From sequence record PP400778: 64,000 nt of DNA; one strand, written 5' to 3'. A program made the position numbers and the translations under genes. The DNA comes from Escherichia phage FL15. The notes beneath the pieces were generated by a model, which saw nothing but the letters and a program-made list of their open reading frames with translations, was not told where the DNA came from and ran no database searches. This document shows, one piece after another, positions 1 to 64,000 of the stretch. Numbering within the stretch: position 1 is the first letter of the stretch; the number at the start of each line of letters is the position of its first letter.

Positions 1-160
1 AGGCTGTAGCCATCTTTTTAGTGGTCAGTAATGGGAAACCCTTGCTTAAATCAATTCGCATCTCTGCGCCGAATTTAGAGAGCGTACCTACCCCCGTGCG
101 GTCTTCACGAGGCCAGCCATTATCAAGAACATCACGCAACAGTTTCAAATATTCTTTCAT
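1..160 (-). CDS. td: thymidylate synthase, 5' part only (C-terminus lies beyond window start)
   Basis: Minus-strand ORF from ATG at 160 reads [51 protein letters not shown], the conserved ThyA N-terminus; runs off the window edge. Confidence 0.85.
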
Positions 161-395
161 CCCACTTCCCCTTTTTCTTTGCTTTCTTACGCAGTTTGGC
201 TACTGTCTCGCTAATGTTAATAAAAATATCGTCTGGACCGAATACAGTAACAGGTCTTGATATATCGCTATTTTCTTGTACAGGAAACCATGACGCTTTC
301 GATTCATCATAGAGATATTGCAACCCGTAAAGATCTTCTGCTACTGCGTAGTTTTCATTGGTTGCCGGCCATAATCGAATAATACTGATTTTCAT
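132..395 (-). CDS. hypothetical small protein between frd and td
   Basis: ORF with internal ATG ([16 protein letters not shown]...), overlaps td start in another frame; no recognisable motif. Confidence 0.3.
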
Positions 396-488
396 TATTG
401 TTCCCGTCCGCAGTGTAAACACCGACTACCAGCAAACATCAAAGATTCACCACAATGTTTGCACTCATAATCTGTCAGAATTTTCATG

Positions 489-1070
489 TTACGCCTTCTT
501 ACGTTCTAAAATTTGTTCGCTGATCAGGTAATCATCAAGGAAGTAATTATGTTCTTCTTTGGTTACAAAGTCAAAATATAATTCCTGAATCATTTCCTTA
601 GAGATACCAACATCATATTCAAATGGATCGTTGATTCCTGAACGTTGAACATACGTTAACACAATACGATCCGCAAAGTCAACCGCTTTTTCAATCAGGG
701 AAGGTCCGCCGATAACACTTACCAAACCTTGCAATTTCTCTATGACTTCTAATAATTCCTTCAATCCACCATCATTAGTAATCGCGGTATACACATCTGG
801 TTGGTCGCCGTTTTTTGCTTTCGGTGCTGGCTTACTGGTATCGGTGCTAACAACCACATTCACACGACCTTCCAGTGCTTTAGGGAGACTTTCAAAGGTA
901 TTACGTCCCATTACAACCGCCGCAAGTTCAACATCTCCCATAGTGCGCATTTTAAAGTTTTCCATGTCCTTTTTAATTGGACGCCCCCAGGGTAAACCGC
1001 CTTTAAAACCAAAAGCCCAATTTTCATCTGACATTTTAGTGTCACCAATAGCAAATACACATTGAATCAT
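489..1070 (-). CDS. frd: dihydrofolate reductase
   Basis: 193 aa; GGLPWGRP, VVMGRNTFESLP and VIGGPSL motifs typical of DHFR; T4 frd position next to td. Confidence 0.9.
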   Translation of the reverse strand: MIQCVFAIGDTKMSDENWAFGFKGGLPWGRPIKKDMENFKMRTMGDVELAAVVMGRNTFESLPKALEGRVNVVVSTDTSKPAPKAKNGDQPDVYTAITNDGGLKELLEVIEKLQGLVSVIGGPSLIEKAVDFADRIVLTYVQRSGINDPFEYDVGISKEMIQELYFDFVTKEEHNYFLDDYLISEQILERKKA

Positions 1071-1085
1071 AATATAAATCTCCCA

Positions 1086-1414
1086 TCAAATCAGTTTGAA
1101 ATAGTTTTCGTTTACATTTTCTTCTGTGATTGCTGTCTTAAATTCTTGACCGTTATCCGGTGTGATGAAATAACGGTCAGAATAATCACGAAAACGTTTT
1201 AAGTGAGATACCCCAACATTAACACCATTTTCCCAAAAACGAAAGGTAATCATTTTTGGTTCATATCGATAGTCGCTGGTTAACACAGTACCATCCCCGC
1301 GACGGGCTTCATAAACCGTAATACATTCACGATTAGCGGCTTTAAGGCATTCTTCAATAGTGCCGCACGAGATAATACTTACTTTTTCATCTACGATTTG
1401 TTCTACAGTCCACA
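1086..1414 (-). CDS. hypothetical protein
   Basis: ORF; likely start at ATG 1414 (MWTVEQ...) preceded by AGAGAGGA SD; the longer track ORF would include the promoter -10. Confidence 0.55.
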
Positions 1415-1446
1415 TAATATCATCCTCTCTTTGTTTCGATATGTGC

Positions 1447-1475
1447 ATTATACACTATTGCGTTACGCTGTCAAC
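1447..1475 (-). promoter_or_regulatory. sigma70-type early promoter (TTGACA-17-TATAAT)
   Basis: Minus strand TTGACA (1470-1475), 17-nt spacer, TATAAT (1447-1452), followed by conserved leader ATCGAAACAAAGAGAGGA. Confidence 0.6.
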
Positions 1476-2642
1476 TCTTTTTCAAAAGATTTTACGATAT
1501 ACATGATGGTGCTCAATTCGGACGGCGCTACTGTCTCTGTGTAGCCATCCGGCATATCTTCTTTCGAGATATAGGAAGTTTTACCTTTCATTACTTCCTT
1601 GATTTTGTTCTCTAATTCTAAGATCTTTTGACCGTCTTGTAAAGTCAATTCATAAAAGATCTCATGATCGAACTTTGAAACACGAGATTGGTTTCTCATG
1701 CGCTCATGTGTTTCTTTGTTTGTTATTCCAAATTTCACGCCAACAAAGGAATCATTGTTGGTTAATTTCTGTATATAAAGAGTTCCTGTCTTTAATGCCT
1801 GATAACCATGCTTAGAACACAACGGGCAGCGTGTTCCGCGATTAACAAAATTATCAATAGTTACATCCCATTCATGGTTACGTTCGCATGTCAGAAGTAT
1901 TCTTGTTAATGCACCTTTCCACTTTCCTGAAATCCCAATAAATTTTAGTCTGTTGGTTTCGCATATTTTTTTCAATTTGTTTTAATCGGTCACTTTTTGT
2001 TATTGGTGCTGTTCCGCTACATTTGCGACACCGACGACCTAGTTTGAACTTATCATAACTTTGTTCGTAAATGTGATTATTAGGACACTCAAATTTAAGT
2101 TTAGTTTTTGTTCCTCTCCATTCCCCAATTATACCCAAAAATTTATAATCTCCTTTATTTTCATTTATATAAGATAAGGAATCTTCTTTATCATGCATCT
2201 TGCCCCCGTTACATAAAGGACATCTTGTTTTTTGATGAATGAAATCTGTATATGTTGGTTGGTATGTGTGTCCGTTTGTACAGTTCATAATGAGTCTTGT
2301 TCTGCTATTTTTATACTCCCCACCAACAAAACCAACAAATACATCGTTTGTTTCTTGTTTTATTCTTTCTATCACATTGTTTGGGTTTAATCTTTGAGAA
2401 TCAACCACACATTTCTTACACGAAACGTTTTTCCTGATATTTGCTAGAGTTGATGTGTATTCATGCTTGTTATTACATAATATAAGAGCTTTTGTTTTGA
2501 GACCAGACCATTCTCCAACAAACCCCATGAAAGAATAACCAACTTCCAAACATGAATTTTTTACAACATTTTCCCAATAGAAGGGAGTTTTCGTGTTTCC
2601 TTTTATTTCTATACTAATCTCATGTGCTTGACGTACTAACAT
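1463..2642 (-). CDS. protein with four tandem ~65-aa Cys/His zinc-ribbon-like repeats, interrupted by a frameshift in an A7 run (ORFs 1878..2642 and 1463..1975)
   Basis: Repeats G-[FI]-x-G-x-W-x-G-x-x-T-[KR]...C-x3-H...C-x2-C occur 3x in the upstream ORF and 1x in the overlapping downstream ORF; linker lengths match only if one A is removed from the A7 run (plus T7 at 1966-1972). Start ATG 2642 has a GGAGGA SD. Confidence 0.55.
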
Positions 2643-2672
2643 ATTTTTATCCTCCGTTGTTTCGATGATTGT

Positions 2673-2700
2673 ATTATACATTACCACATCAGCATGTCAA
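2673..2700 (-). promoter_or_regulatory. sigma70-type early promoter (TTGACA-16-TATAAT)
   Basis: Minus strand TTGACA (2695-2700) and TATAAT (2673-2678), then leader CATCGAAACAACGGAGGA upstream of ATG 2642. Confidence 0.55.
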
Positions 2701-2723
2701 TACATTTTCATAAAATTTTAGGC

Positions 2724-2754
2724 AATAAAAAAAGCCTTCCCGAAGGAAGGCTTT
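2724..2754 (-). terminator. intrinsic terminator downstream of gene 32
   Basis: Hairpin AAGCCTTCC-CGAA-GGAAGGCTT followed by a U-run on the minus strand, just after the gene 32 stop. Confidence 0.7.
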
Positions 2755-2762
2755 AAAATTCA

Positions 2763-3731
2763 TTACATCCCTAACAGAGCGTCAAGATCATCCAGATCAG
2801 AAGCGGAGGAAGTACCGCCACCCAGGTCCAGAGATGCCATCAGGTCATCAGCGGAAGAATCTAACGCCGTGCTAGCTGCGTTAATACCAACTACAGTGCT
2901 AGCTGCGGTAGTACCAGCGTCGAATGCATTCATCTGTGCGTCAAAATCATCAAGCTGGCTGTTAATCGCTGCCGCAGCACTGGAAGCCGCAGCACCAGCT
3001 ACCATAGAAACGCCCATAGTTTTCTTAAATTTGGTTTCCAGTTCATCGAACGGTTTAAACTGGCTAGGTGCTACAATCTCACTCAGATCAACCATGTTTT
3101 CCATCAGATATTTCTGATATGCTTCGTCTTCAATTTTCGGAAGCTGTGATTGCTGCATGAAACGAGAATCATCATAGTTCTGGTGTTTATCAACCTTCTT
3201 AGCTTTCAGGAGGAAGTTAGCACCGGAGAACACACAAGTTACATCTACCGGAACTTCGCCCATGTCGGTATTCACGTTCACCATTGCAACGATCTTATCA
3301 TAAATTTTCTGACCGAAGCGGAATTTGAATACCTTACCTTCATTTTCTGGTGCTTGAGGATCTTTCAGTACCAGAATGTTTGCGTAGTAAGACGCTTTAC
3401 GCTTAATCAGTTGCCATTCGGTTTTATCGGTATTGTACAAGTCTTTTTCGTTAATATATTTGCACACAGGGCAAGAATCAAAATCACCGTGGGTGCTGGA
3501 GCAGTTTTCCCAATACCATTTGCCATTAACTTTGAAGGAATGGTTTACCAGTTTCACAATCGGCAGACCGTCTTCTGTCTTAGACGGCAGGAAGCGAATC
3601 AGGGCTTCACCGTTACCTGCTGCATCAGTCTTAATCTTCCACTCTTTCGGATCTTCTTTGGAGAAACCGTTGCCACCTTTCAGTGCGGCCAGTTGAGCTT
3701 GCAGTCTGGAAGAATCTTGGCGTTTAAACAT
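2763..3731 (-). CDS. 32: single-stranded DNA-binding protein gp32
   Basis: Strong similarity to T4 gp32 ([28 protein letters not shown], acidic C-terminal tail); start at MFKRQ with AAGGAA SD. Confidence 0.95.
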
Positions 3732-3767
3732 ATTCACTATTCCTTCTTTTGATTAATTTACTAGACT

Positions 3768-3795
3768 ATTATACAGATTTAAATTTACTTGTCAA
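3768..3795 (-). promoter_or_regulatory. sigma70-type promoter upstream of gene 32
   Basis: Minus strand TTGACA (3790-3795), 16-nt spacer, TATAAT (3768-3773). Confidence 0.55.
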
Positions 3796-4472
3796 CTATT
3801 TGTTTCGGCTTTTAATTGAGATATTTCTTTACACTCTTTAACTACTTTAACAAATAATGCTCTTGCTTTTGCGGCGTCAATAACAAGTAGTTTCTTGTAC
3901 GCCTTCATTTTAACACTATAAGTTTGCCAAATCAAGTCTTTGGCTACCTTGTCGTGTTCGTCGATTATATTTAGAAAGCTATCTAACAACATAAACGACT
4001 CAAACGATATAATCCGATTTTGCAGTAGTTTAAAGATACCGCTAGTTTCGGTTGCGGGATTATATGTAATTAGCTCTTTAAGAGTAACCCCGCGTTTCTC
4101 TGAGAAGTATACAAGACTTTTAATGTCATCGTCAAATCGTGTTGCCGCATCAGTGATTTTACCGATGTACTCCATGTAAAACCCGTATGCGTCAACATCG
4201 GTGATTTCACCTACCCATGCATCGGTATTAGCTACCAGATTGCTTAGGAATAGGAAGTATAATTCTCTTAGATTGTACTTTTCCGCTAATTTTGCGAAAT
4301 AATACTTATCTCTGCGTTTATTGAATGCGGCATCAGACAACCGCATCCTCCAATTGTATTTTACGCAATCATAACGCCCGTTCATATGAGCTTTCATCAT
4401 GCAATATAACATATACACAGATTTAGCATTAATTCGCATATCTGGATCTGGAGGAAGACGGTTTCTGATCAT
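3792..4472 (-). CDS. 59: helicase-loading protein gp59
   Basis: 226 aa; matches T4 gp59 (GKSVY, HMNGRYD, KYNW.MR.SDAA, NLVAN.DAW, ISFE.F.LLDSFLNIID). Confidence 0.9.
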   Translation of the reverse strand: MIRNRLPPDPDMRINAKSVYMLYCMMKAHMNGRYDCVKYNWRMRLSDAAFNKRRDKYYFAKLAEKYNLRELYFLFLSNLVANTDAWVGEITDVDAYGFYMEYIGKITDAATRFDDDIKSLVYFSEKRGVTLKELITYNPATETSGIFKLLQNRIISFESFMLLDSFLNIIDEHDKVAKDLIWQTYSVKMKAYKKLLVIDAAKARALFVKVVKECKEISQLKAETNS

Positions 4473-4481
4473 ACATACCCC

Positions 4482-4736
4482 TTAAATATCGAGAGTGTTG
4501 GTCGGTTCGTCGATCACTCCCTTCCTGAGCGTTCTATTTACTATACATTCTTGTGTGATCTTGTCAATAATGGACACCGGAATATATTTCTGATAGTGAC
4601 CATATTCTATAGAGTTTTCCTCTACAAACTGAGTTGTCGCTTCAAGATAAGTCAATCCCTCTTCAACAACCAGTTTTTCGATTGCAAGACCGTTTGCTGT
4701 TTTATTCGCGGCTTTTACCGCATGTTCATTAAGCAT
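4482..4736 (-). CDS. 33: late transcription co-activator gp33
   Basis: Matches T4 gp33 (IEK.V.E.G.TYLEATT.F.EENSI, C-terminal NTLD); exact start ambiguous. Confidence 0.75.
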   Translation of the reverse strand: MLNEHAVKAANKTANGLAIEKLVVEEGLTYLEATTQFVEENSIEYGHYQKYIPVSIIDKITQECIVNRTLRKGVIDEPTNTLDI

Positions 4737-5004
4737 TGAACACCCGATCATAGAGTTCTACTGCTTCATCGCGTTCTGCTTCGAAGGTTTCGCGCTGTTG
4801 CTGGTGATACAGTTTAAACAGAATGCCCCACATTTTACCATCTACGCCTAATTCTTCTTTAGCACGCTGTTTGATCTCTTTGATCTTATCGCCGTATGCT
4901 TCTTGAATGGTTTTCTGATCGCTGGCTTCTTTAATCAGTTGTGCCAGGGTATTTCCGTGTACATTTTCGTCAAATACTACTTTTTCTTTTTTCTGTTCAG
5001 TCAT
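4729..5004 (-). CDS. dsbA: double-stranded DNA-binding protein DsbA
   Basis: 91 aa; matches T4 DsbA (FIKEASD, AKEELGVDGKM, VELYD.VF). Confidence 0.85.
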   Translation of the reverse strand: MTEQKKEKVVFDENVHGNTLAQLIKEASDQKTIQEAYGDKIKEIKQRAKEELGVDGKMWGILFKLYHQQQRETFEAERDEAVELYDRVFNA

Positions 5005-5008
5005 AATA

Positions 5009-5605
5009 TTAACCCTCTTTCGTCATTAATTGAAAACCACGTTCAGCTTTTGAAATTTCGCTAGGACTTAAATCGTCACCAACATATTCTAGCATCATTT
5101 CTCGGATAATGTCAAGTGCTTTTTCATCACCTGATTTTAACTCGAACTCAAGTTCATAGTGAGCCTCTCCCATTCTTTCGCCGACTTTGCAATAATAGAA
5201 AGTGTCTTTGCACATTTCCACTATAGCACCCTCAAGGTCAAGTGTCAATGACTTGCGGTATGTCATTACTTGCAATAAAGGAACGATAAGGTCGGAGTTT
5301 ACGCCTAGACTATCAACATAATGATAGAAATCATCCATTGTTGAAAAAGTAATTTCTTCTCGGTTGAAGAGTCCAGATTCACTATCACCTATTTTGACCA
5401 TGATCAATGATCTATTAACGTCAAGTCGAGCATAAATTCCTTTTCGACGCAGTGCATGATCTTCGGTATCATAATAAAATTCGTGTTTTAGAGTGTTAGC
5501 ACGATCTACTAGATTGTATCCGTCATACATTGCTACCCACAAATCACAGATTGTTTCGACGCCAATTTGTGAGTGTGCATAGTATTTTAATTCAAGTTCT
5601 TTCAT
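5009..5605 (-). CDS. CYTH-domain protein (triphosphate tunnel metalloenzyme family, YgiF N-domain-like)
   Basis: 198 aa; N-terminal ELELKY (ExExK), FYYDTEDHALRRKG...R, ELEFELKSGDEKAL and C-terminal SKAERGF all match CYTH signature positions. Confidence 0.75.
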   Translation of the reverse strand: MKELELKYYAHSQIGVETICDLWVAMYDGYNLVDRANTLKHEFYYDTEDHALRRKGIYARLDVNRSLIMVKIGDSESGLFNREEITFSTMDDFYHYVDSLGVNSDLIVPLLQVMTYRKSLTLDLEGAIVEMCKDTFYYCKVGERMGEAHYELEFELKSGDEKALDIIREMMLEYVGDDLSPSEISKAERGFQLMTKEG

Positions 5606-5615
5606 ATGTCAACCC

Positions 5616-6563
5616 TTAGAACTCACCAATTTTCTGCAACATTTTAACTAACGCATTTGTTACAAAATAGTTATAAATTTTACCGCGTGGCGCTGGTTTA
5701 GATTTTTCCCATGCTAACAAAATTTCATATTCGATGTTATCAGGAATAAATTCAAAATCAATAAGTTCGCGGTTTTCGTCAAAGCGTCGTGCTTCTTCCT
5801 CTGTCATCAAAGACTTTGGATCTTTGGCATCGAAAATTTGCTCTAACCATTTGGTTGCAATTGGTTTAGCTCGTTCTCCTTCCAGTCGTGAGATAATGAA
5901 ATCACTACGGCACTTGATCGAAGCTACACCGTCTTTTGCGTCACCCTTAACACATTTTACCATAAGGTCTTTGTAAGGGCTACCATATTTGCATTTCTTC
6001 CATGCTTTCTGTACTGGCGCCCACTGTTTCACATTTTTGTATTTGTGCAACTGTGTGTAGTCACCATCGCCGGAGTTGATCAGCACCTGGCGACCTTCGA
6101 CAGAAAACTTTTTAGTTAACACAGCGATTATATCATCCGCTTCAACTTTGTCAACCTTAATAACGTGATAAGGCATGTTCTCTTTAAACTCTTCGGTGAT
6201 CTTATTGATCGCAGCAAAAATCATCTCCCAATCACGCGGATCTGCGTCTCGTTTTTCCTTACGGTTGCGTTTATAGTAAGGTGCGATATCACGTCGCCAG
6301 TAACCTTTGCTTGAATCAAAGGCAAGTACCGTAATTGGGTATTGCTCTTTGAATTTTGTCATATTATAACGCATGGTGTCAAGGATAAGATGACGGATCA
6401 TGCCTTCATTAATAGGGTCTTCCGGTTTAAAGGTATGCGAGATAGTAGCAATCATAAGCTGCGACATATCAATCAAATGCACACCTTCCGGTAGTTTATC
6501 TTCTGGATCATCAAAGAAATCATTAAGTGTAGCGGTAGTTTTTGTAAACGGGTTATACGTCAT
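5616..6563 (-). CDS. rnh: RNase H / 5'-3' flap exonuclease
   Basis: 315 aa; matches T4 RNase H (GYWRRD, YYK.NR, VEADD.IAVL, SGDGD.TQLHKY.NVKQW, PRGKIY.YFV). Confidence 0.95.
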   Translation of the reverse strand: MTYNPFTKTTATLNDFFDDPEDKLPEGVHLIDMSQLMIATISHTFKPEDPINEGMIRHLILDTMRYNMTKFKEQYPITVLAFDSSKGYWRRDIAPYYKRNRKEKRDADPRDWEMIFAAINKITEEFKENMPYHVIKVDKVEADDIIAVLTKKFSVEGRQVLINSGDGDYTQLHKYKNVKQWAPVQKAWKKCKYGSPYKDLMVKCVKGDAKDGVASIKCRSDFIISRLEGERAKPIATKWLEQIFDAKDPKSLMTEEEARRFDENRELIDFEFIPDNIEYEILLAWEKSKPAPRGKIYNYFVTNALVKMLQKIGEF

Positions 6564-6565
6564 AA

Positions 6566-6751
6566 TTAAGTTCTCTCCACTCTCACAACAACATATTCGC
6601 CAAACGAGTTAGATACTTCACGATCATACCCGTACTTCTCCATAACTCGCAGAATTGCATTGTTTAGTTCTGCGCGAAAATAATTATAATCCTTATCAGG
6701 TATTCTGTCAACTATCCATTTTGCACCGTCTGACAAATCAACTTTAACCAT
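6566..6751 (-). CDS. hypothetical small protein
   Basis: 61-aa ORF with AAGAGGA SD, packed between the HNH gene and rnh. Confidence 0.55.
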   Translation of the reverse strand: MVKVDLSDGAKWIVDRIPDKDYNYFRAELNNAILRVMEKYGYDREVSNSFGEYVVVRVERT

Positions 6752-6757
6752 AATATA

Positions 6758-7321
6758 TCATCCTCTTTTTGGAAAATTTAAATAAGCATACTCGCCAACT
6801 ATTTCATGTGCTGCACGGTCATAAGCCTTAGCCGCCTCAACTTCTGTCTCAAAGTATCCTAGATGTATATTCTTTCGATTGATAACAATATACGCCTTCC
6901 ACGGCTTTTTCTTGCTTGGTGATAATGATACACCTTTATATTTGCTATGGCAAGCCTTTTTCTTTGAGACGTTAAACTGATTTTGCTGTTCGGTTGCTTC
7001 TCTCATGTTTGACGGTCTATTGTTAGTTTTGTCTTGGTCTATGTGATCTATTCGTTCAACCTGAGTACCATACTCTAAAAACCAGACAACTCTATGTACA
7101 AACAGATTAAGTTTATGACCATTGTTGTAAAATGTAAAGTATAAATATCCTTCTTTATGGAGACATACCCTTACCACATCACCTTTTTTGTATATGGACC
7201 CTTCTTTTCGGAATCCAGCAGCTACAGAATCCTTTAAATGGTATAATATTCCATCGACATGATAGAATCTACCTTTTATCGCTTTCTGTGTCTCGATATC
7301 CCAAAATTTTGTTTTTGCCAC
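6758..7321 (-). CDS. free-standing HNH homing endonuclease with AP2 DNA-binding domain
   Basis: HNH motif (HRVVWFLEYG...IDHID.DK.NNRPSNMREAT) and AP2-like YKGVS...WKAYI...HLGYFETEVEAAKAYD; likely GTG start with GAGGTG SD; paralog at 30558-31121. Confidence 0.8.
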   Translation of the reverse strand: MAKTKFWDIETQKAIKGRFYHVDGILYHLKDSVAAGFRKEGSIYKKGDVVRVCLHKEGYLYFTFYNNGHKLNLFVHRVVWFLEYGTQVERIDHIDQDKTNNRPSNMREATEQQNQFNVSKKKACHSKYKGVSLSPSKKKPWKAYIVINRKNIHLGYFETEVEAAKAYDRAAHEIVGEYAYLNFPKRG

Positions 7322-7373
7322 AACAAACACCTCACACAATAAATAATTTCATATTATAACAGGAGACCCAATA

Positions 7374-10300
7374 ATGGCAGATTTTTCTCAACATTTCAAG
7401 GCCACATTTGGCTTTGACGCTGGTAATGAAAAGGTCGTCAATGTAGCATACGCAGATAAAAACACATCAACGGATGCGGTCAACGTTGAATTTTTCAATT
7501 ACCATAATGGTATTACTCAGTATGACACAACTCGCGGTTATGATCAATACGGCACTACAATCTATCAAAACCGTCCGTATTATGCAAAAGAAGATATCGC
7601 AAAACCAGCAGGTGACTTTGACCCGACTAAATGGCAAGCACTGCGCACGGACCCACGTTGGGATTATGTTGCAGCAACTTCCGGCGATACTCCTTTAAAG
7701 TCCGGTGACTATATCGCAGCGGACTGTCAGTTTGCAAACTTGACATTCTCAATGCCTACTAATCCGGTAGAGGGCGACACTATAACAGTAAAAGATATCG
7801 GTGGCAAGTGTGGTGTTAACGAATTATCGTTCTTGAGTACAGGACATGAGTTTTACCATAATGGTAATGTGTATAACAGAAAATGGTATTGCACTACCCC
7901 GTATGCAATGAACTATTTCATCTTTGTTCGGAATCGTTGGCATGTTTATCAGACAGGAACAGAGCCACGCGGTGTGTACGCACAGCCAGCGATTGATGCT
8001 ATTCAAATGCAGAATGGTGATCAGGTATTTCGTCGTAGTTCGTTGGGTAATATTACCTTAGTGCTTCCTAAGTTTGCCAACAATGGCGACATGATCCAGA
8101 CTACAGACCTTGACGGATTAACCGCAACCAACCACGTTACGGTTAAAGTTCATGAGCACGCAGAAGAACAATCAATTGGCACGTCCGGTCTAAAAGAGAT
8201 TATCGGTAAGCGTAGCGGTCATGGTGTATTCATCTTTGACAAGACGGAAAACTTATGGCGTTTGTGGGATGGTGATCAGTCTGTTCGTCTTAAACCGATC
8301 ATCAATGACACTCGCTTGCAACCTAATAGCTATGTTTCTGTATTTGGTGGTCGTGATGTTACTCTGACGCTGCCGACCAATGTCGAGCCGGGTGATCGTA
8401 TTCAAGTTTCTATGCAGTATATGCACGGAAACCAGACTTGCCGAATCATTACCTCAGAAGAGGATACAAAAATCCTTATGCAGAAAAACATGGTTCAGTT
8501 TCCTAAGCGTAGCGAGTACCCATTCAATGGGACCGATACATGGACTGGAGTGTCTGAATTGTCTTTCAACGCTGCAAATGATTATGTACCTTATCTGGAG
8601 TTCTCTTATTCAGAAGGTGATGATGGTAAGAAATACTGGTTGGTGGCACATGCTCACCCGATTGTAGAACGAGTAGATCCGACTCGTAAAGATCGTGTTG
8701 GTGTAATTGCACTGGCTACCCAGGATGAAACAAACAAAAACCATGAAGATAATCCTAGCGACGAAGTTGCGGTGACTCCAAAGGTTCTGGCTAACAAAAC
8801 AGCCAACGAAACTCGACGCGGTATTGCTCGCATTGCGACTCAAGCGGAAACGCATCAAGATACTGGTTCCAGCTTCCTGGATGATGTTATCGTTACGCCT
8901 AAAAAGTTAAATGATTGTGTTGCTACCGAAGCCCGTCGTGGTGTAATGGAAATTGCAACTCAACATGAAACCAACGAAGGTTTAGACGATACTCGCGCAA
9001 TAACTCCTAAGAAGTTAGAAGAACGTCGCGCTTCCGAAGATCTCGCTGGTATTGCTGAAATTGTTCAGGTTGGCGGTAGTGCTGCCGCTCGACGTGGCGA
9101 AGCTGGTACAGGGATCTATAACATCAATGACCATGCTAAAATTGTTACGCCACAAAACATCAACGAAGTCAAGGCGACCGAAACTTCCCGTGGTGTTGGG
9201 TATCTGGCAACTGACGCGGAAGTGCAAGGGGCTACAGAATCAACCCCGCAAGATGCTTTACTAATCACGACTCGCACGCTAACGAAACGTACTGCTACCG
9301 AATCGCGTACTGGTATCGCTGAAATTGCAACTCAGGAAGAAACAAACTTAGGTCAAAGTGATAACCATATCATCACGCCTAAAAAGCTGCATACTCGCCG
9401 CGCAACGGAAACTTTACATGGTTTAGCAGAAATTGCAACCCAACCGGAGTTTGACGCAGGTCGTGACGATGCTCGCATTTCTACCCCATTGAAGATTAAA
9501 ACCTTCTTTGAGAATGCACAGCGTTTGAAAGTAGACCCGACTCAGGGGCTTAACCTTACTGGTGATTTGTGGCAAGGTATCATGATCAGCGGTCTGGATG
9601 CAACCGAAGACACAAAAGGTGTCGCTAAAGTTGCTACTACTCAGCTTACGGATGCTGGTCAAGATGATACTACAATCATCACTCCTAAAAAGCTGCAAGG
9701 CAAAAAGGCCACCGAAGGTAAAGAAGGTATTATCCGAGTTGGTACTCAAGCCGAAACCGTGGCTGGTGCACTGGCTAATGTAGCAATTTCTCCGAAGAAC
9801 TTCAAATATGTTGTTCAGACAGAGGATACATGGAAAGCAACCGAAGCACGTCGTGGTTTCTTGAAAGTTGCTACTCAGGAAAACTGTTTTGTTGGTGATA
9901 ATCTGCAAGGTTCTACTCAAGAACTAGGAAACTACCAGCATGACGGAATTGCTGTTACTCCGAAAGGATTAAACTACGCACTTGCTAATTTCTTACCTAA
10001 GATGGCAACCGCTCAGAATAGTTTGAAATTGGGTAACGTAGAGGCCGCTAAATGGGCGCGTAGAGACATTGACCAAATCATAGAGAGCAATTACACGTTT
10101 AATAAAAAAGTTAACGTGAAGGGCGATTTAGAGTGCTTAAAATCAGGTTCCTTTGAAACTCTGTCTGTGACTAAGAACTCGACCGATGTTCCGAGTAATG
10201 GTCATCTGGTGTTGGGTGAGCGTGGAGTTGACGGTCACACCGGAATTACTCTGCATGGCACAACCGCATCGGAAGGCATGAAAAACTCTTGGTCTATTAT

Positions 10301-11114
10301 CGTTGGTGGTACTGGAACAGCGCAAGTTGTTGATAGTGATGCTATCGCTTTCGGTAAAATCAATGATGGTGGAGTCGTTGAGCATTACGCCTTTGCTATG
10401 AAACACAATGGCGACGCGACAGCATATAGAGACTTTATTGCAGGTCGTAACCTGTATGCGAAACAAGGCGGTTTATACATTGTTGACCAGTCTAATCCGG
10501 CAATGACTCGTTCCTCAGATGGTATGCTGAATATCGGTCACGGTGGAAGTGTTAACATCAAGGCAGGTCATCAAACGTTAACTACAGAGATCGCCGGACA
10601 GAAATATCAGATCGTACACGCAGGAAACGCTGACGAAGTTCTTAACCGTCAGTTTGTTAAGAATGCTGGCGATACAATGGTCGGTAAGCTGACTATGGAT
10701 AATGCGCCTATTGTTTCTGTTAAGCATGAAGCTAGCGCGGAAACCGCTCCGGCAATCGGTAACATCGGTTTCTGGAATATGCGAGTTACTACCCAGAACA
10801 TCAAAGAAACTTATCCAGAGAAGAAAAACGGTACTCTGATGCAATGGGGTACTGACGCGGACGGGCTTACCCAGCTTTGGTCCCCTGATGGTACTCATAA
10901 ACATTATATCCGTTCCGGTACTGGTGGTCAATGGACCGCATGGGGTGAAATTTACACCAAACAGAACAAGCCTACCGCTCAGGAAATTGGGGCAGTGGTT
11001 GCCGAAGGTGGTTTGATGAACTCTATGACGGTTCGTGATTGGATCAAAGTTGGTAATGTTAAAATCATCGCCAATAATCTGACTCGTACCGTAGACTTTA
11101 TCTGGGAAGACTAA
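7374..11114 (+). CDS. 34: long tail fibre proximal subunit gp34
   Basis: 1246 aa; N-terminus and repeated ETRRGIARIATQ / PKKL motifs match T4 gp34; C-terminal NVKIIAN...VDFIWED. Confidence 0.95.
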   Translation: MADFSQHFKATFGFDAGNEKVVNVAYADKNTSTDAVNVEFFNYHNGITQYDTTRGYDQYGTTIYQNRPYYAKEDIAKPAGDFDPTKWQALRTDPRWDYVAATSGDTPLKSGDYIAADCQFANLTFSMPTNPVEGDTITVKDIGGKCGVNELSFLSTGHEFYHNGNVYNRKWYCTTPYAMNYFIFVRNRWHVYQTGTEPRGVYAQPAIDAIQMQNGDQVFRRSSLGNITLVLPKFANNGDMIQTTDLDGLTATNHVTVKVHEHAEEQSIGTSGLKEIIGKRSGHGVFIFDKTENLWRLWDGDQSVRLKPIINDTRLQPNSYVSVFGGRDVTLTLPTNVEPGDRIQVSMQYMHGNQTCRIITSEEDTKILMQKNMVQFPKRSEYPFNGTDTWTGVSELSFNAANDYVPYLEFSYSEGDDGKKYWLVAHAHPIVERVDPTRKDRVGVIALATQDETNKNHEDNPSDEVAVTPKVLANKTANETRRGIARIATQAETHQDTGSSFLDDVIVTPKKLNDCVATEARRGVMEIATQHETNEGLDDTRAITPKKLEERRASEDLAGIAEIVQVGGSAAARRGEAGTGIYNINDHAKIVTPQNINEVKATETSRGVGYLATDAEVQGATESTPQDALLITTRTLTKRTATESRTGIAEIATQEETNLGQSDNHIITPKKLHTRRATETLHGLAEIATQPEFDAGRDDARISTPLKIKTFFENAQRLKVDPTQGLNLTGDLWQGIMISGLDATEDTKGVAKVATTQLTDAGQDDTTIITPKKLQGKKATEGKEGIIRVGTQAETVAGALANVAISPKNFKYVVQTEDTWKATEARRGFLKVATQENCFVGDNLQGSTQELGNYQHDGIAVTPKGLNYALANFLPKMATAQNSLKLGNVEAAKWARRDIDQIIESNYTFNKKVNVKGDLECLKSGSFETLSVTKNSTDVPSNGHLVLGERGVDGHTGITLHGTTASEGMKNSWSIIVGGTGTAQVVDSDAIAFGKINDGGVVEHYAFAMKHNGDATAYRDFIAGRNLYAKQGGLYIVDQSNPAMTRSSDGMLNIGHGGSVNIKAGHQTLTTEIAGQKYQIVHAGNADEVLNRQFVKNAGDTMVGKLTMDNAPIVSVKHEASAETAPAIGNIGFWNMRVTTQNIKETYPEKKNGTLMQWGTDADGLTQLWSPDGTHKHYIRSGTGGQWTAWGEIYTKQNKPTAQEIGAVVAEGGLMNSMTVRDWIKVGNVKIIANNLTRTVDFIWED

Positions 11115-11119
11115 TTAAA

Positions 11120-11136
11120 GGGGGCGAAAGCCCCCC
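11120..11136 (+). terminator. GC-rich stem-loop after gene 34 (weak terminator or RNA stability element)
   Basis: GGGGGC-GAAA-GCCCCC hairpin; no clear U-run. Confidence 0.3.
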
Positions 11137-11148
11137 TATGGGGTTATT

Positions 11149-12288
11149 ATGACACAAGAGATAGAATTACGCAACACTGGAATTAAGTTTGCGCATTTCG
11201 ACGAAGACTCCGCGACATTTACAAGCATTTCAGAAAACAACTCTGTGATGTATAAGCTGGAAGTGCGCGGATCTAATGCGGATTCTACCAAACCAGCAAG
11301 AATTAGATTTAATGGAGTGGAGATCGTTGGCGCTGGCTATGAAAATGGCCTAAATTTTAAAGTTCTTACTCCAACTGGACAACTACACGAAGAAAAGGTA
11401 TTCTATGGTCGCGGTGCTGTTTTGGCAATGCGTGATTATCTTTCTTTGCTGAAAGGTGACTATATCATTGCGATGGTAACGCATGGAGAATTGTTTGCAG
11501 ACCCGATAAGTGATGTTGTATTTTCTAAGATGGGATCTGTATCATTCCCGAATCACATTTTGTTACAGCAAATGCCTCGTGTATCCTATGCAGCAATTTA
11601 TTCTACTAAAATGGGCAAAATTGTGTGCGAAGGGATGCAAGCAACGAACGGGGAAGGTCAAGATTCGTCTATACAGATCGAGAAAGTTTATGATACTATA
11701 GACGATCTTGCAATAACAGGAACACCACAACGATTTTTAGATTATCCGGTTGAATATGTTAGCGAAGATGCCGAACATTTCGAGCTAATACAATGGCATC
11801 ATGATGAGATCAGCGCACCACTTGAAGATTTTAACATAAAGGCAGGTGACAAACTATCAATATCCTTTGAATTGTTCCGTGATAGTGCCGCAGCCGCAGC
11901 CAACGTAACAGCGCGTTTCTATCACAACTACTTCACCGATGGACAATATAAAACTGGCGTTCGTTATAATGCCATCCAGAAAGATCAATGGGAAAAGTTT
12001 GAAGCCGTCTATACAGTACCGGAAGGAGTTGATAGTGTTACCACTGGTTGTATCAGATATCCAACCAACTCCAACGAAGGTGTTGTTAAGGTTAGAAACA
12101 TACTAATAACGCCGATTAGTGGAGTCGTCAAAACTACTGGTCCTACTTCCTTTGGTGTTAACGGTATTAGAACAACTCACATTCAGGATAACGGCAATTT
12201 CGATAACCCTGTTATGAGTCTTCTTAAATTACCTAGAGACAATAAACATATCACATCCAACAACTTTAAAGAGTTCGATGTTGATTAA
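11149..12288 (+). CDS. 35: long tail fibre hinge protein gp35
   Basis: 379 aa ORF between gp34 and gp36 on the late strand; size and position match T4 gp35 (372 aa). Confidence 0.8.
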   Translation: MTQEIELRNTGIKFAHFDEDSATFTSISENNSVMYKLEVRGSNADSTKPARIRFNGVEIVGAGYENGLNFKVLTPTGQLHEEKVFYGRGAVLAMRDYLSLLKGDYIIAMVTHGELFADPISDVVFSKMGSVSFPNHILLQQMPRVSYAAIYSTKMGKIVCEGMQATNGEGQDSSIQIEKVYDTIDDLAITGTPQRFLDYPVEYVSEDAEHFELIQWHHDEISAPLEDFNIKAGDKLSISFELFRDSAAAAANVTARFYHNYFTDGQYKTGVRYNAIQKDQWEKFEAVYTVPEGVDSVTTGCIRYPTNSNEGVVKVRNILITPISGVVKTTGPTSFGVNGIRTTHIQDNGNFDNPVMSLLKLPRDNKHITSNNFKEFDVD

Positions 12289-12299
12289 CATTTTTAACA

Positions 12300-12328
12300 A
12301 GCCGATCCTCGTGGTCGGCTTTATTTTT
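12300..12328 (+). terminator. intrinsic terminator after gene 35
   Basis: Hairpin AGCCGATCC-TCGT-GGTCGGCT followed by TTATTTTTTA; the same stem recurs at 23316 and 61868. Confidence 0.7.
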
Positions 12329-12450
12329 TATACAGTTGGTTAAAACATAACCAAAACGAAGAAAGATCTTTAGAATAATAGAAAATTTGTTTCGGTTAAA
12401 AAATAGTCAGTGCCTACGGCACGTCGCGAAGCGATATTTTGTTAACATTC

Positions 12451-12458
12451 TATAAATA
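12451..12458 (+). promoter_or_regulatory. T4-type late promoter core TATAAATA
   Basis: Exact TATAAATA about 34 nt upstream of the gene 36 start codon. Confidence 0.45.
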
Positions 12459-12491
12459 CTCGGAACTATAACTAATTTTTGAGGTTACTTT

Positions 12492-13982
12492 ATGGCAGAT
12501 TTGAAACATGGATCTACTGTAGGCGGATCTCCCATTTGGACGCAAGGAAACTTGACGATCCAACCAGCGGGCGATCAGCTTTTCTATAAAGGTCATAAAA
12601 TCTATACCGCTTTTGATAAACCTTCGGCTGCCGATTTTGATGCTGTTAGTGCATCTGAGGGTGGTACATTTCAGAAACTGGTCCATTTTGAGGAAGGTTT
12701 AAGCGTAGGTAGCGCATCCGGTGGAGAAACCAAAAAGAACGGGATCTTTAAAGGAAAGAGCGACGCTGCTAATTTTGACGGCGTAAGCTGGGGTTTGCAT
12801 TCATGGAAGTCAATCGGCTTTGTTAATGCCCGTGATGGCGTTATTATGGCGTATATTGACACCACAACGGGCGAATTTAAGTCTAAAGGGACTATCGAAG
12901 GGACAACCATTAAAGACACAGGTCAACGCGTCTATAGCCCTGTTAATAAACCAACGAATAATGATTTGGATTTAGTTTCCCGTCGCGGTGATACTCTCTC
13001 AGGAACGTATAATTTAAACACTGTCACTGTTAAACTATCGGTTGATTCGAAATTAATTGCAAGGGAACGTGATTTAATTAATTTTGATGCGACTAAGATC
13101 TATTATGGTAACGTTCTTGATACGTTGGTCTTCCGAAGTAAAGATGAGCCTACCATTTTTGTTAATGGCAAAGAAGGTCGTTTTTATCACACCAACAATA
13201 AACCGACTAAAGCCGATGTTGGACTAGGTAATGTCACCAATGATGCACAGGTTAAACGTGCTGGTGATATTATGGAAGGTAACTTGCAAGCTCCTAGAAT
13301 GTTGGCGACAAACGATCCTGCTGGTCCTAATGAATTGGTTCGTTTGAGCTACTTTGAGAAAAAATCAATGGTAGCAAATCCAACAATCATCGGAAACGTT
13401 GATTGGAACACTCTTATTAATCGCGGTATCTATCGTGTTGAAAATGCTGGGTCAGGTACTAATAAACCGTCTGATAGCTATTATAACGGCGTTTTGATGG
13501 TATATCGCCCAGAAGATGCGGTCGGTACTCGTCGAATTGTTCAGGTATACTATCCTGAATCTATTGATCATCCTATGTGCTGGCGTTCTTGTTCTAATGA
13601 ATCATGGACTGCATGGAACTATGTCGATCACCGTAAATTAGCCGATATTCGCTATGTTAACGTAACTGGCGATACCATGAGAGGTGCTTTGACAGTTCCC
13701 GCTGCAAACGGCGTTCGTACCGCAAAAGCTAACTATAATGGTGATAATTGCTACGCTGGACTTAATAGCTTAGATGGCACAGCAATGATTCATCGTGTTA
13801 GTGATATTAAAGCGCATGAGAAACTAGGCATCACACATGATTCTAAAATTATTTTCGTTAAATCACGCAACAATACTCAGGACACCGATACATTTGAATT
13901 ATACCACGAAGGGCATAAACCTACCCCTGCCGAAGTTGGCGCTGTTCCGCTTAATGCGGTAATTGATTTTGGTACTTTCTAA
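12492..13982 (+). CDS. 36: long tail fibre distal connector gp36 (enlarged, 496 aa)
   Basis: N-terminus MADLKHGSTVGGSPIWTQGN matches T4 gp36 (MADLKVGSTTGGSVIWHQGN); much longer than the 221-aa T4 protein. Confidence 0.8.
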   Translation: MADLKHGSTVGGSPIWTQGNLTIQPAGDQLFYKGHKIYTAFDKPSAADFDAVSASEGGTFQKLVHFEEGLSVGSASGGETKKNGIFKGKSDAANFDGVSWGLHSWKSIGFVNARDGVIMAYIDTTTGEFKSKGTIEGTTIKDTGQRVYSPVNKPTNNDLDLVSRRGDTLSGTYNLNTVTVKLSVDSKLIARERDLINFDATKIYYGNVLDTLVFRSKDEPTIFVNGKEGRFYHTNNKPTKADVGLGNVTNDAQVKRAGDIMEGNLQAPRMLATNDPAGPNELVRLSYFEKKSMVANPTIIGNVDWNTLINRGIYRVENAGSGTNKPSDSYYNGVLMVYRPEDAVGTRRIVQVYYPESIDHPMCWRSCSNESWTAWNYVDHRKLADIRYVNVTGDTMRGALTVPAANGVRTAKANYNGDNCYAGLNSLDGTAMIHRVSDIKAHEKLGITHDSKIIFVKSRNNTQDTDTFELYHEGHKPTPAEVGAVPLNAVIDFGTF

Positions 13983-13987
13983 TTCTA

Positions 13988-14010
13988 GCGGGGATTATCC
14001 CCGCTTTTCT
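13988..14010 (+). terminator. stem-loop / weak terminator after gene 36
   Basis: AGCGGGG-ATTAT-CCCCGCT hairpin followed by TTTT. Confidence 0.45.
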
Positions 14011-14049
14011 AAATAATATTATTCTAACAACCGTTAAGGATTTTATAAA

Positions 14050-16809
14050 ATGGCAGATTTACAGAGAATCCAATTTAAAAGAACAAGTACGGCAGGTCGC
14101 AAGCCGGATGCGAATATTCTAACTCCGGGTGAACTTGCTATTAACCTAGCGGATCGAAAACTATATACAAAAGATGACAGCAATAATGTAATTACTTTGG
14201 GACACTTTCGCGGTGAGTTGCCATCTGATGCAAATTTAGATAATTATGGACCTACTGGTAAATTTACTGGCGTTTGGTCTAAATCAAGTTCAACAAATGC
14301 GCAGCCAGCAAATAAATTCCCAGAAGCGAATGCTGTAGGTGTATTAGAAGTATTTGTGGCTGGTCAATTTGCTGGCAGTCAGCGTTATACTGTTAGATCT
14401 GGTAACGTTTATATCCGTTCTTTGTCTGCGAAATGGAATGGTGTAGATGGTCCATGGGGTCCGTGGCTCAATATTCAAAATGGCACACGTCCACTATCAA
14501 CTACACTAGACTTGAATACTTTAGGTGATGCTTCTCATTTTGGGTTATGGCGAAATAGTTCAAGTTCCATTGCATCATTTTCTCGAAATTACCCAGAAGA
14601 AGGTGGTCTCGCGCAAGGTCTTTTAGAAATTTATGAAGGTGGTAACTATTCTTGCACGCAACGTTATACTACCCGAATGGGTGTTGTATATGTTCGTTGT
14701 CTTGCAGGTGCATGGGATCCAGAAGCTCCGAATTGGGGACCGTGGCAACAAGTAGGTATGGTTACTCCCAGCACATTCTATGACGGGGATCTTAATAATT
14801 TTCGTTCTCCTGGCTTGTATAACATTTTAGGGACTGATGCCGTTATTAACCGTCCAGTTGCAGAAGGTGTTCCGGTTGAGATGACCGGATTGCTTGAGGT
14901 TAAACAGCGTGCTTCCGGTGGCGCTATTTTCCAACGTTTCACTACCGCAGGAACGGGTGCAACTACGCGATCTCGCGTGTTTGAACGTGCAATGACAAAT
15001 AATATCTGGGGAAATTGGTACGAAGTATATACGTCCTATTCTATGCCAATTACTTTGGGTATGGGTGGTGTTAAAACTCAATTAGCGGAGCTAGATTGGC
15101 AAACATTTGATTTTGTTCCTGGTAGTATGTTTAGCGTTCCTTTGAACAAAATAAAGAACATGCCAGCAAATATGAATTGGGGTACGATTGACGGAGACTT
15201 GGTTATGTTTTCTGTCGGTCCTAGCGAACACACTGGCACAGGACGTACTGTTCAGGTTTGGCGTGGTACTGTATCCCAGACAAACTACCGTTATTTTGTC
15301 GTTCGTGTGTTCGGTAATTCTGGAAATAGAACTTGCACAGTTCGCCGTGTTGTTCTTGAAGATGGATCACATACTTGGACTGCTCAACAAAACTTTAGGG
15401 GATTGTTGAATATCACTGCTGCTGTTAATCTTGGTGCTAATCAGAAAATTTCACTTGCTCCAGGAGCATATATTCAAGCCCCTGCTAGCGGTTCTGGTTC
15501 TAATACTTACGCGAATCAGAATACTACCATTGCACCATTATATCAGGCCATTGACGATTCAAATAAAAACCAGTTTGCGCCAATTGTTAAACAGAAAAAC
15601 ACTGTAACAAATATTACTATGGCTTCTGGTATGGATATTGCTAGTTCAGAATATCGTATCGTTGCTCAGGGTGATTTATCCGCTACTGGAACTACAGCCA
15701 CTGAATTAGCTACATGGCGTTTCTTGCCGTCTGGCCGATTCATGTCACAAAGCCGAGTTTATGCTGGCGCAGCATTCTTGAACACTGATGGTAACATTGC
15801 TGGTTCAATCTGGAAGAAATACAACGATGCAACCAATTTAGATGCTGCCTTGAATACTCGCCTAGGTAAAGGCGGTGATACGATGACAGGTCGGTTAACA
15901 ATCAATGCACCTAATGATTCTATCGTATTATCAACAACTGCTAGTAATTCTTTGCATATTCGCGGTGACATAGACGGGACTGGTAACTGGTATATTGGCA
16001 AGGGTGGTGCTGATAATGGATTAGCGTTCTATAGTTATGCTACTAATGCTGCTGTAAACATTACAAACGCGGGGGATATCGCTCTAAGTCCAAAAGGCAT
16101 CGAAATGACTCATGTCAATAACGTTCGATTCTATGTTCATGGTGAACGTTGGACTGCTAGCCAATCTGGAGGTTGGAACGACCAATGGGGATTAGAAGCT
16201 CCGATATTTGTTGACCACGGCTATGTTGGACCAGACAGTTATTATCCGATTATCAAAGGAAGAAGTTTAATCACCAATCAAGGATATACAACTGCCGTCG
16301 ATTTTGGTCTACGTCGTGTCCCTAACAATTGGGGGCAAGCAATTATTCGTGTTGGATCTGCGGAAAACTCGCCAGCGGCTGGTCATCCTCAAGCTGTATT
16401 CGAGTTCCATCATGATGGTACTTTCTATTCTCCAGGTAATGGTAACTTTAACGATGTGTATATTCGTTCCGATGGTCGTCTTAAGATTAATAAAAAAGAG
16501 CTAGAAAACGGAGCACTTGAAAAAGTATGTCGACTGAAAGTTTATATTTACGATAAAGTTAAGTCTATTAAAGACCGTAGTGTTATTAAACGTGAAGTTG
16601 GTATTATTGCTCAGGACCTTGAAAAGGAATTACCGGAAGCTGTATCTAAAGTTGAAGTTGATGGATCTGATGTTCTGACAATTTCTAACTCTGCAGTGAA
16701 TGCTCTTTTAATTAAGGCTATTCAGGAAATGAGTGAAGAAATTAAAGAATTGAAAACGCCTCTCTTTACTAAAATTGCTCGCAAAATTAGTAAATATTTT
16801 AAATTCTAA
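14050..16809 (+). CDS. 37: long tail fibre distal subunit gp37 with C-terminal intramolecular chaperone domain
   Basis: 919 aa; N-terminus MADLQRIQFKRTSTAGRKPDANILTPGELAINLADRKLYTKDDS matches gp37; C-terminal ~100 aa (GIIAQDLEKELPEAV...ISNSAVNALLIKAIQE) resembles S74-type intramolecular chaperone. Confidence 0.9.
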   Translation: MADLQRIQFKRTSTAGRKPDANILTPGELAINLADRKLYTKDDSNNVITLGHFRGELPSDANLDNYGPTGKFTGVWSKSSSTNAQPANKFPEANAVGVLEVFVAGQFAGSQRYTVRSGNVYIRSLSAKWNGVDGPWGPWLNIQNGTRPLSTTLDLNTLGDASHFGLWRNSSSSIASFSRNYPEEGGLAQGLLEIYEGGNYSCTQRYTTRMGVVYVRCLAGAWDPEAPNWGPWQQVGMVTPSTFYDGDLNNFRSPGLYNILGTDAVINRPVAEGVPVEMTGLLEVKQRASGGAIFQRFTTAGTGATTRSRVFERAMTNNIWGNWYEVYTSYSMPITLGMGGVKTQLAELDWQTFDFVPGSMFSVPLNKIKNMPANMNWGTIDGDLVMFSVGPSEHTGTGRTVQVWRGTVSQTNYRYFVVRVFGNSGNRTCTVRRVVLEDGSHTWTAQQNFRGLLNITAAVNLGANQKISLAPGAYIQAPASGSGSNTYANQNTTIAPLYQAIDDSNKNQFAPIVKQKNTVTNITMASGMDIASSEYRIVAQGDLSATGTTATELATWRFLPSGRFMSQSRVYAGAAFLNTDGNIAGSIWKKYNDATNLDAALNTRLGKGGDTMTGRLTINAPNDSIVLSTTASNSLHIRGDIDGTGNWYIGKGGADNGLAFYSYATNAAVNITNAGDIALSPKGIEMTHVNNVRFYVHGERWTASQSGGWNDQWGLEAPIFVDHGYVGPDSYYPIIKGRSLITNQGYTTAVDFGLRRVPNNWGQAIIRVGSAENSPAAGHPQAVFEFHHDGTFYSPGNGNFNDVYIRSDGRLKINKKELENGALEKVCRLKVYIYDKVKSIKDRSVIKREVGIIAQDLEKELPEAVSKVEVDGSDVLTISNSAVNALLIKAIQEMSEEIKELKTPLFTKIARKISKYFKF

Positions 16810-16813
16810 CAAC

Positions 16814-16832
16814 AAGGGGCTTTGCCCCCTTT
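16814..16832 (+). terminator. stem-loop after gene 37
   Basis: AAGGGGC-TTTG-CCCCCTT hairpin; weak U-run. Confidence 0.3.
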
Positions 16833-16844
16833 GGAGTATAAATT

Positions 16845-17627
16845 ATGGCAGTAGTTGGAGTTCCTGGCTGGATTGGAAGTTCAGCCGTAAATGAAACGGG
16901 TCAGCGCTGGATGAGTCAAGCGGCTGGTCAATTAAGATTGGGTGTTCCTTGCTGGATGAGTCAATTTTCAGGTCGCTCGCGAGAAATTATTCACACGCTT
17001 GGCGCAGACCATAACTTCAATGGTCAGTGGTTCCGTGATAGATGCTTTGAGGCAGGTAATGCACCTATAGTGTTTAATATTACCGGTGATTTAGTATCAT
17101 ATTCTAAAGATGTTCCTTTATTCTTCATGTACGGAGATACACCAAATGAATATGTTCAGTTGAATATACATGGCGTAACGATGTATGGTCGTGGCGGGAA
17201 TGGCGGTAGCAATGGTCCTGGATCAGCCGGGGGGCATTGTATTCAAAATGATATTGGTGGGAGACTAAGAATTAATAATGGTGGAGCTATTGCAGGTGGC
17301 GGTGGCGGTGGCGGTGGCGGGTATTATTCTCCTTTTTCACAAATGAGATTAACCTTTGGCGGTGGCGGTGGGCGTCCGTTTGGTGCGCCCGGCGGATCTA
17401 TTGATATGCAATCAGGCGCAACTGCTGGTACTCTTTATGCGCCCGGATCGGGGTCCGTGAACGGTGTCTATAATGGCGGAAGCGGTGGTGAGGTAGGTGC
17501 TGCGGGAGGTAGATGTAATATTCGTGGTCAAGGATCTGAATATAATGGCGGCGATTCTGGATATGCTGTTATAGGGTCTTCTCCAACGTGGCAAAATCGC
17601 GGAGCTATTTACGGACCGGCTGTTTAG
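16845..17627 (+). CDS. 38: T2-type receptor-binding adhesin gp38 (glycine-rich motifs)
   Basis: 260 aa; N-terminus [15 protein letters not shown] and multiple poly-Gly islands separating variable segments are the T2/T6-type gp38 architecture. Confidence 0.85.
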
Positions 17628-17690
17628 ATGTAATTATAAAAAGAATTAAGGAAACCTCCCACGGAAGGGAACTACTAAGGAGAAACGGCT

Positions 17691-17930
17691 ATGGTCTATA
17701 ATATCGTCATTGGTGCTTTGTCTAATTTCGGAATGAAACTATTGTCAAAGTTAATTAGTGAAAAGATGCTCACTAAAATTTTCTTCTATTGCGCTCGTCG
17801 TCTTGCGTCTTATACCAATACGCCAATTGATGATCGTTTTGTGGAAGAACTTTATAAGGAGTTTAATAAAGATCAGTCAGAAGATAGCAACGAGCAAGAT
17901 AAACCTAGTGATAGTCAACTACCTAAATAA
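17691..17930 (+). CDS. hypothetical small protein with hydrophobic N-terminus and acidic C-terminus
   Basis: 79-aa ORF with AAGGAG SD on the late strand between gp38 and holin t; no counterpart at this position in the T4 map as I recall it. Confidence 0.55.
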   Translation: MVYNIVIGALSNFGMKLLSKLISEKMLTKIFFYCARRLASYTNTPIDDRFVEELYKEFNKDQSEDSNEQDKPSDSQLPK

Positions 17931-17963
17931 GAGTACACTGTCATAGTTATCTTAGGGCATTAT

Positions 17964-18620
17964 ATGCAAGTTTCTGAAAAAGGGAAAGACTTTGCTATCT
18001 CAAATGTCCTGCGCGCTATTTTCACAACTAAAAGCACGGAGTTGCTCGTACTTCGTGTTTTTGCTGCCGTCGTGTTGTCCATATTGGCATTTGTCGTTTA
18101 TAGTAAAAACGAGTTATTTGCGCTTTATAAAGAGACTCGTTATGAGACTTATGCTCACATTCTCCAGGTAGAGAAAGACCGCAATTTTGATAATGCAGCA
18201 CAGGAGCAGTTACAGATAGTTCATGTGTCGGCTGATGCCGATTTTTCTGCTGTTTTTAGTTTTCGTCCGAAAAACCTAAACTATTTTGTTGATTTGGTGG
18301 CATATGAAGGAAAGCTACCGCATACAATCGATGAAAAAAATTTAGGCGGATTCCCTATCAATAAAACGAGTGAAGAATATCGTAGGCATCTTTTAGGTAA
18401 ATCATATTTTACCGATAAAGATTTCCAGTATATTCCATCAAGAGAAAAGAAATTAGAGAGTATCGATATAGGGTTTATGTATTCTTGTCCTATATTCAAT
18501 CTCGATAATGTCTATTCTGGTAGTATCGCCATTTCATGGAAGAATAAACCGGATATTGACATTGAGAATTTAGATACTCTTTGCAATCAATCTGCCAGAA
18601 TCCTCGGAAGGATTAGATAA
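17964..18620 (+). CDS. t: holin t
   Basis: 218 aa; matches T4 holin (LEQLQIVH.S.DADFSAV.SFRPKNLNYFVD..AYEGKLP, MYSCP.FNLDN.Y.G.I, ARILGR). Confidence 0.95.
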   Translation: MQVSEKGKDFAISNVLRAIFTTKSTELLVLRVFAAVVLSILAFVVYSKNELFALYKETRYETYAHILQVEKDRNFDNAAQEQLQIVHVSADADFSAVFSFRPKNLNYFVDLVAYEGKLPHTIDEKNLGGFPINKTSEEYRRHLLGKSYFTDKDFQYIPSREKKLESIDIGFMYSCPIFNLDNVYSGSIAISWKNKPDIDIENLDTLCNQSARILGRIR

Positions 18621-18626
18621 CTTAAA

Positions 18627-18659
18627 GGGGAAGCCTTTCGGCCTCCCCTTCTTTTTATT
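18627..18659. terminator. intrinsic terminator at the convergence of the late (+) and early (-) blocks
   Basis: Hairpin GGGGAAGCC-TTTC-GGCCTCCCC followed by TTCTTTTTATT on the plus strand. Confidence 0.65.
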
Positions 18660-18903
18660 GGGGCATAGAAGCCCCTGAATCACATTTTGACGCTGTATGA
18701 TGAAAACAGGTAGCGTACCAGTCATCTGCTTGTTTGTCTTCGTCAGAAAACGCGTAATTTCGTTGTGTGCCGTTTTCTACTTTGACCAGTGCAATAGCTG
18801 TTTCTGGAAGATCAATCAGTCGGACAAAATCACCATCTTCCCACTCTACACGAGCAATATCATATCCCATCTCAAAGTATACAATCGCTTGTTCTAATTT
18901 CAT
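18655..18903 (-). CDS. small protein, possibly DUF2829-like
   Basis: 82 aa; start ATG overlaps upstream stop (ATGA coupling); pattern A..Y...G..IAR.EW...................DDW resembles DUF2829 as I remember it. Confidence 0.5.
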   Translation of the reverse strand: MKLEQAIVYFEMGYDIARVEWEDGDFVRLIDLPETAIALVKVENGTQRNYAFSDEDKQADDWYATCFHHTASKCDSGASMPQ

Positions 18904-19223
18904 TCTGGAAACTTCCCGTAAACATTCTCTGCCAGCTTACGTGCATCTTTTACAATATCTTTCATGTAATGACTATAATTTTTAGCTAGATCAATGATGC
19001 AATCAACAAAGAAGTAATAGCGTCGCAGTGCTACCAGCTCAACATCTTCAAGATGACCATTTTCTCCAATCGCTGAAATATGTTTAAATTCCTTTCGGAT
19101 CGCGTCCATCGCTACATTAACTTCTTTTATAATATCTTTCGTATTATATGCACCTCGACTAATCAAAATTTTGGTTAGGTCTTCTGCTTTTTCGTGAAAG
19201 TTGTCAATTTCAAACTCGATCAT
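18900..19223 (-). CDS. hypothetical protein (paralog of 19338-19670)
   Basis: 107-aa ORF; C-terminal ...KDARKLAENVYGKF aligns with ...DEARIMTENIFGKF of the neighbour. Confidence 0.55.
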   Translation of the reverse strand: MIEFEIDNFHEKAEDLTKILISRGAYNTKDIIKEVNVAMDAIRKEFKHISAIGENGHLEDVELVALRRYYFFVDCIIDLAKNYSHYMKDIVKDARKLAENVYGKFPE

Positions 19224-19337
19224 AATCACCTCTCATAATTTCACTCTGTTGTGTCAACATTTTTTCGTGGTTTGCTAATTCTATACCTTGTAATAGCATA
19301 ACCAGTGCAATTTTCAATGATTCATCATCTTTCATAA

Positions 19338-19670
19338 TCAAAATTTACCGAAAATATTCTCTGTCATAATTCTTGCTTCGTCGATTATTTTCGTCATGTT
19401 CATGGTGTAGTTATGATCATTTAGTGCCTTAATGACAACGAGCAAGGAATCTAAAAACACTCGATACCGGGTATATTCTACGCTATTTGTGAATACCGAT
19501 GTTTTCTCTACTTTATCGATCAGATAGCCTAAAGCCGATAGCGCCTCGTTTACTTCCCTTGTTACTTTATCGGCGCTAAACAACACCGGATAAAGACGCG
19601 GTGTGATTAACCGCGCTGCCTCTTTCAATTCGGTAGCTTTCCATGATTCATATTTGTCATAGTTAAACAT
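19338..19670 (-). CDS. hypothetical protein (paralog of 18900-19223)
   Basis: 110-aa ORF with AAGGAG SD; shares C-terminal half with the neighbouring gene. Confidence 0.55.
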   Translation of the reverse strand: MFNYDKYESWKATELKEAARLITPRLYPVLFSADKVTREVNEALSALGYLIDKVEKTSVFTNSVEYTRYRVFLDSLLVVIKALNDHNYTMNMTKIIDEARIMTENIFGKF

Positions 19671-19682
19671 TGTATAATCTCC

Positions 19683-20015
19683 TTACAGATGAAAACCTGT
19701 TACGATCACCGCATCGATCATACCGCTAGGAATAAACGGTTCGCCCTCTTTTATTTCAACTTTGAATTGATGCCATTTCGCTAATACTTCTTCCGGTACA
19801 CCCAGCGATTCGGCGTCTGCTTTAGTTTCATCCATAATCCAACTAGGCTGCATGAGAGCATAGTTTACATAGTCCATTTCTGGGGTCATGTCATCAATGT
19901 TAATATATTTGCAGTTGACGCGTTTCAGAATTTCAAATTCTTTATTGTCAACCTGTACCATGTATAATTCAGTAGTTTCTGGAATCAGTTCCCACACAAT
20001 CAGTACATTTTTCAT
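19683..20015 (-). CDS. hypothetical protein
   Basis: 110-aa ORF, tightly packed in the early-gene run. Confidence 0.5.
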   Translation of the reverse strand: MKNVLIVWELIPETTELYMVQVDNKEFEILKRVNCKYINIDDMTPEMDYVNYALMQPSWIMDETKADAESLGVPEEVLAKWHQFKVEIKEGEPFIPSGMIDAVIVTGFHL

Positions 20016-20023
20016 AGTTCACC

Positions 20024-20392
20024 TCACTTAACAAAGATTTTCTTTAATGCTTTCAGGATCGTTGCTTCCGGTGCTTCTTCCGGTGGAGGAAGCAATTCTA
20101 CCACTTCCTCTTCCAACTCGATATAGTCTACCAGATATTCTACATAGAATGCAAGTGCTTCCATGAAATTAGATGCTACATCCGATTCACCACAAGCGCC
20201 TACATGCATTGTATAAACATCACTGCGATCAAGTTTGTGGATGCTTCCCAGATAGTTTCGGTTATACCAGACTTCCCACACTTTCAGCTTTCCGGTTTTG
20301 GTTGCTGTTTTATAATCGGTTTCGTAATGATGCAATTGACGTTGCAAATCATTGATAATAACACATTTTTCGTAATTGTTTTGAATTTCCAT
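20024..20392 (-). CDS. hypothetical protein
   Basis: 122-aa ORF with GAGGA SD. Confidence 0.5.
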   Translation of the reverse strand: MEIQNNYEKCVIINDLQRQLHHYETDYKTATKTGKLKVWEVWYNRNYLGSIHKLDRSDVYTMHVGACGESDVASNFMEALAFYVEYLVDYIELEEEVVELLPPPEEAPEATILKALKKIFVK

Positions 20393-20402
20393 GATGTAAT
20401 CC

Positions 20403-20594
20403 TCACTTATCGTTAAGAAGTTCTAAAACTTTCTGTCGTACTTTGTCAATATTAGTTGATTCAAAAACTGTACGGTATCCCCAGCTTTGACCGTATGATC
20501 GCGAGCAATCCCCATATCCCCATTGTTCAACCTGATAGTATTCAAGGAATGGGTGCTGCCGAACTATGATACCATCGCGATTAAAAATTACCAT
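20403..20594 (-). CDS. hypothetical small protein
   Basis: 63-aa ORF with GAGGA SD. Confidence 0.45.
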   Translation of the reverse strand: MVIFNRDGIIVRQHPFLEYYQVEQWGYGDCSRSYGQSWGYRTVFESTNIDKVRQKVLELLNDK

Positions 20595-20617
20595 AATATA
20601 ATCCTCACGTCAACAAC

Positions 20618-20905
20618 TTATTTTCGGTTGTGGTCACGATATGTTTTAAAATATCCCTCGTACCACGGTAAAATATCTGGATTTTTACCACTATACAGAC
20701 CTTTAACCATCATGTCAATAAGGCCATCTGGTGTTTGATAGTTTCCAGCTTTTATAAGCTCTCTGATTAAAATCTCTCTGTATATGTCTTTCGGATCTTC
20801 GTAATCAACTTGTATTGTGGTTGTTGTCTCGCTTAATTTGGTTTCTGGAGTATCTTGCATCGCCTTCCACCAATCTTTTGTAATCTTCATGTTATTGAAT
20901 TGCAT
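20618..20905 (-). CDS. hypothetical protein
   Basis: 95-aa ORF. Confidence 0.45.
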   Translation of the reverse strand: MQFNNMKITKDWWKAMQDTPETKLSETTTTIQVDYEDPKDIYREILIRELIKAGNYQTPDGLIDMMVKGLYSGKNPDILPWYEGYFKTYRDHNRK

Positions 20906-20916
20906 AATTTAACCTC

Positions 20917-21675
20917 TTACTTGCAAACGTATTGATCTACATCAATTGCTCCACCGAATGTAGGATGACGTTTTTCAAATCGAATAGTTCCGTCGTTTGG
21001 TTCGAAAACGGAGTATTCATATAGATCTTTCTTGCCAACATTCTTATAAAACCCGCCTTTAGTCATAACGGTTTCTTGTACGTTTGCTTTGTGTACGTTG
21101 TATTCATCAATGTATACAAAATCAACCATCTTCCCATTTTTAATGGTTACTTTAAGATCCCCTGGCTGGTTTCCATATTTTGCATACAGTGGAGCCTCTT
21201 TAATTTTTGTGGAAATTCCATCTTTCATACTCCACTCATAACGAACGGTGCATTGATAGGTAAAAGTTTCGACCTTCGGTTCTTCTACCACTTTTGCTTC
21301 CTGTTTCGGTTGTTCTTCTTCAACCTTCGCAGAAGTCTCTGAATCGCTTTCTGACGCGGTTTCTTCTTTAGGTAATACATTCATCAAGTTTTGGATTTGA
21401 GCGTTATATACAGCCTCCAGTGGCTGAATCTGCCCGATATTGATCATTGTATCACGAACAGTTTTATTCCAGTTTCGTTGCTCTTGTTTCAGAGACGGAT
21501 CAATCTTAACAGCCTTAACATACACCTCATGAAGTTTAGAGTCCAGTGCGGAGATAGACTCATTAGCACAAATAAACTTCTCTGATTTGGTAGTAGCTTT
21601 AGCGCAATCAAAGGACGCAGCGTTAGCACCGAAAGCAGTAGCAGAAAGAACGATAGCAGCGATAATGTTTTTCAT
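20917..21675 (-). CDS. secreted protein with N-terminal LprI-like (DUF1311) domain
   Basis: 252 aa; signal peptide MKNIIAAIVLSATAFGANA; then C-x10-E-x2-IC...LDSKLHEVY matching the DUF1311 Cys/Leu/Tyr pattern; Glu/Lys-rich linker; C-terminal domain unknown. Confidence 0.6.
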   Translation of the reverse strand: MKNIIAAIVLSATAFGANAASFDCAKATTKSEKFICANESISALDSKLHEVYVKAVKIDPSLKQEQRNWNKTVRDTMINIGQIQPLEAVYNAQIQNLMNVLPKEETASESDSETSAKVEEEQPKQEAKVVEEPKVETFTYQCTVRYEWSMKDGISTKIKEAPLYAKYGNQPGDLKVTIKNGKMVDFVYIDEYNVHKANVQETVMTKGGFYKNVGKKDLYEYSVFEPNDGTIRFEKRHPTFGGAIDVDQYVCK

Positions 21676-21699
21676 AATATATTCCTCAGTGTTTTGTCT

Positions 21700-21740
21700 T
21701 GATGGGAGTATCTTACTACTCCCTTAATCCGGTGTCAACT
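21700..21740 (-). promoter_or_regulatory. early promoter cassette with palindrome (PeSL-like)
   Basis: Minus strand GTTGAC (21734-21739), then palindrome GGGAGTA-N6-TACTCCC (21704-21723) enclosing a TAAGAT -10, upstream of ATG 21675. Confidence 0.5.
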
Positions 21741-21749
21741 ACTTTTAAA

Positions 21750-22010
21750 TTATTTTCGCCATTCACCGGAAACAATAAAGTTTGTAAAGTGATCGTGGTC
21801 CATGATAACGTCATTAAGTACCATATGCGGATATGCTTTAGTGTAATCACGTTTACGATCAGTCATCCAGCCAACGAAAGTTGGTGCAAAGTACGGTACA
21901 CCGTCAGACGATGCCATATTAAACCCTTTATCAACCATAAATGCAGCCGCCCTAAGATTTTTAATTGAAGTAGTGCGACTAATTTCAAAAACTTTATCGG
22001 TAAAATTCAT
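21750..22010 (-). CDS. hypothetical protein
   Basis: ORF; start at MNFTDK (ATG 22010) directly after the upstream stop. Confidence 0.5.
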   Translation of the reverse strand: MNFTDKVFEISRTTSIKNLRAAAFMVDKGFNMASSDGVPYFAPTFVGWMTDRKRDYTKAYPHMVLNDVIMDHDHFTNFIVSGEWRK

Positions 22011-22011
22011 T

Positions 22012-22221
22012 TTAAGCCCCCGCTCGTGCATTAATACGCATTTTCTGTATAGCCATGATCTGGTTTACTGCTTCTTCTTTACGTTCTTGCGTGATAATGT
22101 GACCAGATTCCGCAAACTCTCCAGCAACTTCTTCTACGATCTCGCGAACTTGAGAACGTCCAAAGATGCGGTTTCCTTCGTAGCTCATAAACTCTGTTAC
22201 TACTTGCTCGATAGATTTCAT
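22012..22221 (-). CDS. hypothetical small protein
   Basis: 69-aa ORF preceded by conserved leader AAAGGAGAATCAC. Confidence 0.5.
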   Translation of the reverse strand: MKSIEQVVTEFMSYEGNRIFGRSQVREIVEEVAGEFAESGHIITQERKEEAVNQIMAIQKMRINARAGA

Positions 22222-22244
22222 GTGATTCTCCTTTCGTTTGGTAT

Positions 22245-22280
22245 GGGAGTATCTTACTACTCCCTTATCTTTACGTCAAC
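22245..22280 (-). promoter_or_regulatory. early promoter cassette with palindrome (PeSL-like)
   Basis: GTTGAC (22275-22280) plus GGGAGTA-N6-TACTCCC palindrome (22245-22264), near-identical to the 21700 copy. Confidence 0.5.
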
Positions 22281-22286
22281 TAGTTT

Positions 22287-22529
22287 TTAGAAATTTTTCG
22301 CTTCTTCTTCGGTCATCATAACCGCGCATTCGTGCATAACTTTGAAAACCGGATCAATCATGTCGAATGCTTCGCGGGACAGTTTACGAGAAGCGATTTT
22401 GATTGCTTCTACGTCTTCTACTACAGGAACAAAAACAGTTTTCAGTTCGTCGAGGACGGCAGCTTCTTTTTCATTCAGGAAGATCCCAGCGTCGTACAGT
22501 GCAACTTCGATAACATTAACTTTAACCAT
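22287..22529 (-). CDS. hypothetical small protein
   Basis: 80-aa ORF with GGAGG SD. Confidence 0.5.
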   Translation of the reverse strand: MVKVNVIEVALYDAGIFLNEKEAAVLDELKTVFVPVVEDVEAIKIASRKLSREAFDMIDPVFKVMHECAVMMTEEEAKNF

Positions 22530-22559
22530 TTTATTTCCTCCAGTTCGTTTCGGTATGGG

Positions 22560-22592
22560 AGTATAATACTACCGATGACCTTTGGCGTCAAC
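22560..22592 (-). promoter_or_regulatory. early promoter cassette (PeSL-like, degenerate palindrome)
   Basis: GTTGAC (22587-22592), -10 TATTAT/TATACT inside GGGAGTATAATACTACC, conserved leader CCCATACCGAAAC. Confidence 0.45.
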
Positions 22593-22792
22593 TAGTTTTT
22601 TGTTATTTTCGTGAAATTTTTCGTCGCCTCATGTGCTTTTCGCTGGGCTTCTTGTTGTGCTTGCTGGCGTGCTGCCTCTTGCGATGTCATAACAGACGCA
22701 TTTGCAGCAGTTACAGCCGCGACCATCGCTGCGGTATTAGCATTTACCGTACATGCACTAGCCAGCAAAGCAATCGCAATCATTTTCTTCAT
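22592..22792 (-). CDS. small secreted protein (signal peptide)
   Basis: 66 aa; MKKMIAIALLASACTVNA signal-like N-terminus then Ala/Gln-rich mature part; AAAGGGGAA SD. Confidence 0.5.
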   Translation of the reverse strand: MKKMIAIALLASACTVNANTAAMVAAVTAANASVMTSQEAARQQAQQEAQRKAHEATKNFTKITKN

Positions 22793-22959
22793 AGTTTCCC
22801 CTTTAGGTTATCTTCGACCTTCACCCATTCCGCGTATTCTTGCGCGGCTACTTTCGGATTTAAGCCGTCTTCGTACATTGCTTCAAGTAATTCTTCGTCG
22901 GTGGGCTTATACCCTAGATAAGCCTCCACCTGATTTTTCCAAATTTTATACCAGTTCAT
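22789..22959 (-). CDS. hypothetical small protein
   Basis: ORF; start at MNWYKIWK abuts the upstream stop. Confidence 0.45.
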   Translation of the reverse strand: MNWYKIWKNQVEAYLGYKPTDEELLEAMYEDGLNPKVAAQEYAEWVKVEDNLKGKL

Positions 22960-22963
22960 ATTA

Positions 22964-23236
22964 TCACCAATCAAGAGCGCGTGTCTCTGCGTCTTCCCAT
23001 GCTTGATCCATAACAGCCTTGAAAACATATTCTAGAGTATCATCTTTAGAGAATCCGAAGACCTTAGACGGAATATCTTCAATTGCTACTCCCGCAACTT
23101 CTGCATTACGCGCTTGGCAATAATGCAACTCTAAGTTATCGAGATAGCGACCGCCTAATTTCTCCATATCATCCCAGCATTTCCAGTAACCTACTTTATC
23201 TGCAATTGCCAACACTTTGCTGTTTTCGTTGTTCAT
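22964..23236 (-). CDS. hypothetical protein
   Basis: ORF starting MNNENSKVLAIADKV with leader AAAGGAGAATCAAAG. Confidence 0.5.
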   Translation of the reverse strand: MNNENSKVLAIADKVGYWKCWDDMEKLGGRYLDNLELHYCQARNAEVAGVAIEDIPSKVFGFSKDDTLEYVFKAVMDQAWEDAETRALDW

Positions 23237-23267
23237 CTTTGATTCTCCTTTTGTTTGGTATGGGTGT

Positions 23268-23296
23268 ATTATGCAATGCTGGATTATGGAAGTCAA
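23268..23296 (-). promoter_or_regulatory. sigma70-type early promoter
   Basis: Minus strand TTGACT (23291-23296), 17-nt spacer, CATAAT; leader ACCCATACCAAAC...GGAGAATCA conserved with other cassettes. Confidence 0.45.
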
Positions 23297-23307
23297 ACAA
23301 CTTTTCA

Positions 23308-23337
23308 AATAAAAAAGCCGACCACAAGGATCGGCTT
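23308..23337 (-). terminator. intrinsic terminator
   Basis: Minus strand AGCCGATCC-TTGT-GGTCGGCT + TTTTTTATTT; same stem as the terminators at 12300 and 61868. Confidence 0.7.
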
Positions 23338-23346
23338 AATAGTCAG

Positions 23347-23742
23347 TTACTTACTAAATTTCTTTTTGGCTTCGTCTACTGCATGAGATGCCAGCACCGC
23401 TGCCGCATGTGCACTTTTATCTGTGTTGCATAGAACACCCAGATAAACATCACGCCAAAGTTTAATCATCTCGTAGATCATATCAATATCATTTTCTTGT
23501 TTGTTGGCGATGCTATTCGTCGTTATCTGGTAAGGCAACGGCTTGATCTGTACTGGTTCCGCCATCGGGCTAATCGGTTTCGGATCAGTCATAATAGGTG
23601 CTGTTGTTGGTGGTGTTTTCCATACACCATTATTCCACGGTTTAATCGTTGTATCGTAAAGTTTATAAGGATTTTTGTCTGGATTAACCATCCAGGCATG
23701 ATGAGTACCCAAACCATTTGAAGTAATGCGTCGTTCAGTCAT
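23347..23742 (-). CDS. hypothetical Pro-rich protein
   Basis: 131-aa ORF followed by a strong terminator. Confidence 0.5.
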   Translation of the reverse strand: MTERRITSNGLGTHHAWMVNPDKNPYKLYDTTIKPWNNGVWKTPPTTAPIMTDPKPISPMAEPVQIKPLPYQITTNSIANKQENDIDMIYEMIKLWRDVYLGVLCNTDKSAHAAAVLASHAVDEAKKKFSK

Positions 23743-23944
23743 ACTTTCCCTCCAAAAATTCTTTCATCAAATAGTCTATCGTTGCTCTGTGTTCTGGTGT
23801 GTTTGTTATCTCTGCTAACTTGTTCAGAGATTCAATAGTGATCCGGTTGGCTTCTTCCATAGTCTCAACGACCATCGGTACAATCTTTTTATTGTTGTAC
23901 ACGAAAGCCACATAACCGCCTTCTGGATATTCTTTCATAATCAA
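23735..23944 (-). CDS. hypothetical small protein
   Basis: 69-aa ORF immediately downstream of gene 52. Confidence 0.5.
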   Translation of the reverse strand: MIMKEYPEGGYVAFVYNNKKIVPMVVETMEEANRITIESLNKLAEITNTPEHRATIDYLMKEFLEGKYD

Positions 23945-25287
23945 CCCTTCTTAAGTTCTTTAAGATCTTTCTTATATTCCTTCATTGCGGTCGTCTTTGT
24001 CCAATACTCATATTCACTATGATGTTTATCGGCATCTTTGACCAGTCGATCATACTCTTCTTGAGTAACGCTATACAATGGCATAGAAACTAGCTTATCG
24101 GCGTATGGACGCAGTTTTTCATGTCCATTGATGGATTGCATTACCTCGGCCTTTTTCTTTCCCTGTAGCTCGATTTCGCCCTTAATTACAAGGTCGATAA
24201 ATTCAGCTTTAGCCATTGCATAATTGTATGCTTCCAGTGTTTCCGCTTGCATCAATTCAATGCGTTTATCGACATACCCTAATCGGATTTCGACGAATCG
24301 ACGGATCAGATCGCTCGCTTTCTCGAATACTTCAACTAAACCACGTTCATTAACCACTACGATATTCTGGGCTACTAACTGCGTTAGTTTAAAATCCTTC
24401 ATGATTTGCTCATGTCGAGCGGATTCATCTTCGCTTTTGAAATAATCGCGTTTCAGTGTTACTTCAAATCTGAATCCGTCCTTAGAGCAACGGTCATTAT
24501 ACGATACAATCAGATCTTTTTCTTCCAGTGCATCAAGTACCGCTACATATTCTTCACGGTCGAACTTATAAGGAACTTCTGATATTGTCAGCTTAGTCTT
24601 GCCGTTTAGTTCATATGTACCCTCAAGAATCACACCATCGCGATCATCTCGCGGGATAACTTTACCCGTGAATTTCGGGAATTGAACACTAGGTTCTTCA
24701 TCCAGTTTTCCGGCAAGTGCTAGCTCTGTGCATTCAATGAGGCTTTCCAGTGAATGCGGTAAAATGTCAGTTTTATACCCTGTAGCAATACCACTAATAC
24801 CATTAGCCAATACCATTGGCACAACTGGCAAGTAGAACGCTGGCGGGATGTGTTCCAGATCTTCGTGCTTGGGTGCGCAATTCATATCTTTATAGATTTT
24901 AAAGAAGTTTTCATGCACGCGAGCAAAGATATAACGTGCCGCACCTGCTTTCTGGACTAAACGTGATCCGAAGTTACCTTGACCGTCAAGCAGTGGAGTA
25001 TTATTGCTCCATGTATTCGCCATAAGTGATCCGGCTTCTACGGCATTAGTTTCCCCGTGGTGATAACCCAACTCGGCAACACCAGATCCAATATCTGCCA
25101 TCTTACGGAATTTCTTACGGTCGCCTTTACTCTTTTGCAAAGCACATTCCATAACAAAGCGTTGCACTGGTTTAAGCCCATCTACTAATTGAGGAATCCC
25201 GCGTTCCTCGGCAGAATAGATCGCATATTCCTTAGCTTCATTATGTACAATGCTTTCAAGGCTGCGGTAAGTAACTGATTTATTCAT
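23941..25287 (-). CDS. 52: DNA topoisomerase II medium subunit gp52
   Basis: Matches T4 gp52 (NEA..YA.Y..E.R.IP...DG.KPVQRFV, LGYHHGE, LLDGQGNFGSR, RYIFARV, PPAFYLP, TGY.T.ILPHS); start at 25287 or 25302. Confidence 0.9.
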   Translation of the reverse strand: MNKSVTYRSLESIVHNEAKEYAIYSAEERGIPQLVDGLKPVQRFVMECALQKSKGDRKKFRKMADIGSGVAELGYHHGETNAVEAGSLMANTWSNNTPLLDGQGNFGSRLVQKAGAARYIFARVHENFFKIYKDMNCAPKHEDLEHIPPAFYLPVVPMVLANGISGIATGYKTDILPHSLESLIECTELALAGKLDEEPSVQFPKFTGKVIPRDDRDGVILEGTYELNGKTKLTISEVPYKFDREEYVAVLDALEEKDLIVSYNDRCSKDGFRFEVTLKRDYFKSEDESARHEQIMKDFKLTQLVAQNIVVVNERGLVEVFEKASDLIRRFVEIRLGYVDKRIELMQAETLEAYNYAMAKAEFIDLVIKGEIELQGKKKAEVMQSINGHEKLRPYADKLVSMPLYSVTQEEYDRLVKDADKHHSEYEYWTKTTAMKEYKKDLKELKKG

Positions 25288-25294
25288 CTTCACC

Positions 25295-25657
25295 TCATAC
25301 ACGCTTACAAATCACATTCTTTACTTTATCAGATTTATCAGCCCAATCCAATAGCCATTTTAACGGAAGGATTGACACAATAAACGGGGCAGCAATCAAA
25401 GCAAACATGATACACCTGATAATCAGGAAAACGCAAGTGACAAAACTAGCGATAGTGATCCCGACAAAACAAAATACCATAGAAAACAGAGTAATGATAT
25501 AGAAAGGCCAGAATACCCACTCCCGCATCTTAACGCCTTTGTATTCTCTGAATTGCTTAAAATCTACAAACAACTCTCGGATAGACGCGTACAGGACAGA
25601 AAAATCATCTTTCATTGCTCTGAATGAGCAATCTTCTATTTTAGAATGACCTAGCAT
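25295..25657 (-). CDS. hypothetical membrane protein (two predicted TM helices)
   Basis: 120 aa; two long hydrophobic stretches (WVFWPFYIITLFSMVFCFVGITIASFV, FLIIRCIMFALIAAPFIVSILP). Confidence 0.5.
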   Translation of the reverse strand: MLGHSKIEDCSFRAMKDDFSVLYASIRELFVDFKQFREYKGVKMREWVFWPFYIITLFSMVFCFVGITIASFVTCVFLIIRCIMFALIAAPFIVSILPLKWLLDWADKSDKVKNVICKRV

Positions 25658-25659
25658 TA

Positions 25660-25953
25660 TTAACCGCCTTTAACCATTGATACAGGAATTGTTTTCTGAT
25701 TTGTGTATAAGTGGCCTACTTCAATTTTTTCTTGAATCACCACGACGTTACAATATCCACTGTCTTTAAGTTTTCTGATAATGACTCGCTTTTGTTCGTC
25801 GGTGATAGGATTGACTGTTCTCACCAATTCACCGCAAATAATAGCACCATCTTTACAATTACCAGTAACTTTCATGCTACGACCGTGAACAACAACCACG
25901 TCACCGTAAATCACATTTTCGTCGTCGTATTTGGTAATAACCGTGACCGTCAT
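25660..25953 (-). CDS. hypothetical protein
   Basis: 97-aa ORF. Confidence 0.45.
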   Translation of the reverse strand: MTVTVITKYDDENVIYGDVVVVHGRSMKVTGNCKDGAIICGELVRTVNPITDEQKRVIIRKLKDSGYCNVVVIQEKIEVGHLYTNQKTIPVSMVKGG

Positions 25954-25998
25954 AATGTATTCCCTCTAAGAAAGGCCGCGCAAAGCGGCCTATGTTGA

Positions 25999-26331
25999 TT
26001 ATTGTTCTACAGTATAACCGTTGTTTTCAAGCCATGCAATAACAATCTTTTCGCCAATTTCATCGAGCATTTCATCAGCGCCATATTCTTTAATGAAAGT
26101 CGATGGATCATTATTGCTTACTACGTGCTGGATCACAACATGTTCAGGAATTGCGTCTAGTAGTTCGCTATGATCATACTCATTAACGATATCTTCAACA
26201 CTAACATTATTAACCAAATCAACATCATCCATAGTCACAGTAACGCGACCGGACGGACGCAATGAATATTGGCTACTTTCAACTTCAACATGTGCACTTT
26301 CGCAAGTAACTTTCATATCAACCATAATCAA
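25999..26331 (-). CDS. hypothetical acidic protein
   Basis: 110-aa ORF downstream of rIIB, followed by a GGCCGC-GCAAA-GCGGCC stem-loop. Confidence 0.45.
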   Translation of the reverse strand: MIMVDMKVTCESAHVEVESSQYSLRPSGRVTVTMDDVDLVNNVSVEDIVNEYDHSELLDAIPEHVVIQHVVSNNDPSTFIKEYGADEMLDEIGEKIVIAWLENNGYTVEQ

Positions 26332-26339
26332 TTCCTCTG

Positions 26340-27341
26340 TTAGTAATGGCTAAAACCTTCGGTCACATCTTCAACCACATAGTAACGATGACAGCGCATT
26401 TTGGCATTTGCATAATCTTTCGGGATACTTACAACGTGACGCGGATCAACTTTGCATTTAATGATTCGGCCTCGTCCACCGCCATAGTGCGGAATATAGT
26501 GTTTCGCTGCAACGTGGAGGCCATTAGAGCAAGTGCGATCATCATCTGGGTCCACGTCTTTACGCTTCATTTTAACCGTGCGACCTGGGCTATTATCAAA
26601 CGTATGCGTAAAGAAATCTTTATAATCAACATCAACACGTTTCCATGCATAGAAACAACCATCTTCCACGATCTCAATGTCGTTGTGCTCTAAGAAGTCA
26701 AATAGACGATCTACGGCCTTACGGCTAGGGTTTTTCTTGCACTTCTCAAAGAAGTTCAGATAGTGCGTATATGGCTTATTCTCTTTAATCGACTCCACAA
26801 CTCGACGAGTCAGATTATTATCAAGAACAATATTATGATAATACACAATACCATTTTCGATACGGAAAGCGCCGTGATAATATACTTCAACCGCTTTCTT
26901 AATGTCAATCAGCGTAATTGCTTTAATAAAATCATTCTGCTTAATTGCTTCCAGTGCTTCATTAAAGTTAACATGTGATGGATCAGCAGTATAAACAATG
27001 TCACCACATGTAATAGTAATAAACTTAGTTGAGGCTATGGCTACGATTTTTGAGGAAGTAGTCACGGGCTTTTTTGCGCGTTCACCGCCTTTTCCTTTAC
27101 TGGTTTTACGGCGTGCTTTACGTTTTTCTAGTGCCTTGCGACCTTCCGCTACTGCGTCTTTCTGAATCAGTAATACACGGGAGGCAGTACGACGAGATAC
27201 CCCAAATGCTGCCGCAAGTGCTTCGCGGGTAGTAAACTTACCTTCGCCCCACTGTTTAGCCAGTTTGATTTGTTTTTCAGAATCCAGGCATTGAACGTTA
27301 CGGTCAGAGACGGTGATTTTTGCTTTAGTCATAGTATTCAT
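26340..27341 (-). CDS. rIIB: rIIB protein
   Basis: 333 aa; C-terminal two-thirds match T4 rIIB (SRLFDFL..NDIEI.EDG.FYAWK, FDNSPG..VKM.R..V, CS.GLHV, PRDVVSIP.DY..AKMR); N-terminal region carries an HTH. Confidence 0.9.
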   Translation of the reverse strand: MNTMTKAKITVSDRNVQCLDSEKQIKLAKQWGEGKFTTREALAAAFGVSRRTASRVLLIQKDAVAEGRKALEKRKARRKTSKGKGGERAKKPVTTSSKIVAIASTKFITITCGDIVYTADPSHVNFNEALEAIKQNDFIKAITLIDIKKAVEVYYHGAFRIENGIVYYHNIVLDNNLTRRVVESIKENKPYTHYLNFFEKCKKNPSRKAVDRLFDFLEHNDIEIVEDGCFYAWKRVDVDYKDFFTHTFDNSPGRTVKMKRKDVDPDDDRTCSNGLHVAAKHYIPHYGGGRGRIIKCKVDPRHVVSIPKDYANAKMRCHRYYVVEDVTEGFSHY

Positions 27342-27394
27342 TCCTCTATTAGTTGGGCGACTATCGCCGCCCGATTCACATCATTATACCAGAA

Positions 27395-27526
27395 TTATTT
27401 TGCTTCCACAACCTTGCGGATTGTGCGGTCTGATACATTATAGATTCGTGCCAGTTCGCCTTTAGTCAAGCCGCGAGCGTATTGTTTACGGATGGTTTCT
27501 TTCTGGATAGCGGTCAGTTTAGTCAT
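27395..27526 (-). CDS. small helix-turn-helix protein (43 aa) between rIIA and rIIB
   Basis: ATG 27526 with AAGAGGTGA SD; MTKLTAIQKETIRKQYARGLTKGELARIYNVSDRTIRKVVEAK has a resolvase/IS-type HTH pattern; stop at 27395; a GGGCG...CGCCC stem-loop follows. Confidence 0.55.
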   Translation of the reverse strand: MTKLTAIQKETIRKQYARGLTKGELARIYNVSDRTIRKVVEAK

Positions 27527-27537
27527 AATATCACCTC

Positions 27538-29646
27538 TTAAAATTTAACATTCTTAACCAGTTTCATAAAGTCTTGTGCGCGTTTGTCGTTATGCAGAAT
27601 ACGATACCAGTTATCTACAATATCATACAGTAACGGGCTATTCTCTTTAAACTTCGCACAAACTGCTTTAATTCGTTCGTTTGCTGCCGTGAATTTTTCA
27701 TCACAGATCTTTTTAGTTTCTTCGTCCATAATCCAACGAGTATGAAGGAGTAACTTGGAAACCTCTTTATTATAATGACGACCGTACAGTCTGTCAATAA
27801 ATTCTGGAACACAGCGTTCTAGTTCATCGTCATGAAACAACATAGTGATCACACCCAGATATTCGCCATACCCCAGATGATTGGTCTTAACCTTCTTAGC
27901 CAGACCAGCCAGCTTACCGCGAACAAATTCTAGCGCACATTCCAATTGTTCGTCAACGAGATATTTTTGTGTCTCGTTACGAGTAATAATATACTTTGTT
28001 ACCCCGAAGTAGTCAAGCGCCGTGTGTAATGTATTTTCACTATAGATCGATTTACGACTACGGCTTTCGAATGCATCACCTACGCGGAACATGTGCAAGC
28101 CGGATAACTCGCGAATCTCTGCCGCTTTCATGTGATGGCTGGTTTTATGCCAACTGTCACCAATCTTTTCCATAATATACACGTTAGGCAGCTTAGGAGT
28201 CGCTTCACGTTGTGTACGCTCGGTCTTCTCCGGTTTAACTGCTTTAGCACGCAGATCATCGGCCTCAGACACTTTAATCACGGTCATTTCAGAATCATCA
28301 TAATACTGTTTGATGTACTCGAAAGTCTCCATATGTTTTTCGTTGCGCTGACGGAACACAAGTACCTTTTTATTGATGCCGTATTCCTGGACCATACCGT
28401 TAAGAGTCAGTGCACGCAGTTTCGGTTTATCGGTATCATCAATAAGACACGTAATATCTTCTTTATGCATCCATACAAAATGCGTAATGTTGTATTGACT
28501 GCTAACGAAAGCAGGGCGCAATTTACTGATTGTGTGACGAGTACGATACAGAGTATACACTTGACCTTCTACGTCATTAGGCGAATCTTTACCCGCATTC
28601 ACAAACTTATTATAGATTGCTACCGGATCGTCCCATTGCCCGACCTTACCCATCTTGCTAATAATATTGCGTTGAGTCGATGAATACTCGCTCATAAATT
28701 GCGCAAGTTTACGCTCTGTTTTAATGTTGGCGATCTTTTCTTTAACCTTTTCCAACATCATTTCATTTATTTCTGCAATACGTTTTTCGATGTTTGCTTT
28801 AGTCTCAATTGACAAGTGAACTTCTTCACGCGATGGCATCAGGTCCAGATCACCCAACTCAAAATTAATGTAAATGGTCTGGTGCTGGCGGTTTACAGCT
28901 TCTAACCATGTTCCGCGAACATATTCATACGGGATCGGATACTGGATCTTACCCATGATTGCATATACTACATAGGAATCGTTATCACGCCCATTGCAAA
29001 CATAATAATTATCAAAGCTAGGGAAATAATTAATTTCGATTGCATTGATATTAGGTTTGTGTTCCCCAAAATGACGAAGTACAAATTGTGCTTCTCGATG
29101 CCATGTCTGAATGTCTTTTTCTTTCACCGGAATAGTGATTTTCAGACCATTGTCTTCATAGGTCGGTTCGTCGAAAATCTGCACCATTTTCGGCATAGAG
29201 TTTTGCACAAATGCCGTAAAGCCATAAGCGCGACCATTGTAATAGTTTACGATTGTAAAGGTGTCAGTGTAGCTATAAGCAGATTTCGCACCTAAACCAA
29301 AAGATCCGATATAATCATTAGTTTGGTCTTTTGTTGATTCAAAGTAAACCGTAAACAGTTGTTCTAATTCTTTCTTAGACGGAATACCCGTACCATAATC
29401 ACGCACAGAGAAATAAGGTTCAATTGCGGTAGGCAAATGAATATCAAACGGACGATCTAAGGTTCCGGCTTCTTTGTGAGTGTCGGTAGCATTGCACGAA
29501 TACTCACGGACGCAAGCACGCTCACAATATTGATAAGTGTTCTTAGAAAGCACCATAAAAGCCTTGCTACTTGCTTTCAGAGAAAAATCAACCTCACCGC
29601 TCAAGTCACTGCCAAATACTTCTTCATTATCAATATGCATTTTCAT
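27538..29646 (-). CDS. rIIA: rIIA protein
   Basis: 702 aa; N-terminal region (GEVDF.LKASSKAF.VLS.N.YQ, SCNA.D.HK.AGTLD.PF..HLP.AIEPY) matches T4 rIIA; adjacent to rIIB. Confidence 0.9.
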   Translation of the reverse strand: MKMHIDNEEVFGSDLSGEVDFSLKASSKAFMVLSKNTYQYCERACVREYSCNATDTHKEAGTLDRPFDIHLPTAIEPYFSVRDYGTGIPSKKELEQLFTVYFESTKDQTNDYIGSFGLGAKSAYSYTDTFTIVNYYNGRAYGFTAFVQNSMPKMVQIFDEPTYEDNGLKITIPVKEKDIQTWHREAQFVLRHFGEHKPNINAIEINYFPSFDNYYVCNGRDNDSYVVYAIMGKIQYPIPYEYVRGTWLEAVNRQHQTIYINFELGDLDLMPSREEVHLSIETKANIEKRIAEINEMMLEKVKEKIANIKTERKLAQFMSEYSSTQRNIISKMGKVGQWDDPVAIYNKFVNAGKDSPNDVEGQVYTLYRTRHTISKLRPAFVSSQYNITHFVWMHKEDITCLIDDTDKPKLRALTLNGMVQEYGINKKVLVFRQRNEKHMETFEYIKQYYDDSEMTVIKVSEADDLRAKAVKPEKTERTQREATPKLPNVYIMEKIGDSWHKTSHHMKAAEIRELSGLHMFRVGDAFESRSRKSIYSENTLHTALDYFGVTKYIITRNETQKYLVDEQLECALEFVRGKLAGLAKKVKTNHLGYGEYLGVITMLFHDDELERCVPEFIDRLYGRHYNKEVSKLLLHTRWIMDEETKKICDEKFTAANERIKAVCAKFKENSPLLYDIVDNWYRILHNDKRAQDFMKLVKNVKF

Positions 29647-29660
29647 AATATAATCCTCAC

Positions 29661-29918
29661 TTAATTAAAATCTTCTTTGTCCATCTCTGCGTAGATTACA
29701 TCCCACGCCCATAAATCAATAAACGAATTATATGTCACGGTGCAATCGTTGTCAATCACTTCTTTCGCATATTTCTTGATGTTTTCGTAGGCAACTTGCG
29801 GATCAATTTTGTGTTTACGAAGGTGTGCATATTCATACCTCAAACATTTCATAAACAGGTCCATCGATTTCTTTTCTCGATGACACTTGGCGATCAGAAA
29901 ATCAAAACTTCGACTCAT
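29661..29918 (-). CDS. hypothetical protein (rIIA.1 position)
   Basis: 85-aa ORF with AAGGAG SD. Confidence 0.5.
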   Translation of the reverse strand: MSRSFDFLIAKCHREKKSMDLFMKCLRYEYAHLRKHKIDPQVAYENIKKYAKEVIDNDCTVTYNSFIDLWAWDVIYAEMDKEDFN

Positions 29919-29928
29919 TTTCTACTCC

Positions 29929-30123
29929 TTATACATTTTCAATCACCCATTGCAGATGGGCTTCTGCGTCAACCAGTTCAGCGCGGCTTTTCTCTAAGCA
30001 CTTGCTGTATTCTTTACGTTCCCAATCAGCAATTTTGTTTTTCAGGACTTCTTCATAGTAAGCAATTACGCCTTTCAGGTCTGAAACTTTACGGCTTGCC
30101 AATTCGATGTAATGGTTACGCAT
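29929..30123 (-). CDS. hypothetical small protein
   Basis: 64-aa ORF with leader TTAGGAGAATCAAAAT. Confidence 0.5.
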   Translation of the reverse strand: MRNHYIELASRKVSDLKGVIAYYEEVLKNKIADWERKEYSKCLEKSRAELVDAEAHLQWVIENV

Positions 30124-30155
30124 TTTGATTCTCCTAAGTGGTATCTCGTTTCGAT

Positions 30156-30191
30156 GGGGACATTATGATATATCCCCGATCCAGTGTCAAC
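30156..30191 (-). promoter_or_regulatory. early promoter cassette with palindrome (PeSL-like)
   Basis: Minus strand TTGACA (30185-30190), 17-nt spacer, CATAAT; palindrome GGGGATATATCATAATGTCCCC encloses the -10. Confidence 0.5.
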
Positions 30192-30199
30192 AACTTTTT

Positions 30200-30499
30200 T
30201 TAATCTTTTTTCAGTGCGTCCATTACTCGCTCTGCGATCAGTTCTCGTAAGCACTGATAACCATGATATTTGATGGCAATGTCACGCAGATCATTAACCA
30301 GTTCCCGTACTTCATGGTCTTTCAGATCGTCTCTGTATTTCGATTTAATCGTATCTTTAGGTGGATTGCGGATAACCTGAAAACCTTGTTCTGCAATCAC
30401 TGCGGCTTCTCGCTGGCGTTCATGCTGTACTGTATTTTTGATCAGGTCTACTTCCATGAACTTTGTCATACTCATCATCATGTTATTCTTTTTGATCAT
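30200..30499 (-). CDS. hypothetical protein
   Basis: 99-aa ORF with GAGGA SD. Confidence 0.5.
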   Translation of the reverse strand: MIKKNNMMMSMTKFMEVDLIKNTVQHERQREAAVIAEQGFQVIRNPPKDTIKSKYRDDLKDHEVRELVNDLRDIAIKYHGYQCLRELIAERVMDALKKD

Positions 30500-30533
30500 T
30501 ATTCAATCCTCATAAAAGAAAAGGGAGACTCCC

Positions 30534-30561
30534 ATTATAGAGAATCTCCCTTGTATGTCAA
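30534..30561 (-). promoter_or_regulatory. sigma70-type early promoter (TTGACA-16-TATAAT)
   Basis: Minus strand TTGACA (30556-30561) and TATAAT (30534-30539) with GGGAGA...TCTCCC inverted repeats around the -10. Confidence 0.5.
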
Positions 30562-31121
30562 CTAAAATTTAAAGATGCAAACTCCCCGTGATGAATTTTT
30601 GCATATTCATCATATGCTCTAGCGGCTTCCTCCTGAGTAGCAAACGATCCTATGTATTTTCTGTATCCGTTTATCCTTATTTGTGCTTGCCACGGTCTTT
30701 TGCTAGATCCTTTGCGATGAGTAACACCATTATATATGCTCGTGCACCCGTCCATTTTCTTTTTATTGTACATGTTTTGTTGTTGTGTTGCCTCCCGTAA
30801 ATTTGGTGGATTGTTGTTTTCTGGATTCCCGTCTATGTGGTCTATTACCTTAACCTGTGTTCCATATTCAAGAAACCAGACAATTCTATGTACAAGATAT
30901 GTAGATGTTCTCTTTTTAACCTTATTGTAAACATCTATTGCCAAATGACCGTAATTTAACTTTTTTGTTTTTACTTTATCACCGACTCGGTAGAAATATC
31001 CCTCTGGTAGACCATTAAAAGACGGACTATTTGTTTTGTGATATAGAACACCTTCCGTGTGTTCAAATCTGCGTTTTAATTCCTCTTGAATTTCAGTATT
31101 CCAAAATTTCGCACTTTTCAT
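30558..31121 (-). CDS. free-standing HNH homing endonuclease with AP2 domain (paralog of 6758-7321)
   Basis: 187 aa; LVHRIVWFLEYGTQVKVIDHIDGNPENNNPPNLREATQQQN and YNGVTH...WQAQIRINGYRKYIGSFATQEEAARAYD; begins 1 nt after the gp39 stop. Confidence 0.8.
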   Translation of the reverse strand: MKSAKFWNTEIQEELKRRFEHTEGVLYHKTNSPSFNGLPEGYFYRVGDKVKTKKLNYGHLAIDVYNKVKKRTSTYLVHRIVWFLEYGTQVKVIDHIDGNPENNNPPNLREATQQQNMYNKKKMDGCTSIYNGVTHRKGSSKRPWQAQIRINGYRKYIGSFATQEEAARAYDEYAKIHHGEFASLNFS

Positions 31122-31122
31122 A

Positions 31123-32946
31123 TTATGACGCCATCCATGCCTTCCTCATGTCTGAATCTTCACTATAGAGCAAATCGAATAGCTCTTTATAGTTTTCCGG
31201 TAACGTGATGATTTCCATTACAGGATCGTTGATCACGCGATGATAATCTGATTCTGTAAGCGATGCTAACCCTTTGATATATCGAATGCTATAACCTTTG
31301 ATATTATCTCGGTCGTTCTCAAAATCTTCTAGGTCATAATACCATCGAACATCATCACCTTTCTTTGGTTCCGCAATGATAATAGGTGTTTTGATAAACC
31401 GGATTCGTCCATATTCGAACAATTCAGGCCAACGAGCAAAGAAAGAGATCAGACTAGGTTTAATAGACCCGATCCCGTCAGTATCAGCGTCGGTCATAAT
31501 CGCAATATTTTTGTATTGCATAACTTCCAATGCATCAACACCAAATTGCAAGCCTGTGATCGCCATGATGTTAAAAATTTCGGCGTTCTTAACGATCTTT
31601 GCCTCCGGTTGTTCCCACGTTGTAAGAGTTTTGCCTCGCAACGGGAAACCTCCATGTAAATCTTGATCACGTACAGAGATCAGATAGTTGATCGCGGAAT
31701 CACCTTCCGTCAAAAACAGGGTAGTTTCTGCGTCAGTTCCAATAAGGTTAGCTTTAACGTGTTTTGCCACCTTAGCCCGTTTCGCTGCCTTTGCTGCCTT
31801 AGTCGCTGCCGCTTTATCTGCTGCCTCTTTGCGTGCCAGGACTACAGCAATAATAGGCATGATAATGTTTTCTTTCTTCGCAATGACTTTAGCCAGCTTT
31901 TTAAAATCCAGATCAATGTGTCGCTTGATATCACCAGTTGGGTTAGTCAAGCGTTCTTTTGTTTGTGAATCAAAACGAAGGTTTGGCAATTCACGAACAA
32001 TAAGAATACAGGTCAATCCAGACTTAACCGCAGCTTTAGTAACATCAACCTTATATTCTTTCTTGATTCGTTTTACAATCTCTTCACAAAGATCATCTGT
32101 CACGTAGTCTACGTGTGTTCCCCCGTTTTTGGTAAACAGACCATTAGCAAAGGATACTGATTTAAAACCTTCTCCCTCGACCGCAGGAACTAGGGCAAGT
32201 GAAAAGTTTTTATCTTCAATGACAAACGGATTATCATTGTATAGTTTAGCATAATCCTTGAACTTACTAACAATACGTTTACCATTAAACTTAAACGTGA
32301 TCTTAGGAAATATTACGCTCAATGATTGCAGACGATCATGAACAATATCTAAAACAGAGTTGTCCATCATATAACCTTCGAAGTGGTCGAAGTCTGGGCA
32401 AAATGTAACCTTTGTTCCCTTCAATTTTGATGGTTTCGATGACCATGTGATATTTTCAGCACCGTTTGTACATTGAACGGTCATTTCTGTTTCGCCGTCA
32501 CAGGTCACACCAGTAAACCAATCGCTAAAGAAATTTGATAACGACGACCCAACACCGTTCATCCCTTGCGTTAATCGATTGGTATCATCAAAGTTAGACC
32601 CTGCTTTTGTTCGTGTCCATGCGGCTACAGGTTGCGGAATCTGCGTACCCTCTGGGGTAGTAACCATATGTTGAGGAATACCGCGACCATTGTCTGTTAC
32701 CGTAACAATATTGTTTTGGATATCGACGCTAATCACATTGGCAAATTCAAAATTAGTGCGAATCGCCTCGTCTACAGAGTTGTCGATGATCTCATCAATG
32801 ATTTTAACCAGTCCAGGAACGTATGAAATTTTTGTCCACTTACCGAACAGGAAACGTTGATGTTCTTCGTAAGTTGTTGATCCTATATACATTCCTGCAC
32901 GCTTAAGGACATGCTCACGATCAGATAAAATGCGAAACTCACTCAT
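31123..32946 (-). CDS. 39: DNA topoisomerase II large subunit, fused gp39+gp60 form
   Basis: 607 aa; GyrB-like ATPase (SDREHV.KRAGMYIGS, IDEIIDNSVDE, DNGRGIP) through TOPRIM (LFLTEGDSA, IMTDADTDG) to the gp60-like C-terminus (WPELFE.GRIRF.KTP, IRYIKGL) in one uninterrupted ORF. Confidence 0.9.
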   Translation of the reverse strand: MSEFRILSDREHVLKRAGMYIGSTTYEEHQRFLFGKWTKISYVPGLVKIIDEIIDNSVDEAIRTNFEFANVISVDIQNNIVTVTDNGRGIPQHMVTTPEGTQIPQPVAAWTRTKAGSNFDDTNRLTQGMNGVGSSLSNFFSDWFTGVTCDGETEMTVQCTNGAENITWSSKPSKLKGTKVTFCPDFDHFEGYMMDNSVLDIVHDRLQSLSVIFPKITFKFNGKRIVSKFKDYAKLYNDNPFVIEDKNFSLALVPAVEGEGFKSVSFANGLFTKNGGTHVDYVTDDLCEEIVKRIKKEYKVDVTKAAVKSGLTCILIVRELPNLRFDSQTKERLTNPTGDIKRHIDLDFKKLAKVIAKKENIIMPIIAVVLARKEAADKAAATKAAKAAKRAKVAKHVKANLIGTDAETTLFLTEGDSAINYLISVRDQDLHGGFPLRGKTLTTWEQPEAKIVKNAEIFNIMAITGLQFGVDALEVMQYKNIAIMTDADTDGIGSIKPSLISFFARWPELFEYGRIRFIKTPIIIAEPKKGDDVRWYYDLEDFENDRDNIKGYSIRYIKGLASLTESDYHRVINDPVMEIITLPENYKELFDLLYSEDSDMRKAWMAS

Positions 32947-33045
32947 TATTAAACCTCTTCATAACATAACCATAACTTACTGCAACCGCCACAAAGACGG
33001 CTGCAACAATCATATTAAAAATTGAGTGATTGTCAAGTATATGAC

Positions 33046-33219
33046 TCATGACACGCGCACATTTTTATCATAGTACCCGCCATTAATCCCGCGCGGGGCA
33101 GTCAATCCCTGTTTGCATTCTTTACCGCATTCAGGGCATTCTGCCTTTTCACGCTCGGAAATTTTGCGGATTTTCTGAAATTGACCGTGTTCTTCACAAG
33201 AATAATCGTATAATGGCAT
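33046..33219 (-). CDS. FmdB-family zinc-ribbon protein
   Basis: 57 aa from ATG 33219: MPLYDYSCEEHGQF...CPECGK with two CxxC pairs; AAGGGG SD. Confidence 0.6.
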   Translation of the reverse strand: MPLYDYSCEEHGQFQKIRKISEREKAECPECGKECKQGLTAPRGINGGYYDKNVRVS

Positions 33220-33220
33220 A

Positions 33221-33889
33221 TTATCCCCTTTGTTTCTTAACTGAATTTGGATCTGGATTTTCTGGTAGGTCTTCCAGACCCATAGCATAACGTTGTGCAT
33301 AGATTAGCATAAGAATATCGCGAGCGCAATCATGAATTGCATCATGTGCGATAAAACCATCTAGCGTACCCATTGGTAACGGACACTCACACATCCCGCG
33401 ATGCATCAATGTACGCTCAATGGCGGTGCGAACATCTCGGATATTCCAGAATCGCACAGGTTCAAGGCTGAACGTCTCTCGTGTATTGTGTGCACGGCGG
33501 ATCATATCAACTAGTAACGGAATATCAAACGCATTACCGCGTGACCACATTACGGATTTAACCGGATCTACCCCTACGGCTTCACAGAATGCGTTAAAAC
33601 GCGCTAAACCTTCTTTAGTTGATACTTCCGTACCATTTGTGATTAATTGCTTTCTCATGCCTTCTGAGGCGGTATTCTTCCACCATTCAACTACACCATG
33701 ATCAAACACCCTTACACCTTTCTGGGAAGGAATATCAAATTTTACCAGAAAGGAATTGTCAACCAGTTCTTTAAATGTAGGTGGGTTGTGCGGATCTTCT
33801 TTAAATCCGATTGCCGCCATATTGATCACCGCCCCATCAGGCGGATAACCTAAACTTTCAAAGTCAATCATTAAATCCACTGGAAGCAT
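33221..33889 (-). CDS. dexA: exonuclease A (DnaQ-like 3'-5' exonuclease)
   Basis: Matches T4 DexA (IDFE..G, KFD..SQKG, WWKN, FD.PLLVD.IR, LEP.RFWN.RD.RT, CPLP.GTLDGF.AHD.IHDCA.DILM..YA.RYAMGLED). Confidence 0.9.
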   Translation of the reverse strand: MLPVDLMIDFESLGYPPDGAVINMAAIGFKEDPHNPPTFKELVDNSFLVKFDIPSQKGVRVFDHGVVEWWKNTASEGMRKQLITNGTEVSTKEGLARFNAFCEAVGVDPVKSVMWSRGNAFDIPLLVDMIRRAHNTRETFSLEPVRFWNIRDVRTAIERTLMHRGMCECPLPMGTLDGFIAHDAIHDCARDILMLIYAQRYAMGLEDLPENPDPNSVKKQRG

Positions 33890-33890
33890 T

Positions 33891-34133
33891 TTAAATATCC
33901 TCCGCGATATGCCGGAACAACTCCAGATCGTTTTTATCCAGAATGAAACCGCTACAATCAATAATCCCGTTACCGTAATTATCGGTTAACAGTCGTTCCG
34001 TTGCCATGTATGCGCGTACTTTGTTGTTAAAATTCATTACATGTTGTGCATAGTCACAATGAATCTTTTGACGGTTCCACGCGACAATTGATTGTAGATG
34101 TATTACATTAGCCACATTATCAATAACAACCAT
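33891..34133 (-). CDS. hypothetical protein
   Basis: 80-aa ORF abutting dexA. Confidence 0.45.
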   Translation of the reverse strand: MVVIDNVANVIHLQSIVAWNRQKIHCDYAQHVMNFNNKVRAYMATERLLTDNYGNGIIDCSGFILDKNDLELFRHIAEDI

Positions 34134-34134
34134 A

Positions 34135-34302
34135 TCAAAACCCTCGCTTAGTGAAATGCTCGATCATTTTATTGATACATGCAGCTTCACTATCGCCGGA
34201 CACGTTCCAGCCGTATAGACCCCATCTAAAGCACATGGTAACAGTTCCATTGTGACGGCTTACCGTCACATCATTAAATTCTGGGATACTTCGCATAATC
34301 AT
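34135..34302 (-). CDS. hypothetical small protein (55 aa)
   Basis: Below the ORF-track cutoff; ATG 34302 with GAGGA SD; exactly fills the gap between dda and the 33891-34133 ORF. Confidence 0.4.
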   Translation of the reverse strand: MIMRSIPEFNDVTVSRHNGTVTMCFRWGLYGWNVSGDSEAACINKMIEHFTKRGF

Positions 34303-34312
34303 AATAATTTCC

Positions 34313-35704
34313 TCAAATATAGTCTACTCGATACCGCGCACGGGTAACACCCACATATAATAACTGCATTGCCAATTCAAAGTCAACATTGTCTGTACAC
34401 ATGCAAGGAGTATACAGGAACACGCGGTCTACGCTGATCCCTTGTGACTTATGAATGGTGCAAGCTGGTAATGCTTTTACATTCAAGAACATACGCTTCA
34501 TCGTCCAGAATGAATCCCAATCTGGTTTAAATTTTGGATTCTCTTTCTTCATTTCGCGATATTGTCCGGCGACCGTATTCAGATAGATAGAGAAAATGTT
34601 CTTCTGACGTTGTTCTGTCAGAATGTTGATTTCTACTAAATCTGGTTTATCTGTAGTGATTCCGACTGCATCTAAACCGACTTTCTGATTTAGGATTTCT
34701 TTGTCTTCGTCATCATCGACGCTTTCCACTTTCAGAGTATATCCTAAAACTGGTTGCGGATCTACCCCCGTGCAACGTAATGTAAATTCACGCGGGATGA
34801 CCTCTTTAACTCGGATCATCTCACCATTGTTAAAAATAACATTGGGAATCTTCTTCCCGCGTTCATCTCGCAGATATTCGATCAATGGTTCCTGAGTAAC
34901 CAGAATTTCATCTACAATCACTGGTTCATCGGTGTTATAAACGCGCTTACGCACAATTTCATTTAGTTTTTCGACGCTCTTGTTAGTGTAGGCCAGAATA
35001 CGGTTTTCTAGAAGGTCTTCCGGCGTTTTAACGGTTTCGAAATAATGCTTCATAAACTCCGGCAGAGTTGAGCTATGGAATACACCCTCGTTACCGCACT
35101 GCTTTTCGAATACCCATTTACCATTACGGACAGCGGTCGCCACATCAATTATTGGCGCATTAGATCGTTTAATCTCTGTAAGTTCTACATTCTGAAACCT
35201 TTCATCGGTGAAGAAAGGAGAGATCGACGTTGCACCGCCCGGATCAACTGGTCGTAACTGGTACAGATCACCCACGGCAATAATAACAATTCGACCGTTG
35301 ATACTCTTCATGAGAATATCAAATAGTTTCTTATCGACCATACTCGCTTCATCAACAATGATGATCTGAACATCATCTAGCTTAGGAGTATCTTTTTGCT
35401 CAAATACTTGAGTATCTTCATAGTTGGTCGGGTTTAGTCGCAGTAGTGCATGTAAAGTAAATGCTTGACGACCTACCGCTTTACTCAAAACTTTTTTAGC
35501 CTGGTGGGTAGGCGTTGCCAAAACCACACCAGTTACACCACGGCGGACCATTTCCTGAACAATGAATTTCATCATTGCGGTTTTACCAGTACCCGCCGCA
35601 CCACGGACAGTTGTATGCTTCTTTTGTTCAATGCGTTTCATTAGAACATCAAAAGCATGTTTTTGCCCGTCTGTTAACATATCGAAAGTTAATACTCTGC
35701 TCAT
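34313..35704 (-). CDS. dda: Dda DNA helicase (SF1)
   Basis: 463 aa; Walker A GAAGTGKT, VDEASMV, EIKRSNAPIIDVATAVRNGKW, TIHKSQG, LYVGVTRAR match T4 Dda. Confidence 0.95.
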   Translation of the reverse strand: MSRVLTFDMLTDGQKHAFDVLMKRIEQKKHTTVRGAAGTGKTAMMKFIVQEMVRRGVTGVVLATPTHQAKKVLSKAVGRQAFTLHALLRLNPTNYEDTQVFEQKDTPKLDDVQIIIVDEASMVDKKLFDILMKSINGRIVIIAVGDLYQLRPVDPGGATSISPFFTDERFQNVELTEIKRSNAPIIDVATAVRNGKWVFEKQCGNEGVFHSSTLPEFMKHYFETVKTPEDLLENRILAYTNKSVEKLNEIVRKRVYNTDEPVIVDEILVTQEPLIEYLRDERGKKIPNVIFNNGEMIRVKEVIPREFTLRCTGVDPQPVLGYTLKVESVDDDEDKEILNQKVGLDAVGITTDKPDLVEINILTEQRQKNIFSIYLNTVAGQYREMKKENPKFKPDWDSFWTMKRMFLNVKALPACTIHKSQGISVDRVFLYTPCMCTDNVDFELAMQLLYVGVTRARYRVDYI

Positions 35705-36018
35705 TATCCTAAAATCCTCACCTTGCGAACACAGATAGTATTGAGTTCTCGCCGTACCCGTTCTTTTTCATATTCAGGAATTTTATATTCGATACCATCC
35801 CGAACAATTTCAGAAGACCGGATTATGCCAAATTTTCGTTTAGGTACAACCTTGTATTTCGGTTCACCCGCCAATAGACTCTCACAATAATCTATCTGAT
35901 CACACATTGACGCTAACGCAGCATCATGTGTTTCGCAAGTTAGGACGCGACCTTTCGCGTCCACTGAGTATTGAAAGAATCCGTCTTTATCACGATAACA
36001 TACAGCAAATACATGCAT
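35704..36018 (-). CDS. hypothetical protein
   Basis: 104-aa ORF. Confidence 0.45.
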   Translation of the reverse strand: MHVFAVCYRDKDGFFQYSVDAKGRVLTCETHDAALASMCDQIDYCESLLAGEPKYKVVPKRKFGIIRSSEIVRDGIEYKIPEYEKERVRRELNTICVRKVRILG

Positions 36019-36773
36019 TATAAACCTACCTTCGCTTTCATCAATTCAATCCACGACGCATCAATCGGAAGCCCGTATTTCACGCGTTCTTTTTGTGCTG
36101 GCGTTAAGTTCTCATACTTAGAAAGAGATTCAATCAAAACGCTGGTATATTTTAGCACGATTTCGGTATTGTTTGCAATAGCCTTAAGTTTTTCTTCTTT
36201 CTTGTTGATTTCGCTAAGTGCTTGCTTGAGATCTGCAATTTTCTGATAACGTTCTTCCATACGGAAGAGAGTATTTTTAATCGCTCGCTCGGCTGCCTCT
36301 GCTTTCTCCGGTTCGTTGTGCTTTTTGTGGCGCTCGATTGCTAATTTCTTTTCTTCGATTGCCATTTCCTGATTTTTGATGCGATTCTCGTTAAGTTCGA
36401 TCCACTCGATGTACTTCGCACGTAGGGCAATTTCATCATCAGAAAGTTTACCGTTAGTTCCTAGTTCTTGGATCTCTTTAAGAGATTCGATAGTGTGATT
36501 GCCACGGAAAGAATTATATTTCAGTTTAACCGGAATTACATTGCCATCAACATATCCCAGATTGCAATCAATGCGCTCTAAGGAGAGTCCGTCATCACCT
36601 TCACCGAAAGCCTCACCTGAATAGGCGCAATGAGTCTGACGGTAAATGTTACGCACAGTGACTAAGCTCATAGAGAAGTCTTTGTTGCGACGTGAAGCGC
36701 CAGCCATGATAGAGTTCAGACGGAAAACAACCAGCGCCAATTCTTCGTTAGATTTAAAAGCAAACAGTTTCAT
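36018..36773 (-). CDS. hypothetical protein with coiled-coil C-terminal half
   Basis: 251-aa ORF, leader AAGGAGAATCAATT; Glu/Lys-rich heptad-like C-terminus; in the T4 srd/mod region but identity not established. Confidence 0.5.
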   Translation of the reverse strand: MKLFAFKSNEELALVVFRLNSIMAGASRRNKDFSMSLVTVRNIYRQTHCAYSGEAFGEGDDGLSLERIDCNLGYVDGNVIPVKLKYNSFRGNHTIESLKEIQELGTNGKLSDDEIALRAKYIEWIELNENRIKNQEMAIEEKKLAIERHKKHNEPEKAEAAERAIKNTLFRMEERYQKIADLKQALSEINKKEEKLKAIANNTEIVLKYTSVLIESLSKYENLTPAQKERVKYGLPIDASWIELMKAKVGL

Positions 36774-36834
36774 AATTGATTCTCCTTAGTTGGTATGGGT
36801 GTATTATTGTCTATCTGGTTTGTGCTGTCAACAC

Positions 36835-37338
36835 TTAAATTAAAGAAAATTTGTAAATCTCTATCAGATCGCCATTACACGCGTAAACTTCCTCGATCTC
36901 ATCAAGGATCATGGTCGTCCCTGTCTTGTATATGCACTCGCGCTCATCTGCCAACATAGCATACAAAGACAGTCGAGTAGTCGGATTGTCATACTCTTTA
37001 GACACCACTCGGTCAATAGCATGTTCGTAATAATTCATGCAAGGCTTGGTAGGTTTTATTGCAATAATCTTTCCTGTTGCATAAACATCGGTTGCAAAGT
37101 CCTCTGCTGTTGATTGCAGTGGCGTAAAGCTCATAGGACGCTCTACAACGAAAGAATCACCAACAATTAAGGTATCCAGCTTACGGCCTTCTCTTTTGCT
37201 CACACCGCGATACAAGGCTTCATGATGCACTAACCGCTCAGTCTTTTCAATCAATCCATTAAGGATCGACATATCGATATTTTCTTTAGAGTTCATCACC
37301 TCATCAATGATGTTAAGTTCTTCTGGTGTAAATTGCAT
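36835..37338 (-). CDS. hypothetical protein, possible ADP-ribosyltransferase-like (ModA/ModB position)
   Basis: 167 aa; YRG, S-T-x and E-x-E-like elements in the expected order; weak. Confidence 0.4.
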   Translation of the reverse strand: MQFTPEELNIIDEVMNSKENIDMSILNGLIEKTERLVHHEALYRGVSKREGRKLDTLIVGDSFVVERPMSFTPLQSTAEDFATDVYATGKIIAIKPTKPCMNYYEHAIDRVVSKEYDNPTTRLSLYAMLADERECIYKTGTTMILDEIEEVYACNGDLIEIYKFSLI

Positions 37339-37340
37339 AA

Positions 37341-37371
37341 TAAAAAAGCCTCCAATCTTTCGACGGGAGGC
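37341..37371 (-). terminator. intrinsic terminator after gene 56
   Basis: Minus strand GCCTCCC-loop-GGAGGC hairpin followed by TTTTTTATT. Confidence 0.55.
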
Positions 37372-37400
37372 ATAATAAAACCATGATAGAGTAGTGTCAA
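37372..37400 (-). promoter_or_regulatory. sigma70-type early promoter
   Basis: Minus strand TTGACA (37395-37400), 17-nt spacer, TATTAT (37372-37377), overlapping the terminator. Confidence 0.45.
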
Positions 37401-37407
37401 CTAATTT

Positions 37408-37932
37408 TTAGTAGCCGCGTTCTTGACGGGCGAAGTTTTCAGCATTTTTCAGATAGTACAGAATAAAGAGTTCTTGAGCGTCAATACCCAGCGGGATCAT
37501 CTTTGACAGAATGAAGTGGATCGCGTCCACAAATTCAAATTTCACTTCAAGCTGATCTTCTGGTGACAGTTCAGAGAATTTACGCGCTCGCGCTTCCCCG
37601 TGGTTCTTTTTCCACATTTTCCAGATTGCACTTGCATCTTTACCATTGGACATTCCACCCAGCGATGTGTAAAGCTCTCGTGTTTCGTCTGCGATAGCGT
37701 CATCCATCCGTTGCATCCAATCCAGCATTTCACCGCAAGTCTCTAGCTTAGTTGGATTTGGGACCCAATCAAATTTTTCGGATAGTGCAACCTGCAAACC
37801 AGTTTGCATTTCTAGCATCACCTGAAACGGATCTTTACCTTCTGCAATCGCGTGATGATATGCGGCGATAGCCGCGTTAATATCTTTTTCGTTAACCAGA
37901 CCAGCACAAGAATTAAATTCTGACATATTCAC
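37408..37932 (-). CDS. 56: dCTP pyrophosphatase gp56 (MazG-like)
   Basis: 174 aa; matches T4 gp56 (KDP.QVML.MQ, KLET.G.M..WM, ASA.WKKWK, SPEDQLE.KFE.VD..HF.L, LYYLKN.ENFARQ.RGY). Confidence 0.9.
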   Translation of the reverse strand: MNMSEFNSCAGLVNEKDINAAIAAYHHAIAEGKDPFQVMLEMQTGLQVALSEKFDWVPNPTKLETCGEMLDWMQRMDDAIADETRELYTSLGGMSNGKDASAIWKMWKKNHGEARARKFSELSPEDQLEVKFEFVDAIHFILSKMIPLGIDAQELFILYYLKNAENFARQERGY

Positions 37933-37940
37933 CTCATTAA

Positions 37941-38969
37941 TTAAAATTTACAATATTTCATAAACCGCATTTTAGCCATCAGACCTTGTACGGTGTTCTC
38001 TTTGATATATTCCATGATCTGGTCGCGTGTAGCGCCCTCGTCCTGAATCATGGCGTTAACGTCTTTAGAATGCCACGGGCAACGGTCCCACAATACAATC
38101 TTTTCCCCTGCATTGATAAACTTTTCCAGTCGGTGCATTGTATCGGCAGACCGTGGTTCCGCATCAAGTACAAACACTCGCTGATCAGGGAAAGGAATTT
38201 CATCTAATCCCAAAGTACCGCCAGTAATTGCACACCCGTTATCAATAAACAATGAATCGATCGGACCTTCTAAGAAATACACTGGCCTACTCGGATCGGC
38301 GCGTTCAAGACCATAGACCTTACTCGCTAACTCATGAGTTTTAATCGTCATATATTTGGTCTTTCCGTAATCCTTTCTCAATGCTCGCCCCTGAATGGAT
38401 TCTATCTTGTTCTCGCGGTTAAAGATAGGAATCACTAAACGCGGTTCAGGTTGTGGATTCTTGAAAGTATCAGCCTTAATGTGATTTGCTACCTTTTGCC
38501 ATTCTCTCGTGAAATACAGAAGATACCATTTATCGTGGGGAATGCAACGATCACTGACATACTTTATTATAGGATGATTAGCCGGAAGAGTATCTAATCT
38601 CTCGCAGAAAGGCAATGTTTGCACTTTCTTAATCTCCGGCTTTTCTACCTTTTTCAGTGGCTTGAACGTGGTGTTCTTGTGGTCGCCTTGTTCCTTCCGT
38701 CGTTCCATAAGCCATTCCCTGAATAGGTCCGGCTTATACTGTTTAAGAAATTCACCTAACGGCTGATTGTAGTTACAGTTGAAACAGCCGCAACGCAAAC
38801 TATCCTTATAGGTATAGATACGGAATCGCGCTTGAGTATGATTTTTCTTTGAGTCACCGCAGATCGGACAACTACAGACCAGCGTAAATGAGCTAGTATG
38901 CAACCGTTTAAAATTTCGTTCGCCGTATATGGCTTTTTCCGCTATTTCATAATCTGCGTAGTAAATCAT
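37941..38969 (-). CDS. 61: DNA primase gp61
   Basis: 342 aa; N-terminal zinc ribbon CSCPICGDSKKN...CGCFNC and TOPRIM-like core; T4 position next to gene 41 region. Confidence 0.9.
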   Translation of the reverse strand: MIYYADYEIAEKAIYGERNFKRLHTSSFTLVCSCPICGDSKKNHTQARFRIYTYKDSLRCGCFNCNYNQPLGEFLKQYKPDLFREWLMERRKEQGDHKNTTFKPLKKVEKPEIKKVQTLPFCERLDTLPANHPIIKYVSDRCIPHDKWYLLYFTREWQKVANHIKADTFKNPQPEPRLVIPIFNRENKIESIQGRALRKDYGKTKYMTIKTHELASKVYGLERADPSRPVYFLEGPIDSLFIDNGCAITGGTLGLDEIPFPDQRVFVLDAEPRSADTMHRLEKFINAGEKIVLWDRCPWHSKDVNAMIQDEGATRDQIMEYIKENTVQGLMAKMRFMKYCKF

Positions 38970-38978
38970 AATAACCTC

Positions 38979-39182
38979 TTATAGCTCAAATTTCATGAAA
39001 GTTCCTACACTTTCATTTTCATTCTCTCCGTTTTCATCTAAGCCAAATTTGTAGACACTACCATCTGGCGATGTGTAAGAGAATACACGAAAACGGCCTA
39101 CCGGATCAAGTTCTGTAAATTCATATTCTTTTCCGGCTTCAAAAAGTGCATATGTGCTTTTAAGACATTTCATCGTAATCAT
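38979..39182 (-). CDS. hypothetical small protein
   Basis: 67-aa ORF; ATG overlaps the upstream stop (ATGA). Confidence 0.5.
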   Translation of the reverse strand: MITMKCLKSTYALFEAGKEYEFTELDPVGRFRVFSYTSPDGSVYKFGLDENGENENESVGTFMKFEL

Positions 39183-39322
39183 TTAAGCGCCACCGATAAC
39201 AGAATGAGAACTACACCAACATACATTGTGATCTCGGATAACTTTTCTGTTTTTGTTTTGTGTCCAGATAATCCGAAAACAACAACACCGATAATAGCGG
39301 ACAGCAAGCCAACGATAAACAT
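39179..39322 (-). CDS. small membrane protein (47 aa, two hydrophobic segments)
   Basis: Below track cutoff; MFIVGLLSAIIGVVVFGLSGHKTKTEKLSEITMYVGVVLILLSVALK; stop overlaps next start (ATGA). Confidence 0.4.
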   Translation of the reverse strand: MFIVGLLSAIIGVVVFGLSGHKTKTEKLSEITMYVGVVLILLSVALK

Positions 39323-39329
39323 GATGATA

Positions 39330-39506
39330 CTAAGCACCGTCTTTCTCCTTTTTGCGTTTTTCTTTACCCGCTACACTAGGTCCACGATTGGTAATAGATC
39401 CGCTCGTTTCACCTGCTGCGATCTTCTCAGGATTGCCGCCAGCATCGCCAGCGGTCATATCTTCTTTGAGTTTATTTTCTTCAACAAACTGTTTAAATCC
39501 AATCAT
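39330..39506 (-). CDS. hypothetical small protein (58 aa)
   Basis: Below track cutoff; ATG overlaps the stop of the 39503-39787 ORF (ATGA); basic C-terminus. Confidence 0.4.
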   Translation of the reverse strand: MIGFKQFVEENKLKEDMTAGDAGGNPEKIAAGETSGSITNRGPSVAGKEKRKKEKDGA

Positions 39507-39787
39507 AGAATAATCTCTTTCAGTAAGTCAACAATCTGGTCTTTCGTCAGTTTATCCTGATCCTCTACAATCTTGATAACACAAGCATTAACATCTTTTC
39601 GAGTCACGCGGGAGATCGTTTTAATACGATGAAACGGTTCGTAGAAATATACTGCTTCATTATAGGTCGCAGCAATTTTTTGACGCATTTGATCTTTATC
39701 GGCCATAAAAACAATTGCAATTTTCGGATCTACACCAGCCACATCATAAAGTTCGGCGACTCCCCAGCGTCCTCCCGGTTCAATCAT
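39503..39787 (-). CDS. hypothetical protein
   Basis: 94-aa ORF; a 30-aa ORF in another frame ends on its ATG, so a frameshifted longer gene cannot be excluded. Confidence 0.45.
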   Translation of the reverse strand: MIEPGGRWGVAELYDVAGVDPKIAIVFMADKDQMRQKIAATYNEAVYFYEPFHRIKTISRVTRKDVNACVIKIVEDQDKLTKDQIVDLLKEIIL

Positions 39788-39906
39788 CCCAGCGTGTTTA
39801 CCGTTAATAAAGATAAGATGTCTCCGTTATTTGCGGTTTTAAATGCTACATCTTCCGGCGTAATCATATTCTTCATAATATCGTCTCCTTAGAGTTTCAT
39901 TATAGA

Positions 39907-40542
39907 TCAAGCGAACGTAGAAAGCAAATGTTTTGTTTCTTTCAGTTGTCGTTCAAGATCTTTGCGTTTCTCTTTAAGTTGCATTTTAGCATTATTTCGC
40001 TGTTTTTCAACATCTTTATCAATATGCTTAGTCCAATTATCAATATCAGAATAAGTTGGCATACCCAATTCTAGACCTAATGCGGTTGGATACAGGGTAA
40101 CAGTCCATAAACCGCTAATCTTCTTAAATAGGTCTGTGTGTAGTGTACTATCTACATCTTCCGGTGTCAACTCTTTTTCTTCTTTCAGTGGTGGGATCTC
40201 GTCATATGGTTCCAGTGCATTTACTTTAATATCAGATACCTCATCAAAGAATCCGCGTACATCCGCAGGAAATACACAAGCAATTTCCCAACCGTGATCA
40301 CGCAGAGAAGTAATATTTTTCACTCCCCCACCATGTGTGATGATTGATGTGACATTGCCATCAAGGTCCACCGAATTTACGAGAAATGGCTTATCGTCTG
40401 TCAGATCATTATAAAACTGTGCTTCGGCTGTAGTCATCTCCAGAAACAGATCTCGGATCGGACGACCATCCGGTGCGTTACCTTCCTTGAGAGTATAAAA
40501 GCGACTTACGATCCATTTTGGCGGTAAAGCATTAGCAATCAT
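39907..40542 (-). CDS. hypothetical protein
   Basis: 211-aa ORF between gene 41 and the small-ORF chain. Confidence 0.5.
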   Translation of the reverse strand: MIANALPPKWIVSRFYTLKEGNAPDGRPIRDLFLEMTTAEAQFYNDLTDDKPFLVNSVDLDGNVTSIITHGGGVKNITSLRDHGWEIACVFPADVRGFFDEVSDIKVNALEPYDEIPPLKEEKELTPEDVDSTLHTDLFKKISGLWTVTLYPTALGLELGMPTYSDIDNWTKHIDKDVEKQRNNAKMQLKEKRKDLERQLKETKHLLSTFA

Positions 40543-40592
40543 GTTATATCTCCTATCAAATCATTCACCAGCGCCCCGCAGGGCGCATTTTA

Positions 40593-42005
40593 TTAGAAAG
40601 TCATGTTATTTGCTAGCTCGTCGAGTTTTTCTCGTTTCTCGGCTTGCTGTGCGCTTTGTGGTTTAACTTGTGCGTTCTCCTGATCTGCGATCTGGTTTGG
40701 TACTTCATACCAACGCTGATTGCCTTTCTTCACACCAACGTTAAACCGTGAATAATAGTTCTTATCACCGTAACGAGACTTGATCTGCTTCATGAGTTGG
40801 ACGCCCATTTTAGCCAGGTCTTCGGTTTCGATAACACCCAACATAAAATCTGCTGTAGCCGGAAGACCTGCTGATTCAGCGGTATCACTCATGTTAAGGT
40901 CGGAAGCATCCCAACCAGCACGGGTAGTCTGTGCCGCAGTCCAACCAACAACATCCCACTTAACAAAAAAACCTCGCAGTTCTTCCGCAATCGCCTTAAC
41001 TAGTGTGTAACTATTTTCAGAGTATACACGCAAGCGAGACGATGCGCAAATCCCCAGATAGTCAACAATCACAACATCAGGTTTAAACTGTTTCTTGAGT
41101 CGCAATTCATTCATTAACGCCTCAAAGTGATTGGAGTTCGCGCCACCAGTCGGATACTGCTTGATCATCAATTTTCCAACCGGACGATCTCCGATCTTCT
41201 TATTCTTAACACGCTTCATACGTGCGGAATATTCCGCAAAAGAAACATTACCATTATCCAATTCATCTAATGTAATGTCAAGCAAGTTTGCGTCGATACG
41301 TTTGGCTACGACATGCTCTGCCATCTCCATTGAGATATACAATACATCATAACCACATTCCATATAATCCGCAGCAAGAGAACACAATCCAAGCGATTTA
41401 CCAACATTTACACCAGCAAGCAACACATTTAGCGTTTTTCTTTCCGCACCTCCTTTCGTGATTTTATTCAACATCGGCAGCTTAAACGGGATCTTATTCG
41501 CCTTAGTCTGATATAGCAAGAATCGTTTTTCAAAGTCATTAAACCAGTCATGACCTACATCAGAATCAAACGTAATGGATAGTGCTTCCTGCATGATCTC
41601 AGGAATAGCACCCTCACTCGGCAATTTCTTATTCTGTTTCTCTTTTGGTAGTTGTGCGTTCGCCTGAATCTCTAGCGCCCGTGACATTGCATTGTACATA
41701 GCACGGTCACGAATAAATTTTTCGGTTTCCTTCATTAACCAATCAAGGTCTTCCGGTGTATTCTCCAGCGAATCGAGAAGAGTTTTAGCCCCTTCATATG
41801 TTGTCTGATTGCCTCTCTCCTTGTCTAAAGCAATCTGTAATGCAGTTGGCGTAGGAATATTGGAATATTCGTCTACGTGCTTTTTAATCAGCTTATAAAT
41901 CAGTTTTTCTTCGTCTTCGGTGAAGTAGTCCGCTTTAAGGTGAGGCCATACATTCGTAAAGAATGCGCCATTGTAAATCAACTGTGAAAAGATAGTTTTA
42001 ATCAT
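40593..42005 (-). CDS. 41: replicative DNA helicase gp41 (DnaB-like)
   Basis: 470 aa; Walker A GVNVGKS, DnaB-type motifs, matches T4 gp41. Confidence 0.95.
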   Translation of the reverse strand: MIKTIFSQLIYNGAFFTNVWPHLKADYFTEDEEKLIYKLIKKHVDEYSNIPTPTALQIALDKERGNQTTYEGAKTLLDSLENTPEDLDWLMKETEKFIRDRAMYNAMSRALEIQANAQLPKEKQNKKLPSEGAIPEIMQEALSITFDSDVGHDWFNDFEKRFLLYQTKANKIPFKLPMLNKITKGGAERKTLNVLLAGVNVGKSLGLCSLAADYMECGYDVLYISMEMAEHVVAKRIDANLLDITLDELDNGNVSFAEYSARMKRVKNKKIGDRPVGKLMIKQYPTGGANSNHFEALMNELRLKKQFKPDVVIVDYLGICASSRLRVYSENSYTLVKAIAEELRGFFVKWDVVGWTAAQTTRAGWDASDLNMSDTAESAGLPATADFMLGVIETEDLAKMGVQLMKQIKSRYGDKNYYSRFNVGVKKGNQRWYEVPNQIADQENAQVKPQSAQQAEKREKLDELANNMTF

Positions 42006-42319
42006 ACATAGCCCCCAACTACACGCATAACAAAGGTCTTGAGTTTATACCAGAAAGTTTCTTTTTTCAACTTTTCTTCTGCTTCTTTGATCTGCGCGGT
42101 TAACGCCTTAATGACGTGTGGATATACCACATCACGATCTGACGGCGTGGAGTAGTCGACCACAATACCTTTAGTGTCTGGATCGTATTCAACATTATGA
42201 ATATAGACAATATGATGTTCTCCCTCTTCATCAACAATTATCAGTTCCTGGATAACTGTCTTCATTGCTTCTTGAATCAAGCTGTGTGCTTCTTCTAAAC
42301 TTGTTGGTTTCTTATCCAT
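42002..42319 (-). CDS. 40: hypothetical protein at the gp40 position
   Basis: 105-aa ORF between uvsX and 41, the position of T4 gene 40; call is positional only. Confidence 0.4.
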   Translation of the reverse strand: MDKKPTSLEEAHSLIQEAMKTVIQELIIVDEEGEHHIVYIHNVEYDPDTKGIVVDYSTPSDRDVVYPHVIKALTAQIKEAEEKLKKETFWYKLKTFVMRVVGGYV

Positions 42320-42341
42320 AATATAATCCTCTCTAGATATG

Positions 42342-42366
42342 AAAAAGGGGCATGTAGCCCCTTTAC
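42342..42366 (-). terminator. intrinsic terminator after uvsX
   Basis: Minus strand AAAGGGGC-TACAT-GCCCCTTT followed by TTCAT; plus strand has AAAAA upstream of the stem. Confidence 0.55.
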
Positions 42367-42374
42367 TACCATTG

Positions 42375-43445
42375 TTATGCTAACATATCTTCGATTTCTT
42401 TGTCAACTGCTTCGTCGCTGATCACTTGCCCCAGCTTATAATGATCGTTGATTGCTTCGTTAAACTTATCGTTTGTCAGAAGTGGTTTCCAGAACTCAAT
42501 GCTATTGGTTTCTTTAGCACGGAACTTGCGTTCTTCGGTTTCCATCTCTCCGGTCTCGGTATTTAGGATTGAACGGGAATACCAGCCGTTTGACGGTTTC
42601 ACCACCCAGCCTAACTCTACAGCCAATTCCAGCAAGCCGGAATAAGGATCGATGCCACCGCTAAATGTTACGCTAATCGGGAACTTCGATTTTTCTTTAA
42701 CGGTTCGTGATTTTTCCGCATTCAGGATAAAATCATAACCAGTAATTTCGGTTCCTTCTTTCTGCTGACGACGACCAATAATGAAAACTTCATTGGCTGA
42801 ATACATCGCGCCCGTACCGCCGGACATAACGGTCTTACTAAACATTTCTTGCGTTTCGTAAGTGTGGTTAATAGCGATGCACGGGATATCATTCATAGTC
42901 AGATACGGCGTAACCATACGGAACAAGCCTTTAAGTGCTTTCGCTCGCGTCATATCCTGTGCGGATTTCTCATTAATCGCGTCTTCAACTTCTTTTTTAC
43001 TTGCTAAGTTACCGATTGAGTCAATAAAGATGATCACTTTATCTTCACGGGTAATTTGCTCAAGCTGGTTCATGATTTCAAATTTAAATTCTTCGATGTT
43101 CTTGATTGGAACATGCACCACGCGATCAGGATCTACACCCATAGATTCAAGATAAGCGGGTGTAATACCGAACTCAGAATCAAAGAACAAACACGCCGCA
43201 TCAGGATTCTGTTTCATGTATGCACTAACACAAGTTAATCCCATGTTTGATTTAAAGTGCTTAGACGGACCAGCAAAGAAAATCAGACCAGATTGAAAGC
43301 CTTTTTTAAGATCACCTGAAAACGCAATATTCAGCATCGGGATCTTAGTGCGAGTATTTGTTTTTTCGTTAAAGAAGCTGGATTTAGACAGTACCGCAGT
43401 AGTTTTCAGGGTAGAGTTCTTTTTCAGTTTTTCCAGTACAGACAT
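42375..43445 (-). CDS. uvsX: UvsX recombinase (RecA-like)
   Basis: 356 aa; matches T4 UvsX (RTKIPM.NIA.SG, FFDSEFGITPAYL.SMGVDP.RV.H, FIDS.GNLASKKE.EDA, CIAINHTYETQEMFSKTVM.GGTG). Confidence 0.95.
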   Translation of the reverse strand: MSVLEKLKKNSTLKTTAVLSKSSFFNEKTNTRTKIPMLNIAFSGDLKKGFQSGLIFFAGPSKHFKSNMGLTCVSAYMKQNPDAACLFFDSEFGITPAYLESMGVDPDRVVHVPIKNIEEFKFEIMNQLEQITREDKVIIFIDSIGNLASKKEVEDAINEKSAQDMTRAKALKGLFRMVTPYLTMNDIPCIAINHTYETQEMFSKTVMSGGTGAMYSANEVFIIGRRQQKEGTEITGYDFILNAEKSRTVKEKSKFPISVTFSGGIDPYSGLLELAVELGWVVKPSNGWYSRSILNTETGEMETEERKFRAKETNSIEFWKPLLTNDKFNEAINDHYKLGQVISDEAVDKEIEDMLA

Positions 43446-43456
43446 TATTAATACCT

Positions 43457-43684
43457 CTATTCAGTTAATCCGTAATACTTTAATTGCTTCATTGTTATTC
43501 GATCTTTGTAGTGCTCTTGAATTAACTTTTTCATCGCATCAACATCGATCGTCACAAATACTTCGTTGCTGTGATTTCCGTGAACTTTCTTGAAATGCTC
43601 TATGCCTTCCTCACGTTCACGTTTAATCTTTTCAATTTCTCTCATAGTATATTTCTCACGTTGGCGGGTATCGTCACCCAACAC
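43457..43684 (-). CDS. hypothetical protein (occupies the T4 imm/42/beta-gt interval)
   Basis: 75-aa hydrophilic ORF; start uncertain; not similar to Imm, gp42 or beta-gt. Confidence 0.4.
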   Translation of the reverse strand: MLGDDTRQREKYTMREIEKIKREREEGIEHFKKVHGNHSNEVFVTIDVDAMKKLIQEHYKDRITMKQLKYYGLTE

Positions 43685-43706
43685 CCGCCATTATACACAC
43701 TTTATC

Positions 43707-46385
43707 TTAAATGTCAAACAGGTCTGTAAGAGATGCCACTTTTTCATATTGCAGCTTTGCAGCCGTGGTAATGTTCTCCAGTGGTTTGACGAAAGTCTTA
43801 TTAAACAACAAAGGCCAGTCTAACCACTTTAACACCTTTGATTCAATTTCTGGAGGAATACGAGTACCGGACAACCAACCAAAACAGATTTCTCCAAACG
43901 GATTTCGATCTTTCAGCGGTACAATCATAACCTTCTCGCCTTCACGAATCGGATCTAGTCCGAATTTTCGAGCATTACGATTATAACACAATACACTCTT
44001 AACCGCATACGGACAACCCTTAATCGGATACCCGTTTGAATCGCTGTATTTCTGTAGGTTGTTTGCAGATGATACCGCAGCAACATCAAGATAGTCAAGT
44101 TTTCTAAATTCTTGCTCAAAAATACCGTAGTATTCCTGCAACGACTCTTCACCTTCCTGCAACATACGGCGAATACATTCTTTCAGTGATTTCTGACATG
44201 CTTTAGGGGTGGAGCTACGTTGCGTTTCCAAGCCCATGATTTTTAGCTTAGGTTCAGCAAAGCGCGTTCCTTCCATATCCCAAACATTAAGAGCATAACG
44301 CTTTTTACCAGTCCAGAATCCACCGATACCCGCAGATTTCAATGGAGGACCAGCAATTGCCTCACGGTCCATAAACATCAAGTGCTCATAGTTGTTCATG
44401 TACTCGCATAACTCGCGATATCCCTTGTCGATAATAGGTTCCATTCGATGTTTACCGAAATTATCAAGGAAGTCAACAAGTTTTTCGGTATCGTCGAAAC
44501 GGTCTTCCCCGCCAACCTTATCAACAACATTGTTAACCAGCACATAAACGGAGTCAGTATCACAATAACGAACATATGCAAAATCGGTTGTTCCACAAAG
44601 CTCGTTTAAGTATTCATTAATCTTACGCTCAATCCACTGAATTGCAAGCTGACCAAACAAGGTGATCGCACTAGCGTTACGGAGATCATAAAAACGGAAT
44701 TTAGGATTCCCCAACGCACCATAAAGGGAGTTGATCAAAACTTTACGAGAAAGCTGGTTTGTATTGCACAAGATCGACTCGTCTTTACATTCTTCCAGCA
44801 ATTTCTCTAAGGCATCTTTACTTAATTCAGAAAGCATCGATTTAAACGCTTCATCAAAGTCGTGACGCACTTCAACGCTATAGTTAATGGTTCCTCCATA
44901 AACATGATTTTCATCGTGTAGAATCGCTTTACAGAGTTCAGCATTGCGATCACATGCCAACATCATGTTTTTGTACTGCTTACGCTGATCGAATACCTTT
45001 TTAATCTCAATCGGTACGATACCGTGAATATCTTTTCTATACATCCATCCGTTAGGCGAGCAAGAATACTCATCACTCGGACGTGGTGCAGTTTTATTGA
45101 TATACTCGTGCATCGGTGCAGCATCAAAAGATCCAGCGATTGTTTCAGGCGAAATATTAACCTGTCGAATAATAGATGGGTACAGACTTGTTAAGTCAAA
45201 GCTCATCATCCAACGGTAAGCATTCGGCACAGGTTCTTTTACGAATGCGCCTGGATACGTCTGCTTAGGCTGTATCTTATTTTCCGGTACTACTTTACCC
45301 TCAGCTTTCAGAGATCCGAAGATAATAGCATCCCACACTTTCATCGGGTTATAAACATGGTTAAATTTAATCTTTGCATAGAAACATAGACTATACACCA
45401 GATCGATAAATCCACGCTTTTTATCAATCGCCAGAACACGATCAACGTCGCCGATGTTATAATCGATGTAAAGTTGATGGTTGTCATCACGCAATTTCTT
45501 TAACGGACCATCATAATCAACCTTACCGATTCCTGTCTCATATTCAGCAACATAATCTAATGCATATGTTGGTTGAGTCGTAAAGCTAAATTTCTTGTAC
45601 AGGTCAATATAATCAAGGCTTTCGATCCCCATGATCGTAAATGCTTCACGCTCGTTGCCAAAATCATCCTGTGAGATTCGGGATTTAATCTTACCGCACG
45701 GGCTTAGACGGTTAGCGGTTCTACTTCCGAACTTATTACTGATACGTTTAATGATATATGGAATATCGAATGTTTCTGTGTTCCAGCCAGTGAAACCAAC
45801 GGGTCGGTTTTCCTCAAAGAATCGGATGTATTCTAACAGCAATTCATCTTCTGTGTCATAGACGTTATAAACAACGCGCTCTACAATATCAGGTCGAAGA
45901 ATAGACTTGCTAGATTCCCAGATTTCACAGTTTTTTCCTTTCAAATCAAATACAAAGAAACGATCATGTACGGAATCATAATGCGTAATTGCATCGATAG
46001 GATATTTCGCTTCTTCTGGTTTAGGAAATTCTGGGGCAGTGACCTCGATATCAACCCATGCTACACGGATTTTATTTCGGTCATATCGAATCTCGCCTTT
46101 ATACGTATCAGACAGATAGGAGATGATAAAATCATCCATCCCTAGCGCCTCTTGCCCCATTTCTCCCATCTTTTTACGCCATTTGTTGGCCTCGTTCATA
46201 GAGGGGAATTTTTTAGCAATGCAAGGCTTGCCATAGATATCTTTATAATTCGTAACCATACCAGGCGCGGCATGATGAAATAAAGTTGGCGTATATTCAA
46301 CGTAACGCTCTTGTTCTTGTCCAGCATCATCAATATAACGCTCGTAGATCTTATCACCTACTCGCTCACATGACAGAAAATACAT
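43707..46385 (-). CDS. 43: DNA polymerase gp43 (family B)
   Basis: Start MYFLSCERVGDKIYERYID (AAGGAG SD); exo and pol motifs (FD.E, YNI.DV, SLYPSII, DTDS, KKRYA) match T4 gp43. Confidence 0.95.
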   Translation of the reverse strand: MYFLSCERVGDKIYERYIDDAGQEQERYVEYTPTLFHHAAPGMVTNYKDIYGKPCIAKKFPSMNEANKWRKKMGEMGQEALGMDDFIISYLSDTYKGEIRYDRNKIRVAWVDIEVTAPEFPKPEEAKYPIDAITHYDSVHDRFFVFDLKGKNCEIWESSKSILRPDIVERVVYNVYDTEDELLLEYIRFFEENRPVGFTGWNTETFDIPYIIKRISNKFGSRTANRLSPCGKIKSRISQDDFGNEREAFTIMGIESLDYIDLYKKFSFTTQPTYALDYVAEYETGIGKVDYDGPLKKLRDDNHQLYIDYNIGDVDRVLAIDKKRGFIDLVYSLCFYAKIKFNHVYNPMKVWDAIIFGSLKAEGKVVPENKIQPKQTYPGAFVKEPVPNAYRWMMSFDLTSLYPSIIRQVNISPETIAGSFDAAPMHEYINKTAPRPSDEYSCSPNGWMYRKDIHGIVPIEIKKVFDQRKQYKNMMLACDRNAELCKAILHDENHVYGGTINYSVEVRHDFDEAFKSMLSELSKDALEKLLEECKDESILCNTNQLSRKVLINSLYGALGNPKFRFYDLRNASAITLFGQLAIQWIERKINEYLNELCGTTDFAYVRYCDTDSVYVLVNNVVDKVGGEDRFDDTEKLVDFLDNFGKHRMEPIIDKGYRELCEYMNNYEHLMFMDREAIAGPPLKSAGIGGFWTGKKRYALNVWDMEGTRFAEPKLKIMGLETQRSSTPKACQKSLKECIRRMLQEGEESLQEYYGIFEQEFRKLDYLDVAAVSSANNLQKYSDSNGYPIKGCPYAVKSVLCYNRNARKFGLDPIREGEKVMIVPLKDRNPFGEICFGWLSGTRIPPEIESKVLKWLDWPLLFNKTFVKPLENITTAAKLQYEKVASLTDLFDI

Positions 46386-46417
46386 AATATAAACTCCTTC
46401 ACTTACGAAAGACACTC

Positions 46418-46446
46418 ATTATAGGGGAATCGACTTAGTTTGTCAA
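46418..46446 (-). promoter_or_regulatory. sigma70-type promoter upstream of gene 43
   Basis: Minus strand TTGACA (46441-46446), 17-nt spacer, TATAAT (46418-46423). Confidence 0.55.
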
Positions 46447-46467
46447 TACCCCTATCCCATCAGTATC

Positions 46468-46830
46468 TTATCGCCCGATCTGATATTTCTCGATCAGCGT
46501 CCACTCTTCTTTCTGTTTGAAAGACAATACACGGAAATTATTAACTTCGGTAGTTTCAAAATCACTATCAATCAGGGTACACAGATTCCACTGCGCCAGA
46601 AGTTTTGCAATGTTATTACGGCGTAATTCATCTTCCCACGTCATTTTAACACTACGACCATCTAATTTCAACAACTCCTTGAAATGAACGATGTAATAGC
46701 GCCCTTTCTTCTGGAGAATATGACAAGACTGATACAGCGTCTTGTCTCGATTGTTGGCAATGCCGCAGCGGGTTAAAGTTTCCTTAATTTTAAGGAAGTT
46801 TTCAGGACTAATCAAATTAATTTCAATCAT
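46468..46830 (-). CDS. regA: translational repressor RegA
   Basis: 120 aa; MIEINLISPENFLKIKETLTRCGIANNRDKTLYQSCHILQKKGRYYIVHFKE matches T4 RegA almost residue for residue. Confidence 0.95.
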   Translation of the reverse strand: MIEINLISPENFLKIKETLTRCGIANNRDKTLYQSCHILQKKGRYYIVHFKELLKLDGRSVKMTWEDELRRNNIAKLLAQWNLCTLIDSDFETTEVNNFRVLSFKQKEEWTLIEKYQIGR

Positions 46831-46831
46831 T

Positions 46832-47410
46832 TTACCACCTTTCTATAATCTTTTTAAGTCGTTTCCTTTCTGTCTGATTCTTAGTAACACCCGCCAAAAG
46901 TTCATCGGTCGCATACGGTTTAATGTGCTTCAATAACTTGTCCATATATCCCTTTTCATTAGCCAAATCGAGATAAAACCGGGCGTCATCCATATTTACA
47001 CAATATGCTTTCGCCACTGCCATTAAAACCAATTTTTGGTCCAATTCTTCTGTTAGTTTAGCCCATTTACCGTATCGTTTCCCCTTAGAAATACTCTGTA
47101 AGAGATAATCAAAATGCATTTGATCTGGGAGGCCATGACCGATTAAATTCATCACATACGCGCTATATAGGCAATCTGCGTGCTGGGAAAGAGCGGTGTT
47201 AATCCATCTCTGGTTATATGCAGAATTGTTTCCCACATTAACGCGCTGTTTATCTAAGGTGATATGATCCATCAGAGCAAATAATGCATTGTCGGTTTTC
47301 TCGGTGAATGTATCCGCTAATTCAGACACCTTTTCCCAATCACGAGAGCGCCATGCAATTTCATGCTCGTTTAATTGTGTATCATCTTCACCGAAAAATT
47401 GACCTAACAT
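46832..47410 (-). CDS. 62: clamp-loader small subunit gp62
   Basis: 192 aa; matches T4 gp62 (QLNEH..AW.S.DW, Y.MNLIG.GL, KGKRYGKWAKL, QLKK). Confidence 0.9.
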   Translation of the reverse strand: MLGQFFGEDDTQLNEHEIAWRSRDWEKVSELADTFTEKTDNALFALMDHITLDKQRVNVGNNSAYNQRWINTALSQHADCLYSAYVMNLIGHGLPDQMHFDYLLQSISKGKRYGKWAKLTEELDQKLVLMAVAKAYCVNMDDARFYLDLANEKGYMDKLLKHIKPYATDELLAGVTKNQTERKRLKKIIERW

Positions 47411-48384
47411 TATACGAACTCCAATTCAACCATTAATTGCATTAACAAAAAGACAATGTGAATCTCTTTATCAGCCGCGTGTGCAAACATCTGATTATTT
47501 TCACCGATAATCTCAGTGAGACGAATAATAGAAGCTGGCTTAACTTGAGTATACAACTCATTATAAAGTTTCTTGACAAATTGAGCGTATGTATTGGTAT
47601 ATCGCGGCGCAAGTTTACGCACATTAGCAAACTGTTTAGTTTTAAGTGCTTCCACCACATCGGTTACTTCGGTATTGCTACTTTCGATAACCATGCTCAA
47701 TACGCCAGCATCAATTTTACCATGTTTAGCGTAGCGGTCCAAAAGTTTCATTACGCGTCGGAAGTCTGGGAAGTTCTGTTTAACCAGTTCCGCTAATACG
47801 CGCATTTCTTCTACTGGCACACCTTCTTTATCAAGAATTGCTTTACACCGGACGATCATTTCTTTCATCATGCGAAGCTGATCATCTTTAGTCGGAGATC
47901 CAAACGTTATGGGGTCAAATCGAGATCGTAACGCTGGGATAATACCTTCTAGATCGTTTGCTGTGATAATGAATGTCACATTGTTTGAGTATGCCTCAGA
48001 GAAACTACGCAAGTGTCTTTGAGCGTCAGCCAACCCCGCTCGGTCATACTCATCGATAATAACAACTTTGCCTTTTTCTCTTTTTTCTTCATCGAGTGAT
48101 ACACTCTGCGCAAAGCGTGTAATCTCATCGCGGATAAAATCAATCTTACAATCTGCGCCGTTAACAAACAGATAATCAACACCCACATCTTCGCAAAGCG
48201 CCTTAGCAACGGTTGTTTTACCAGTACCCGGCGATGGGCTATGCAGGATCATAGAAGGGATTCGGCCTTGCTTAACAATCTGCGCGAAGATCTTTTTATC
48301 TGCTTCCGGCAGAATACATTCAGAAATTGATTTCGGACGGTATTTCTGTTCCCACTGAAACTCATTTTCATTAACACTCAGCAT
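47410..48384 (-). CDS. 44: clamp-loader large subunit gp44 (AAA+)
   Basis: Start MLSVNEN with GAGGTG SD; Walker A SPGTGKTT, DEYD, SRFD; overlaps gp62 start (ATGA). Confidence 0.95.
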   Translation of the reverse strand: MLSVNENEFQWEQKYRPKSISECILPEADKKIFAQIVKQGRIPSMILHSPSPGTGKTTVAKALCEDVGVDYLFVNGADCKIDFIRDEITRFAQSVSLDEEKREKGKVVIIDEYDRAGLADAQRHLRSFSEAYSNNVTFIITANDLEGIIPALRSRFDPITFGSPTKDDQLRMMKEMIVRCKAILDKEGVPVEEMRVLAELVKQNFPDFRRVMKLLDRYAKHGKIDAGVLSMVIESSNTEVTDVVEALKTKQFANVRKLAPRYTNTYAQFVKKLYNELYTQVKPASIIRLTEIIGENNQMFAHAADKEIHIVFLLMQLMVELEFV

Positions 48385-48417
48385 ATAATCACCTCTCACA
48401 AATTACATCATTAAAAC

Positions 48418-48438
48418 GGGGAGTATTTTATACTCCCC
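48418..48438 (-). promoter_or_regulatory. intergenic stem-loop between genes 45 and 44 sharing the GGGAGTA palindrome
   Basis: GGGGAGTA-TTTTA-TACTCCCC; same arms as the palindromes in the 21700 and 22245 promoter cassettes; loop reads TATAAAATA on the minus strand. Confidence 0.4.
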
Positions 48439-48450
48439 ACAAACATTATA

Positions 48451-49137
48451 TTAGTCGGTGTAGCTGGAGTCAAGGTCACACGCGATCATATAAGATACGG
48501 TTTCACTTGCCAGCCATACAGCCTTACGGCGAGTGAAGCTCAGTTTGTAATCGCCGAAGTCAGTAGCAACCAGTTTCATGTTATCTTTACGAATAAAGAA
48601 ATGGAAGTCTGCGGTTCCGGTATATTCGCCCATATCAAGACAAAACATCTCATTAGGATTATTTTTGTCAATCTCTTCCCAACCTTTGATCATCAGACGA
48701 CCATCAATCGGAAGAAATTCAAGGCGATCCACTTTAAGCTGATTGCTCATTTTCATAAGCTGTTTCAGATCGTCGTTGCTCAGTTCGTAATCTACATCGC
48801 TTGCAGGTGGAGTAACTCGGCCTTTCGGTGATACGATAGCAGCAGCACTAGCACCAGGATAATTAATTTTCAGACGATCATTAGACACACGAATGTTTCC
48901 GGTGCGGTTATCAACCGTAATATCTGCTTCATCGCCCACCAGATTCAGAATGCCCAAGAAAGAGTTAAGATCATAGATCCCAATTTCGTGTTCCAGTTCT
49001 TGATTCAGAGTCGCTTCACCATATACAACGTTTGTCATGTTTTTGGTGATCAGGACGTTTCCTTTTTTCAGGATGATACCTGGGTTAATAGCGGAAAAGT
49101 TTTTCAGGATAGCAATGGTTTCTTTAGTCAGTTTCAT
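48451..49137 (-). CDS. 45: sliding clamp gp45
   Basis: 228 aa; matches T4 gp45 (LKNF..IN.GI.LK, IYDLN.FLGIL.LV); AAAGGTGA SD. Confidence 0.95.
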   Translation of the reverse strand: MKLTKETIAILKNFSAINPGIILKKGNVLITKNMTNVVYGEATLNQELEHEIGIYDLNSFLGILNLVGDEADITVDNRTGNIRVSNDRLKINYPGASAAAIVSPKGRVTPPASDVDYELSNDDLKQLMKMSNQLKVDRLEFLPIDGRLMIKGWEEIDKNNPNEMFCLDMGEYTGTADFHFFIRKDNMKLVATDFGDYKLSFTRRKAVWLASETVSYMIACDLDSSYTD

Positions 49138-49167
49138 CAAATCACCTTTATCATGTTAATCAATTAA

Positions 49168-49545
49168 TTACGGGTTTACTTCGTGCTCATTTTGAATCTT
49201 TAGCATTCTTTCGATAAATTTTTTCTCGGCTTCCTTGTCGGATGAGTGAGTATACTTCAATCCAATGTAAGCTGTCAAGTATTGTTGCAGAGCATAGACA
49301 GTAACAGGATTCTTTGCGGTCTTTTTGCCGTCGAGATATACCAGATCACCACGAACATCAAACGCAAGTTTACGACGAATCACATCATCAACAAATTTAT
49401 CTAGGACAAAATACCACTCAATACATTCTATCCCGTGACGGTAGTTCATTACATCATTATCTTTGATATAGTCAAACGGAATATGACATAATTTACGATT
49501 TTGTAGGATGAATAGCATTTGTTCTTTTAAGCTCATACGTTTCAT
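49168..49545 (-). CDS. hypothetical protein at the rpbA position
   Basis: ORF downstream of gene 45; start at MKRMSLKEQ; identity with RpbA not verified. Confidence 0.45.
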   Translation of the reverse strand: MKRMSLKEQMLFILQNRKLCHIPFDYIKDNDVMNYRHGIECIEWYFVLDKFVDDVIRRKLAFDVRGDLVYLDGKKTAKNPVTVYALQQYLTAYIGLKYTHSSDKEAEKKFIERMLKIQNEHEVNP

Positions 49546-49549
49546 TCTA

Positions 49550-49927
49550 TCACTTCCCATCAGCAATTGCGATCAGACGAGTTACTACTACGCTAGCGGC
49601 TTCAATCAGCAGTTCATCAGTGTCAATCTGATAACCCTTTTCGAGAATATCTTTACCTCGAATAGTTTTAGCGCCTTTAGCAATTGAATCATCGTAATAC
49701 TTGCGCATTGCCGCGATCCATTCTTTTTGCACCATATCATCAATATGAGCGTACAGTTCAAAGCGTGCTTGCTGCGGGATAACCTTCATTTTAGCTTTCT
49801 CGCTTTCTGGCATTTGTAGTACCCACGCTTTACGGATCTTGTTCATTGCTCGGTCAAATTCGAGACTGGTTTTCTTGTTCTGAATGTCTGCTACAGTAAT
49901 TTTAGCCAGGTTTGCGGAAGTAGTCAT
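49550..49927 (-). CDS. hypothetical protein
   Basis: ORF from ATG 49927 (MTTSANLAK...) with GGAG SD. Confidence 0.5.
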   Translation of the reverse strand: MTTSANLAKITVADIQNKKTSLEFDRAMNKIRKAWVLQMPESEKAKMKVIPQQARFELYAHIDDMVQKEWIAAMRKYYDDSIAKGAKTIRGKDILEKGYQIDTDELLIEAASVVVTRLIAIADGK

Positions 49928-49958
49928 AATATTAATCTCCAAAAATAAAATCAGTATA

Positions 49959-50189
49959 TCACGTTCTAAAGTTTGTTGCAACCCCAGCATCAGGGTAATC
50001 AAGTTTATCAAAGTTGGGGACCAGCATAAACTCATGATGACGACAAGACAACATTTTTGTTATGTCTGCATCGCTGTATATGCTGTTTTTCATGTCCCCC
50101 ATACTAACTACATATTCTTCACCGGAATATAGATTGATTAAGGTATACAATTCTAACTCCGGCTGCGTTACTCTGTCAAATGTTAACAT
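49959..50189 (-). CDS. hypothetical small protein
   Basis: 76-aa ORF overlapping the gene 46 stop. Confidence 0.45.
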   Translation of the reverse strand: MLTFDRVTQPELELYTLINLYSGEEYVVSMGDMKNSIYSDADITKMLSCRHHEFMLVPNFDKLDYPDAGVATNFRT

Positions 50190-51858
50190 TCATTTCAGTG
50201 AATCGCCCACGTTTAACCATCTTGAGATGACGGCTAAAATCATCAGGGTTATGGCCACGATGGCTGATAATATACACGTTATCATCTAACTTGTCAATGA
50301 TGGAATCAAGTGCTTTTACGCCCTGAACGTCCGTAGCCCCATCATAAATTTCGTCGAGTACCAACAAAGAAATATTAGTACCAGATACTTTACCAGCAAC
50401 ATCACGCCATGTAAAGAGCATCGCAAGGTCAATACGTGCTTTTTCGCCTTGACTGAATGATGTATACGAAAACGATTCCCGCCCCCGTGATTTGATTGTT
50501 TCGTTAAACTCTTCATCTAGCGTAAAGATATAATCCGCTTCCATGATATCAAGATAATACGCAATCCGATCATTGAAATATGGAATATATTTCTTGACGA
50601 TAGACGCCTTAACACCGGAATCCTTCAACATTTCTGTTACAAATCCACGGTGATATTTTTCAAGAACTAGCTTTGATTTTTCATTAGTAATCTCTACCAG
50701 TTCGTGTTCCAGTTTAGCAAGTTCTTCGGAATTGTCAACCCTTTCTTTTTGTAATTCCTGAATTGCTTTCTGGATCTGTTTAGCCCGACCTACAGATGCC
50801 GTTAAATTCGCTCTCTGTGACTCTATAGCGCGTTTAATTTCCAAGACCTTAGTTTGTGCTGTCTGGAAAGAATTGGCCTTCTCCGCGTATTCTACGCGTT
50901 TCTCGTCAATCAGAGACAGTTTATGTTCTGCTTGTGCTTTTTGTTCGCGTACAGCTTGATCATTACCTTGAATAATCGGTTGTGTGCACGTAGGACAGAC
51001 CCCGCCTTTCTCATGCATATGAATAACACGGTCAAAGTTCTGGATCTGCGCACCAATCTGAGCAATAGCAGTATTGATTTTAGTCAATGCCGCGCTAGGA
51101 TCTTCCGGCATAACAACCGACAATAGCTCATCTGTCAAGCGTGTTTCTTCCGCTTTAAATGCTTTAGCGGATTCTACTTCTTTCTCGTACATATTCTGCA
51201 AACGCTGTAGATTCTCGGCACTAGCCTTGCTAGCGTCCTCTATGTACTTTTTATGAGTATTGATTTGTTGCTGAACGTGATTAGCTTTCATTTCCTGCAT
51301 TTGGATATTCTGGGTTATCTCGCGCACATACGCTTTATTCAGTTTATCCATTTCGCCTAGCGTAGCAATATCAAGCAAATCCTCGACCAGCTTACGGCGA
51401 CCCGCTGCCGGAAGACTCATAAACGGAACATAACCAGCAGTGCCTAAAACAACGATCTGTTTAAAGCTGGCTAGGTTCATGCCTATGATACCTTCAAAAT
51501 ATTCCTGAAAGTCTTTGGTGCTTGCGCTCTCGTCGATCTTTTGACCGTCGCGATGCACTTCGAATACTTCCGGTTTTTGACCACGTTTGATATAAAACTC
51601 TTTCCCGTCCAGTTCAAACCAGACTTCGACTAACAGTTTCTTTTTGTTGACGCTGTTAATCAATTGGCCTTTCTTGATACTACGAAACGGTTTACCGAAC
51701 AACACAAAGCAAAGCGCCTCGATCATTGTTGATTTACCAGCACCGTTAACACCAGTGATTAGTGTCTTTTTGAATCCGTCTAGCTGAATCTCTACAGGTT
51801 CAGCACCCACGCTCATTATATTTTGATAGCGCAAGGTTTTAAAATTTAACTTTGCCAT
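50176..51858 (-). CDS. 46: recombination nuclease subunit gp46 (Rad50/SbcC-like ATPase)
   Basis: Start MAKLNFKTLRYQNIMSVG; Walker A GVNGAGKST, central coiled coil with CPTC hook, C-terminal FTLDEEFNETIKSRGRE.FSY.SFS.GEKARID and LLVLDE match T4 gp46. Confidence 0.95.
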   Translation of the reverse strand: MAKLNFKTLRYQNIMSVGAEPVEIQLDGFKKTLITGVNGAGKSTMIEALCFVLFGKPFRSIKKGQLINSVNKKKLLVEVWFELDGKEFYIKRGQKPEVFEVHRDGQKIDESASTKDFQEYFEGIIGMNLASFKQIVVLGTAGYVPFMSLPAAGRRKLVEDLLDIATLGEMDKLNKAYVREITQNIQMQEMKANHVQQQINTHKKYIEDASKASAENLQRLQNMYEKEVESAKAFKAEETRLTDELLSVVMPEDPSAALTKINTAIAQIGAQIQNFDRVIHMHEKGGVCPTCTQPIIQGNDQAVREQKAQAEHKLSLIDEKRVEYAEKANSFQTAQTKVLEIKRAIESQRANLTASVGRAKQIQKAIQELQKERVDNSEELAKLEHELVEITNEKSKLVLEKYHRGFVTEMLKDSGVKASIVKKYIPYFNDRIAYYLDIMEADYIFTLDEEFNETIKSRGRESFSYTSFSQGEKARIDLAMLFTWRDVAGKVSGTNISLLVLDEIYDGATDVQGVKALDSIIDKLDDNVYIISHRGHNPDDFSRHLKMVKRGRFTEMNVNI

Positions 51859-52102
51859 TAATCCACTCCGCAATCACACATTCCATAATATTAAATGCTA
51901 ACACATCTTCATCAATGTTGTAAACACTTGCCGCCTTCACTTTAACTAATGTGTCTCTGCGATCTGGCAACATGATCACATAATCCAGTGTCGCAGGATC
52001 ATATGTCATAAAGGGATCAACATAAATCCCTTTATTCAATGCCAGATATTCGCGAAGACCTTCTATAACCCTGTGTCTAAGGTAGGTCATCGATAGAATC
52101 AT
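51839..52102 (-). CDS. hypothetical protein
   Basis: 87-aa ORF between genes 47 and 46. Confidence 0.45.
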   Translation of the reverse strand: MILSMTYLRHRVIEGLREYLALNKGIYVDPFMTYDPATLDYVIMLPDRRDTLVKVKAASVYNIDEDVLAFNIMECVIAEWINGKVKF

Positions 52103-52671
52103 TTTAGTTTATGTTCCTCTAAAAATTCTTCAATTTCACCTTGCAGGTCTTCCGCTTGCTGTTCCAGAATATCGCGAAATTCACCTACAGTCAAGCGGTA
52201 ATCACATTTCACCAGTCGATGCGGGAGAATATACCCTTTATACATTGTCTCTGACGCTTCCAGGAATACCCCACTATGCATGACAGAGATCCAACCTGTT
52301 AACGTCAATGGAGTATTCGGAAAATAATACTTGCTGGATTGTTTCCACTGTACGAAAGCACCATATACAATCGGATTATATTCACCAACCACACTCTTAA
52401 TAATGGATTCTACTTTGTCTTTTACAAAGTCGCCAATGTCCATAGTTACCATCAAATCCTGTGGATGAATCACTTTAAGGTAACGACGATAACCGTCATC
52501 ATACCACATCTTAACCACTGGCTGACCCCACATTTTAGCAATACTCGCTTTCAGATAGCCATAGATCGGATTCTTGCAATGTGATTGTTTTAGTGTGTAT
52601 GTGTGCACCAATTTAATAAAATGTTCCATTACCAACAAATCAGAATCAGCCGCGACCATAGTCGTATTCAT
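52099..52671 (-). CDS. hypothetical protein
   Basis: ORF; start at MNTTMVAADSD with GAGGAA SD. Confidence 0.5.
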   Translation of the reverse strand: MNTTMVAADSDLLVMEHFIKLVHTYTLKQSHCKNPIYGYLKASIAKMWGQPVVKMWYDDGYRRYLKVIHPQDLMVTMDIGDFVKDKVESIIKSVVGEYNPIVYGAFVQWKQSSKYYFPNTPLTLTGWISVMHSGVFLEASETMYKGYILPHRLVKCDYRLTVGEFRDILEQQAEDLQGEIEEFLEEHKLK

Positions 52672-52963
52672 AATATGTTCCTCGTTCAATCTCATATTGT
52701 TTCAGGTCTTCTAAAAGTTCATCCACTGCTTGTTTCAGTACATGACGCAGCGTAAAGTAATAGCTTTCATCAAATTCTATTTCCGCGCGAGGAATAGAGC
52801 GAAACTTACACTTAACGGTAGTATCAGTGAGTCGCTTTTCGACCATCATCCGAACTTCTTCATGCTCTTTGGAATACCATACATCAACGGAGATCCCCTT
52901 ACGTCGAGCAAACATAGGCAATGCCTCATTAAATTCCATTACCTTTTGTGCAAGTGTTTTCAT
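52646..52963 (-). CDS. hypothetical protein
   Basis: 105-aa ORF. Confidence 0.45.
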   Translation of the reverse strand: MKTLAQKVMEFNEALPMFARRKGISVDVWYSKEHEEVRMMVEKRLTDTTVKCKFRSIPRAEIEFDESYYFTLRHVLKQAVDELLEDLKQYEIERGTYYEYDYGRG

Positions 52964-53223
52964 CGTACAGACCCCATAGATCCACGCGCAATAACATTCT
53001 GGGTAATATCAGCAACCTTACGGGATACGATGTTTGTTAGCCCCTCTTTGGTGATATTTTCACGATCAAATGGGATTTCGTCATGAGTCCACAAACCATA
53101 GTTAGATCGAAATGATAGCATATACTGACCATCTCGCACAACCTCAAATACATGGATCTTAGTGAATTTCGATAAACCTTCGTTGATTTCTTTCAATGCA
53201 TTAGTAATCATAACAACCTCCAA
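52960..53223 (-). CDS. hypothetical protein
   Basis: 87-aa ORF downstream of a promoter/stem-loop cassette. Confidence 0.5.
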   Translation of the reverse strand: MEVVMITNALKEINEGLSKFTKIHVFEVVRDGQYMLSFRSNYGLWTHDEIPFDRENITKEGLTNIVSRKVADITQNVIARGSMGSVR

Positions 53224-53236
53224 TCAATTTTTAGAG

Positions 53237-53265
53237 AGTATAACGGGGATTTCTCCCCGCGTCAA
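53237..53265 (-). promoter_or_regulatory. early promoter with stem-loop in the spacer (PeSL-like)
   Basis: Minus strand TTGACG (53260-53265), spacer containing CGGGGA-GAAA-TCCCCG hairpin, TATACT (53237-53242). Confidence 0.5.
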
Positions 53266-54291
53266 CTAACTTTTTGCGCTATTTACCTCGGCTAAAAGTT
53301 CATCAGAAATACGCTTGACCGCCGCAAGTTCTTCCGGTTCTAGGTTTTGTTCTTCCAGATATTCATATACCATCTGAATAGTGCTTTTAACTTCAATAAC
53401 ACCTGTTTCCTGTGATGCGCTACTCTCCAGTTTATGGACCACTTTTAGCTTGTGTACAACGGCCTCTAACGCGCTTTCTAACTTAGTTAACCCATTATCA
53501 GCAACCGTTGCAATAAGACGCACACTAAGCCCCTTAAAGCGTTCTACATCGATTTTATCATCTGACGGGTAAGTGATACGCACATGATAAGTTTTGTCAT
53601 TCTGGATAAACTCTTTTTTGTGTGTATCGGTATCGAATACCCAAAACCCACGCGGATCGTTTTCGTCACCCGCCGTTAGTGTGTATGGTGTACCGATATA
53701 CGTTACATTACCGCCATCGCTGATAGTATGAAAATGACCGGAAAACACTTCACGGTATTTCTTGAGGAAGTCCGCGCTATAACCTTCGGATTTTAGCCCT
53801 TTATAGAAATAGTAACCGGACAATTCCCAATGGCCTACACAATATTCGCTGAATGAGTTTTGAATAAACTCTAAAATCTCTGATTTATTGTCATCACAAA
53901 ACCACGGGAACAGATCAAATGATACACCATCAAAGGTAACTGTTTCCGGTTTATCGATAACCTTAATGCAATCATACTGGCTTAACACTTCACGCGGTGC
54001 GTTAGGCTGGATCTTGTTTCGTTTAAACATATCATGATTCCCGACCGTGATATAACAAGTAATTCCAGCCTCTTCCAGTAATGGGATGACCTTAGTACGG
54101 TTAAATTTCATGGTTTCATGGGTAATTGCTTTTCGGCAATCAAACCAATCCCCTGTTTGAATCCATGTCTTAATATTATGCTCTTTGGAGTATTCAACCG
54201 CTTTCTTGATGGTATCAAGAATATACTCATGCACCCACGGATCATCGCCACCGATACCAGTATGCAGATCACCTAAAAGCAAAATTTTCAT
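53266..54291 (-). CDS. 47: recombination nuclease subunit gp47 (Mre11/SbcD-like)
   Basis: 341 aa; phosphoesterase motifs (GDLH, GDWFD, GNHD, GHWE, GHFH) in Mre11 order. Confidence 0.95.
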   Translation of the reverse strand: MKILLLGDLHTGIGGDDPWVHEYILDTIKKAVEYSKEHNIKTWIQTGDWFDCRKAITHETMKFNRTKVIPLLEEAGITCYITVGNHDMFKRNKIQPNAPREVLSQYDCIKVIDKPETVTFDGVSFDLFPWFCDDNKSEILEFIQNSFSEYCVGHWELSGYYFYKGLKSEGYSADFLKKYREVFSGHFHTISDGGNVTYIGTPYTLTAGDENDPRGFWVFDTDTHKKEFIQNDKTYHVRITYPSDDKIDVERFKGLSVRLIATVADNGLTKLESALEAVVHKLKVVHKLESSASQETGVIEVKSTIQMVYEYLEEQNLEPEELAAVKRISDELLAEVNSAKS

Positions 54292-54333
54292 AGTCTCTTC
54301 CTCTCTTCGTTTTCGATGCTCTCACTATATCAC

Positions 54334-54359
54334 AGAAAAATAAAAAGGGAAACCCCTTT
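54334..54359 (-). terminator. intrinsic terminator
   Basis: Minus strand AAAGGG-GTTT-CCCTTT followed by TTATTTTTC, between the 54382 ORF and gene 47. Confidence 0.6.
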
Positions 54360-54381
54360 CAGAGTCTCCCTTATAAAGCCA

Positions 54382-54669
54382 TTACAGCATACTTAATACC
54401 GTTTGCCGTGTACTAATCCACATAGCAGAAAGCAGTTCTGGTGTGTGTGGCTGTTTGTAGATATCACGTAATTTTCCGATAGCGTAGATATACGCATCAC
54501 GATTATCATCGATGATAGCTTGTTCAGCCCACCGCTTAAGGCGTGCAATCTCTCGCGAGTTCTTACGCAAGATCTTTTCCGCTTTCTTAGCGGCTTTAGC
54601 CTCTAGTTCTGCTTGTACTTTGTCTACTTCATTCACTGCAATCTGGTCATGCTGTTCATCGTAAGTCAT
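54382..54669 (-). CDS. hypothetical protein
   Basis: 95-aa ORF. Confidence 0.45.
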   Translation of the reverse strand: MTYDEQHDQIAVNEVDKVQAELEAKAAKKAEKILRKNSREIARLKRWAEQAIIDDNRDAYIYAIGKLRDIYKQPHTPELLSAMWISTRQTVLSML

Positions 54670-54670
54670 G

Positions 54671-54904
54671 TTATTTTCCTTCTGGGATATAGTCGATGAT
54701 TAAAGAAAATTCATCTTCTGATACATTATAGCTATGTGAGATTGTACCCGTAAAGACCTCAAGATCCGGTGATTTGATATTGCACGGATCGATAATCACC
54801 GGAACGCCGCAATCTCTCAAAAATAATTTGGCGAAATACGGCACGAGGTCAGTTTCAAACTCTGCTTCTTCCAGCAAACGGGAAATGTTAATTTTCAATC
54901 TCAT
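54671..54904 (-). CDS. hypothetical protein
   Basis: 77-aa ORF directly downstream of gene 55. Confidence 0.45.
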
Positions 54905-55421
54905 AAAATTGGTCCAGGCTAGGCAATTCCTCGGTCAATACATCTTCAACCTTTGGCGCTTTCGGTTTATTGACCGATTCCTCGTAGTTGTTGATTTTAT
55001 CGTAAATGTCCTGTATGAATGCCTCATCAGCAATCTGGCACATATCAGCGTCGCGTTCGTCATATACATGATGCACAAAATATTTGTATTTTGCGGCTGT
55101 CGCTGTTCTCTCTTTTTTAATGCGCTGTACAAAAGCATTAAAGCACGCTTGCGTGATGTAAGCATGAGGATTTTTATACTTTGTCTCGTCAAAATTAATC
55201 AAACCCTTGACCGCCGCTTCGATTCCGTCGTCGATCATTTCTTCGCGCCATGTTTGACTATAACCAGAAAAGTTAAAACGACGTGATAGATTTTTAGAGA
55301 TTTGCATAATTGCTAGGCCGATTTGATCGCTCATTGGAACTTGCCGACCTTGTGCTGCAATTTGTTGTTTCCAACGGCAAATTTCTTCGTAAAGCTCTTT
55401 ATTGTTTACATAATCAGACAC
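54888..55421 (-). CDS. 55: late-transcription sigma factor gp55
   Basis: 177 aa; [66 protein letters not shown] match T4 gp55; GTG start with GAGGGTG SD. Confidence 0.95.
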
Positions 55422-55461
55422 TTCGCACCCTCGCTATTATTTAGGAAATAACCCTTTCGGG

Positions 55462-56931
55462 CTATTCCCCATTACCATTATACTTTCTTTGCTTAGTTAT
55501 CCACACTCTAACCATCTCTACAGATTCACCGTCAGACGGATCAAGAGTTTTTCCTTTTTTCTTCATGCGGTACTTAAATCCGTTAAATCTTGCATTCTCT
55601 TGCTCGTTAAAGTCGAACATCTTTTTAAATGATTTTCGCCCTTTACGCTCACCACATTCTAGCGGAATCATTCGGTCTGTTATTACATTGGCATTAGGTA
55701 GAAACGTTTTTAGATAATCCACCAACGCCCAATCAGGAACATATAGATTAACATTCTCCTTGCTCTCGTTGTCTCTCAGGTTACAACGCAAACATAATTG
55801 AAATGCTGGTTCCAGATAATCAGACACATGACGCGCTTTCAAAAACTCGTTTGTCGGGAGATCACAACTATTAGCAAGACCTTTTAAAATATCAATCTCC
55901 CATCGTTGAGGGTTAAAGCTGAACATCACAGCAACATTTTTATGATGAATGTAAGAGTTAAGACCATAAGATCCGTAAGGTATCCGCTCACCAATACCAT
56001 TTGTACACGCTTCACGGTCCCGATTCACGGTATAAATGAAGTCATCGCCACATTCATTTTTAACCATATCAACAAGACGTTCAAAGGTATTGTTTGTTTC
56101 TGACTGGTGACGCGACCATCGTTCAGAGTCCGTCATAAGGATGATATTAACTCTATCTGTATTTTTATACTCTTTGAAATATAGTCTGGATTCTAGCGCA
56201 CTCGGAACAAAATCGCAATTTGCATAGTATCGTAGATACTTCCCACTATATGTATCAAAGAGATTTGCACATGCTATCGTAACCTTTTTAAAGTCTCCCC
56301 ACGTACCGTGTTTGTTATCGTTCAAGAAAACAATTTTCGACCCATTCTTCCGGTGTCCTTCGTTATGTTTTACCATAACGTTGATTTTCTTCTCTAATAA
56401 CGCCTCATAAAGCCCTCTAAGAGAAGAATCGATCATATCAGTACCATCCTTTGCACTTTCTATCTTTTCTTTGATAGCGGCCTTCTCAGAGTCTTTTAGA
56501 ACTAAGTTCTGTAGGCATTCCGATTCGTCGGCGATTGGTTCGCAATGCTTCGTGATAAGTTCAAGATTAGACTTAAACGGATACTCATTAAATTCAACCA
56601 GTTGAGGAACTTCATCAATGTAAAGAGCATATTCACCAAAAATTTTTGAACGTTCCATATTAGATAACGCTGTATGTGTAATGAATATCACATCAGCACC
56701 GTCTTTAACTGATTGCATTATCGACGCTTGCACTGTCTTAAGGCTTCTTAGTCGTGTGCTATCAATCAAGACAGCACGACCACCCATTCTTTTAAACTTA
56801 TTGTAAGATTGTTCACTTAAAACACGAGATGGCGAAGCAATAACCGCTTTTTCTTTTGTCTCTAGGACGTGGGAAAGTATAGCATCAGTTTTCCCCGCCG
56901 CTGGCAATGCGATTAATGTTTCAATCTTCAT
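55462..56931 (-). CDS. P-loop NTPase of unknown function (489 aa)
   Basis: N-terminal Walker A-like LPAAGKT and Walker B-like ALYIDEV; large Cys/Trp/Tyr-rich C-terminal region without recognisable motifs; sits where T4 has alpha-gt. Confidence 0.6.
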   Translation of the reverse strand: MKIETLIALPAAGKTDAILSHVLETKEKAVIASPSRVLSEQSYNKFKRMGGRAVLIDSTRLRSLKTVQASIMQSVKDGADVIFITHTALSNMERSKIFGEYALYIDEVPQLVEFNEYPFKSNLELITKHCEPIADESECLQNLVLKDSEKAAIKEKIESAKDGTDMIDSSLRGLYEALLEKKINVMVKHNEGHRKNGSKIVFLNDNKHGTWGDFKKVTIACANLFDTYSGKYLRYYANCDFVPSALESRLYFKEYKNTDRVNIILMTDSERWSRHQSETNNTFERLVDMVKNECGDDFIYTVNRDREACTNGIGERIPYGSYGLNSYIHHKNVAVMFSFNPQRWEIDILKGLANSCDLPTNEFLKARHVSDYLEPAFQLCLRCNLRDNESKENVNLYVPDWALVDYLKTFLPNANVITDRMIPLECGERKGRKSFKKMFDFNEQENARFNGFKYRMKKKGKTLDPSDGESVEMVRVWITKQRKYNGNGE

Positions 56932-57218
56932 TAGAAACCCTTACGTCGTGCTTTCTGGCATTTCTTGATCATTTTATCAGAAATTTCTCGCTTAGGTGCA
57001 ATCTCTTTCACACCGAAAGCACTAATGCCAAATTCAGAGAGAATATATTCAACCAACAATTCACGCACACGAGCTTTACCGATATTCACGCCGTTATTTT
57101 TCAGATATGTCTGGCCTTCGACTTGCATCAGATCTAAATCTGCGTCGGTAATATTGATTTCTTCCATGCGCCCAAATCGAGAATAAACCATGTGTGCGAT
57201 TGCATTGTGTACTAACAT
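56931..57218 (-). CDS. hypothetical protein
   Basis: ORF; start MLVHNAIAH with GAGGA SD; stop overlaps the NTPase start. Confidence 0.5.
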   Translation of the reverse strand: MLVHNAIAHMVYSRFGRMEEINITDADLDLMQVEGQTYLKNNGVNIGKARVRELLVEYILSEFGISAFGVKEIAPKREISDKMIKKCQKARRKGF

Positions 57219-57240
57219 AATATATTCCTCACTCAAGAAT

Positions 57241-57399
57241 TACTTAATGATACTTACTTTACCAGATCCATGACAATGAGCGCAACACCCATCACCACGC
57301 AATCCTGTTCCGTTACAGTGTTTACACTTCTTCAACGGTAAAGCCATTATAGCAAATAAAGCAATAATGAACACCGAAACTAAATTCTCAATAATCATA
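57241..57399 (-). CDS. 52-aa membrane-anchored mini-protein with two CxxCxGxG (DnaJ-type) zinc-finger motifs
   Basis: Below track cutoff; MIIENLVSVFIIALFAIMALPLKKCKHCNGTGLRGDGCCAHCHGSGKVSIIK; GAGGG SD; overlaps the nrdH 3' end. Confidence 0.4.
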
Positions 57400-57657
57400 A
57401 ATCGCCCTCAGTTCTTTATAGCCTCCAATGTGCTCGTTGTCAATGAATATCTGGGGGTATACAAACCGGAGGCTCTTTGAGTTTAGCCTCCCCGCCAGTT
57501 CTTCAATCATATCACGGTCGGGAATAATGTCAACCCCGACCTGCTTGAATACTGGTTTAAGTGTATACGGAATACCCAGATCATCCAGTAGCTTCATTGC
57601 ACTAATACAACCATAACAATGATAAGCCTCTTTCGGTATACCGTATATCTCGATCAT
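57388..57657 (-). CDS. nrdH: NrdH-like glutaredoxin
   Basis: 89 aa; thioredoxin-fold pattern with CYGC redox motif near the N-terminus; T4 nrdH position. Confidence 0.8.
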   Translation of the reverse strand: MIEIYGIPKEAYHCYGCISAMKLLDDLGIPYTLKPVFKQVGVDIIPDRDMIEELAGRLNSKSLRFVYPQIFIDNEHIGGYKELRAIYDY

Positions 57658-58138
57658 TTCTCAGCCTTTAATCTTTCTAGTTCTTCTTCCAGTTCCTTAA
57701 TGCGCTTCTCGCGTTCAATATCACGTTGGATCTTAGTGGCGAATACTCGTTTAAACTGATTATAGTCATCAATTTTAAATACTTCCTCTTCACCGTATCG
57801 ACGTACAGAAACTTCGTAGTTGTTGAAAAATTGTTCCAACATTGCATCAGTGGTCAGTTCTGCCGATACCACTTTAAAATGACGTTCTTCTGATTGCAAA
57901 AACCAGTTGTGCGCGTATTCCCGTACATCATCAACATTGCGGCAGGTGTATACCGTGCCATCAATTTCAATCGCAGAAACATAATCAACATCCGATGCAT
58001 GGTGATCAAATGCGATAACTTTAAATGGACGGTCGCCTATAAACTCTGCTATTGCATCATTTACAACGCTAAAGTTTGCAAAATCTTCTCTCGTTTTCTT
58101 ATCTTTCCACTGATAGGTCACGCCAGCAACAAACATAT
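57654..58138 (-). CDS. member of tandem paralog family (WxD N-domain + coiled-coil tail)
   Basis: Start MFVAGVTYQWKDKK (GAGGA SD); N-domain aligns with neighbours (TYxW+D ... DRPF ... IEIDG ... +FF.EV); Glu/Lys-rich C-terminus. Confidence 0.6.
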
Positions 58139-58962
58139 TACCATCCTCGCTCTTTACCAATCAAAAATTCAACTTCACGACGTTTAATGTCTTCTTGAAG
58201 GTCTTTAATCTTCTGTCGGTCTTGCATGATTTCATCCATCTTGTCAAGTGCCGCAATGAAATCATCGAAACGTTCAAAGGTTTTACCTTCATTTGCTTCG
58301 CCAAATTTAACCATTGTCAGGCCGTAACGACTACTAAACAGACGTTTCAACTGTCCAACGATTTTAGAATCAGTGGTTATAACTTCCAATTCTTCTACTT
58401 CACGAAAGAATTTTCTATCAGAATCAATAAACCAGCTAGTTCCTTTATGGTCTCTATCTTCGGTTGCGCTCATTAGAGTATGGTCTTTACCATCAATTTC
58501 AATTACATCAATTTGCCCACATGGACTAACATTTTTAACAGTAAAAGGTCTATAATTTATTGCTCGTGCAATAACATAATTAAGGTTAGATACGTTTTCA
58601 GCATAATGACAGAAGTCGGTCATAGCATTCGCATCTTTCCAAGTATAAGTTTTACCAACTTCCCATTTCTGGGGAACTTCTTCAACTTCACGAAAGAATT
58701 TTCTATCGAATGGACTAAAGAAATATGTTGCAGTCCAAATGTCTTTTCCTGTAGCAGTTTTCGCCGTATGATAAACACCGTCTAGCTCTATTGCATCAAT
58801 CCAACCGTTACTCTCGATCTCGATGATGGTAAATGGCTTGTCACCAATAGCTGCACTGATATCGCTGTTAAGTGGAGAAAGAACACCTTCTCCGTTAGTA
58901 ATAAACTCAGTTTTAGCGTTTTCATCTCTCCAAGTGTAAGTTTTACCAATTTCCCATTTCAT
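58138..58962 (-). CDS. member of tandem paralog family carrying two N-domain copies
   Basis: 274 aa; MKWEIGKTYTWRD...DRKFFREVEE repeated as KWEVGKTYTWKD...DRKFFREVEE, then a helical tail. Confidence 0.65.
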   Translation of the reverse strand: MKWEIGKTYTWRDENAKTEFITNGEGVLSPLNSDISAAIGDKPFTIIEIESNGWIDAIELDGVYHTAKTATGKDIWTATYFFSPFDRKFFREVEEVPQKWEVGKTYTWKDANAMTDFCHYAENVSNLNYVIARAINYRPFTVKNVSPCGQIDVIEIDGKDHTLMSATEDRDHKGTSWFIDSDRKFFREVEELEVITTDSKIVGQLKRLFSSRYGLTMVKFGEANEGKTFERFDDFIAALDKMDEIMQDRQKIKDLQEDIKRREVEFLIGKERGW

Positions 58963-58974
58963 AATATATTCCCC

Positions 58975-59440
58975 TTAACCGATTTTATCAAGTTCGTTTA
59001 ATGCTTTCTCAGCTTCCTGTATAGCTTGCACTCTTTCCGGCATTTTGTCAAGAAAATCTTTCAACTCTTCAAAACTGGAGATATGACGCAAGGCGTTAGC
59101 ACCGATAGCCGCATGTGATTTGCATTCAAAGCGGATTTTATAATTATCCATCGCCAATTTGAGAAGATCAATTAATTTAGATTCTTCTGGAATAATAATT
59201 TCTTCAAATCTGCTACGGTCATGATCCAGAAACCAACAAGATAGACCTACATCGGTTGAACTCATATAAGTTCCATCATGAAGATAAACAGACCGCACGT
59301 ATCCTTTTTTTCGCATCAACCGACGCAACTTTAAACGGTAATCGCAGATATTTCAAATAATCAACATCATACCATTTAAAAAATTGGTTTGCATCTTTTA
59401 CATCTTTCCACGCATAGGTCTTACCAGCTTCCCATTTCAT
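58975..59440 (-). pseudogene. member of tandem paralog family interrupted by a frameshift at an A7 run
   Basis: N-domain start MKWEAGKTYAWKD (ATG 59440) is in a different frame from the rest (58975-59328); frames join at the A7 run (plus T7 59305-59311) and would be continuous with one fewer A. Confidence 0.55.
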
Positions 59441-59444
59441 AATA

Positions 59445-59972
59445 TCATCTCTCATTTTTGATACGTGATTCTAATTGGATCATACGGTCGCGCGTTTGTT
59501 TGTATTCTCGGATAGCACCGATCCGGCTAGGCATACCATCCAGTACGCTCTTAATACCTTCTAGGGTAGTAATTTTGGCAATGCTATTATGTAACCCCAT
59601 CTTATCGATCAACTGAATGTCGTAGGCTTCCATAAGCAGACCCAGGCGTTCTAAAGTTAGGTCTTCTTCTTTTTCTTCCGAATCTGGAATCTTAGGTTCA
59701 ATAGCAACTTCGGTAAAGAAACGACGCTCACCCGACCAAAACCACACACCGGAACAGCCAATAGGGGATTCTTTTAACGTCATAGAGTCGAAATTACTAC
59801 CAATAATAGTAATTTCTCTAACATCACCATCATCGTCAAGGTCTTCTACCCTAAACGGGCGACCAGCCAACAAGTCAACAATACATCTGTTAATAGACGA
59901 CGAAAATTTAGTAAGTTCGGCTTTCGACGCTTCGCATTCAATCTTGTAAGTTTTACCAACTTCCCATTCCAT
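59445..59972 (-). CDS. member of tandem paralog family
   Basis: Start MEWEVGKTYK with GAGGTG SD; same N-domain and helical C-terminal tail. Confidence 0.65.
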   Translation of the reverse strand: MEWEVGKTYKIECEASKAELTKFSSSINRCIVDLLAGRPFRVEDLDDDGDVREITIIGSNFDSMTLKESPIGCSGVWFWSGERRFFTEVAIEPKIPDSEEKEEDLTLERLGLLMEAYDIQLIDKMGLHNSIAKITTLEGIKSVLDGMPSRIGAIREYKQTRDRMIQLESRIKNER

Positions 59973-59982
59973 AATAATCACC

Positions 59983-60486
59983 TCAAATAATTTTCACTGG
60001 AATACTATTAACAATCTTGTATTGTACTTGATTGTCAGACCCCCGCCACGGCTTCTTCGTTGGCATATCTTTAATATAACGCCCATCGATGAACATGTCA
60101 ACTGATTCTACAATTTTTCTTTGCTCATCATTCAATTGGTCAAGGGTATAACCGGACCATAGCCAAATATCTTTATTTGGCATCCATGATTTTACTTCAT
60201 CGATGATCCGCTGTACACCCTTTAAATTGCGTTTATACAGTGGATCGCCACCTAAGAATGTTAGCCCCTGAATAAAATCAGGTCTAAGCAGATCCAGAAT
60301 CAATCCCATTGTATCATCGGTGAATGGTTCCCCGTTCTTAGGATTGAGTAGACTAGCATTAAAGCAACCATCACATGCGTGTGAACATCCGGTAACGTAA
60401 AGGGAGACTCTCACTCCCTCACCGTTAACCATATCACAATCTTTAATATCGGCATAGCGTAGTTTGCCGTATGTATCAGAACTCAT
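59983..60486 (-). CDS. nrdG: anaerobic ribonucleotide reductase activating protein NrdG (radical SAM)
   Basis: CxxxCxxC radical-SAM cluster (CSHACDGCFN), GGDPL, WLWSGY, WRGS.NQ match T4 NrdG. Confidence 0.9.
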   Translation of the reverse strand: MSSDTYGKLRYADIKDCDMVNGEGVRVSLYVTGCSHACDGCFNASLLNPKNGEPFTDDTMGLILDLLRPDFIQGLTFLGGDPLYKRNLKGVQRIIDEVKSWMPNKDIWLWSGYTLDQLNDEQRKIVESVDMFIDGRYIKDMPTKKPWRGSDNQVQYKIVNSIPVKII

Positions 60487-60628
60487 ATTCAATTACCCCG
60501 AACTCGTTTACAATCTGCGCTTTATAGTAACCACCGCGAGATGCTAATAGATAAGCTGGGCTTAGGTATTCGTATTCACGGATTTCTACTTGTGCGTTTT
60601 CAGTTTCCCAAATCAGTAAAGTCCACAT
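60476..60628 (-). CDS. hypothetical small protein (50 aa)
   Basis: ATG 60628 (MWTLLIW...) preceded by conserved leader CAGGAGAATCAAAT; the longer track ORF would include the promoter. Confidence 0.45.
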   Translation of the reverse strand: MWTLLIWETENAQVEIREYEYLSPAYLLASRGGYYKAQIVNEFGVIEYEF

Positions 60629-60670
60629 ATTTGATTCTCCTGTAAAGTTGTATCTCGTCTTGATGAATAT

Positions 60671-60699
60671 AGTATAGGGGATCGCGAGATCCCCGTCAA
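60671..60699 (-). promoter_or_regulatory. early promoter with perfect palindrome in the spacer (PeSL-like)
   Basis: Minus strand TTGACG (60694-60699), spacer GGGGATC-GCGA-GATCCCC, TATACT (60671-60676). Confidence 0.5.
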
Positions 60700-60703
60700 G
60701 CAT

Positions 60704-61231
60704 TTATTTTAAATTTTTTCGAATGTATTCAGACCATTCCTTCCCTGTCATTTCGGACCCATTCTGGAAACTGAAATATTCATACGGCATCGAGTCAAGA
60801 TAAAACAGGATCATACATCGCGCCATATAATACCAATCACGATTAAAGTAAACTACGTTATCACCAGTACCATCAACCCCTTTATCATAACCATCGCGGG
60901 TACGGGCGACCCATTGAATAGTATCATTTTTCTCGCGGATCGTAACAGGTTCCCAATATCCAGCACATCCAGCATGACCACACGAACAAGTCAGGAAATA
61001 TTGACCTTTTGCTTTGTTGTCATCCCATTCACGATGGATTGGTTCGATCTCGTGAAACAGTGCTAAGCAATCATGATTATGCAACACTGGCTTACCATCA
61101 ATCAATGCATGGAATGTATACAAACGACCAGTAGACAAATAGCTATCCTCACGCTCAACCAGTTCAATAGCAATCTTTTTAGCTCGTTCTTTGTGTCGTT
61201 GTGCTTTACGCTTACGGTTTAATGATTTCAT
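60704..61231 (-). CDS. hypothetical protein
   Basis: ORF; start MKSLNRKRKAQRH with GAGGTG SD; basic N-terminus, Cys/His-rich middle. Confidence 0.5.
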   Translation of the reverse strand: MKSLNRKRKAQRHKERAKKIAIELVEREDSYLSTGRLYTFHALIDGKPVLHNHDCLALFHEIEPIHREWDDNKAKGQYFLTCSCGHAGCAGYWEPVTIREKNDTIQWVARTRDGYDKGVDGTGDNVVYFNRDWYYMARCMILFYLDSMPYEYFSFQNGSEMTGKEWSEYIRKNLK

Positions 61232-61248
61232 ATTCACCTCACACATTA

Positions 61249-61794
61249 TCAAAGGTCGCGATATAGTACATTATGAAAATGAGAACTTGCATTACCAATA
61301 TTGTAGATAATAAATTCTTCATCCGGCGCTTGCGCTACAAATTGAGTATGAGCAACCGCCACAACCTTAAAAATACGATCCGTGATCTTGTGTTTAATTT
61401 CGGCTCCTACTTCCATAGGAACATATTCATGTGTTTCTGTTTCAGTCGCAAAACAGCCATCTTCTTCATAAGCACGAACAAATCGATCGCAATCAGTACG
61501 CTTAACAAATTCAAGAGTATACAATTCTCGTGAATTGTCGGTATAGACTAATACAGAATTATTCTGATAGCGAATCACATACAGGTTATTATCATCGTCA
61601 ATTACGCAAAAGCTACGGATTTGTGTTCCTTCGCCTTTACTCCAGCAGATATTAACCACCGTTCCTCTAATAAAAAAACTTTCCTTTAAATTAAAACTAG
61701 TCAATGTGCTAGCGTGCATTTTAACAACAACACCATCGCCAATTTCCAGTTTACGAAGTTTAACTTCTTTGCTCAGTACACAAAACATCATCAT
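61249..61794 (-). CDS. hypothetical protein
   Basis: 181-aa ORF downstream of a strong promoter. Confidence 0.5.
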   Translation of the reverse strand: MMMFCVLSKEVKLRKLEIGDGVVVKMHASTLTSFNLKESFFIRGTVVNICWSKGEGTQIRSFCVIDDDNNLYVIRYQNNSVLVYTDNSRELYTLEFVKRTDCDRFVRAYEEDGCFATETETHEYVPMEVGAEIKHKITDRIFKVVAVAHTQFVAQAPDEEFIIYNIGNASSHFHNVLYRDL

Positions 61795-61823
61795 GTTGTC
61801 CTCTCGTTGTTTTCGATGTGAGC

Positions 61824-61851
61824 ATTATACATGAGCTAATCATGTTGTCAA
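61824..61851 (-). promoter_or_regulatory. sigma70-type early promoter (TTGACA-16-TATAAT)
   Basis: Minus strand TTGACA (61846-61851), TATAAT (61824-61829), leader CATCGAAAACAACGAGAGGA. Confidence 0.6.
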
Positions 61852-61862
61852 CACCCCAAAAC

Positions 61863-61894
61863 GAAAAAGCCGACCCTTTCGGATCGGCTAAAAA
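61863..61894 (-). terminator. intrinsic terminator after nrdD
   Basis: AGCCGATCC-GAAA-GGGTCGGCT hairpin flanked by A/T runs on both sides; third copy of this conserved stem. Confidence 0.7.
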
Positions 61895-63757
61895 TTACAT
61901 GTGCTTAACGCGGTTTACCATCTCGGAGTGTTTCCCGTGGTTAAATGGACGCAGATCAACAGATCCAAGATATCCACTAACGCGACGGATAACATTCATC
62001 TTTTCCAGATTGTCATTACCGCAATCAGGGCAAACAAAACCAGACTCGGTCGCTCTCATTTCCTTATTAGATCCGCATACATGACATACATCAGAAGGAG
62101 TATTAACACCGAAGTAGTGCAATTTATCCATTGCATAGTCTACTACAGTTTCAAGACCTTTCAGGTTGTTTTTCATGTCTGGGAACTCAACATAAGAGAT
62201 CATGCCACCGGACGCCAGCCAGTGATAATCTTTCTCAAAGTCGATTTTCTCAAATGGTGTGACTTTCCGGTCTACGTCAAGGTGGAATGAGTTGGTGTAC
62301 CAGTCTTTATCGGTAGCACCCTTAACAATACCAAATTGCTCTCGATCCAGTCGATTAAATCGATAGCAAAGGCTCTCGGCTGGCGTACCGTAAAGACTAA
62401 ACCCAAGTCCGGTTTCATCCTTCCATTTTTCAGTATAATGACGCAAGATCTTAAGAATATGTTTACCGTATCGCTGCGCATCTTCCGAATCAAACGGATG
62501 AACACCAAACAGGACGCTCAATACCTCATGTAAACCAATATATCCAAGAGAGATACTAGCGCGACCATCTTTCAACACTTCCAAAATTTCATCGTTTTGA
62601 TGAATACGGAAAAATGCACCTTCTGTATACAGCACCGGAGCAACATTGGCTTTAGCCCCTTTTAAAGCGTCTACGCGACTCATGAGCGCATCAAAGCAAA
62701 TAGGCATACGATTAGCTAGCTCTTGTTCGAATAGCTCAATTCTGCGCATTACAGACGCTTTACCAGCACGACGAGCGGCAATAAGGGCAATACGCGGAAG
62801 ATTCAGAGTCACAACACCTAAGTTATTACGTCCGTCTAATACTTCCTCGCCTTTCTCATTATGCCACACACCCAGGAAGCTACGACAACCCATCGGGCTA
62901 ACCGGAACACTAGATCCAGTGATACTACGGTTATTCTTCGCAGAGATATAATCAGGGTAAAGACGCTTACTAGAACATTCCAATGCAAGTTGCTTAATGT
63001 CGTAGTTCGGATCTTCCGGTTTAAGGTTTAATCCTTCTTCTAAGAACATCACCAGCTTAGGAAACACCGGAGTGATACCATCTTTACCTAAACCTTTAGT
63101 TCGAACGTTCAGGATCGCTTTCTGAATCAGTTTTTCTTCCCAGCTAGTACCCATACCAAATGTTAAAGTCACAAAAGGTGTTTGACCGTTGGTGGAGAAC
63201 AAAGTGTTGATTTCATATTCCAACGCTTGATACCCGTCTAGCGTTTCTTTTTCTGTCTTCTCTTGTGCATAGAGAGTATCCGCTTTGATTCCGTAGGTTT
63301 CGGCATCAGCAAGGTGTTTATGATATGTTTTCTTAACATACGGTGCTAACACCTGGTCGATGTTTGCAATTGTGGTCCCGCCATATTGATGACTTGCCAC
63401 CTGTGCGATAATTTGAGCGGTTACAGCACATGCAACACCGATCGATTTAGGACTTTCGATTTGTGCGCTACCCAATTTAAAACCATTCTCTAACATGTCT
63501 TTGAGATTAACAAGACAGCAGTTAGTAAACGGCATAGCGGGTGCATAATCCATATCATGATAATGAATATCACCGTCTACATGCGCTTTATAGATGTGCT
63601 CAGGTAACACGGTTTTAGCAATCTGTTTAGACACAGCGCCAGCAATCAGATCTCGACGTGTCGGGAATGTTCGCGCGTCTTTGTTCGCGTTCTCTTTACT
63701 TACTTCGTTTTCTTTACCCGTTGCGATCTCTGTAATGTCTTTGATTAGTTTTTCCAT
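61895..63757 (-). CDS. nrdD: anaerobic ribonucleoside-triphosphate reductase NrdD
   Basis: 620 aa, uninterrupted; C-terminal CxxC...CPDCG zinc site and glycyl-radical region (RVSGYLG) typical of class III RNR; AGGTGA SD. Confidence 0.95.
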   Translation of the reverse strand: MEKLIKDITEIATGKENEVSKENANKDARTFPTRRDLIAGAVSKQIAKTVLPEHIYKAHVDGDIHYHDMDYAPAMPFTNCCLVNLKDMLENGFKLGSAQIESPKSIGVACAVTAQIIAQVASHQYGGTTIANIDQVLAPYVKKTYHKHLADAETYGIKADTLYAQEKTEKETLDGYQALEYEINTLFSTNGQTPFVTLTFGMGTSWEEKLIQKAILNVRTKGLGKDGITPVFPKLVMFLEEGLNLKPEDPNYDIKQLALECSSKRLYPDYISAKNNRSITGSSVPVSPMGCRSFLGVWHNEKGEEVLDGRNNLGVVTLNLPRIALIAARRAGKASVMRRIELFEQELANRMPICFDALMSRVDALKGAKANVAPVLYTEGAFFRIHQNDEILEVLKDGRASISLGYIGLHEVLSVLFGVHPFDSEDAQRYGKHILKILRHYTEKWKDETGLGFSLYGTPAESLCYRFNRLDREQFGIVKGATDKDWYTNSFHLDVDRKVTPFEKIDFEKDYHWLASGGMISYVEFPDMKNNLKGLETVVDYAMDKLHYFGVNTPSDVCHVCGSNKEMRATESGFVCPDCGNDNLEKMNVIRRVSGYLGSVDLRPFNHGKHSEMVNRVKHM

Positions 63758-63769
63758 TGTATCACCTAT

Positions 63770-63790
63770 GAAAAAGCGGGATTTCTCCCG
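63770..63790 (-). terminator. stem-loop / terminator immediately upstream of nrdD
   Basis: Minus strand AGCGGGAG-AAAT-CCCGCT followed by TTTTTC, about 15 nt before the nrdD SD. Confidence 0.45.
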
Positions 63791-63802
63791 CTCGTTGATA
63801 GT

Positions 63803-64000
63803 TATTTTACCAGTTCTGCTAATTCTTTTTCCGCCGCTTCCAGTTCAGCTTTCAGTTGTTTGATCTCTTGTCGCTTCTTATTAGCGGCTTCCTGCTTACT
63901 ATTTCGGATAATCTGATCTAGATATGAATCCCACTCCTGAATATTTTTGATAATGTAACCGTCAACATTAATTGGTCGGAGATTTAGTACAGCTTCCAGT
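63803..64000 (-). CDS. 3' end of a gene whose start lies beyond the window end
   Basis: Open frame on the minus strand to the window edge, ending ...KQLKAELEAAEKELAELVK; not in the ORF track because no start is in the window. Confidence 0.35.

Follow-up and report, generated by a model that had tools for sequence, protein, structure and literature searches.

Does the short ORF that lies between rIIA and rIIB in Escherichia phage FL15 encode a protein and, if so, what is the origin of this protein? The 64,000 nucleotides of FL15 DNA analysed here (sequence record PP400778), referred to below as the window, are closest in this region to Escherichia phages JEP8, MIZ5 and GEC-3S (99.8% identity), and RB49, Phi1 and JSE are 98-99.7% identical to it. 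Given these identities, the window belongs to Krischvirus, the RB49-like "pseudo-T-even" phages of the Straboviridae. The components of the rII locus are all encoded on the minus strand and are arranged as follows.

29646..27538, minus strand: rIIA, 702 aa, the upstream gene of the rII module (phrog_612, E 8e-188; annotated as rIIA in JEP8 and relatives)
27797..27769, minus strand: sigma-70 consensus promoter TTGACA-17-TATAAT in the 3' part of rIIA (consensus scan)
27537..27532, minus strand: Shine-Dalgarno sequence GAGGTG of the 43-aa ORF (read from the sequence)
27526..27395, minus strand: 43-aa helix-turn-helix (HTH) gene, predicted free-standing paralogue of the rIIB N-terminal domain (PHROG 15481, Pfam CENP-B_N, dN/dS, AlphaFold2, rIIB N-terminal profile, hhalign)
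27411..27383, minus strand: promoter-like site for rIIB, TTGTGG-17-TGgTATAAT (annotated as a promoter in GEC-3S)
27372..27355, minus strand: GC-rich hairpin GGGCGGC-GATA-GTCGCCC, between the 43-aa ORF and the rIIB ribosome-binding site (folding)
27332..26340, minus strand: rIIB, 330 aa (phrog_609, E 1.6e-106; 98% identical to Phi1 rIIB)
27290..27162, minus strand: the N-terminal HTH of rIIB itself, more divergent, about residues 15-57 (AlphaFold2 model; 28-33 bits with the rIIB N-terminal profile)

The ORF starts with an ATG at 27526, ends with a TAA stop at 27397..27395 and translates as MTKLTAIQKETIRKQYARGLTKGELARIYNVSDRTIRKVVEAK. Its Shine-Dalgarno sequence adjoins the rIIA stop and lies 5 nt from the ATG; GAGGTG or GAGGTA is retained upstream of the small ORF in three divergent loci (L005, L007 and L090). 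The distance from the rIIA stop to the ATG is 11 nt and equals the gap between rIIA and rIIB in T4, where 11 nt lie between the rIIA stop (position 12) and the rIIB start (position 168903). Downstream, a 62-nt spacer separates the stop of the ORF from rIIB, and the reading frames of the two differ. The rIIB Shine-Dalgarno sequence, GAGGA, is located at 27346..27342, and the ATG at 27332, which follows after 9 nt, is likely to be the rIIB start, in agreement with the annotation in GEC-3S, W115 and JEP8; an alternative ATG at 27341 is disfavoured by the annotation of the relatives and by the GAGGA spacing. The first-pass annotation of this DNA had stated that T4 rIIA and rIIB abut, that a stand-alone 43-aa ORF with a strong Shine-Dalgarno sequence lies between these genes here, and that a GGGCG...CGCCC stem-loop precedes the rIIB start, and the coordinates given above bear out all three statements.

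By tblastn, the ORF was detected in 58 phage records, exactly as many as match the locus at the DNA level, and the small proteins of these Krischvirus-like records are at least 97.7% identical. A large protein collection yielded four further divergent versions, 69-86% identical and all 43 aa long, and another version, of 45 aa, was reached via the neighbouring rIIB. A search for loci in IMG/VR with the single protein returned only near-identical phages, and an alignment-based search reached the divergent loci. In every retrieved contig (L004-L008, L090 and L091), the small ORF comes right after rIIA and, wherever the contig extends far enough, precedes rIIB. Altogether, five lineages, four of which are represented by metagenomes only, share an ORF of 43-45 aa at one position, and in each of them it is the only ORF called between rIIA and rIIB. 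The region is thus neither non-coding nor open in frame with rIIB: a separate ORF with its own stop is found in the 58 isolates and in the five lineages, and its frame relative to rIIB varies among the lineages.

An ORF this short could be spurious or non-functional, or could serve as a leader peptide of irrelevant sequence in the rIIA-rIIB spacer, and the databases are compatible with such a reading: the product is named "hypothetical protein" nearly everywhere ("DNA binding HTH domain protein" in phage W115), and PHROG 15481, which it matches over the full length (residues 1-43 on profile positions 1-43, E 3e-34), carries no functional assignment. The substitution pattern argues otherwise. 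Among the window, L004, L005 and L007, the differences in the small ORF are concentrated at third codon positions, with dN/dS of 0.04-0.30 at near-saturated dS of 0.9-2.3. The product is the most conserved protein of the locus, with 71-86% identity to the window across lineages, compared to 39-44% for rIIA and 54-65% for rIIB, and residues 21-41, TKGELAR[IV]YNVSDRTIR[KR]VVE, are invariant save for two conservative changes. Together with the strong Shine-Dalgarno sequence, the confidently modelled HTH fold and the significant homology to rIIB head domains described below, these features make a spurious ORF extremely improbable, and as far as sequence analysis goes it is excluded by dN/dS, conservation and the hhalign comparison. 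The 43-aa ORF is shown by these comparisons to be a real protein-coding gene under strong constraint.

Outside this clade, the junction was compared in 44 other Straboviridae loci with enough upstream sequence. The distance from the rIIA stop to the rIIB start is -8 to +72 nt in nearly all of these loci and 108-171 nt in four, and an HTH ORF between rIIA and rIIB is absent from all 44. The wide gaps (L054 3349-3458; L073 3356-3521; L086 3847-4019; L021 3462-3584) harbour ORFs unrelated to the HTH, namely two hydrophobic, membrane-like ones of about 33-39 aa, an acidic one (56 aa) and a fourth of 20 aa. Insertions recur at the rIIA/rIIB junction. At locus L092, which encodes the nearest rIIB beyond the clade (P0010, 53% identical), the gap is free of ORFs, and the order is rIIA stop, hairpin, promoter, rIIB. 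The free HTH ORF is confined to the Krischvirus-like clade.

The AlphaFold2 model of the 43-aa protein is a three-helix bundle (helices 6-18, 22-28 and 33-41; mean pLDDT 90.7), and the protein is basic, with 11 K/R against 4 D/E as counted from the sequence. In Pfam, PF04218 (CENP-B_N) is matched with 26.0 bits against a gathering cut-off of 21.2 (E 7e-6), a match that indicates the fold class only and is no evidence of a centromere or transposase role; PF02796 (HTH_7, resolvase; 18.3 vs 23.8 bits), PF04545 (Sigma70_r4; 21.1 vs 24.1 bits), HTH_28 and Mor all score under their cut-offs. The nearest solved folds identified by Foldseek are the DNA-binding HTHs of IstA, gamma-delta resolvase and CENP-B (TM 0.72-0.79), along with LuxR/NarL-type domains (TM 0.7-0.8); these are generic HTH domains, none with an E-value of 1e-3 or less, E-values not being significant for a model of such small size. 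A sequence search of the PDB with the family profile gave nothing below E 0.2. The C-terminal domains of gamma-delta resolvase and Hin and the N-terminal domains of IstA and CENP-B resemble the ORF product in size (about 40-50 aa) and fold, with an rmsd of 1.0-1.6 A for IstA and CENP-B (CENP-B structure 1hlv, TM 0.78), but the sequence identity between these tri-helical domains and the 43-aa protein is only 17-28%, and the recombinase and transposase HTHs belong to catalytic proteins whereas the 43-aa protein has no catalytic domain. Given that the tri-helical domains bind DNA as small independent modules, an HTH of 43 residues can do so as well.

The relationship of the small protein to rIIB becomes apparent from several directions. 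When all phages were searched by tblastn, the next-best matches after Krischvirus were the rIIB N-termini of Klebsiella phages (52.5% over 39 aa, E 0.02), and those of Serratia X20, CC31 and Bp7 were also among the next-best. The protein is 41% identical (16/39) to residues 7-45 of T4 RIIB and 35% identical (11/31; pairwise E 0.004) to residues 24-54 of the adjacent rIIB. A profile of six small proteins matched residues of about 5-45 in nearly all of 120 rIIB proteins, with a top score of 33.5 bits and the adjacent Krischvirus rIIB as the weakest rIIB match (E about 1).

An unbiased search of 1.84 billion representative proteins with a profile resulted in 304 matches at E up to 1e-3, which comprise stand-alone proteins of 49-56 aa, HNH endonucleases that end in an HTH and arrays of 2-7 HTHs in tandem. 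The top matches (P0126-P0138) are proteins of 220-720 aa with 4-7 tandem 'KLTxxQ...VSxxTI' HTH modules. The phage HNH C-terminal HTHs and the stand-alone HTHs, which share this motif with the ORF, obtained the highest single-domain scores (39-49 bits), and the best single domains among them, at 47-49 bits, exceeded the best rIIB head at 33.5 bits.

These matches suggest another source for the ORF, namely that a free-standing HNH homing endonuclease was once inserted between rIIA and rIIB and decayed until just the C-terminal HTH was left, which was subsequently co-opted or tolerated. Free-standing homing endonucleases often insert in this manner in T4-like phages; the best unbiased single-domain matches are HNH endonucleases (P0144, 48.8 bits; P0162, 46.8 bits), the HTHs of which share a 'KLTxxQ...Y.VS..TI' pattern; HNH endonuclease families are included, with weak E-values, among the PHROG matches; and an ORF judged by eye to be HNH-AP2-like lies 3 kb upstream in the window. 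This last ORF (187 aa; 31121..30558, minus strand; 0.9 kb upstream of rIIA) appears by eye to combine an HNH endonuclease with an AP2-type DNA-binding domain and is a candidate free-standing homing endonuclease. The higher scores of the HNH-linked domains, however, were obtained with a library some ten million times the size of the rIIB set.

Because some non-rIIB single domains outscored every rIIB head, a reciprocal test was performed with a profile of 116 rIIB N-termini, from which the four Krischvirus-like rIIB proteins were left out. The 187 segments tested were the HTH segments from the unbiased search, which had been chosen for similarity to the small ORF itself, together with the N-termini of the Krischvirus-like rIIB proteins and all six small ORFs. 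With 48-56 bits, the small ORFs took places 2, 5, 6, 8, 9 and 11 among the 187, whereas the HNH-linked HTH segments scored below 36.7 bits and fell outside the top 25; the Krischvirus-type rIIB heads themselves reached only 29-33 bits. The rIIB N-terminal profile thus prefers the small ORF over the HNH-linked and stand-alone HTHs, which fit it less well. Furthermore, HNH endonucleases carry a nuclease domain, but the ORF has neither this domain nor a remnant of it, with just 11 nt between the rIIA stop and the ATG, and in five lineages it is fixed in length (43-45 aa) and position and subject to strong purifying selection, unlike decaying endonuclease genes. On this evidence, derivation from an HNH endonuclease appears unlikely.

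When the same rIIB N-terminal profile was run against the six-frame translation of the 64-kb window, only two matches were obtained, the small ORF (51.3 bits, E 4e-15) and the N-terminus of rIIB (28 bits). Direct comparison of the small-ORF and rIIB N-terminal alignments with hhalign gave a probability of 99.3% and an E-value of 1e-20 over 41 columns. By these measures, the small ORF is an rIIB-type head domain, and a more canonical one than the head on the local rIIB; profiles and structural model agree in showing its predicted product to be a basic three-helix HTH of the type found in the RIIB head of T4 and other Straboviridae. The proposal that the gene is a duplicated or split-off N-terminal module of rIIB, made in the first-pass annotation together with the suggestion to align it with rIIB N-termini, is accordingly strengthened by the reciprocal ranking, the hhalign result and the window-wide search. 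The resemblance to the HTH of the adjacent rIIB, on which that proposal was built, is real at the pairwise level but weak, with a profile E-value of about 1, and the case becomes stronger via the rIIB proteins of other genera. Given that the small ORF is closer to the rIIB heads of other genera than to that of its neighbour, it is not a recent copy of the latter.

The head of T4 RIIB (about residues 4-48) shares with the ORF the sequence family, the three-helix HTH and the position 11 nt past rIIA. In T4 and other Straboviridae this head is fused to the core, whereas the Krischvirus ORF is free, with its own stop codon, and is parted from rIIB by a hairpin, a promoter and a new ribosome-binding site; the adjacent rIIB still bears a second, divergent HTH. 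No fused ORF-rIIB version was found in the 58 isolates or the five lineages and, given the lack of fusion to the rIIB core, the ORF product is best described as a paralogous free domain rather than an rIIB protein. Expression as a fusion through read-through or frameshifting was also considered and rejected, given that the ATG-ATG offsets differ among lineages (194, 202 and 197 nt) and that a promoter and a hairpin intervene. The gene itself is already present in databases and no paper on it was found in literature searches, so that its kinship to the RIIB head appears to be new within the literature searched.

The architecture of rIIB is consistent with a head that can be detached. In the AlphaFold2 model of the window rIIB, an HTH (helices 18-29, 36-42 and 47-56) is followed by a long helix, and both are joined to the core by a basic linker (residues 80-93) with pLDDT below 50; this low-confidence linker fits a separable head module. 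The core (residues of about 96-330; 26340..27047 in the window) has pLDDT above 80 in most blocks, and the search of the PDB by Foldseek produced no meaningful match for it, so that its fold is still without a solved relative. In one divergent lineage, L004, rIIB (P0009, 4685-6064, 459 aa) contains three tandem HTH copies in addition to the free ORF, the phiAS5-like rIIB P0080 also has tandem copies, and P0186, an rIIB of 775 aa, combines two HTHs with a large insert. In these three proteins the copies of the head reside within one polypeptide, in contrast to the free Krischvirus copy, which is a separate cistron; they show repeated duplication of the head domain in the rIIB family, in which its copy number is variable. 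As a separate observation, rIIA and rIIB form a single ORF of 1049 aa in L012 (1748-4897; IMGVR_UViG_638276010, 180,500 bp), which could be a natural fusion or a sequencing error, and PHROG 609 (1055 positions) similarly covers both rIIB and an N-terminal part that resembles rIIA.

Two promoter-like sites flank the small gene. The site inside rIIA (27797..27769) is a perfect consensus about 240 nt upstream of the ORF, promoter-like sites occur at the matching position (-236 to -283) in L004, L005 and L007, and this TTGACA-17-TATAAT sequence is likely to be the proximal promoter of the small ORF, for which it is a candidate on sequence grounds. The arrangement parallels that of T4, in which rIIB has promoters within rIIA. 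The putative promoter of rIIB has its -35 element, TTGTGG (27411..27406), inside the last codons of the ORF and an extended -10 element, TGgTATAAT, at 27391..27383; in L005 and L007, a consensus -35 element, TTGACA, is found in its place.

The hairpin follows this putative promoter. The 81-nt stretch 27400..27320, which includes the hairpin and other pairs, has a minimum free energy of -18 kcal/mol (z -2.4), and hairpins of differing sequence are present at the equivalent place in L004, L005, L007 and L090. In the five lineages the arms read GGGCGGC/GTCGCCC; GCGCCTC/GGGGCGC (with one G·U pair); ACGTCCTGA/TCAGGACGT; GCGTCCC/GGGACGC; and TGCGCCC/GGGCGCA. In L005 (2705-2769), L007 (2701-2768) and L021 (3462-3510), the -10 box of the promoter nearest to rIIB lies between GC-rich arms, for example as ACGTCCTGA-TACAAT-TCAGGACGT; the design with arms around the -10 box thus recurs in distant phages, one of which is without the small ORF. 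A hairpin and a promoter between rIIA and rIIB are also found in the relatives L092, L019 and L021, all of which lack the ORF, so that the hairpin is not special to the latter. It was not flagged in a terminator scan and has no U-tract or T-run, which makes a terminator role doubtful, and it is not a known RNA family, given that a search of 27200..27900 against Rfam gave no match.

An HTH protein encoded immediately upstream of rIIB might be a dedicated repressor or activator of the rIIB promoter that overlaps the 3' end of its gene, tuning the production of toxic RIIB. In every lineage, the promoter nearest to rIIB either overlaps the ORF or comes directly after it; in L005 and L007, its -10 box lies between inverted repeats; sigma-70 region 4 and Mor-type activators are among the HTH profile matches; and RIIB expression is toxic to E. 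coli (PMC10312443). The repeats themselves, however, are difficult to reconcile with such a role: their sequence varies from lineage to lineage while pairing is kept and the recognition helix is invariant, as would be expected of an RNA structure rather than an operator, and on these grounds we rejected them as the operator of the HTH. The hairpin-plus-promoter design, moreover, is shared with L092 and L021, in which the ORF is missing, and no conserved DNA motif was found around the promoter. A dedicated regulator of this promoter therefore seems rather improbable. Given that the arms in L005 and L007 flank the -10 box, the hairpin would form only in transcripts that come from upstream, and we interpret it as an element that marks the 3' end, or adds to the stability, of the rIIA/ORF transcript.

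A search for k-mers common to the five lineages revealed no operator-like site and recovered only the translation-initiation regions of rIIA and of another small gene. The first of these, TGAGGATTATATTATGAAA (29659..29641, minus strand, in the window; L004 2318-2336; L007 416-434; L090 1203-1221), is identical in four lineages although the rIIA proteins are just 39-44% identical, which suggests a translational operator, perhaps RegA-like, or another constraint at the RNA level. The second, the ribosome-binding region GGAGAATCAAAATG (30134..30121, minus strand, in the window; L090 6977; L004 8334; L005 70), precedes a small gene of 64-87 aa that is located upstream of rIIA in the window and L005 and downstream of the topoisomerase gene in L004 and L090, which points to relocation of this gene.

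With these alternatives weighed, the 43-aa gene is probably a duplicated or split-off rIIB head that persists in the rII module as a small DNA-binding protein acting in trans and is expressed early, together with rIIA. Its origin from the 5' end of rIIB is suggested by several features: the 11-nt spacing, a free copy that is canonical in sequence, a fused copy that has diverged and a hairpin-promoter arrangement of the L092 type. Under this scenario, a copy of the head domain would have become a separate cistron by one of two routes: (i) tandem duplication of the HTH followed by fission or (ii) recombination after which the first 43 codons of the resident rIIB were followed by a second rIIB allele that brought its own hairpin, promoter and HTH. 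By either route, the free copy would have retained the canonical sequence and the copy fused to rIIB would have diverged; some 40 residues are too few to resolve the origin.

The gene would then be expressed early, as the final cistron in the transcription unit of rIIA, in transcripts from the rIIA promoter and from the consensus promoter inside rIIA, with the hairpin marking or stabilising the 3' end of the rIIA/ORF transcripts and rIIB served by its own promoter just downstream. The protein may bind DNA, or the ligand of the RIIB head, in trans and could serve the rII anti-defence module as an accessory component or regulator; the invariant helix 2-turn-helix 3 points to one conserved target. 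A more speculative extension, which we regard as quite unlikely, is that the detached head is an arms-race device that uncouples the function of the head, namely the binding of DNA or of a partner, from the sensed or toxic body of RIIB, or a decoy or competitor that modulates RIIB activity or sensing by the host. Should this be the case, the rII module would be a three-component system in the Krischvirus-like clade.

To our knowledge, DNA binding by the RIIB head domain has never been demonstrated. In the classic genetic-code experiments, frameshift combinations at the start of the T4 B cistron were tolerated, as was the r1589 A-B fusion, and this tolerance fits a separable head domain. It does not establish that the head is dispensable, given that a fusion mutant similar to r1589 is sensitive to rexAB (PMC8594841). 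Iyer et al. (2021; PMC7824862) counted rIIB among the specific transcription factors on domain grounds, and RIIB has been reported to counter RexAB, to be toxic if expressed and to trigger the bacterial CARD/gasdermin defence (Wein et al., 2023; PMC10312443).

The locus described here is a modest architectural variant of the known rII system and not a new kind of element; it is of moderate interest to rII specialists, and the gene is otherwise an ordinary small HTH gene, annotated in databases as hypothetical. A single small gene, or a peptide of 43 residues, would be a simple reagent for finding the binding partner of the RIIB head. The rII locus is the textbook two-cistron system, and here a clade appears to keep the RIIB head as an extra gene; given that this separate head gene is more conserved across the clade than either rIIA or rIIB, the head would be an independently functional module.

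Follow-up and report, generated by a model that had tools for sequence, protein, structure and literature searches.

Directly behind the gene for the large subunit of DNA topoisomerase II (gene 39), Escherichia phage FL15 carries an ORF that we read as a free-standing, promoter-less HNH-AP2 ("HNN-AP2") homing endonuclease gene, active now or until recently. We give this reading a probability of roughly 70%, on the strength of sequence comparisons and of a predicted protein structure. The feature is real and ordinary, with a very economical insertion geometry: the endonuclease gene begins one nucleotide after the gene 39 stop codon and ends within the −35 hexamer of the promoter that follows. 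All coordinates below refer to the window, that is, the whole 64,000-nt stretch of sequence record PP400778 that we analyzed, and the features are collected in Table 1.

Table 1. Features of the endonuclease locus and of the related gene elsewhere in the window
Feature	Coordinates	Strand	Details
HNH-AP2 endonuclease ORF	30558..31121	minus	187 aa; ATG start, TGA stop
HNH_3 (I-HmuI-type, "HNN") nuclease motif	30768..30899	minus	residues 75-118; Pfam E 6.3e-14, above cut-off
C-terminal AP2/ERF-type DNA-binding domain	30564..30743	minus	residues 127-186
TAA-T-ATG junction (gene 39 stop, one base, endonuclease start)	31119..31125	minus	sequence
Recoded gene 39 3′ tail (last 10 codons and stop)	31123..31155	minus	linked to the presence of the endonuclease gene
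Fused gene 60+39, topoisomerase II large subunit	31123..32946	minus	607 aa; PHROG E 3.5e-252
PeSL (promoter-early stem-loop)	30511..30561	minus	−35; −10 in hairpin loop; T-rich tail
Promoter-like site TTGACA-16-TATGAT with adjacent hairpin, 5′ of gene 39	32977..33036 (hexamer pair 33009-33036)	minus	
Other HNH-AP2 gene of the window	6761..7321	minus	45.7% identical; HNH_3 and AP2 both above Pfam cut-offs

The ORF encodes an HNH-AP2 protein with an I-HmuI-like core

The product of the ORF matches the PHROGs profile phrog_99, "HNH endonuclease" (E 5e-49). Its nuclease motif comprises D94-H95, N103, N107, R109 and N116/N119, and in a 32-sequence alignment of homologues D94, H95, N103, N107, R109 and N119 are invariant. 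At the C terminus, the Pfam AP2 profile aligns with residues 130-175 (E 1.4e-5) at 25.7 bits, under its gathering cut-off of 33.3 bits, and the complete domain matches plant AP2/ERF proteins among PDB sequences (WRI1, ERF096 and AtERF1; E 9e-6 to 3e-4). We built an AlphaFold2 model on the homologue alignment (mean pLDDT 93.1; pTM 0.83). Using Foldseek, the C-terminal domain of the model was superimposed on the AP2 domains of AtERF1 and TEM1 at 1.3-1.6 Å over 60-61 aligned columns with 36-43% identity, and the remainder of the model was matched to I-HmuI with a probability of 1.0. By these profile matches and the predicted fold, the HNH-AP2 architecture is solid.

I-HmuI, the nicking endonuclease of Bacillus phage SPO1 (PDB 1U3E), aligns through its residues 22-102 with residues 42-122 of the FL15 protein (E 4e-5, 21% identity). 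The alignable part comprises the N-terminal DNA-binding sheet and the HNH core, and D74/H75/N96 of I-HmuI fall on D94/H95/N116. The two differ in that I-HmuI is intron-encoded and its C-terminal part is not an AP2 domain, whereas the FL15 gene is free-standing and encodes one. The C-terminal DNA-binding part of I-HmuI is a helix-turn-helix. The FL15 gene shows the features that define the HNH-AP2 class, namely an HNH_3 motif with Asp-His and Asn, a C-terminal AP2 domain and the sporadic occurrence of a free-standing gene at a fixed site. A putative nuclease activity is supported by the conserved catalytic motif and by the fact that every copy is intact.

A related gene occupies an unrelated locus

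The sequence-only reading had called this ORF a second HNH-AP2 endonuclease; it has both domains, and the window indeed holds a paralog. The paralog lies at an unrelated locus, where it adjoins and faces the long tail fibre gene. Just upstream of it is a promoter-like CTGCCA-16-TATAAT with an extended TG, where no hairpin was scored, and the next gene comes directly after it. The paralog is sporadic as well: copies of 89-99.5% identity are present in only seven other Krischvirus phages (KFS-EC, pEJ01, PTE-Eco09, G37-3, ELT4, FL20 and PHB13), and it is absent from JSE and RB49. The GC contents of the endonuclease gene and of the paralog are 36.2% and 36.4%, and that of the window is 40.6%.

The endonuclease is probably read from the gene 39 message

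The positions first read from the sequence are exact at both ends of the gene. A single T (31122) separates the gene 39 TAA (31123-31125) from the endonuclease ATG (31119-31121), and this 1-nt gap is common to all loci compared that carry the homing endonuclease gene (HEG-plus loci). At the other end, the endonuclease TGA (30558-30560) falls within the −35 hexamer TTGACA (30556-30561). Homology between carrier and empty alleles restarts at the first T of this hexamer, so the TGA is supplied by the resident promoter. The topoisomerase gene itself is intact and fused, as had also been proposed. The PHROG "DNA topoisomerase II large subunit" covers the whole protein, and because the last 164 residues also match a gp60-type PHROG we take the protein to be a fused 60+39 product; the same gene carries the annotation "60+39" in phage Phi1.

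Gene 39 is the upstream member of the transcription unit to which the endonuclease belongs, and the promoter-like site at 33009-33036 likely drives the message for both. A promoter scan found no sigma-70-like site placed to drive the endonuclease alone. Nor is there a T4-type late promoter motif (TATAAATA) near the gene, the only two in the window lying elsewhere. Since the endonuclease gene has no promoter of its own and is inserted upstream of the gene 39 terminator, it must be read from the gene 39 message. We infer that its translation is coupled to that of gene 39 or proceeds by re-initiation at TAA-T-ATG. Several T4 endonuclease genes have a hairpin that masks the start codon or the ribosome-binding site; we found none here, the fold of this region being no better than that of shuffled sequences (z −0.37). 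Seven free-standing endonuclease genes of T4 are promoter-less cassettes that depend on upstream promoters, and several of them are translationally coupled. The promoter-less cassette of FL15, read from upstream, matches these genes.

The gene was inserted in front of a resident PeSL

The promoter 3′ of the endonuclease matches the sigma-70 consensus at 12 of 12 positions, with TTGACA separated by a 16-nt spacer from TATAAT (30534-30539). This −10 hexamer is also the loop of a 13-bp hairpin (30521-30552) with a T-rich tail (30511-30520), which the sequence-only reading had missed. As RNA, the hairpin folds with −23.1 kcal/mol and beats all 200 shuffles (z −3.4). From its sequence, the element would end the transcript of gene 39 and the endonuclease and start transcription of the next ORF (30200-30499). 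PeSL elements were described and functionally tested in RB49 and phi1, where small ORFs are inserted and deleted through them (Arbiol et al. 2010, PMC2839356). The FL15 element is like those, a strong sigma-70 promoter with a stem-loop that overlaps the −10, located between a stop codon and the next Shine–Dalgarno and start. In phages that lack the endonuclease gene (HEG-minus phages) the same PeSL lies directly 3′ of gene 39, and in GEC-3S it is annotated as an overlapping promoter and terminator.

The endonuclease gene differs from a PeSL + ORFan module, which is an ORF between two PeSLs. Lacking its own PeSL, it relies on the resident one for its stop codon, its terminator and its promoter context. 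That single PeSL is downstream, the upstream boundary of the insertion is inside gene 39, and the nearest upstream PeSL-like site (32977-33036) is beyond gene 39. Because the gene lacks a PeSL on both sides, the published mini-circle route does not apply to it. A general attachment of HNH-AP2 genes to PeSLs was considered and dropped, as the paralog at 6761-7321 adjoins no such element.

Several other features of the surrounding early region are worth recording. Perfect or near-perfect TTGACA-N16/17-TATAAT sites form a series on the minus strand (29727-29755, 30162-30190, 30534-30561, 6683-6711 and 33009-33036), and between gene 39 and rIIA nearly all small early ORFs are preceded by such a promoter, in several cases with a hairpin beside it. 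At 30124-30199 the window phage and JSE lack the 64-aa ORF004 that RB49, Phi1, GEC-3S, W115, kvi and others have between ORF003 and ORF005. The indel varies independently of the endonuclease gene, adjoins the promoter-like site at 30162-30190 and is consistent with the PeSL-associated module shuffling of Arbiol et al. (2010). In the ORF downstream of the PeSL, codon 2 (30497-30499) is ATC (Ile) in the window and AGC or AGA in all compared phages, and the base before the Shine–Dalgarno-to-start spacer also differs (GATTGAATAATG vs GATTTAATAATG); both are minor private substitutions of the window phage.

The gene is polymorphic among Krischvirus phages

A 3.4-kb segment around the ORF has matches in 58 phage records, which all belong to Krischvirus (RB49-like T4-type coliphages), JSE being the best match at 98.5%. 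We classified these records using a 91-nt probe across the RB49 gene 39/PeSL junction, which is intact in 50 and split by the gene in eight. The eight represent seven phages and hold the gene always at the same position. The locus, which the sequence-only reading had proposed to compare across T4-like phages, is thus not invariant and shows a presence/absence polymorphism with a clean empty site in most records. By tblastn, the carriers are JSE (two records), W115, kvi, pEJ01, LF73P4, G37-3 and G5211, at 98.9-100% amino acid identity, and the next matches are at most 49% identical and lie at other loci. No homologue with an identity between 51% and 99%, which might have pointed to the donor lineage, was found in IMG/VR or in a set of 5.8 billion proteins. 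Public assemblies contain the identical protein in 34 indexed blocks, and in 10 of the 10 contigs listed it follows gene 39 after 1 nt. In IMG/VR, a collection poor in Krischvirus contigs, the HEG-plus junction had 0 matches and the empty-site junction had two.

The carriers form no clade: kvi, of the species Krischvirus RB49, has the gene, and RB49 itself does not. In its flanking segments the window is no nearer to carriers than to non-carriers. EpJSE_00005 of JSE and the corresponding genes of the other carriers are the same gene at the same site, and the window phage and JSE, which share the lack of ORF004, have different mosaic backgrounds. The copies are nearly identical and stand in otherwise unrelated backgrounds, including different species-level ones.

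The gene is already annotated "HNH endonuclease" in W115 and G5211. JSE has been credited with two HNH-AP2 HEGs (Petrov et al. 2010, Table 5, PMC2993671), in agreement with the two JSE loci found by tblastn, EpJSE_00005 being one of them. Given this tally and these annotations, the feature is already known: its class is recognized, and near-identical copies are in GenBank.

A recoded gene 39 tail is the only linked flank

The empty site, scar-free in most relatives, reads ...TCA TAA CAC TTGACA..., and the occupied site reads ...TCA TAA T ATG...(561 nt)...AG TTGACA.... The insertion is accompanied by a changed 3′ end of gene 39. Carriers have GAT TCA GAC ATG AGG AAG GCA TGG ATG GCG TCA TAA where the RB49-type allele has GAT GCA GAT CAR CGC AAA ATT TGG ATG CAA TCA TAA, with 13-14 differences in 30 nt, several of them synonymous. 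Compared with every HEG-minus allele examined, 11-14 of the 30 tail positions are changed in HEG-plus alleles. The stretch of the tail from 31150 to the stop codon is identical in 17 of 17 non-redundant HEG-plus alleles. Its outermost site (31155) is G, the non-carrier base, in two of the 17, which points to recombination right at the edge of the block. This recoded tail is a candidate immunity or target region, judged from sequence.

We measured linkage across a 4.4-kb span in the 17 non-redundant carriers and eight non-carriers. Most sites in 31120-31150 have r2 = 1 with the presence of the HEG, 31147 and 31150 being lower, and elsewhere in the span the mean r2 is 0.03-0.11 per 200-nt bin. 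No long co-conversion tracts were seen in this span: linkage stops ~30 nt upstream of the gene and immediately downstream of it. Krischvirus phages recombine freely, and so the missing tracts are uninformative either way.

Pairwise diversity among the 17 carrier copies is 0.31% in the gene and 1.9-2.6% in its flanks (the 5′ part of gene 39 computed excluding G37-3 and G5211), a difference of ~7-fold. All 17 copies are intact and 564 nt long. They vary at 10 sites, seven synonymous and three nonsynonymous, which are too few substitutions for a meaningful dN/dS. The fixed site, the scar-free empty allele, the young and intact gene with mainly synonymous variation, and the recoded tail as the only linked flank are textbook marks of a free-standing homing endonuclease gene, one that probably reached the Krischvirus gene pool recently and was carried by recombination into diverse backgrounds.

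The last ten codons of gene 39 (31126-31155) are a polymorphism hotspot among endonuclease-free phages too. At least four tail haplotypes occur in the empty alleles (ADQRKIWMQS, SDRRKIWMQS, SDRRKAWMQS and SDRRKEWMCS), with multi-base synonymous recoding of Arg and Ser codons. RB49 has the ADQRKIWMQS tail, and other tails are found in ECD7, JEP8 and Makalu. In a sample chosen for diversity, the mean pairwise divergence of these tails is 21%, compared with 4.5% in the preceding 144 nt. The C-terminal tail of gene 39 may be unconstrained, and the carrier tail may be a hitch-hiking allele that lay beside the original insertion. The variability may also represent target-site escape variants under selection. 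It is a tentative and rather doubtful proposal that the last ~30 nt are the recognition region and that selection on the nucleotide sequence, in a continuing arms race with the endonuclease, produced the tail haplotypes of empty alleles as escape variants; if this were true, the haplotypes would offer a natural allelic series in which to study DNA reading by an AP2 domain within a nuclease. As a weaker extension, HNH-AP2 enzymes might nick the GC-rich stems of PeSLs and so help to drive PeSL-mediated module shuffling.

A second element may have landed at the other end of gene 39

Immediately upstream of gene 39, G5211 has a gene for a 242-aa protein with an Endonuclease_7 domain (E 5.6e-16; 4031-4759, minus strand, of the G5211 segment). 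In both G5211 and G37-3 the 5′ third of gene 39 (aligned to 32339-32946) is only ~75% identical to that of all other Krischvirus phages, and the rest of the gene is 95-98% identical. We read this pattern as a possible second homing-type element, unrelated to the first, which left a long co-converted tract at this opposite end of gene 39.

Discussion

In the mechanism that we propose, the gene 39 early promoter would cotranscribe the endonuclease up to the hairpin terminator in front of which it was inserted, and termination-reinitiation at UAA-U-AUG would give a low level of translation. In a mixed infection, the AP2 domain and the N-terminal sheet of the protein would bind the empty Krischvirus allele. 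The protein would then make a strand-specific nick or a cut in that allele, close to where the gene 39 tail meets the −35 hexamer, as expected from the nickases I-HmuI, MobA and MobE. T4-type recombination-dependent repair would copy the donor allele, and the endonuclease gene would be transferred together with the recoded tail. The carrier allele would itself be immune because its half-sites lie 561 nt apart and its tail has been recoded. Indirect evidence for such cleavage comes from the complete linkage of the recoded tail to the gene, and the low diversity of the gene in different species-level backgrounds is compatible with a predicted over-representation among the progeny of mixed infections.

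A rival reading is a passive cassette, moved by ordinary homologous recombination between the conserved body of gene 39 and the conserved PeSL, with a nuclease that is inactive or uninvolved. The downstream boundary lies exactly at a PeSL, the kind of element that carries small ORFs in and out of RB49 and phi1 (PMC2839356), and the neighbouring ORF004 of RB49 is present or absent independently of the endonuclease gene. Linkage that decays within ~30 nt is expected in freely recombining phages, in which a neutral insertion would likewise lose its linkage to the flanks. However, two flanking PeSLs are not present, and the upstream boundary lies in the gene 39 coding sequence. The 7-fold lower diversity across carriers from several countries would need a driver or a very recent sweep, and the catalytic motif and the ORF are intact in all 17 copies, with mostly synonymous changes. 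For these reasons we consider a passive cassette unlikely.

The same intactness, with variation that is mainly synonymous, would suit a domesticated endonuclease, kept because it benefits the phage by excluding competing Krischvirus genomes at the topoisomerase locus, as the seg/mob genes of T4 partially exclude T2, or through regulation of the adjacent promoter/terminator by the AP2 domain; its homing history would then have no bearing today. The operon structure implies that the endonuclease is expressed early, together with an essential replication gene. A role of HEG nucleases in the partial exclusion of T2 by T4 has been proposed (PMC2993671), and AP2 domains derived from HEGs are reported to have become plant transcription factors (Magnani 2004). 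Yet only seven of about 50 distinct sequenced Krischvirus phages carry the gene, which argues against a strong general benefit. Exclusion is no real alternative, being a phenotype of an active homing enzyme, and the paralog adjoins no stem-loop promoter, so that a general link between AP2 and PeSLs is not seen. Domestication is improbable in our estimate. A gene ancestral to Krischvirus and precisely deleted in most lineages we regard as very improbable and disfavour. Loss of HEGs is common, and degenerate copies are known from Xanthomonas phages (PMC2248197), but no decayed copies were seen here. A gene of that age would be expected to match or exceed its flanks in diversity, whereas the diversity observed is 7-fold lower; the same scar-free empty site occurs in 50 records, on at least four tail haplotypes; and the carriers are not mutual closest relatives in their flanks.

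A homing endonuclease gene at this place recalls T4 mobA. As the sequence-only reading had stated, mobA of T4 lies between genes 39 and 60, in the order 39-mobA/60.1-60-rIIA.1-rIIA. MobA (Bonocora et al. 2011) is likewise free-standing, promoter-less, of the HNH superfamily and tied to the topoisomerase II large-subunit gene, which is listed as its target (PMC2988022). A recoded copy of the adjoining topoisomerase sequence is part of the MobA element, too (bioRxiv 10.1101/2022.08.31.505936). The comparison is nevertheless an analogy only, since the proteins are dissimilar and the insertion points differ. BLASTP found no similarity to T4 MobA (E 22), with a 48-aa N-terminal fragment of the T4 protein as the only reference. 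The mobA gene stands inside the ancestral reading frame, which it splits into 39 and 60 with a 50-nt bypass, whereas the FL15 gene follows the stop codon of the fused gene. Membership in the Mob type was considered and rejected for the lack of MobA similarity and because MobA has a classical HNH motif.

The nearer comparison is with the HNH-AP2 class itself, a putative HEG class listed for RB49, RB43 and RB16 (PMC1524935) and for JSE (PMC2993671). In Magnani et al. (2004), HNH-AP2 endonucleases are defined bioinformatically using RB49 among other phages, and a cysteine-free "HNN-AP2" type was described for Xanthomonas phages (PMC2248197). The HNH-AP2 proteins of RB49 (ORF040), RB16/RB43, Klebsiella Slopekvirus and Xp10/OP1/Xop411 have the same order of N-terminal sheet, HNH_3 without cysteine dyads, and AP2 domain. 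Their genes are also free-standing and sporadic, but the nearest are 42-51% identical to ours and the insertion sites differ; those of RB16 and Slopekvirus sit beside gene 46, not gene 39. In the literature that we found, phage HNH-AP2 enzymes have bioinformatic descriptions only, with cleavage data in none.

If the homing reading is true, little changes: FL15 is one more carrier of a gene that is in GenBank, and reviews of T4-like phages have included its putative homing endonuclease class since 2004-2010. The gene is useful mainly as a clean experimental system for the HNH-AP2 class, because the predicted target is narrowed to ~40 bp and natural alleles predicted to be resistant and susceptible are available in culturable coliphages, JSE and RB49, respectively. 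With the FL15 gene, T4 MobA and the endonuclease VII-type gene upstream of gene 39 in G5211, unrelated homing endonucleases would have landed repeatedly at the gene for the topoisomerase II large subunit.

Follow-up and report, generated by a model that had tools for sequence, protein, structure and literature searches.

Gene 39 of Escherichia phage FL15 encodes the topoisomerase II large subunit in one uninterrupted reading frame and is followed by a putative homing endonuclease gene

Introduction

The large subunit of the type II DNA topoisomerase of Escherichia phage FL15 is encoded by gene 39 as one continuous reading frame, and we put at about 97% the probability that it is an intact, uninterrupted Krischvirus gp39 that is translated conventionally and has never received a MobA/bypass cassette. 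Such a large subunit in one piece is the standard textbook counterpart of the split gene 39/60 of T4, and the window (the whole stretch of 64,000 nucleotides that was analysed, sequence record PP400778) adds no further example of translational bypassing or gene splitting. The one-piece gene 39 is ordinary and known, and is annotated in dozens of near-identical genomes. The locus also illustrates the way in which conserved replication genes of T4-like phages attract homing endonucleases, with a variable HNH endonuclease gene on the 3' side of gene 39 here and ORFs with an Endonuclease VII domain on its 5' side in some relatives.

Manning and Atkins (bioRxiv 10.1101/2022.08.31.505936) attribute the split in T4 to a MobA element that entered a Topo2L gene until then uninterrupted, the “parental” form. 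The element, ~1.1 kb long, combines a bypass cassette and a “homR” target replacement with an HNH endonuclease and with C- and N-terminal extensions; it is known from 28 genomic sequences in six clades, and some lineages have lost it again and kept the extensions (10.1101/2022.08.31.505936). Elsewhere, both “gene-fusion” and “gene-separation” have been left possible (PMC11461880).

Results

Domains and motifs of the gene 39 protein

The ORF list of the window contains gene 39 with an ATG start, 607 amino acids and zero in-frame stops. A preliminary description of this DNA had given a single 607-aa ORF at exactly these coordinates and had not stated its strand, which is minus (Table 1), and the strings that it quoted, NIAIMTDADTDG, WPELFEYGRIRF and IRYIKGL, are all present in this ORF. 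The length of 607 codons in a sequence of 40% GC and the homology E-values of ~0 exclude a chance occurrence. In the PHROG profile search, phrog_543 “DNA topoisomerase II large subunit” matched residues 2–606 of the gene 39 protein (E=3.5e-252) and phrog_7229 matched residues 443–606 (E=5.8e-50). The previously proposed order of a GyrB-like ATPase, TOPRIM and a gp60-like C-terminus was borne out by the Pfam domain order and by the alignment with T4 gp60. The Pfam scores of Toprim (21.2 bits against a gathering cutoff of 23.1) and TOPRIM_C (27.7 against 29) were both slightly sub-threshold, and the same regions are covered by the far stronger phage-specific PHROG profile and by PDB alignments. 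In the latter, residues 4–604 of chain 8ylu_C, a solved one-chain phage topoisomerase of 611 aa, aligned with residues 2–606 of the gene 39 protein (E=3.5e-234); the T6 constructs used in PMC11461880 suggest that 8ylu_C is T6 gp39. The N-box, G1, G2, QTK, EGDSA and DxDxDG were all found, and every catalytic motif is thus kept on a single chain. The GHKL ATPase, the transducer with QTK, the Toprim on one chain and the presence of an A-subunit partner are the features by which the B subunit of a type IIA topoisomerase is recognised, and all four are present here.

Table 1. Features of the gene 39 locus and of the partner gene (aa, residues of the encoded protein; window positions are given where available).
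Feature	Residues or codons	Window position	Strand	Basis or description
Gene 39 (“60+39”)	607 aa	31123..32946	-	DNA topoisomerase II large subunit (GyrB/ParE-like), one ORF
GHKL ATPase domain	aa 45-186	32389..32814	-	Pfam HATPase_c E=5.7e-9
GHKL motifs	N-box EIIDNSVDE aa 52; G1 DNGRGI aa 85; G2 GMNGVG aa 128			Motif search
Transducer (DNA_gyraseB)	aa 259-383	31798..32172	-	Pfam PF00204 E=5.8e-17
QTK loop of transducer domain	aa 328			Motif search
Toprim domain	aa 409-518	31393..31722	-	Pfam PF01751 E=3.4e-4
Toprim catalytic motifs	EGDSA aa 414; DADTDG aa 486-491			Motif search
Toprim C-terminal associated domain (gp60-like tail)	aa 519-606	31129..31392	-	Pfam PF16898 E=3.5e-6
Equivalent of T4 gp39 / MobA insert / gp60 break	codon 475	31522..31524	-	Continuous in the window
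Equivalent of T4 gene 60 take-off (GGA-UAG) / 50-nt gap / landing	codons G491-I492 (GGG ATC)	31471..31476	-	
Rewritten 3' end of gene 39	last ~10 codons	31123..31155	-	SDMRKAWMAS instead of ADQRKIWMQS
HNH_3 + AP2 endonuclease gene	187 aa	30558..31121	-	Not part of the topoisomerase; ORF list, Pfam, PHROG
Sigma70-like TTGACA-N16-TATGAT upstream of gene 39		33036-33009	-	Consensus match; predicted function
Stem-loop upstream of gene 39		33009-32977	-	Predicted function
Shine-Dalgarno GAAGAGG, 7 nt 5' of gene 39 ATG		32960-32954	-	Consensus match; predicted function
Gene 52, GyrA/ParC-like breakage-reunion subunit	453 aa	23941..25302	-	phrog_551 E=3.3e-189; Pfam DNA_topoisoIV PF00521 E=1.8e-68

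Comparison with the T4 junction and bypass site

The T4 reference, consisting of gp39 and a spliced gp60 from which the bypass was removed, was built from NC_000866. BLASTP aligned residues 4–475 of T4 gp39 with residues 2–474 of the gene 39 protein (57% identity, E=0) and residues 31–159 of T4 gp60 with residues 476–606 (54% identity, E=6e-52), with a single residue of the gene 39 protein left between the gp39-like and the gp60-like block. In a four-way alignment that included RB49, the gene 39 protein was collinear with the uninterrupted “60plus39” of RB14 at ~58% identity with indels of only 1–2 residues, and the concatenated T4 gp39+gp60 had ~70 residues more than both of them, which are the cassette-derived C- and N-terminal tails. 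No counterpart of T4 gp39 476–516 or of gp60 1–30 was present in the aligned gene 39 protein. Similarly, neither a MobA-type split inside Toprim (~aa 466–473) nor the insert-derived extensions (~44 and ~30 aa) were seen in gene 39, no mobA HNH gene lies between its gp39-like and gp60-like halves, and nothing separates these halves in the window.

At the bypass site, T4 has DADHDG and LGSIYPS on the two sides of the 50-nt gap. The window protein is continuous here, DADTDGIGSIKPS (DADTDGIGS), and its DNA reads GAC GGG ATC GGG and not GGA-TAG, with no gap, stop or frameshift at the equivalent position. BLASTP and MAFFT comparisons with T4 gp39, spliced gp60 and RB14 60plus39 detected no hidden gap at the bypass site or at the junction. 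The ORF list and the alignments therefore agree with the preliminary description, which had seen no in-frame stop and no coding gap of the T4 gene 60 type. It had also suggested an alignment by which a missing bypass segment would be noticed, and no segment was missing in the alignment with T4 gp39, gp60 and RB14 60plus39. What was established directly is that the ORF is continuous, that it has these domains and conserved motifs, that its product runs collinear with both T4 gp39+gp60 and RB14 60plus39, and that the partner gene is present. The DNA of the MobA target region is strongly diverged between the window and RB14, with many mismatches and a 3-nt indel in ~120 nt, and because of this divergence the susceptibility of the window gene 39 to T4 MobA could not be inferred.

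Distribution of the one-piece gene

A megablast of positions 30400–33100 against GenBank phages returned 58 records, all of them from Krischvirus (RB49-like T4-related coliphages), with phage JSE as the best record at 98.6% nucleotide identity, and the source genome is assigned to Krischvirus as an RB49/JSE-like coliphage. The gene 39 protein is identical to JSE gp39 at 605 of 607 residues (99.5%) and shares 98.5% identity with RB49 gp39. Phi1 carries this ORF under the name “60+39”, and the JSE and RB49 annotations list it as gene 39, DNA topoisomerase II large subunit. The gene order dda - dexA - 39.2 - 39 - (small ORFs) - rIIA - rIIB - … - 52 is as in T4-like genomes. We observed that dexA (33221–33961, minus strand; Pfam Rv2179c-like exonuclease) appears in the ORF list as a 246-aa ORF with a TTG start, and that dexA in JSE and RB49 is 222 aa (669 nt) and starts at an internal ATG; the longer form is probably an artefact of the ORF caller.

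When the gene 39 protein was searched by tblastn against 50,697 phage records, a homologue was found in 2153, and in 2037 of these one match covered at least 80% of the protein. The two-piece form with a homing endonuclease in between was seen in only 2 T4-type records among 40 matches sampled across the ranking. Thus, the unsplit large-subunit gene is the norm among phages, and the split found in T4 and in a minority of others is the exception.

The endonuclease gene downstream of gene 39

The ATG of the endonuclease gene lies 1 nt after the stop codon of gene 39, and its TGA stop falls inside the -35 TTGACA of the next promoter. The product matched phrog_99 “HNH endonuclease” (E=5.1e-49) and Pfam HNH_3 (E=6.3e-14); the AP2 match (E=1.4e-5) scored 25.7 bits and is below the cutoff of 33.3. 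The gene is annotated as “hypothetical” in JSE. It forms a clean indel with respect to RB49, being present in 8 of the 58 Krischvirus records and missing from the other 50, and it occurs on two different gene 39 backgrounds. The nearest relative outside Krischvirus among the matches sampled was 45.7% identical and came from a Klebsiella phage, where it stands beside a different gene. Freestanding homing endonucleases of T4-like phages have been reviewed (PMC2988022), and the window gene is likely a cassette of this kind that has no promoter of its own. The possibility of a relocated MobA was rejected: with E-values of up to 10 allowed, tblastn of the HNH protein matched neither the T4 mobA/60.1 region nor the upstream endonuclease region of G5211.

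Rewritten 3' end of gene 39

Between endonuclease-plus and endonuclease-minus phages, the final 33 nt of gene 39 show ~12 substitutions, against 0–5 nt differences per 66–76 nt in the remainder of the gene. Junction-specific searches found the rewritten patch joined to the endonuclease gene in exactly 8 records from 7 phages (JSE has two entries) and the alternative 3' junction of gene 39 in 50 records, which together account for all 58 Krischvirus records, and these searches detected no recombinant between patch and endonuclease among the 58. Furthermore, gene 39 of G37-3, which has the endonuclease, differs from that of MIZ4, which does not, almost only by this 3' patch. The patch has the look of a tract that confers immunity or arose by co-conversion, resembles the “homR” of the MobA element, and may also provide the endonuclease with a ribosome-binding site that is rich in purines (GAGGAAGG…GGATGG).

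Mosaicism and small elements around gene 39

Gene 39 was found to be mosaic in G37-3 (L012 3763-5586), G5211 (L005 1024-2847) and MIZ4 (L011 1801-3624). In these three phages the gene is strongly diverged over its first ~680 nt (12–28 differences per 76 nt), beyond which its sequence is near-identical to that of the window and of RB49; the diverged 5' block is absent from the window. The explanation of the near-identical 3' two-thirds of G37-3 and G5211 as an HNH-driven co-conversion tract was rejected. MIZ4 shows the same mosaic and has no downstream HNH gene, so the mosaic does not depend on that gene.

In MIZ4 (L011 961-1794, plus strand, 277 aa) and in G5211 (L005 2854-3582, minus strand, 242 aa), an ORF with an Endonuclease_7 domain lies immediately 5' of gene 39; the window, JSE, RB49 and G37-3 have no such upstream ORF. 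This upstream site is a second variable site of nuclease insertion flanking gene 39, and there may be a link between its ORFs and the diverged 5' block of the gene.

On the other side of the endonuclease gene, a perfect TTGACA-N16-TATAAT promoter was noticed at 30521–30561 on the minus strand. A 13-bp stem, followed by a T-run, encloses its -10 box in the loop. Promoter/stem-loop elements named PeSL have been described for RB49 and Phi1 (PMC2839356), and by its sequence pattern the arrangement at 30521–30561 is of the PeSL type. Similar promoter-like sites precede gene 39 (32977–33036, minus strand) and the next small ORF (30162–30190, minus strand). At ~30135–30149 the window, like JSE, lacks a segment of ~190 nt that is present in G37-3 and MIZ4 and that by position is probably RB49p004 (64-aa hypothetical). 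An indel of a small ORF beside a promoter-like site is consistent with PeSL-mediated cassette shuffling.

Discussion

The preliminary description had called gene 39 a “fused 39+60” gene. This was correct in that the one piece corresponds to T4 gp39 plus gp60; the word “fused” implies a derived state, however, whereas in the literature “parental” denotes the uninterrupted gene. The four-way alignment revealed no “hit-and-run” CTE/NTE remnants in the gene 39 protein, and because no such cassette-derived tails remain, “fused” is a misnomer and the window gene has most likely never been split. The alternative is a secondary re-fusion, in which an ancestor carried a MobA/bypass cassette that was later lost to leave one ORF. 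Re-fusion has been described, with a clade of Aeromonas phages as the proposed case (10.1101/2022.08.31.505936), and MobA elements have been inserted and have decayed repeatedly in related phages. The re-fused genes described there, however, retain the CTE/NTE as an internal insertion, and the window gene has one residue between the two blocks. The collinearity with RB14 60plus39 also speaks against re-fusion, as does the lack of any MobA cassette or CTE/NTE remnant near codon ~475 among the 58 Krischvirus records, and we consider this history very improbable, also in the form of a scarless loss of the cassette, which would leave no trace. An unannotated recoding signal or a small coding gap within the ORF, such that the true product differs from the 607-aa translation, is more improbable still. 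We found no evidence that favours it; the ORF has no in-frame stop and no alignment gap of more than 2 residues against RB14, and at the codon equivalent to the T4 take-off site GGG is followed by ATC and not GGA by TAG. An uninterrupted gene 39, read without recoding, is thus the preferred reading.

The enzymatic activity, the quaternary structure and the expression signals of the window topoisomerase are predicted from homology and consensus matches. Translation of gene 39 would start from the ATG behind a good Shine-Dalgarno sequence and would proceed without recoding. The product would assemble with gp52 into an A2B2 two-subunit enzyme like that of T2 and T6, where gp39 would dimerise through its ATPase gate, its Toprim would supply the metal-binding acidic residues, and gp52 would contribute the breakage-reunion domain. 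With ATP, this enzyme is expected to open a transient double-strand break in one duplex and move a second duplex through it, by which phage DNA would be relaxed or decatenated during replication. The scheme draws on what is generally established for type IIA topoisomerases and on the T6 and T4 structures (PMC11461880). From the 58% identity to RB14 60plus39 and the full-length match to 8ylu_C, ATP-dependent strand passage is predicted for the gene 39 enzyme.

The HNH+AP2 gene may form a single mobile homing cassette with the ~10 rewritten codons at the end of gene 39, and this cassette would target the 3' end of gene 39 in Krischviruses that lack the endonuclease. It would bring along a diverged target copy, from which immunity and possibly also the ribosome-binding site of the endonuclease would come. 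We hold this reading tentatively, at slightly less than an even chance. A homing endonuclease would be expected to cut the allele without its gene at a specific site and to be inherited in super-Mendelian proportions after mixed infection, and for this the linked substitutions in the final 33 nt of gene 39 are indirect evidence. The HNH indel could also be thought to stem from recombination between PeSL elements (PMC2839356), as its 3' border abuts the PeSL-like promoter/stem-loop. This applies to the 3' border only; the 5' border lies within the end of gene 39 and is accompanied by the substitution cluster, and PeSL–PeSL recombination seems to fit less well than homing or co-conversion. If the homing reading is true, the cassette would be a non-disruptive counterpart of the “homR” plus bypass of T4 MobA in the same host gene, and phages of the JSE type and the RB49 type could serve as a tractable natural pair for the study of homing without gene disruption.

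Among the known systems, gp39 of JSE, RB49 and Phi1 is closest to the window gene, with the same length of 607 aa and the same position between 39.2/dexA and rIIA. The C-terminal 10 residues of the window protein are those of the endonuclease-linked JSE allele and not of the RB49 allele, and there are few substitutions otherwise. The gp39 (“60plus39”) of T2, T6 and RB14 likewise carries ATPase, transducer, Toprim and tail on one chain and has gp52 as its partner. The topoisomerase is a two-subunit enzyme in T2 and T6 and a three-subunit enzyme in T4 (PMC11461880), and for the one-chain enzyme of T6 the structures have been solved (8ylu and related entries) and the Topo II has been characterised biochemically (PMC11461880). 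T4 gp39+gp60 is orthologous to the window gene and forms part of the three-subunit enzyme. Unlike in the window, the T4 gene is split inside Toprim so that EGDSA and DADxDG are on separate polypeptides, ~41 and 30 insert-derived residues form the tails, a decayed mobA lies between the halves, and a 50-nt coding gap follows Gly46 of gp60.

The window endonuclease resembles the MobA–MobE class of T4-like phages, which have an HNH domain with a C-terminal DNA-binding domain and are promoter-less, located directly behind a conserved gene, sporadic in occurrence and associated with an altered flank of the host gene. It has 187 aa, against 269–279 aa for MobA (10.1101/2022.08.31.505936). The window endonuclease gene stands after the topoisomerase gene, whereas MobA in T4 lies inside it, and in the window arrangement neither gene splitting nor bypass is needed.

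Follow-up and report, generated by a model that had tools for sequence, protein, structure and literature searches.

A short, single-copy member of the Mod family of ADP-ribosyltransferases beside gene 56 of a Krischvirus

Does the small open reading frame (ORF) that lies next to gene 56 in Escherichia phage FL15 encode an ADP-ribosyltransferase (ART) and, if it does, is the product to be equated with ModA or with ModB of phage T4? The ORF was found on the minus strand at positions 36835..37338 of the 64,000-nucleotide stretch of DNA analysed here (record PP400778, referred to below as the window). It opens with an ATG that is the first in-frame start past the upstream stop, and the coding sequence, which we assign below to a Mod-family mono-ADP-ribosyltransferase, comprises 167 amino acids plus the stop codon. 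A first-pass annotation made from the sequence alone had placed it between a coiled-coil protein and gene 56, in the slot where T4 encodes ModA/ModB, and had suggested a possible ART-like function.

Both neighbours were identified by profile matches. Downstream lies a 251-aa Srd (36018..36773, minus strand; PHROG 1400, E=6e-74), which is the coiled-coil protein of the first-pass annotation, and upstream lies the gp56 dCTPase/NTP pyrophosphohydrolase (37408..37932; PHROG 173, E=5e-37). Beyond srd follow a dda.1/Y01A homolog and then the Dda helicase, and beyond gene 56 the gp61 primase, giving the order 61-56-mod-srd-dda.1-dda. The corresponding order in T4 is dda–dda.1–srd–modA–modB–…–56–…–61, which bears out the proposed slot, and the position in the early region near srd/dda and gene 56 is that expected of a Mod-family gene in a T4-like genome. 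The same synteny was seen in ECD7 and in metagenomic T4-like relatives (61–56–…–Mod–dda.1–dda). At the DNA level the window is 99% identical to Krischvirus phages including kaaroe, kvi, ECD7 and Phi1, and it is a Krischvirus, an RB49/ECD7-like T4-type coliphage.

A comparison of this region between genomes gave a number of further observations. Whereas the interval between srd and gene 56 holds one mod gene in the window (36774..37407), directly flanked by the two, T4 carries at the same place (L001:3287-7770) approximately 4.5 kb with modA, modB, modA.2-4, srh, mrh, mrh.1-2, soc and segF; the srh/mrh/soc/segF block is wholly missing at this position in the Krischvirus window. In two uncultured T4-like contigs encoding Mod proteins of the short clade described below, of 49% and 38% identity (L010:4001-4907 and L011:4001-4803), the next gene after Mod is the dda.1 (Y01A) homolog and, unlike in the window and T4, no srd separates the two. 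The second of these, a 169-kb T4-like metagenomic contig, also has an inserted block between gene 56 and Mod (L011:1997-3932) with genes for Mom-like, Tad2-like (weak match) and N6/N4 DNA methyltransferase proteins, which has a DNA-modification and anti-defence flavour. The RefSeq ECD7 genome contains an HNH homing endonuclease gene (L002:3799-4362) between a 67-aa ORF and the primase gene, whereas the window has no endonuclease gene here, the two flanking genes being only 9 nt apart (38970..38978), so that the genus is polymorphic for its presence. The N-terminal ~100 residues of Srd (36018..36773, minus strand) additionally match HNH/endonuclease VII-type PHROGs (E=1e-10 to 1e-12) and a ‘decoy of host sigma70’ PHROG.

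Several searches connect the 167-aa protein with the Mod family. Residues 2-153 match PHROG 832, “RNA polymerase ADP-ribosylase”, with E=1e-20 at profile positions 1268-1423 of 1480, and the Pfam family PF26816 (Mod_ADP_RT) is precomputed on the homologs P0001 (99% identical), P0002, P0003, P0004 and P0006, being carried by all the metagenomic homologs at 99, 74, 63, 49 and 38% identity. A tblastn search of 50,697 phage records returned 58 records at a minimum of 95% identity and 432 below 60%, and the features annotated under these hits were nearly all ADP-ribosylase, ModA or ModB among the matches listed. Matches to the DNA of the gene were confined to 58 near-identical Krischvirus records and, as relatives at this level are all near-identical, the metagenomic protein relatives were used for covariation. 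HMMER, run exhaustively over 1.84 billion representatives, yielded just 25 at E≤1e-3, which indicates that the Mod family is small; a word-indexed protein search found only 3 relatives. Four of the 25 (P0013, P0018, P0019 and P0024) were left aside; they are 995-2067 aa long, match in 5-13 short stretches each, and are probably repetitive or unrelated hits.

Not all of the profile libraries detected the family. The Pfam-A scan of the window protein gave no ART family and only a sub-threshold DUF5507 (E=0.13), and the NCBIfam scan gave nothing for the window protein, T4 ModA or T4 ModB. As the two T4 enzymes were themselves without a match in the Pfam and NCBIfam scans, these negatives are uninformative, and the Pfam result, in view of the PF26816 domain carried by the homologs, appears to be a library-version artefact, the PF26816 model being apparently missing from the scanned copy. 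No match was obtained with phmmer against PDB sequences; a profile search of the same sequences gave no significant match, its best-ranked entries being ARTs (Vis, E=0.075; XopAI, E=0.22), so that a comparison of folds was required.

The catalytic residues were examined in two successive family alignments, of 25 and of 30 sequences, in which both T4 enzymes (ModA and ModB) were represented along with Mod genes from HX01, CLB_P2, S16 and phiC120. Besides K18 and the initiator Met, just five columns were invariant in both alignments, namely R44, G45, S70, E132 and E134. The ‘R’ of the R-S-ExE set, the NAD-binding arginine, falls in Y43-R44-G45 (codons at 37204..37212, minus strand) on a predicted strand spanning residues 42-45. 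The S-x-S/T motif is S70-F71-T72 (37123..37131, minus strand), in which F71 is nearly invariant and which occupies a predicted strand (69-72) ahead of a helix (75-85). The ExE motif is E132-R133-E134 (36937..36945, minus strand), where helix 119-132 gives way to strand 135-137. Equivalent residues are R73/G74, S99 (S-F-T) and E171/E173 (E-Q-E) in T4 ModB, and R72-G73, S95/S97 and E163/E165 (E-Q-E) in T4 ModA, and in a non-significant match to the Vis toxin (4xzj) the YRG, STS and ExE segments line up with those of the Mod family. For these arginine-specific enzymes the active-site motif is given as R-S-EXE, and the R73A/G74A form of T4 ModB is catalytically inactive (PMC10468400), while a Glu at the −2 position of ExE marks arginine specificity (PMC10468400, PMC2988021, PMC3014915). 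E134 would be the catalytic glutamate and E132 the arginine-specificity position.

The first-pass annotation had read YRG, S-T-x and E-x-E elements in this order and had described the evidence as weak. The outer two elements stand as Y43-R44-G45 and E132-R133-E134; S-T-x occurs literally only as the unconserved S76-T77-A78, which was probably the stretch meant, and the serine that is invariant in the family is S70 of S-F-T. A second E-x-E stretch, E147-I-E149, is also present. Caution over the motifs was well placed, with the loose ordered pattern appearing in 11.6% of shuffles of the window protein and in 13 of the 52 window ORFs of at least 120 aa. When family-like spacing was imposed the pattern was found in 0.07% of shuffles and in a single one of the 52 ORFs, the 167-aa ORF itself. 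Given how common the loose pattern is, it is homology and fold, and not the motifs, that give the observation its meaning.

An AlphaFold2 model of the window protein, built from a 23-sequence alignment, had a mean pLDDT of 95.1 and a pTM of 0.88. In the predicted model the helix formed by residues 119-132 extends right up to the ExE motif, a difference from the bacterial toxins and effectors of the R-S-E type. Foldseek comparison with viral models placed phage Mod proteins at the top, with TM scores of 0.84–0.93 to both ModB- and ModA-labelled proteins. The protein is thus predicted to adopt an ART fold, the lack of which the first-pass annotation had named among what would refute its proposal. 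Taken with the PHROG 832 match, PF26816 on the homologs and the invariant residues, this supports the suggested ART-like identity, and the window protein is a genuine member of the Mod (T4 ModA/ModB) family of ADP-ribosyltransferases, within the R-S-E clade.

We put the probability that it is an active enzyme, a small NAD+-dependent mono-ART of the Mod type, at about 0.85. From the intact and invariant catalytic set, the ART fold, the family and the synteny we infer activity, arginine specificity, early timing and targets. The gene would probably be transcribed at an early stage of infection, starting at a sigma-70-type promoter of its own, and the product would bind NAD+ through R44 and S70 and rely on E134, together with E132 of the ExE motif, to modify arginines of host proteins with ADP-ribose. 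If T4 is a guide, the substrates may belong to the transcription apparatus (RNA polymerase alpha at R265, the ModA target) and/or to the translation apparatus (S1, EF-Tu and trigger factor, the ModB targets), and their modification would help the phage to take over host gene expression. It is very unlikely that the protein is instead a catalytically dead pseudo-enzyme which uses the ART fold to bind a host protein, a mode of action suggested for certain ART-like effectors. Its length, shorter than that of the characterised Mod enzymes, and the appearance of the ART-like effector XopAI among its structural and sequence neighbours are compatible with such a role; however R44, G45, S70, E132 and E134 are invariant in its clade down to 38% identity and in the whole family, as expected of an active enzyme. 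The notion that chance motifs have drawn attention to an unrelated small early protein, for which the frequency of the loose pattern and the Pfam scan lacking an ART family might be quoted, runs contrary to every homology and fold test and is ruled out by the PHROG 832 match, the AlphaFold2 model and the fold comparison.

Among known ARTs the closest comparison is with the two T4 enzymes. T4 ModB (NP_049636, 207 aa) is a mono-ART specific for arginine, with RNAylation of S1 and L2 as a further activity, and it shares with the window protein PHROG 832/PF26816, the R-S-ExE residues, a 26-residue spacing between R and S, and an early neighbourhood between srd and 56. The window protein is however 40 residues shorter and its orthology to ModB is not demonstrable (0 of 60 bootstraps, see below). 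T4 ModA (NP_049635, 200 aa), the mono-ART of RNA polymerase alpha Arg265, has the family, motifs and srd-proximal position in common with it, but the window protein is shorter at the N-terminus, only 23% identical and of weak affinity to ModA in the tree. Bacterial toxins and effectors of the R-S-E type (VIP2, iota-like CPILE-a, Vis, Certhrax, C3, HopU1, SpvB and ExoS) have 8-21% identity to the window protein, which, unlike them, is without secretion, translocation or binding domains and is the product of a phage early gene inside the infected cell. T4 Alt (682 aa, packaged in the head and injected) likewise belongs to the R-S-E clade and PHROG 832, but it differs in being a large component of the virion, extended by a long N-terminal part, and its gene lies near 30 and 54, whereas the window protein is a 167-aa stand-alone catalytic domain encoded in the early region. 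An Alt/VIP2-type head-packaged ART was rejected on account of this single 167-aa domain and the different locus.

Assignment within the Mod family is less clear. A family HMM run against all 418 six-frame ORFs of the window found the 167-aa ORF as its one member and no second Mod or Alt gene, and Krischvirus records had one Mod match each among the matches listed. In a neighbour-joining tree with 60 bootstraps the window protein and P0002-P0006 (161–176 aa) were monophyletic in 54 replicates. In none did this short clade, which Krischviruses and some uncultured T4-like phages carry as their only Mod gene, pair exclusively with either T4 ModB or T4 ModA. It joined T4 ModA and P0023 in 35 of the 60 replicates, a weak grouping that may reflect long-branch attraction given the long and isolated ModA branch. 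Relative to T4 ModB the short clade lacks the first ~29 residues and ~10-13 residues ahead of ExE, and the loss of these parts could alter or narrow substrate recognition.

Were the protein a ModB ortholog, its expected substrates for ADP-ribosylation would be S1, EF-Tu and trigger factor, and it might RNAylate proteins with NAD-capped RNA as well. The R-to-S spacing equals that of T4 ModB, most GenBank records use the modB label, and T4 ModB is the better pairwise match, with tblastn reaching T4 modB and not T4 modA, a BLASTP alignment at E=8e-11 (33% identity over 113 N-terminal residues) and an identity of 26.8% against 23.1% for T4 ModA. Yet the similarity to T4 ModB ends at residue 113 and the bootstrap replicates speak against the pairing; moreover sequence cannot show RNAylation, the basis of which in ModB and not ModA is unexplained even in T4 (PMC10468400), and we regard orthology to ModB as doubtful. 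On the comparisons made here the public ‘modB’ label is a best-hit name, orthology not being established. Functional equivalence to ModA, in which Arg265 of both RNA polymerase alpha subunits would be modified and UP-element- and activator-dependent host transcription weakened, is possible though again rather unlikely. The srd-proximal slot is that of modA in T4, the hhalign match to T4 ModA (E=4.6e-5) spans 132 columns and includes the ExE region, and the tree affinity, weak as it is, is to ModA. Furthermore a diverged alt gene is reported from RB49-type phages (PMC1524935) and the gene studied here is apparently the sole Mod gene of the phage, so that completing the modification of alpha would be a plausible task for it. 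Set against this are the 23% identity, the low support for the grouping with its possible long-branch attraction, and the fact that gene order is an unreliable guide, as the best match to the window protein is the srd-proximal copy in CLB_P2 and the upstream copy in HX01. We tentatively raise a third reading, that the short Mod clade (161-176 aa) represents a functional type that is neither ModA nor ModB, with targets of its own or a combined specificity for RNA polymerase and translation factors.

That this phage carries a gene for a host-modifying enzyme of the ModA/ModB type is already stated in public annotation: the identical protein in RefSeq ECD7 is labelled “modB; RNA polymerase ADP-ribosylase”, as is that of Phi1 (EF437941), and the ART identity reported here is a rediscovery of what Krischvirus records contain. 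Among the papers searched, none dealt with the Mod enzyme of a Krischvirus or of RB49. The residual value lies in the ‘modB’ label resting on a best match and in the short single-copy clade offering a convenient minimal enzyme for the study of target choice and the determinants of RNAylation. Should the third reading be true, this minimal core, without the ~30 N-terminal residues and the insert ahead of ExE, could be a natural comparison for tracing what lets ModB accept NAD-capped RNA.

Upstream of mod we found a promoter-like site of the sigma-70 (T4 early) type, TTGACA-17-TATTAT (37372..37400, minus strand), which matches 11 of 12 consensus positions and is a candidate start for mod transcription. 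Directly abutting it is a GC-rich, terminator-like hairpin, GCCUCC...GGAGGC (37348..37371), which with a run of six U residues occupies 37342..37371 on the minus strand, has a predicted energy of -15 kcal/mol (z -3.0 to -4.4) and contains in its 3' arm the GGAGG ribosome-binding site of mod. The layout is kept in four diverged relatives with 74–38% protein identity (L008:618-703, L009:560-644, L010:3922-4009 and L011:3922-4009), in which the -35 element TTGACA is invariant and the -10 element reads TAT(T/G/A)AT. Stem changes in these relatives preserve pairing, with U-A replaced by C-G in L009, a U·G pair in L010 and a different, longer stem in L011. The hairpin may terminate read-through from gene 56, or mask the mod ribosome-binding site in read-through transcripts, while RNA initiated at the embedded promoter would have its 5' end at the 5' arm or past it, inside the hairpin, and would thus escape termination with the ribosome-binding site unmasked. 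A second promoter-like site, TTGACA-17-AATAAT (36803..36831, minus strand; 11 of 12 matches), begins 3 nt past the mod stop codon and precedes srd, and both L008 and L009 retain GTGTTGACA and ATAATA.
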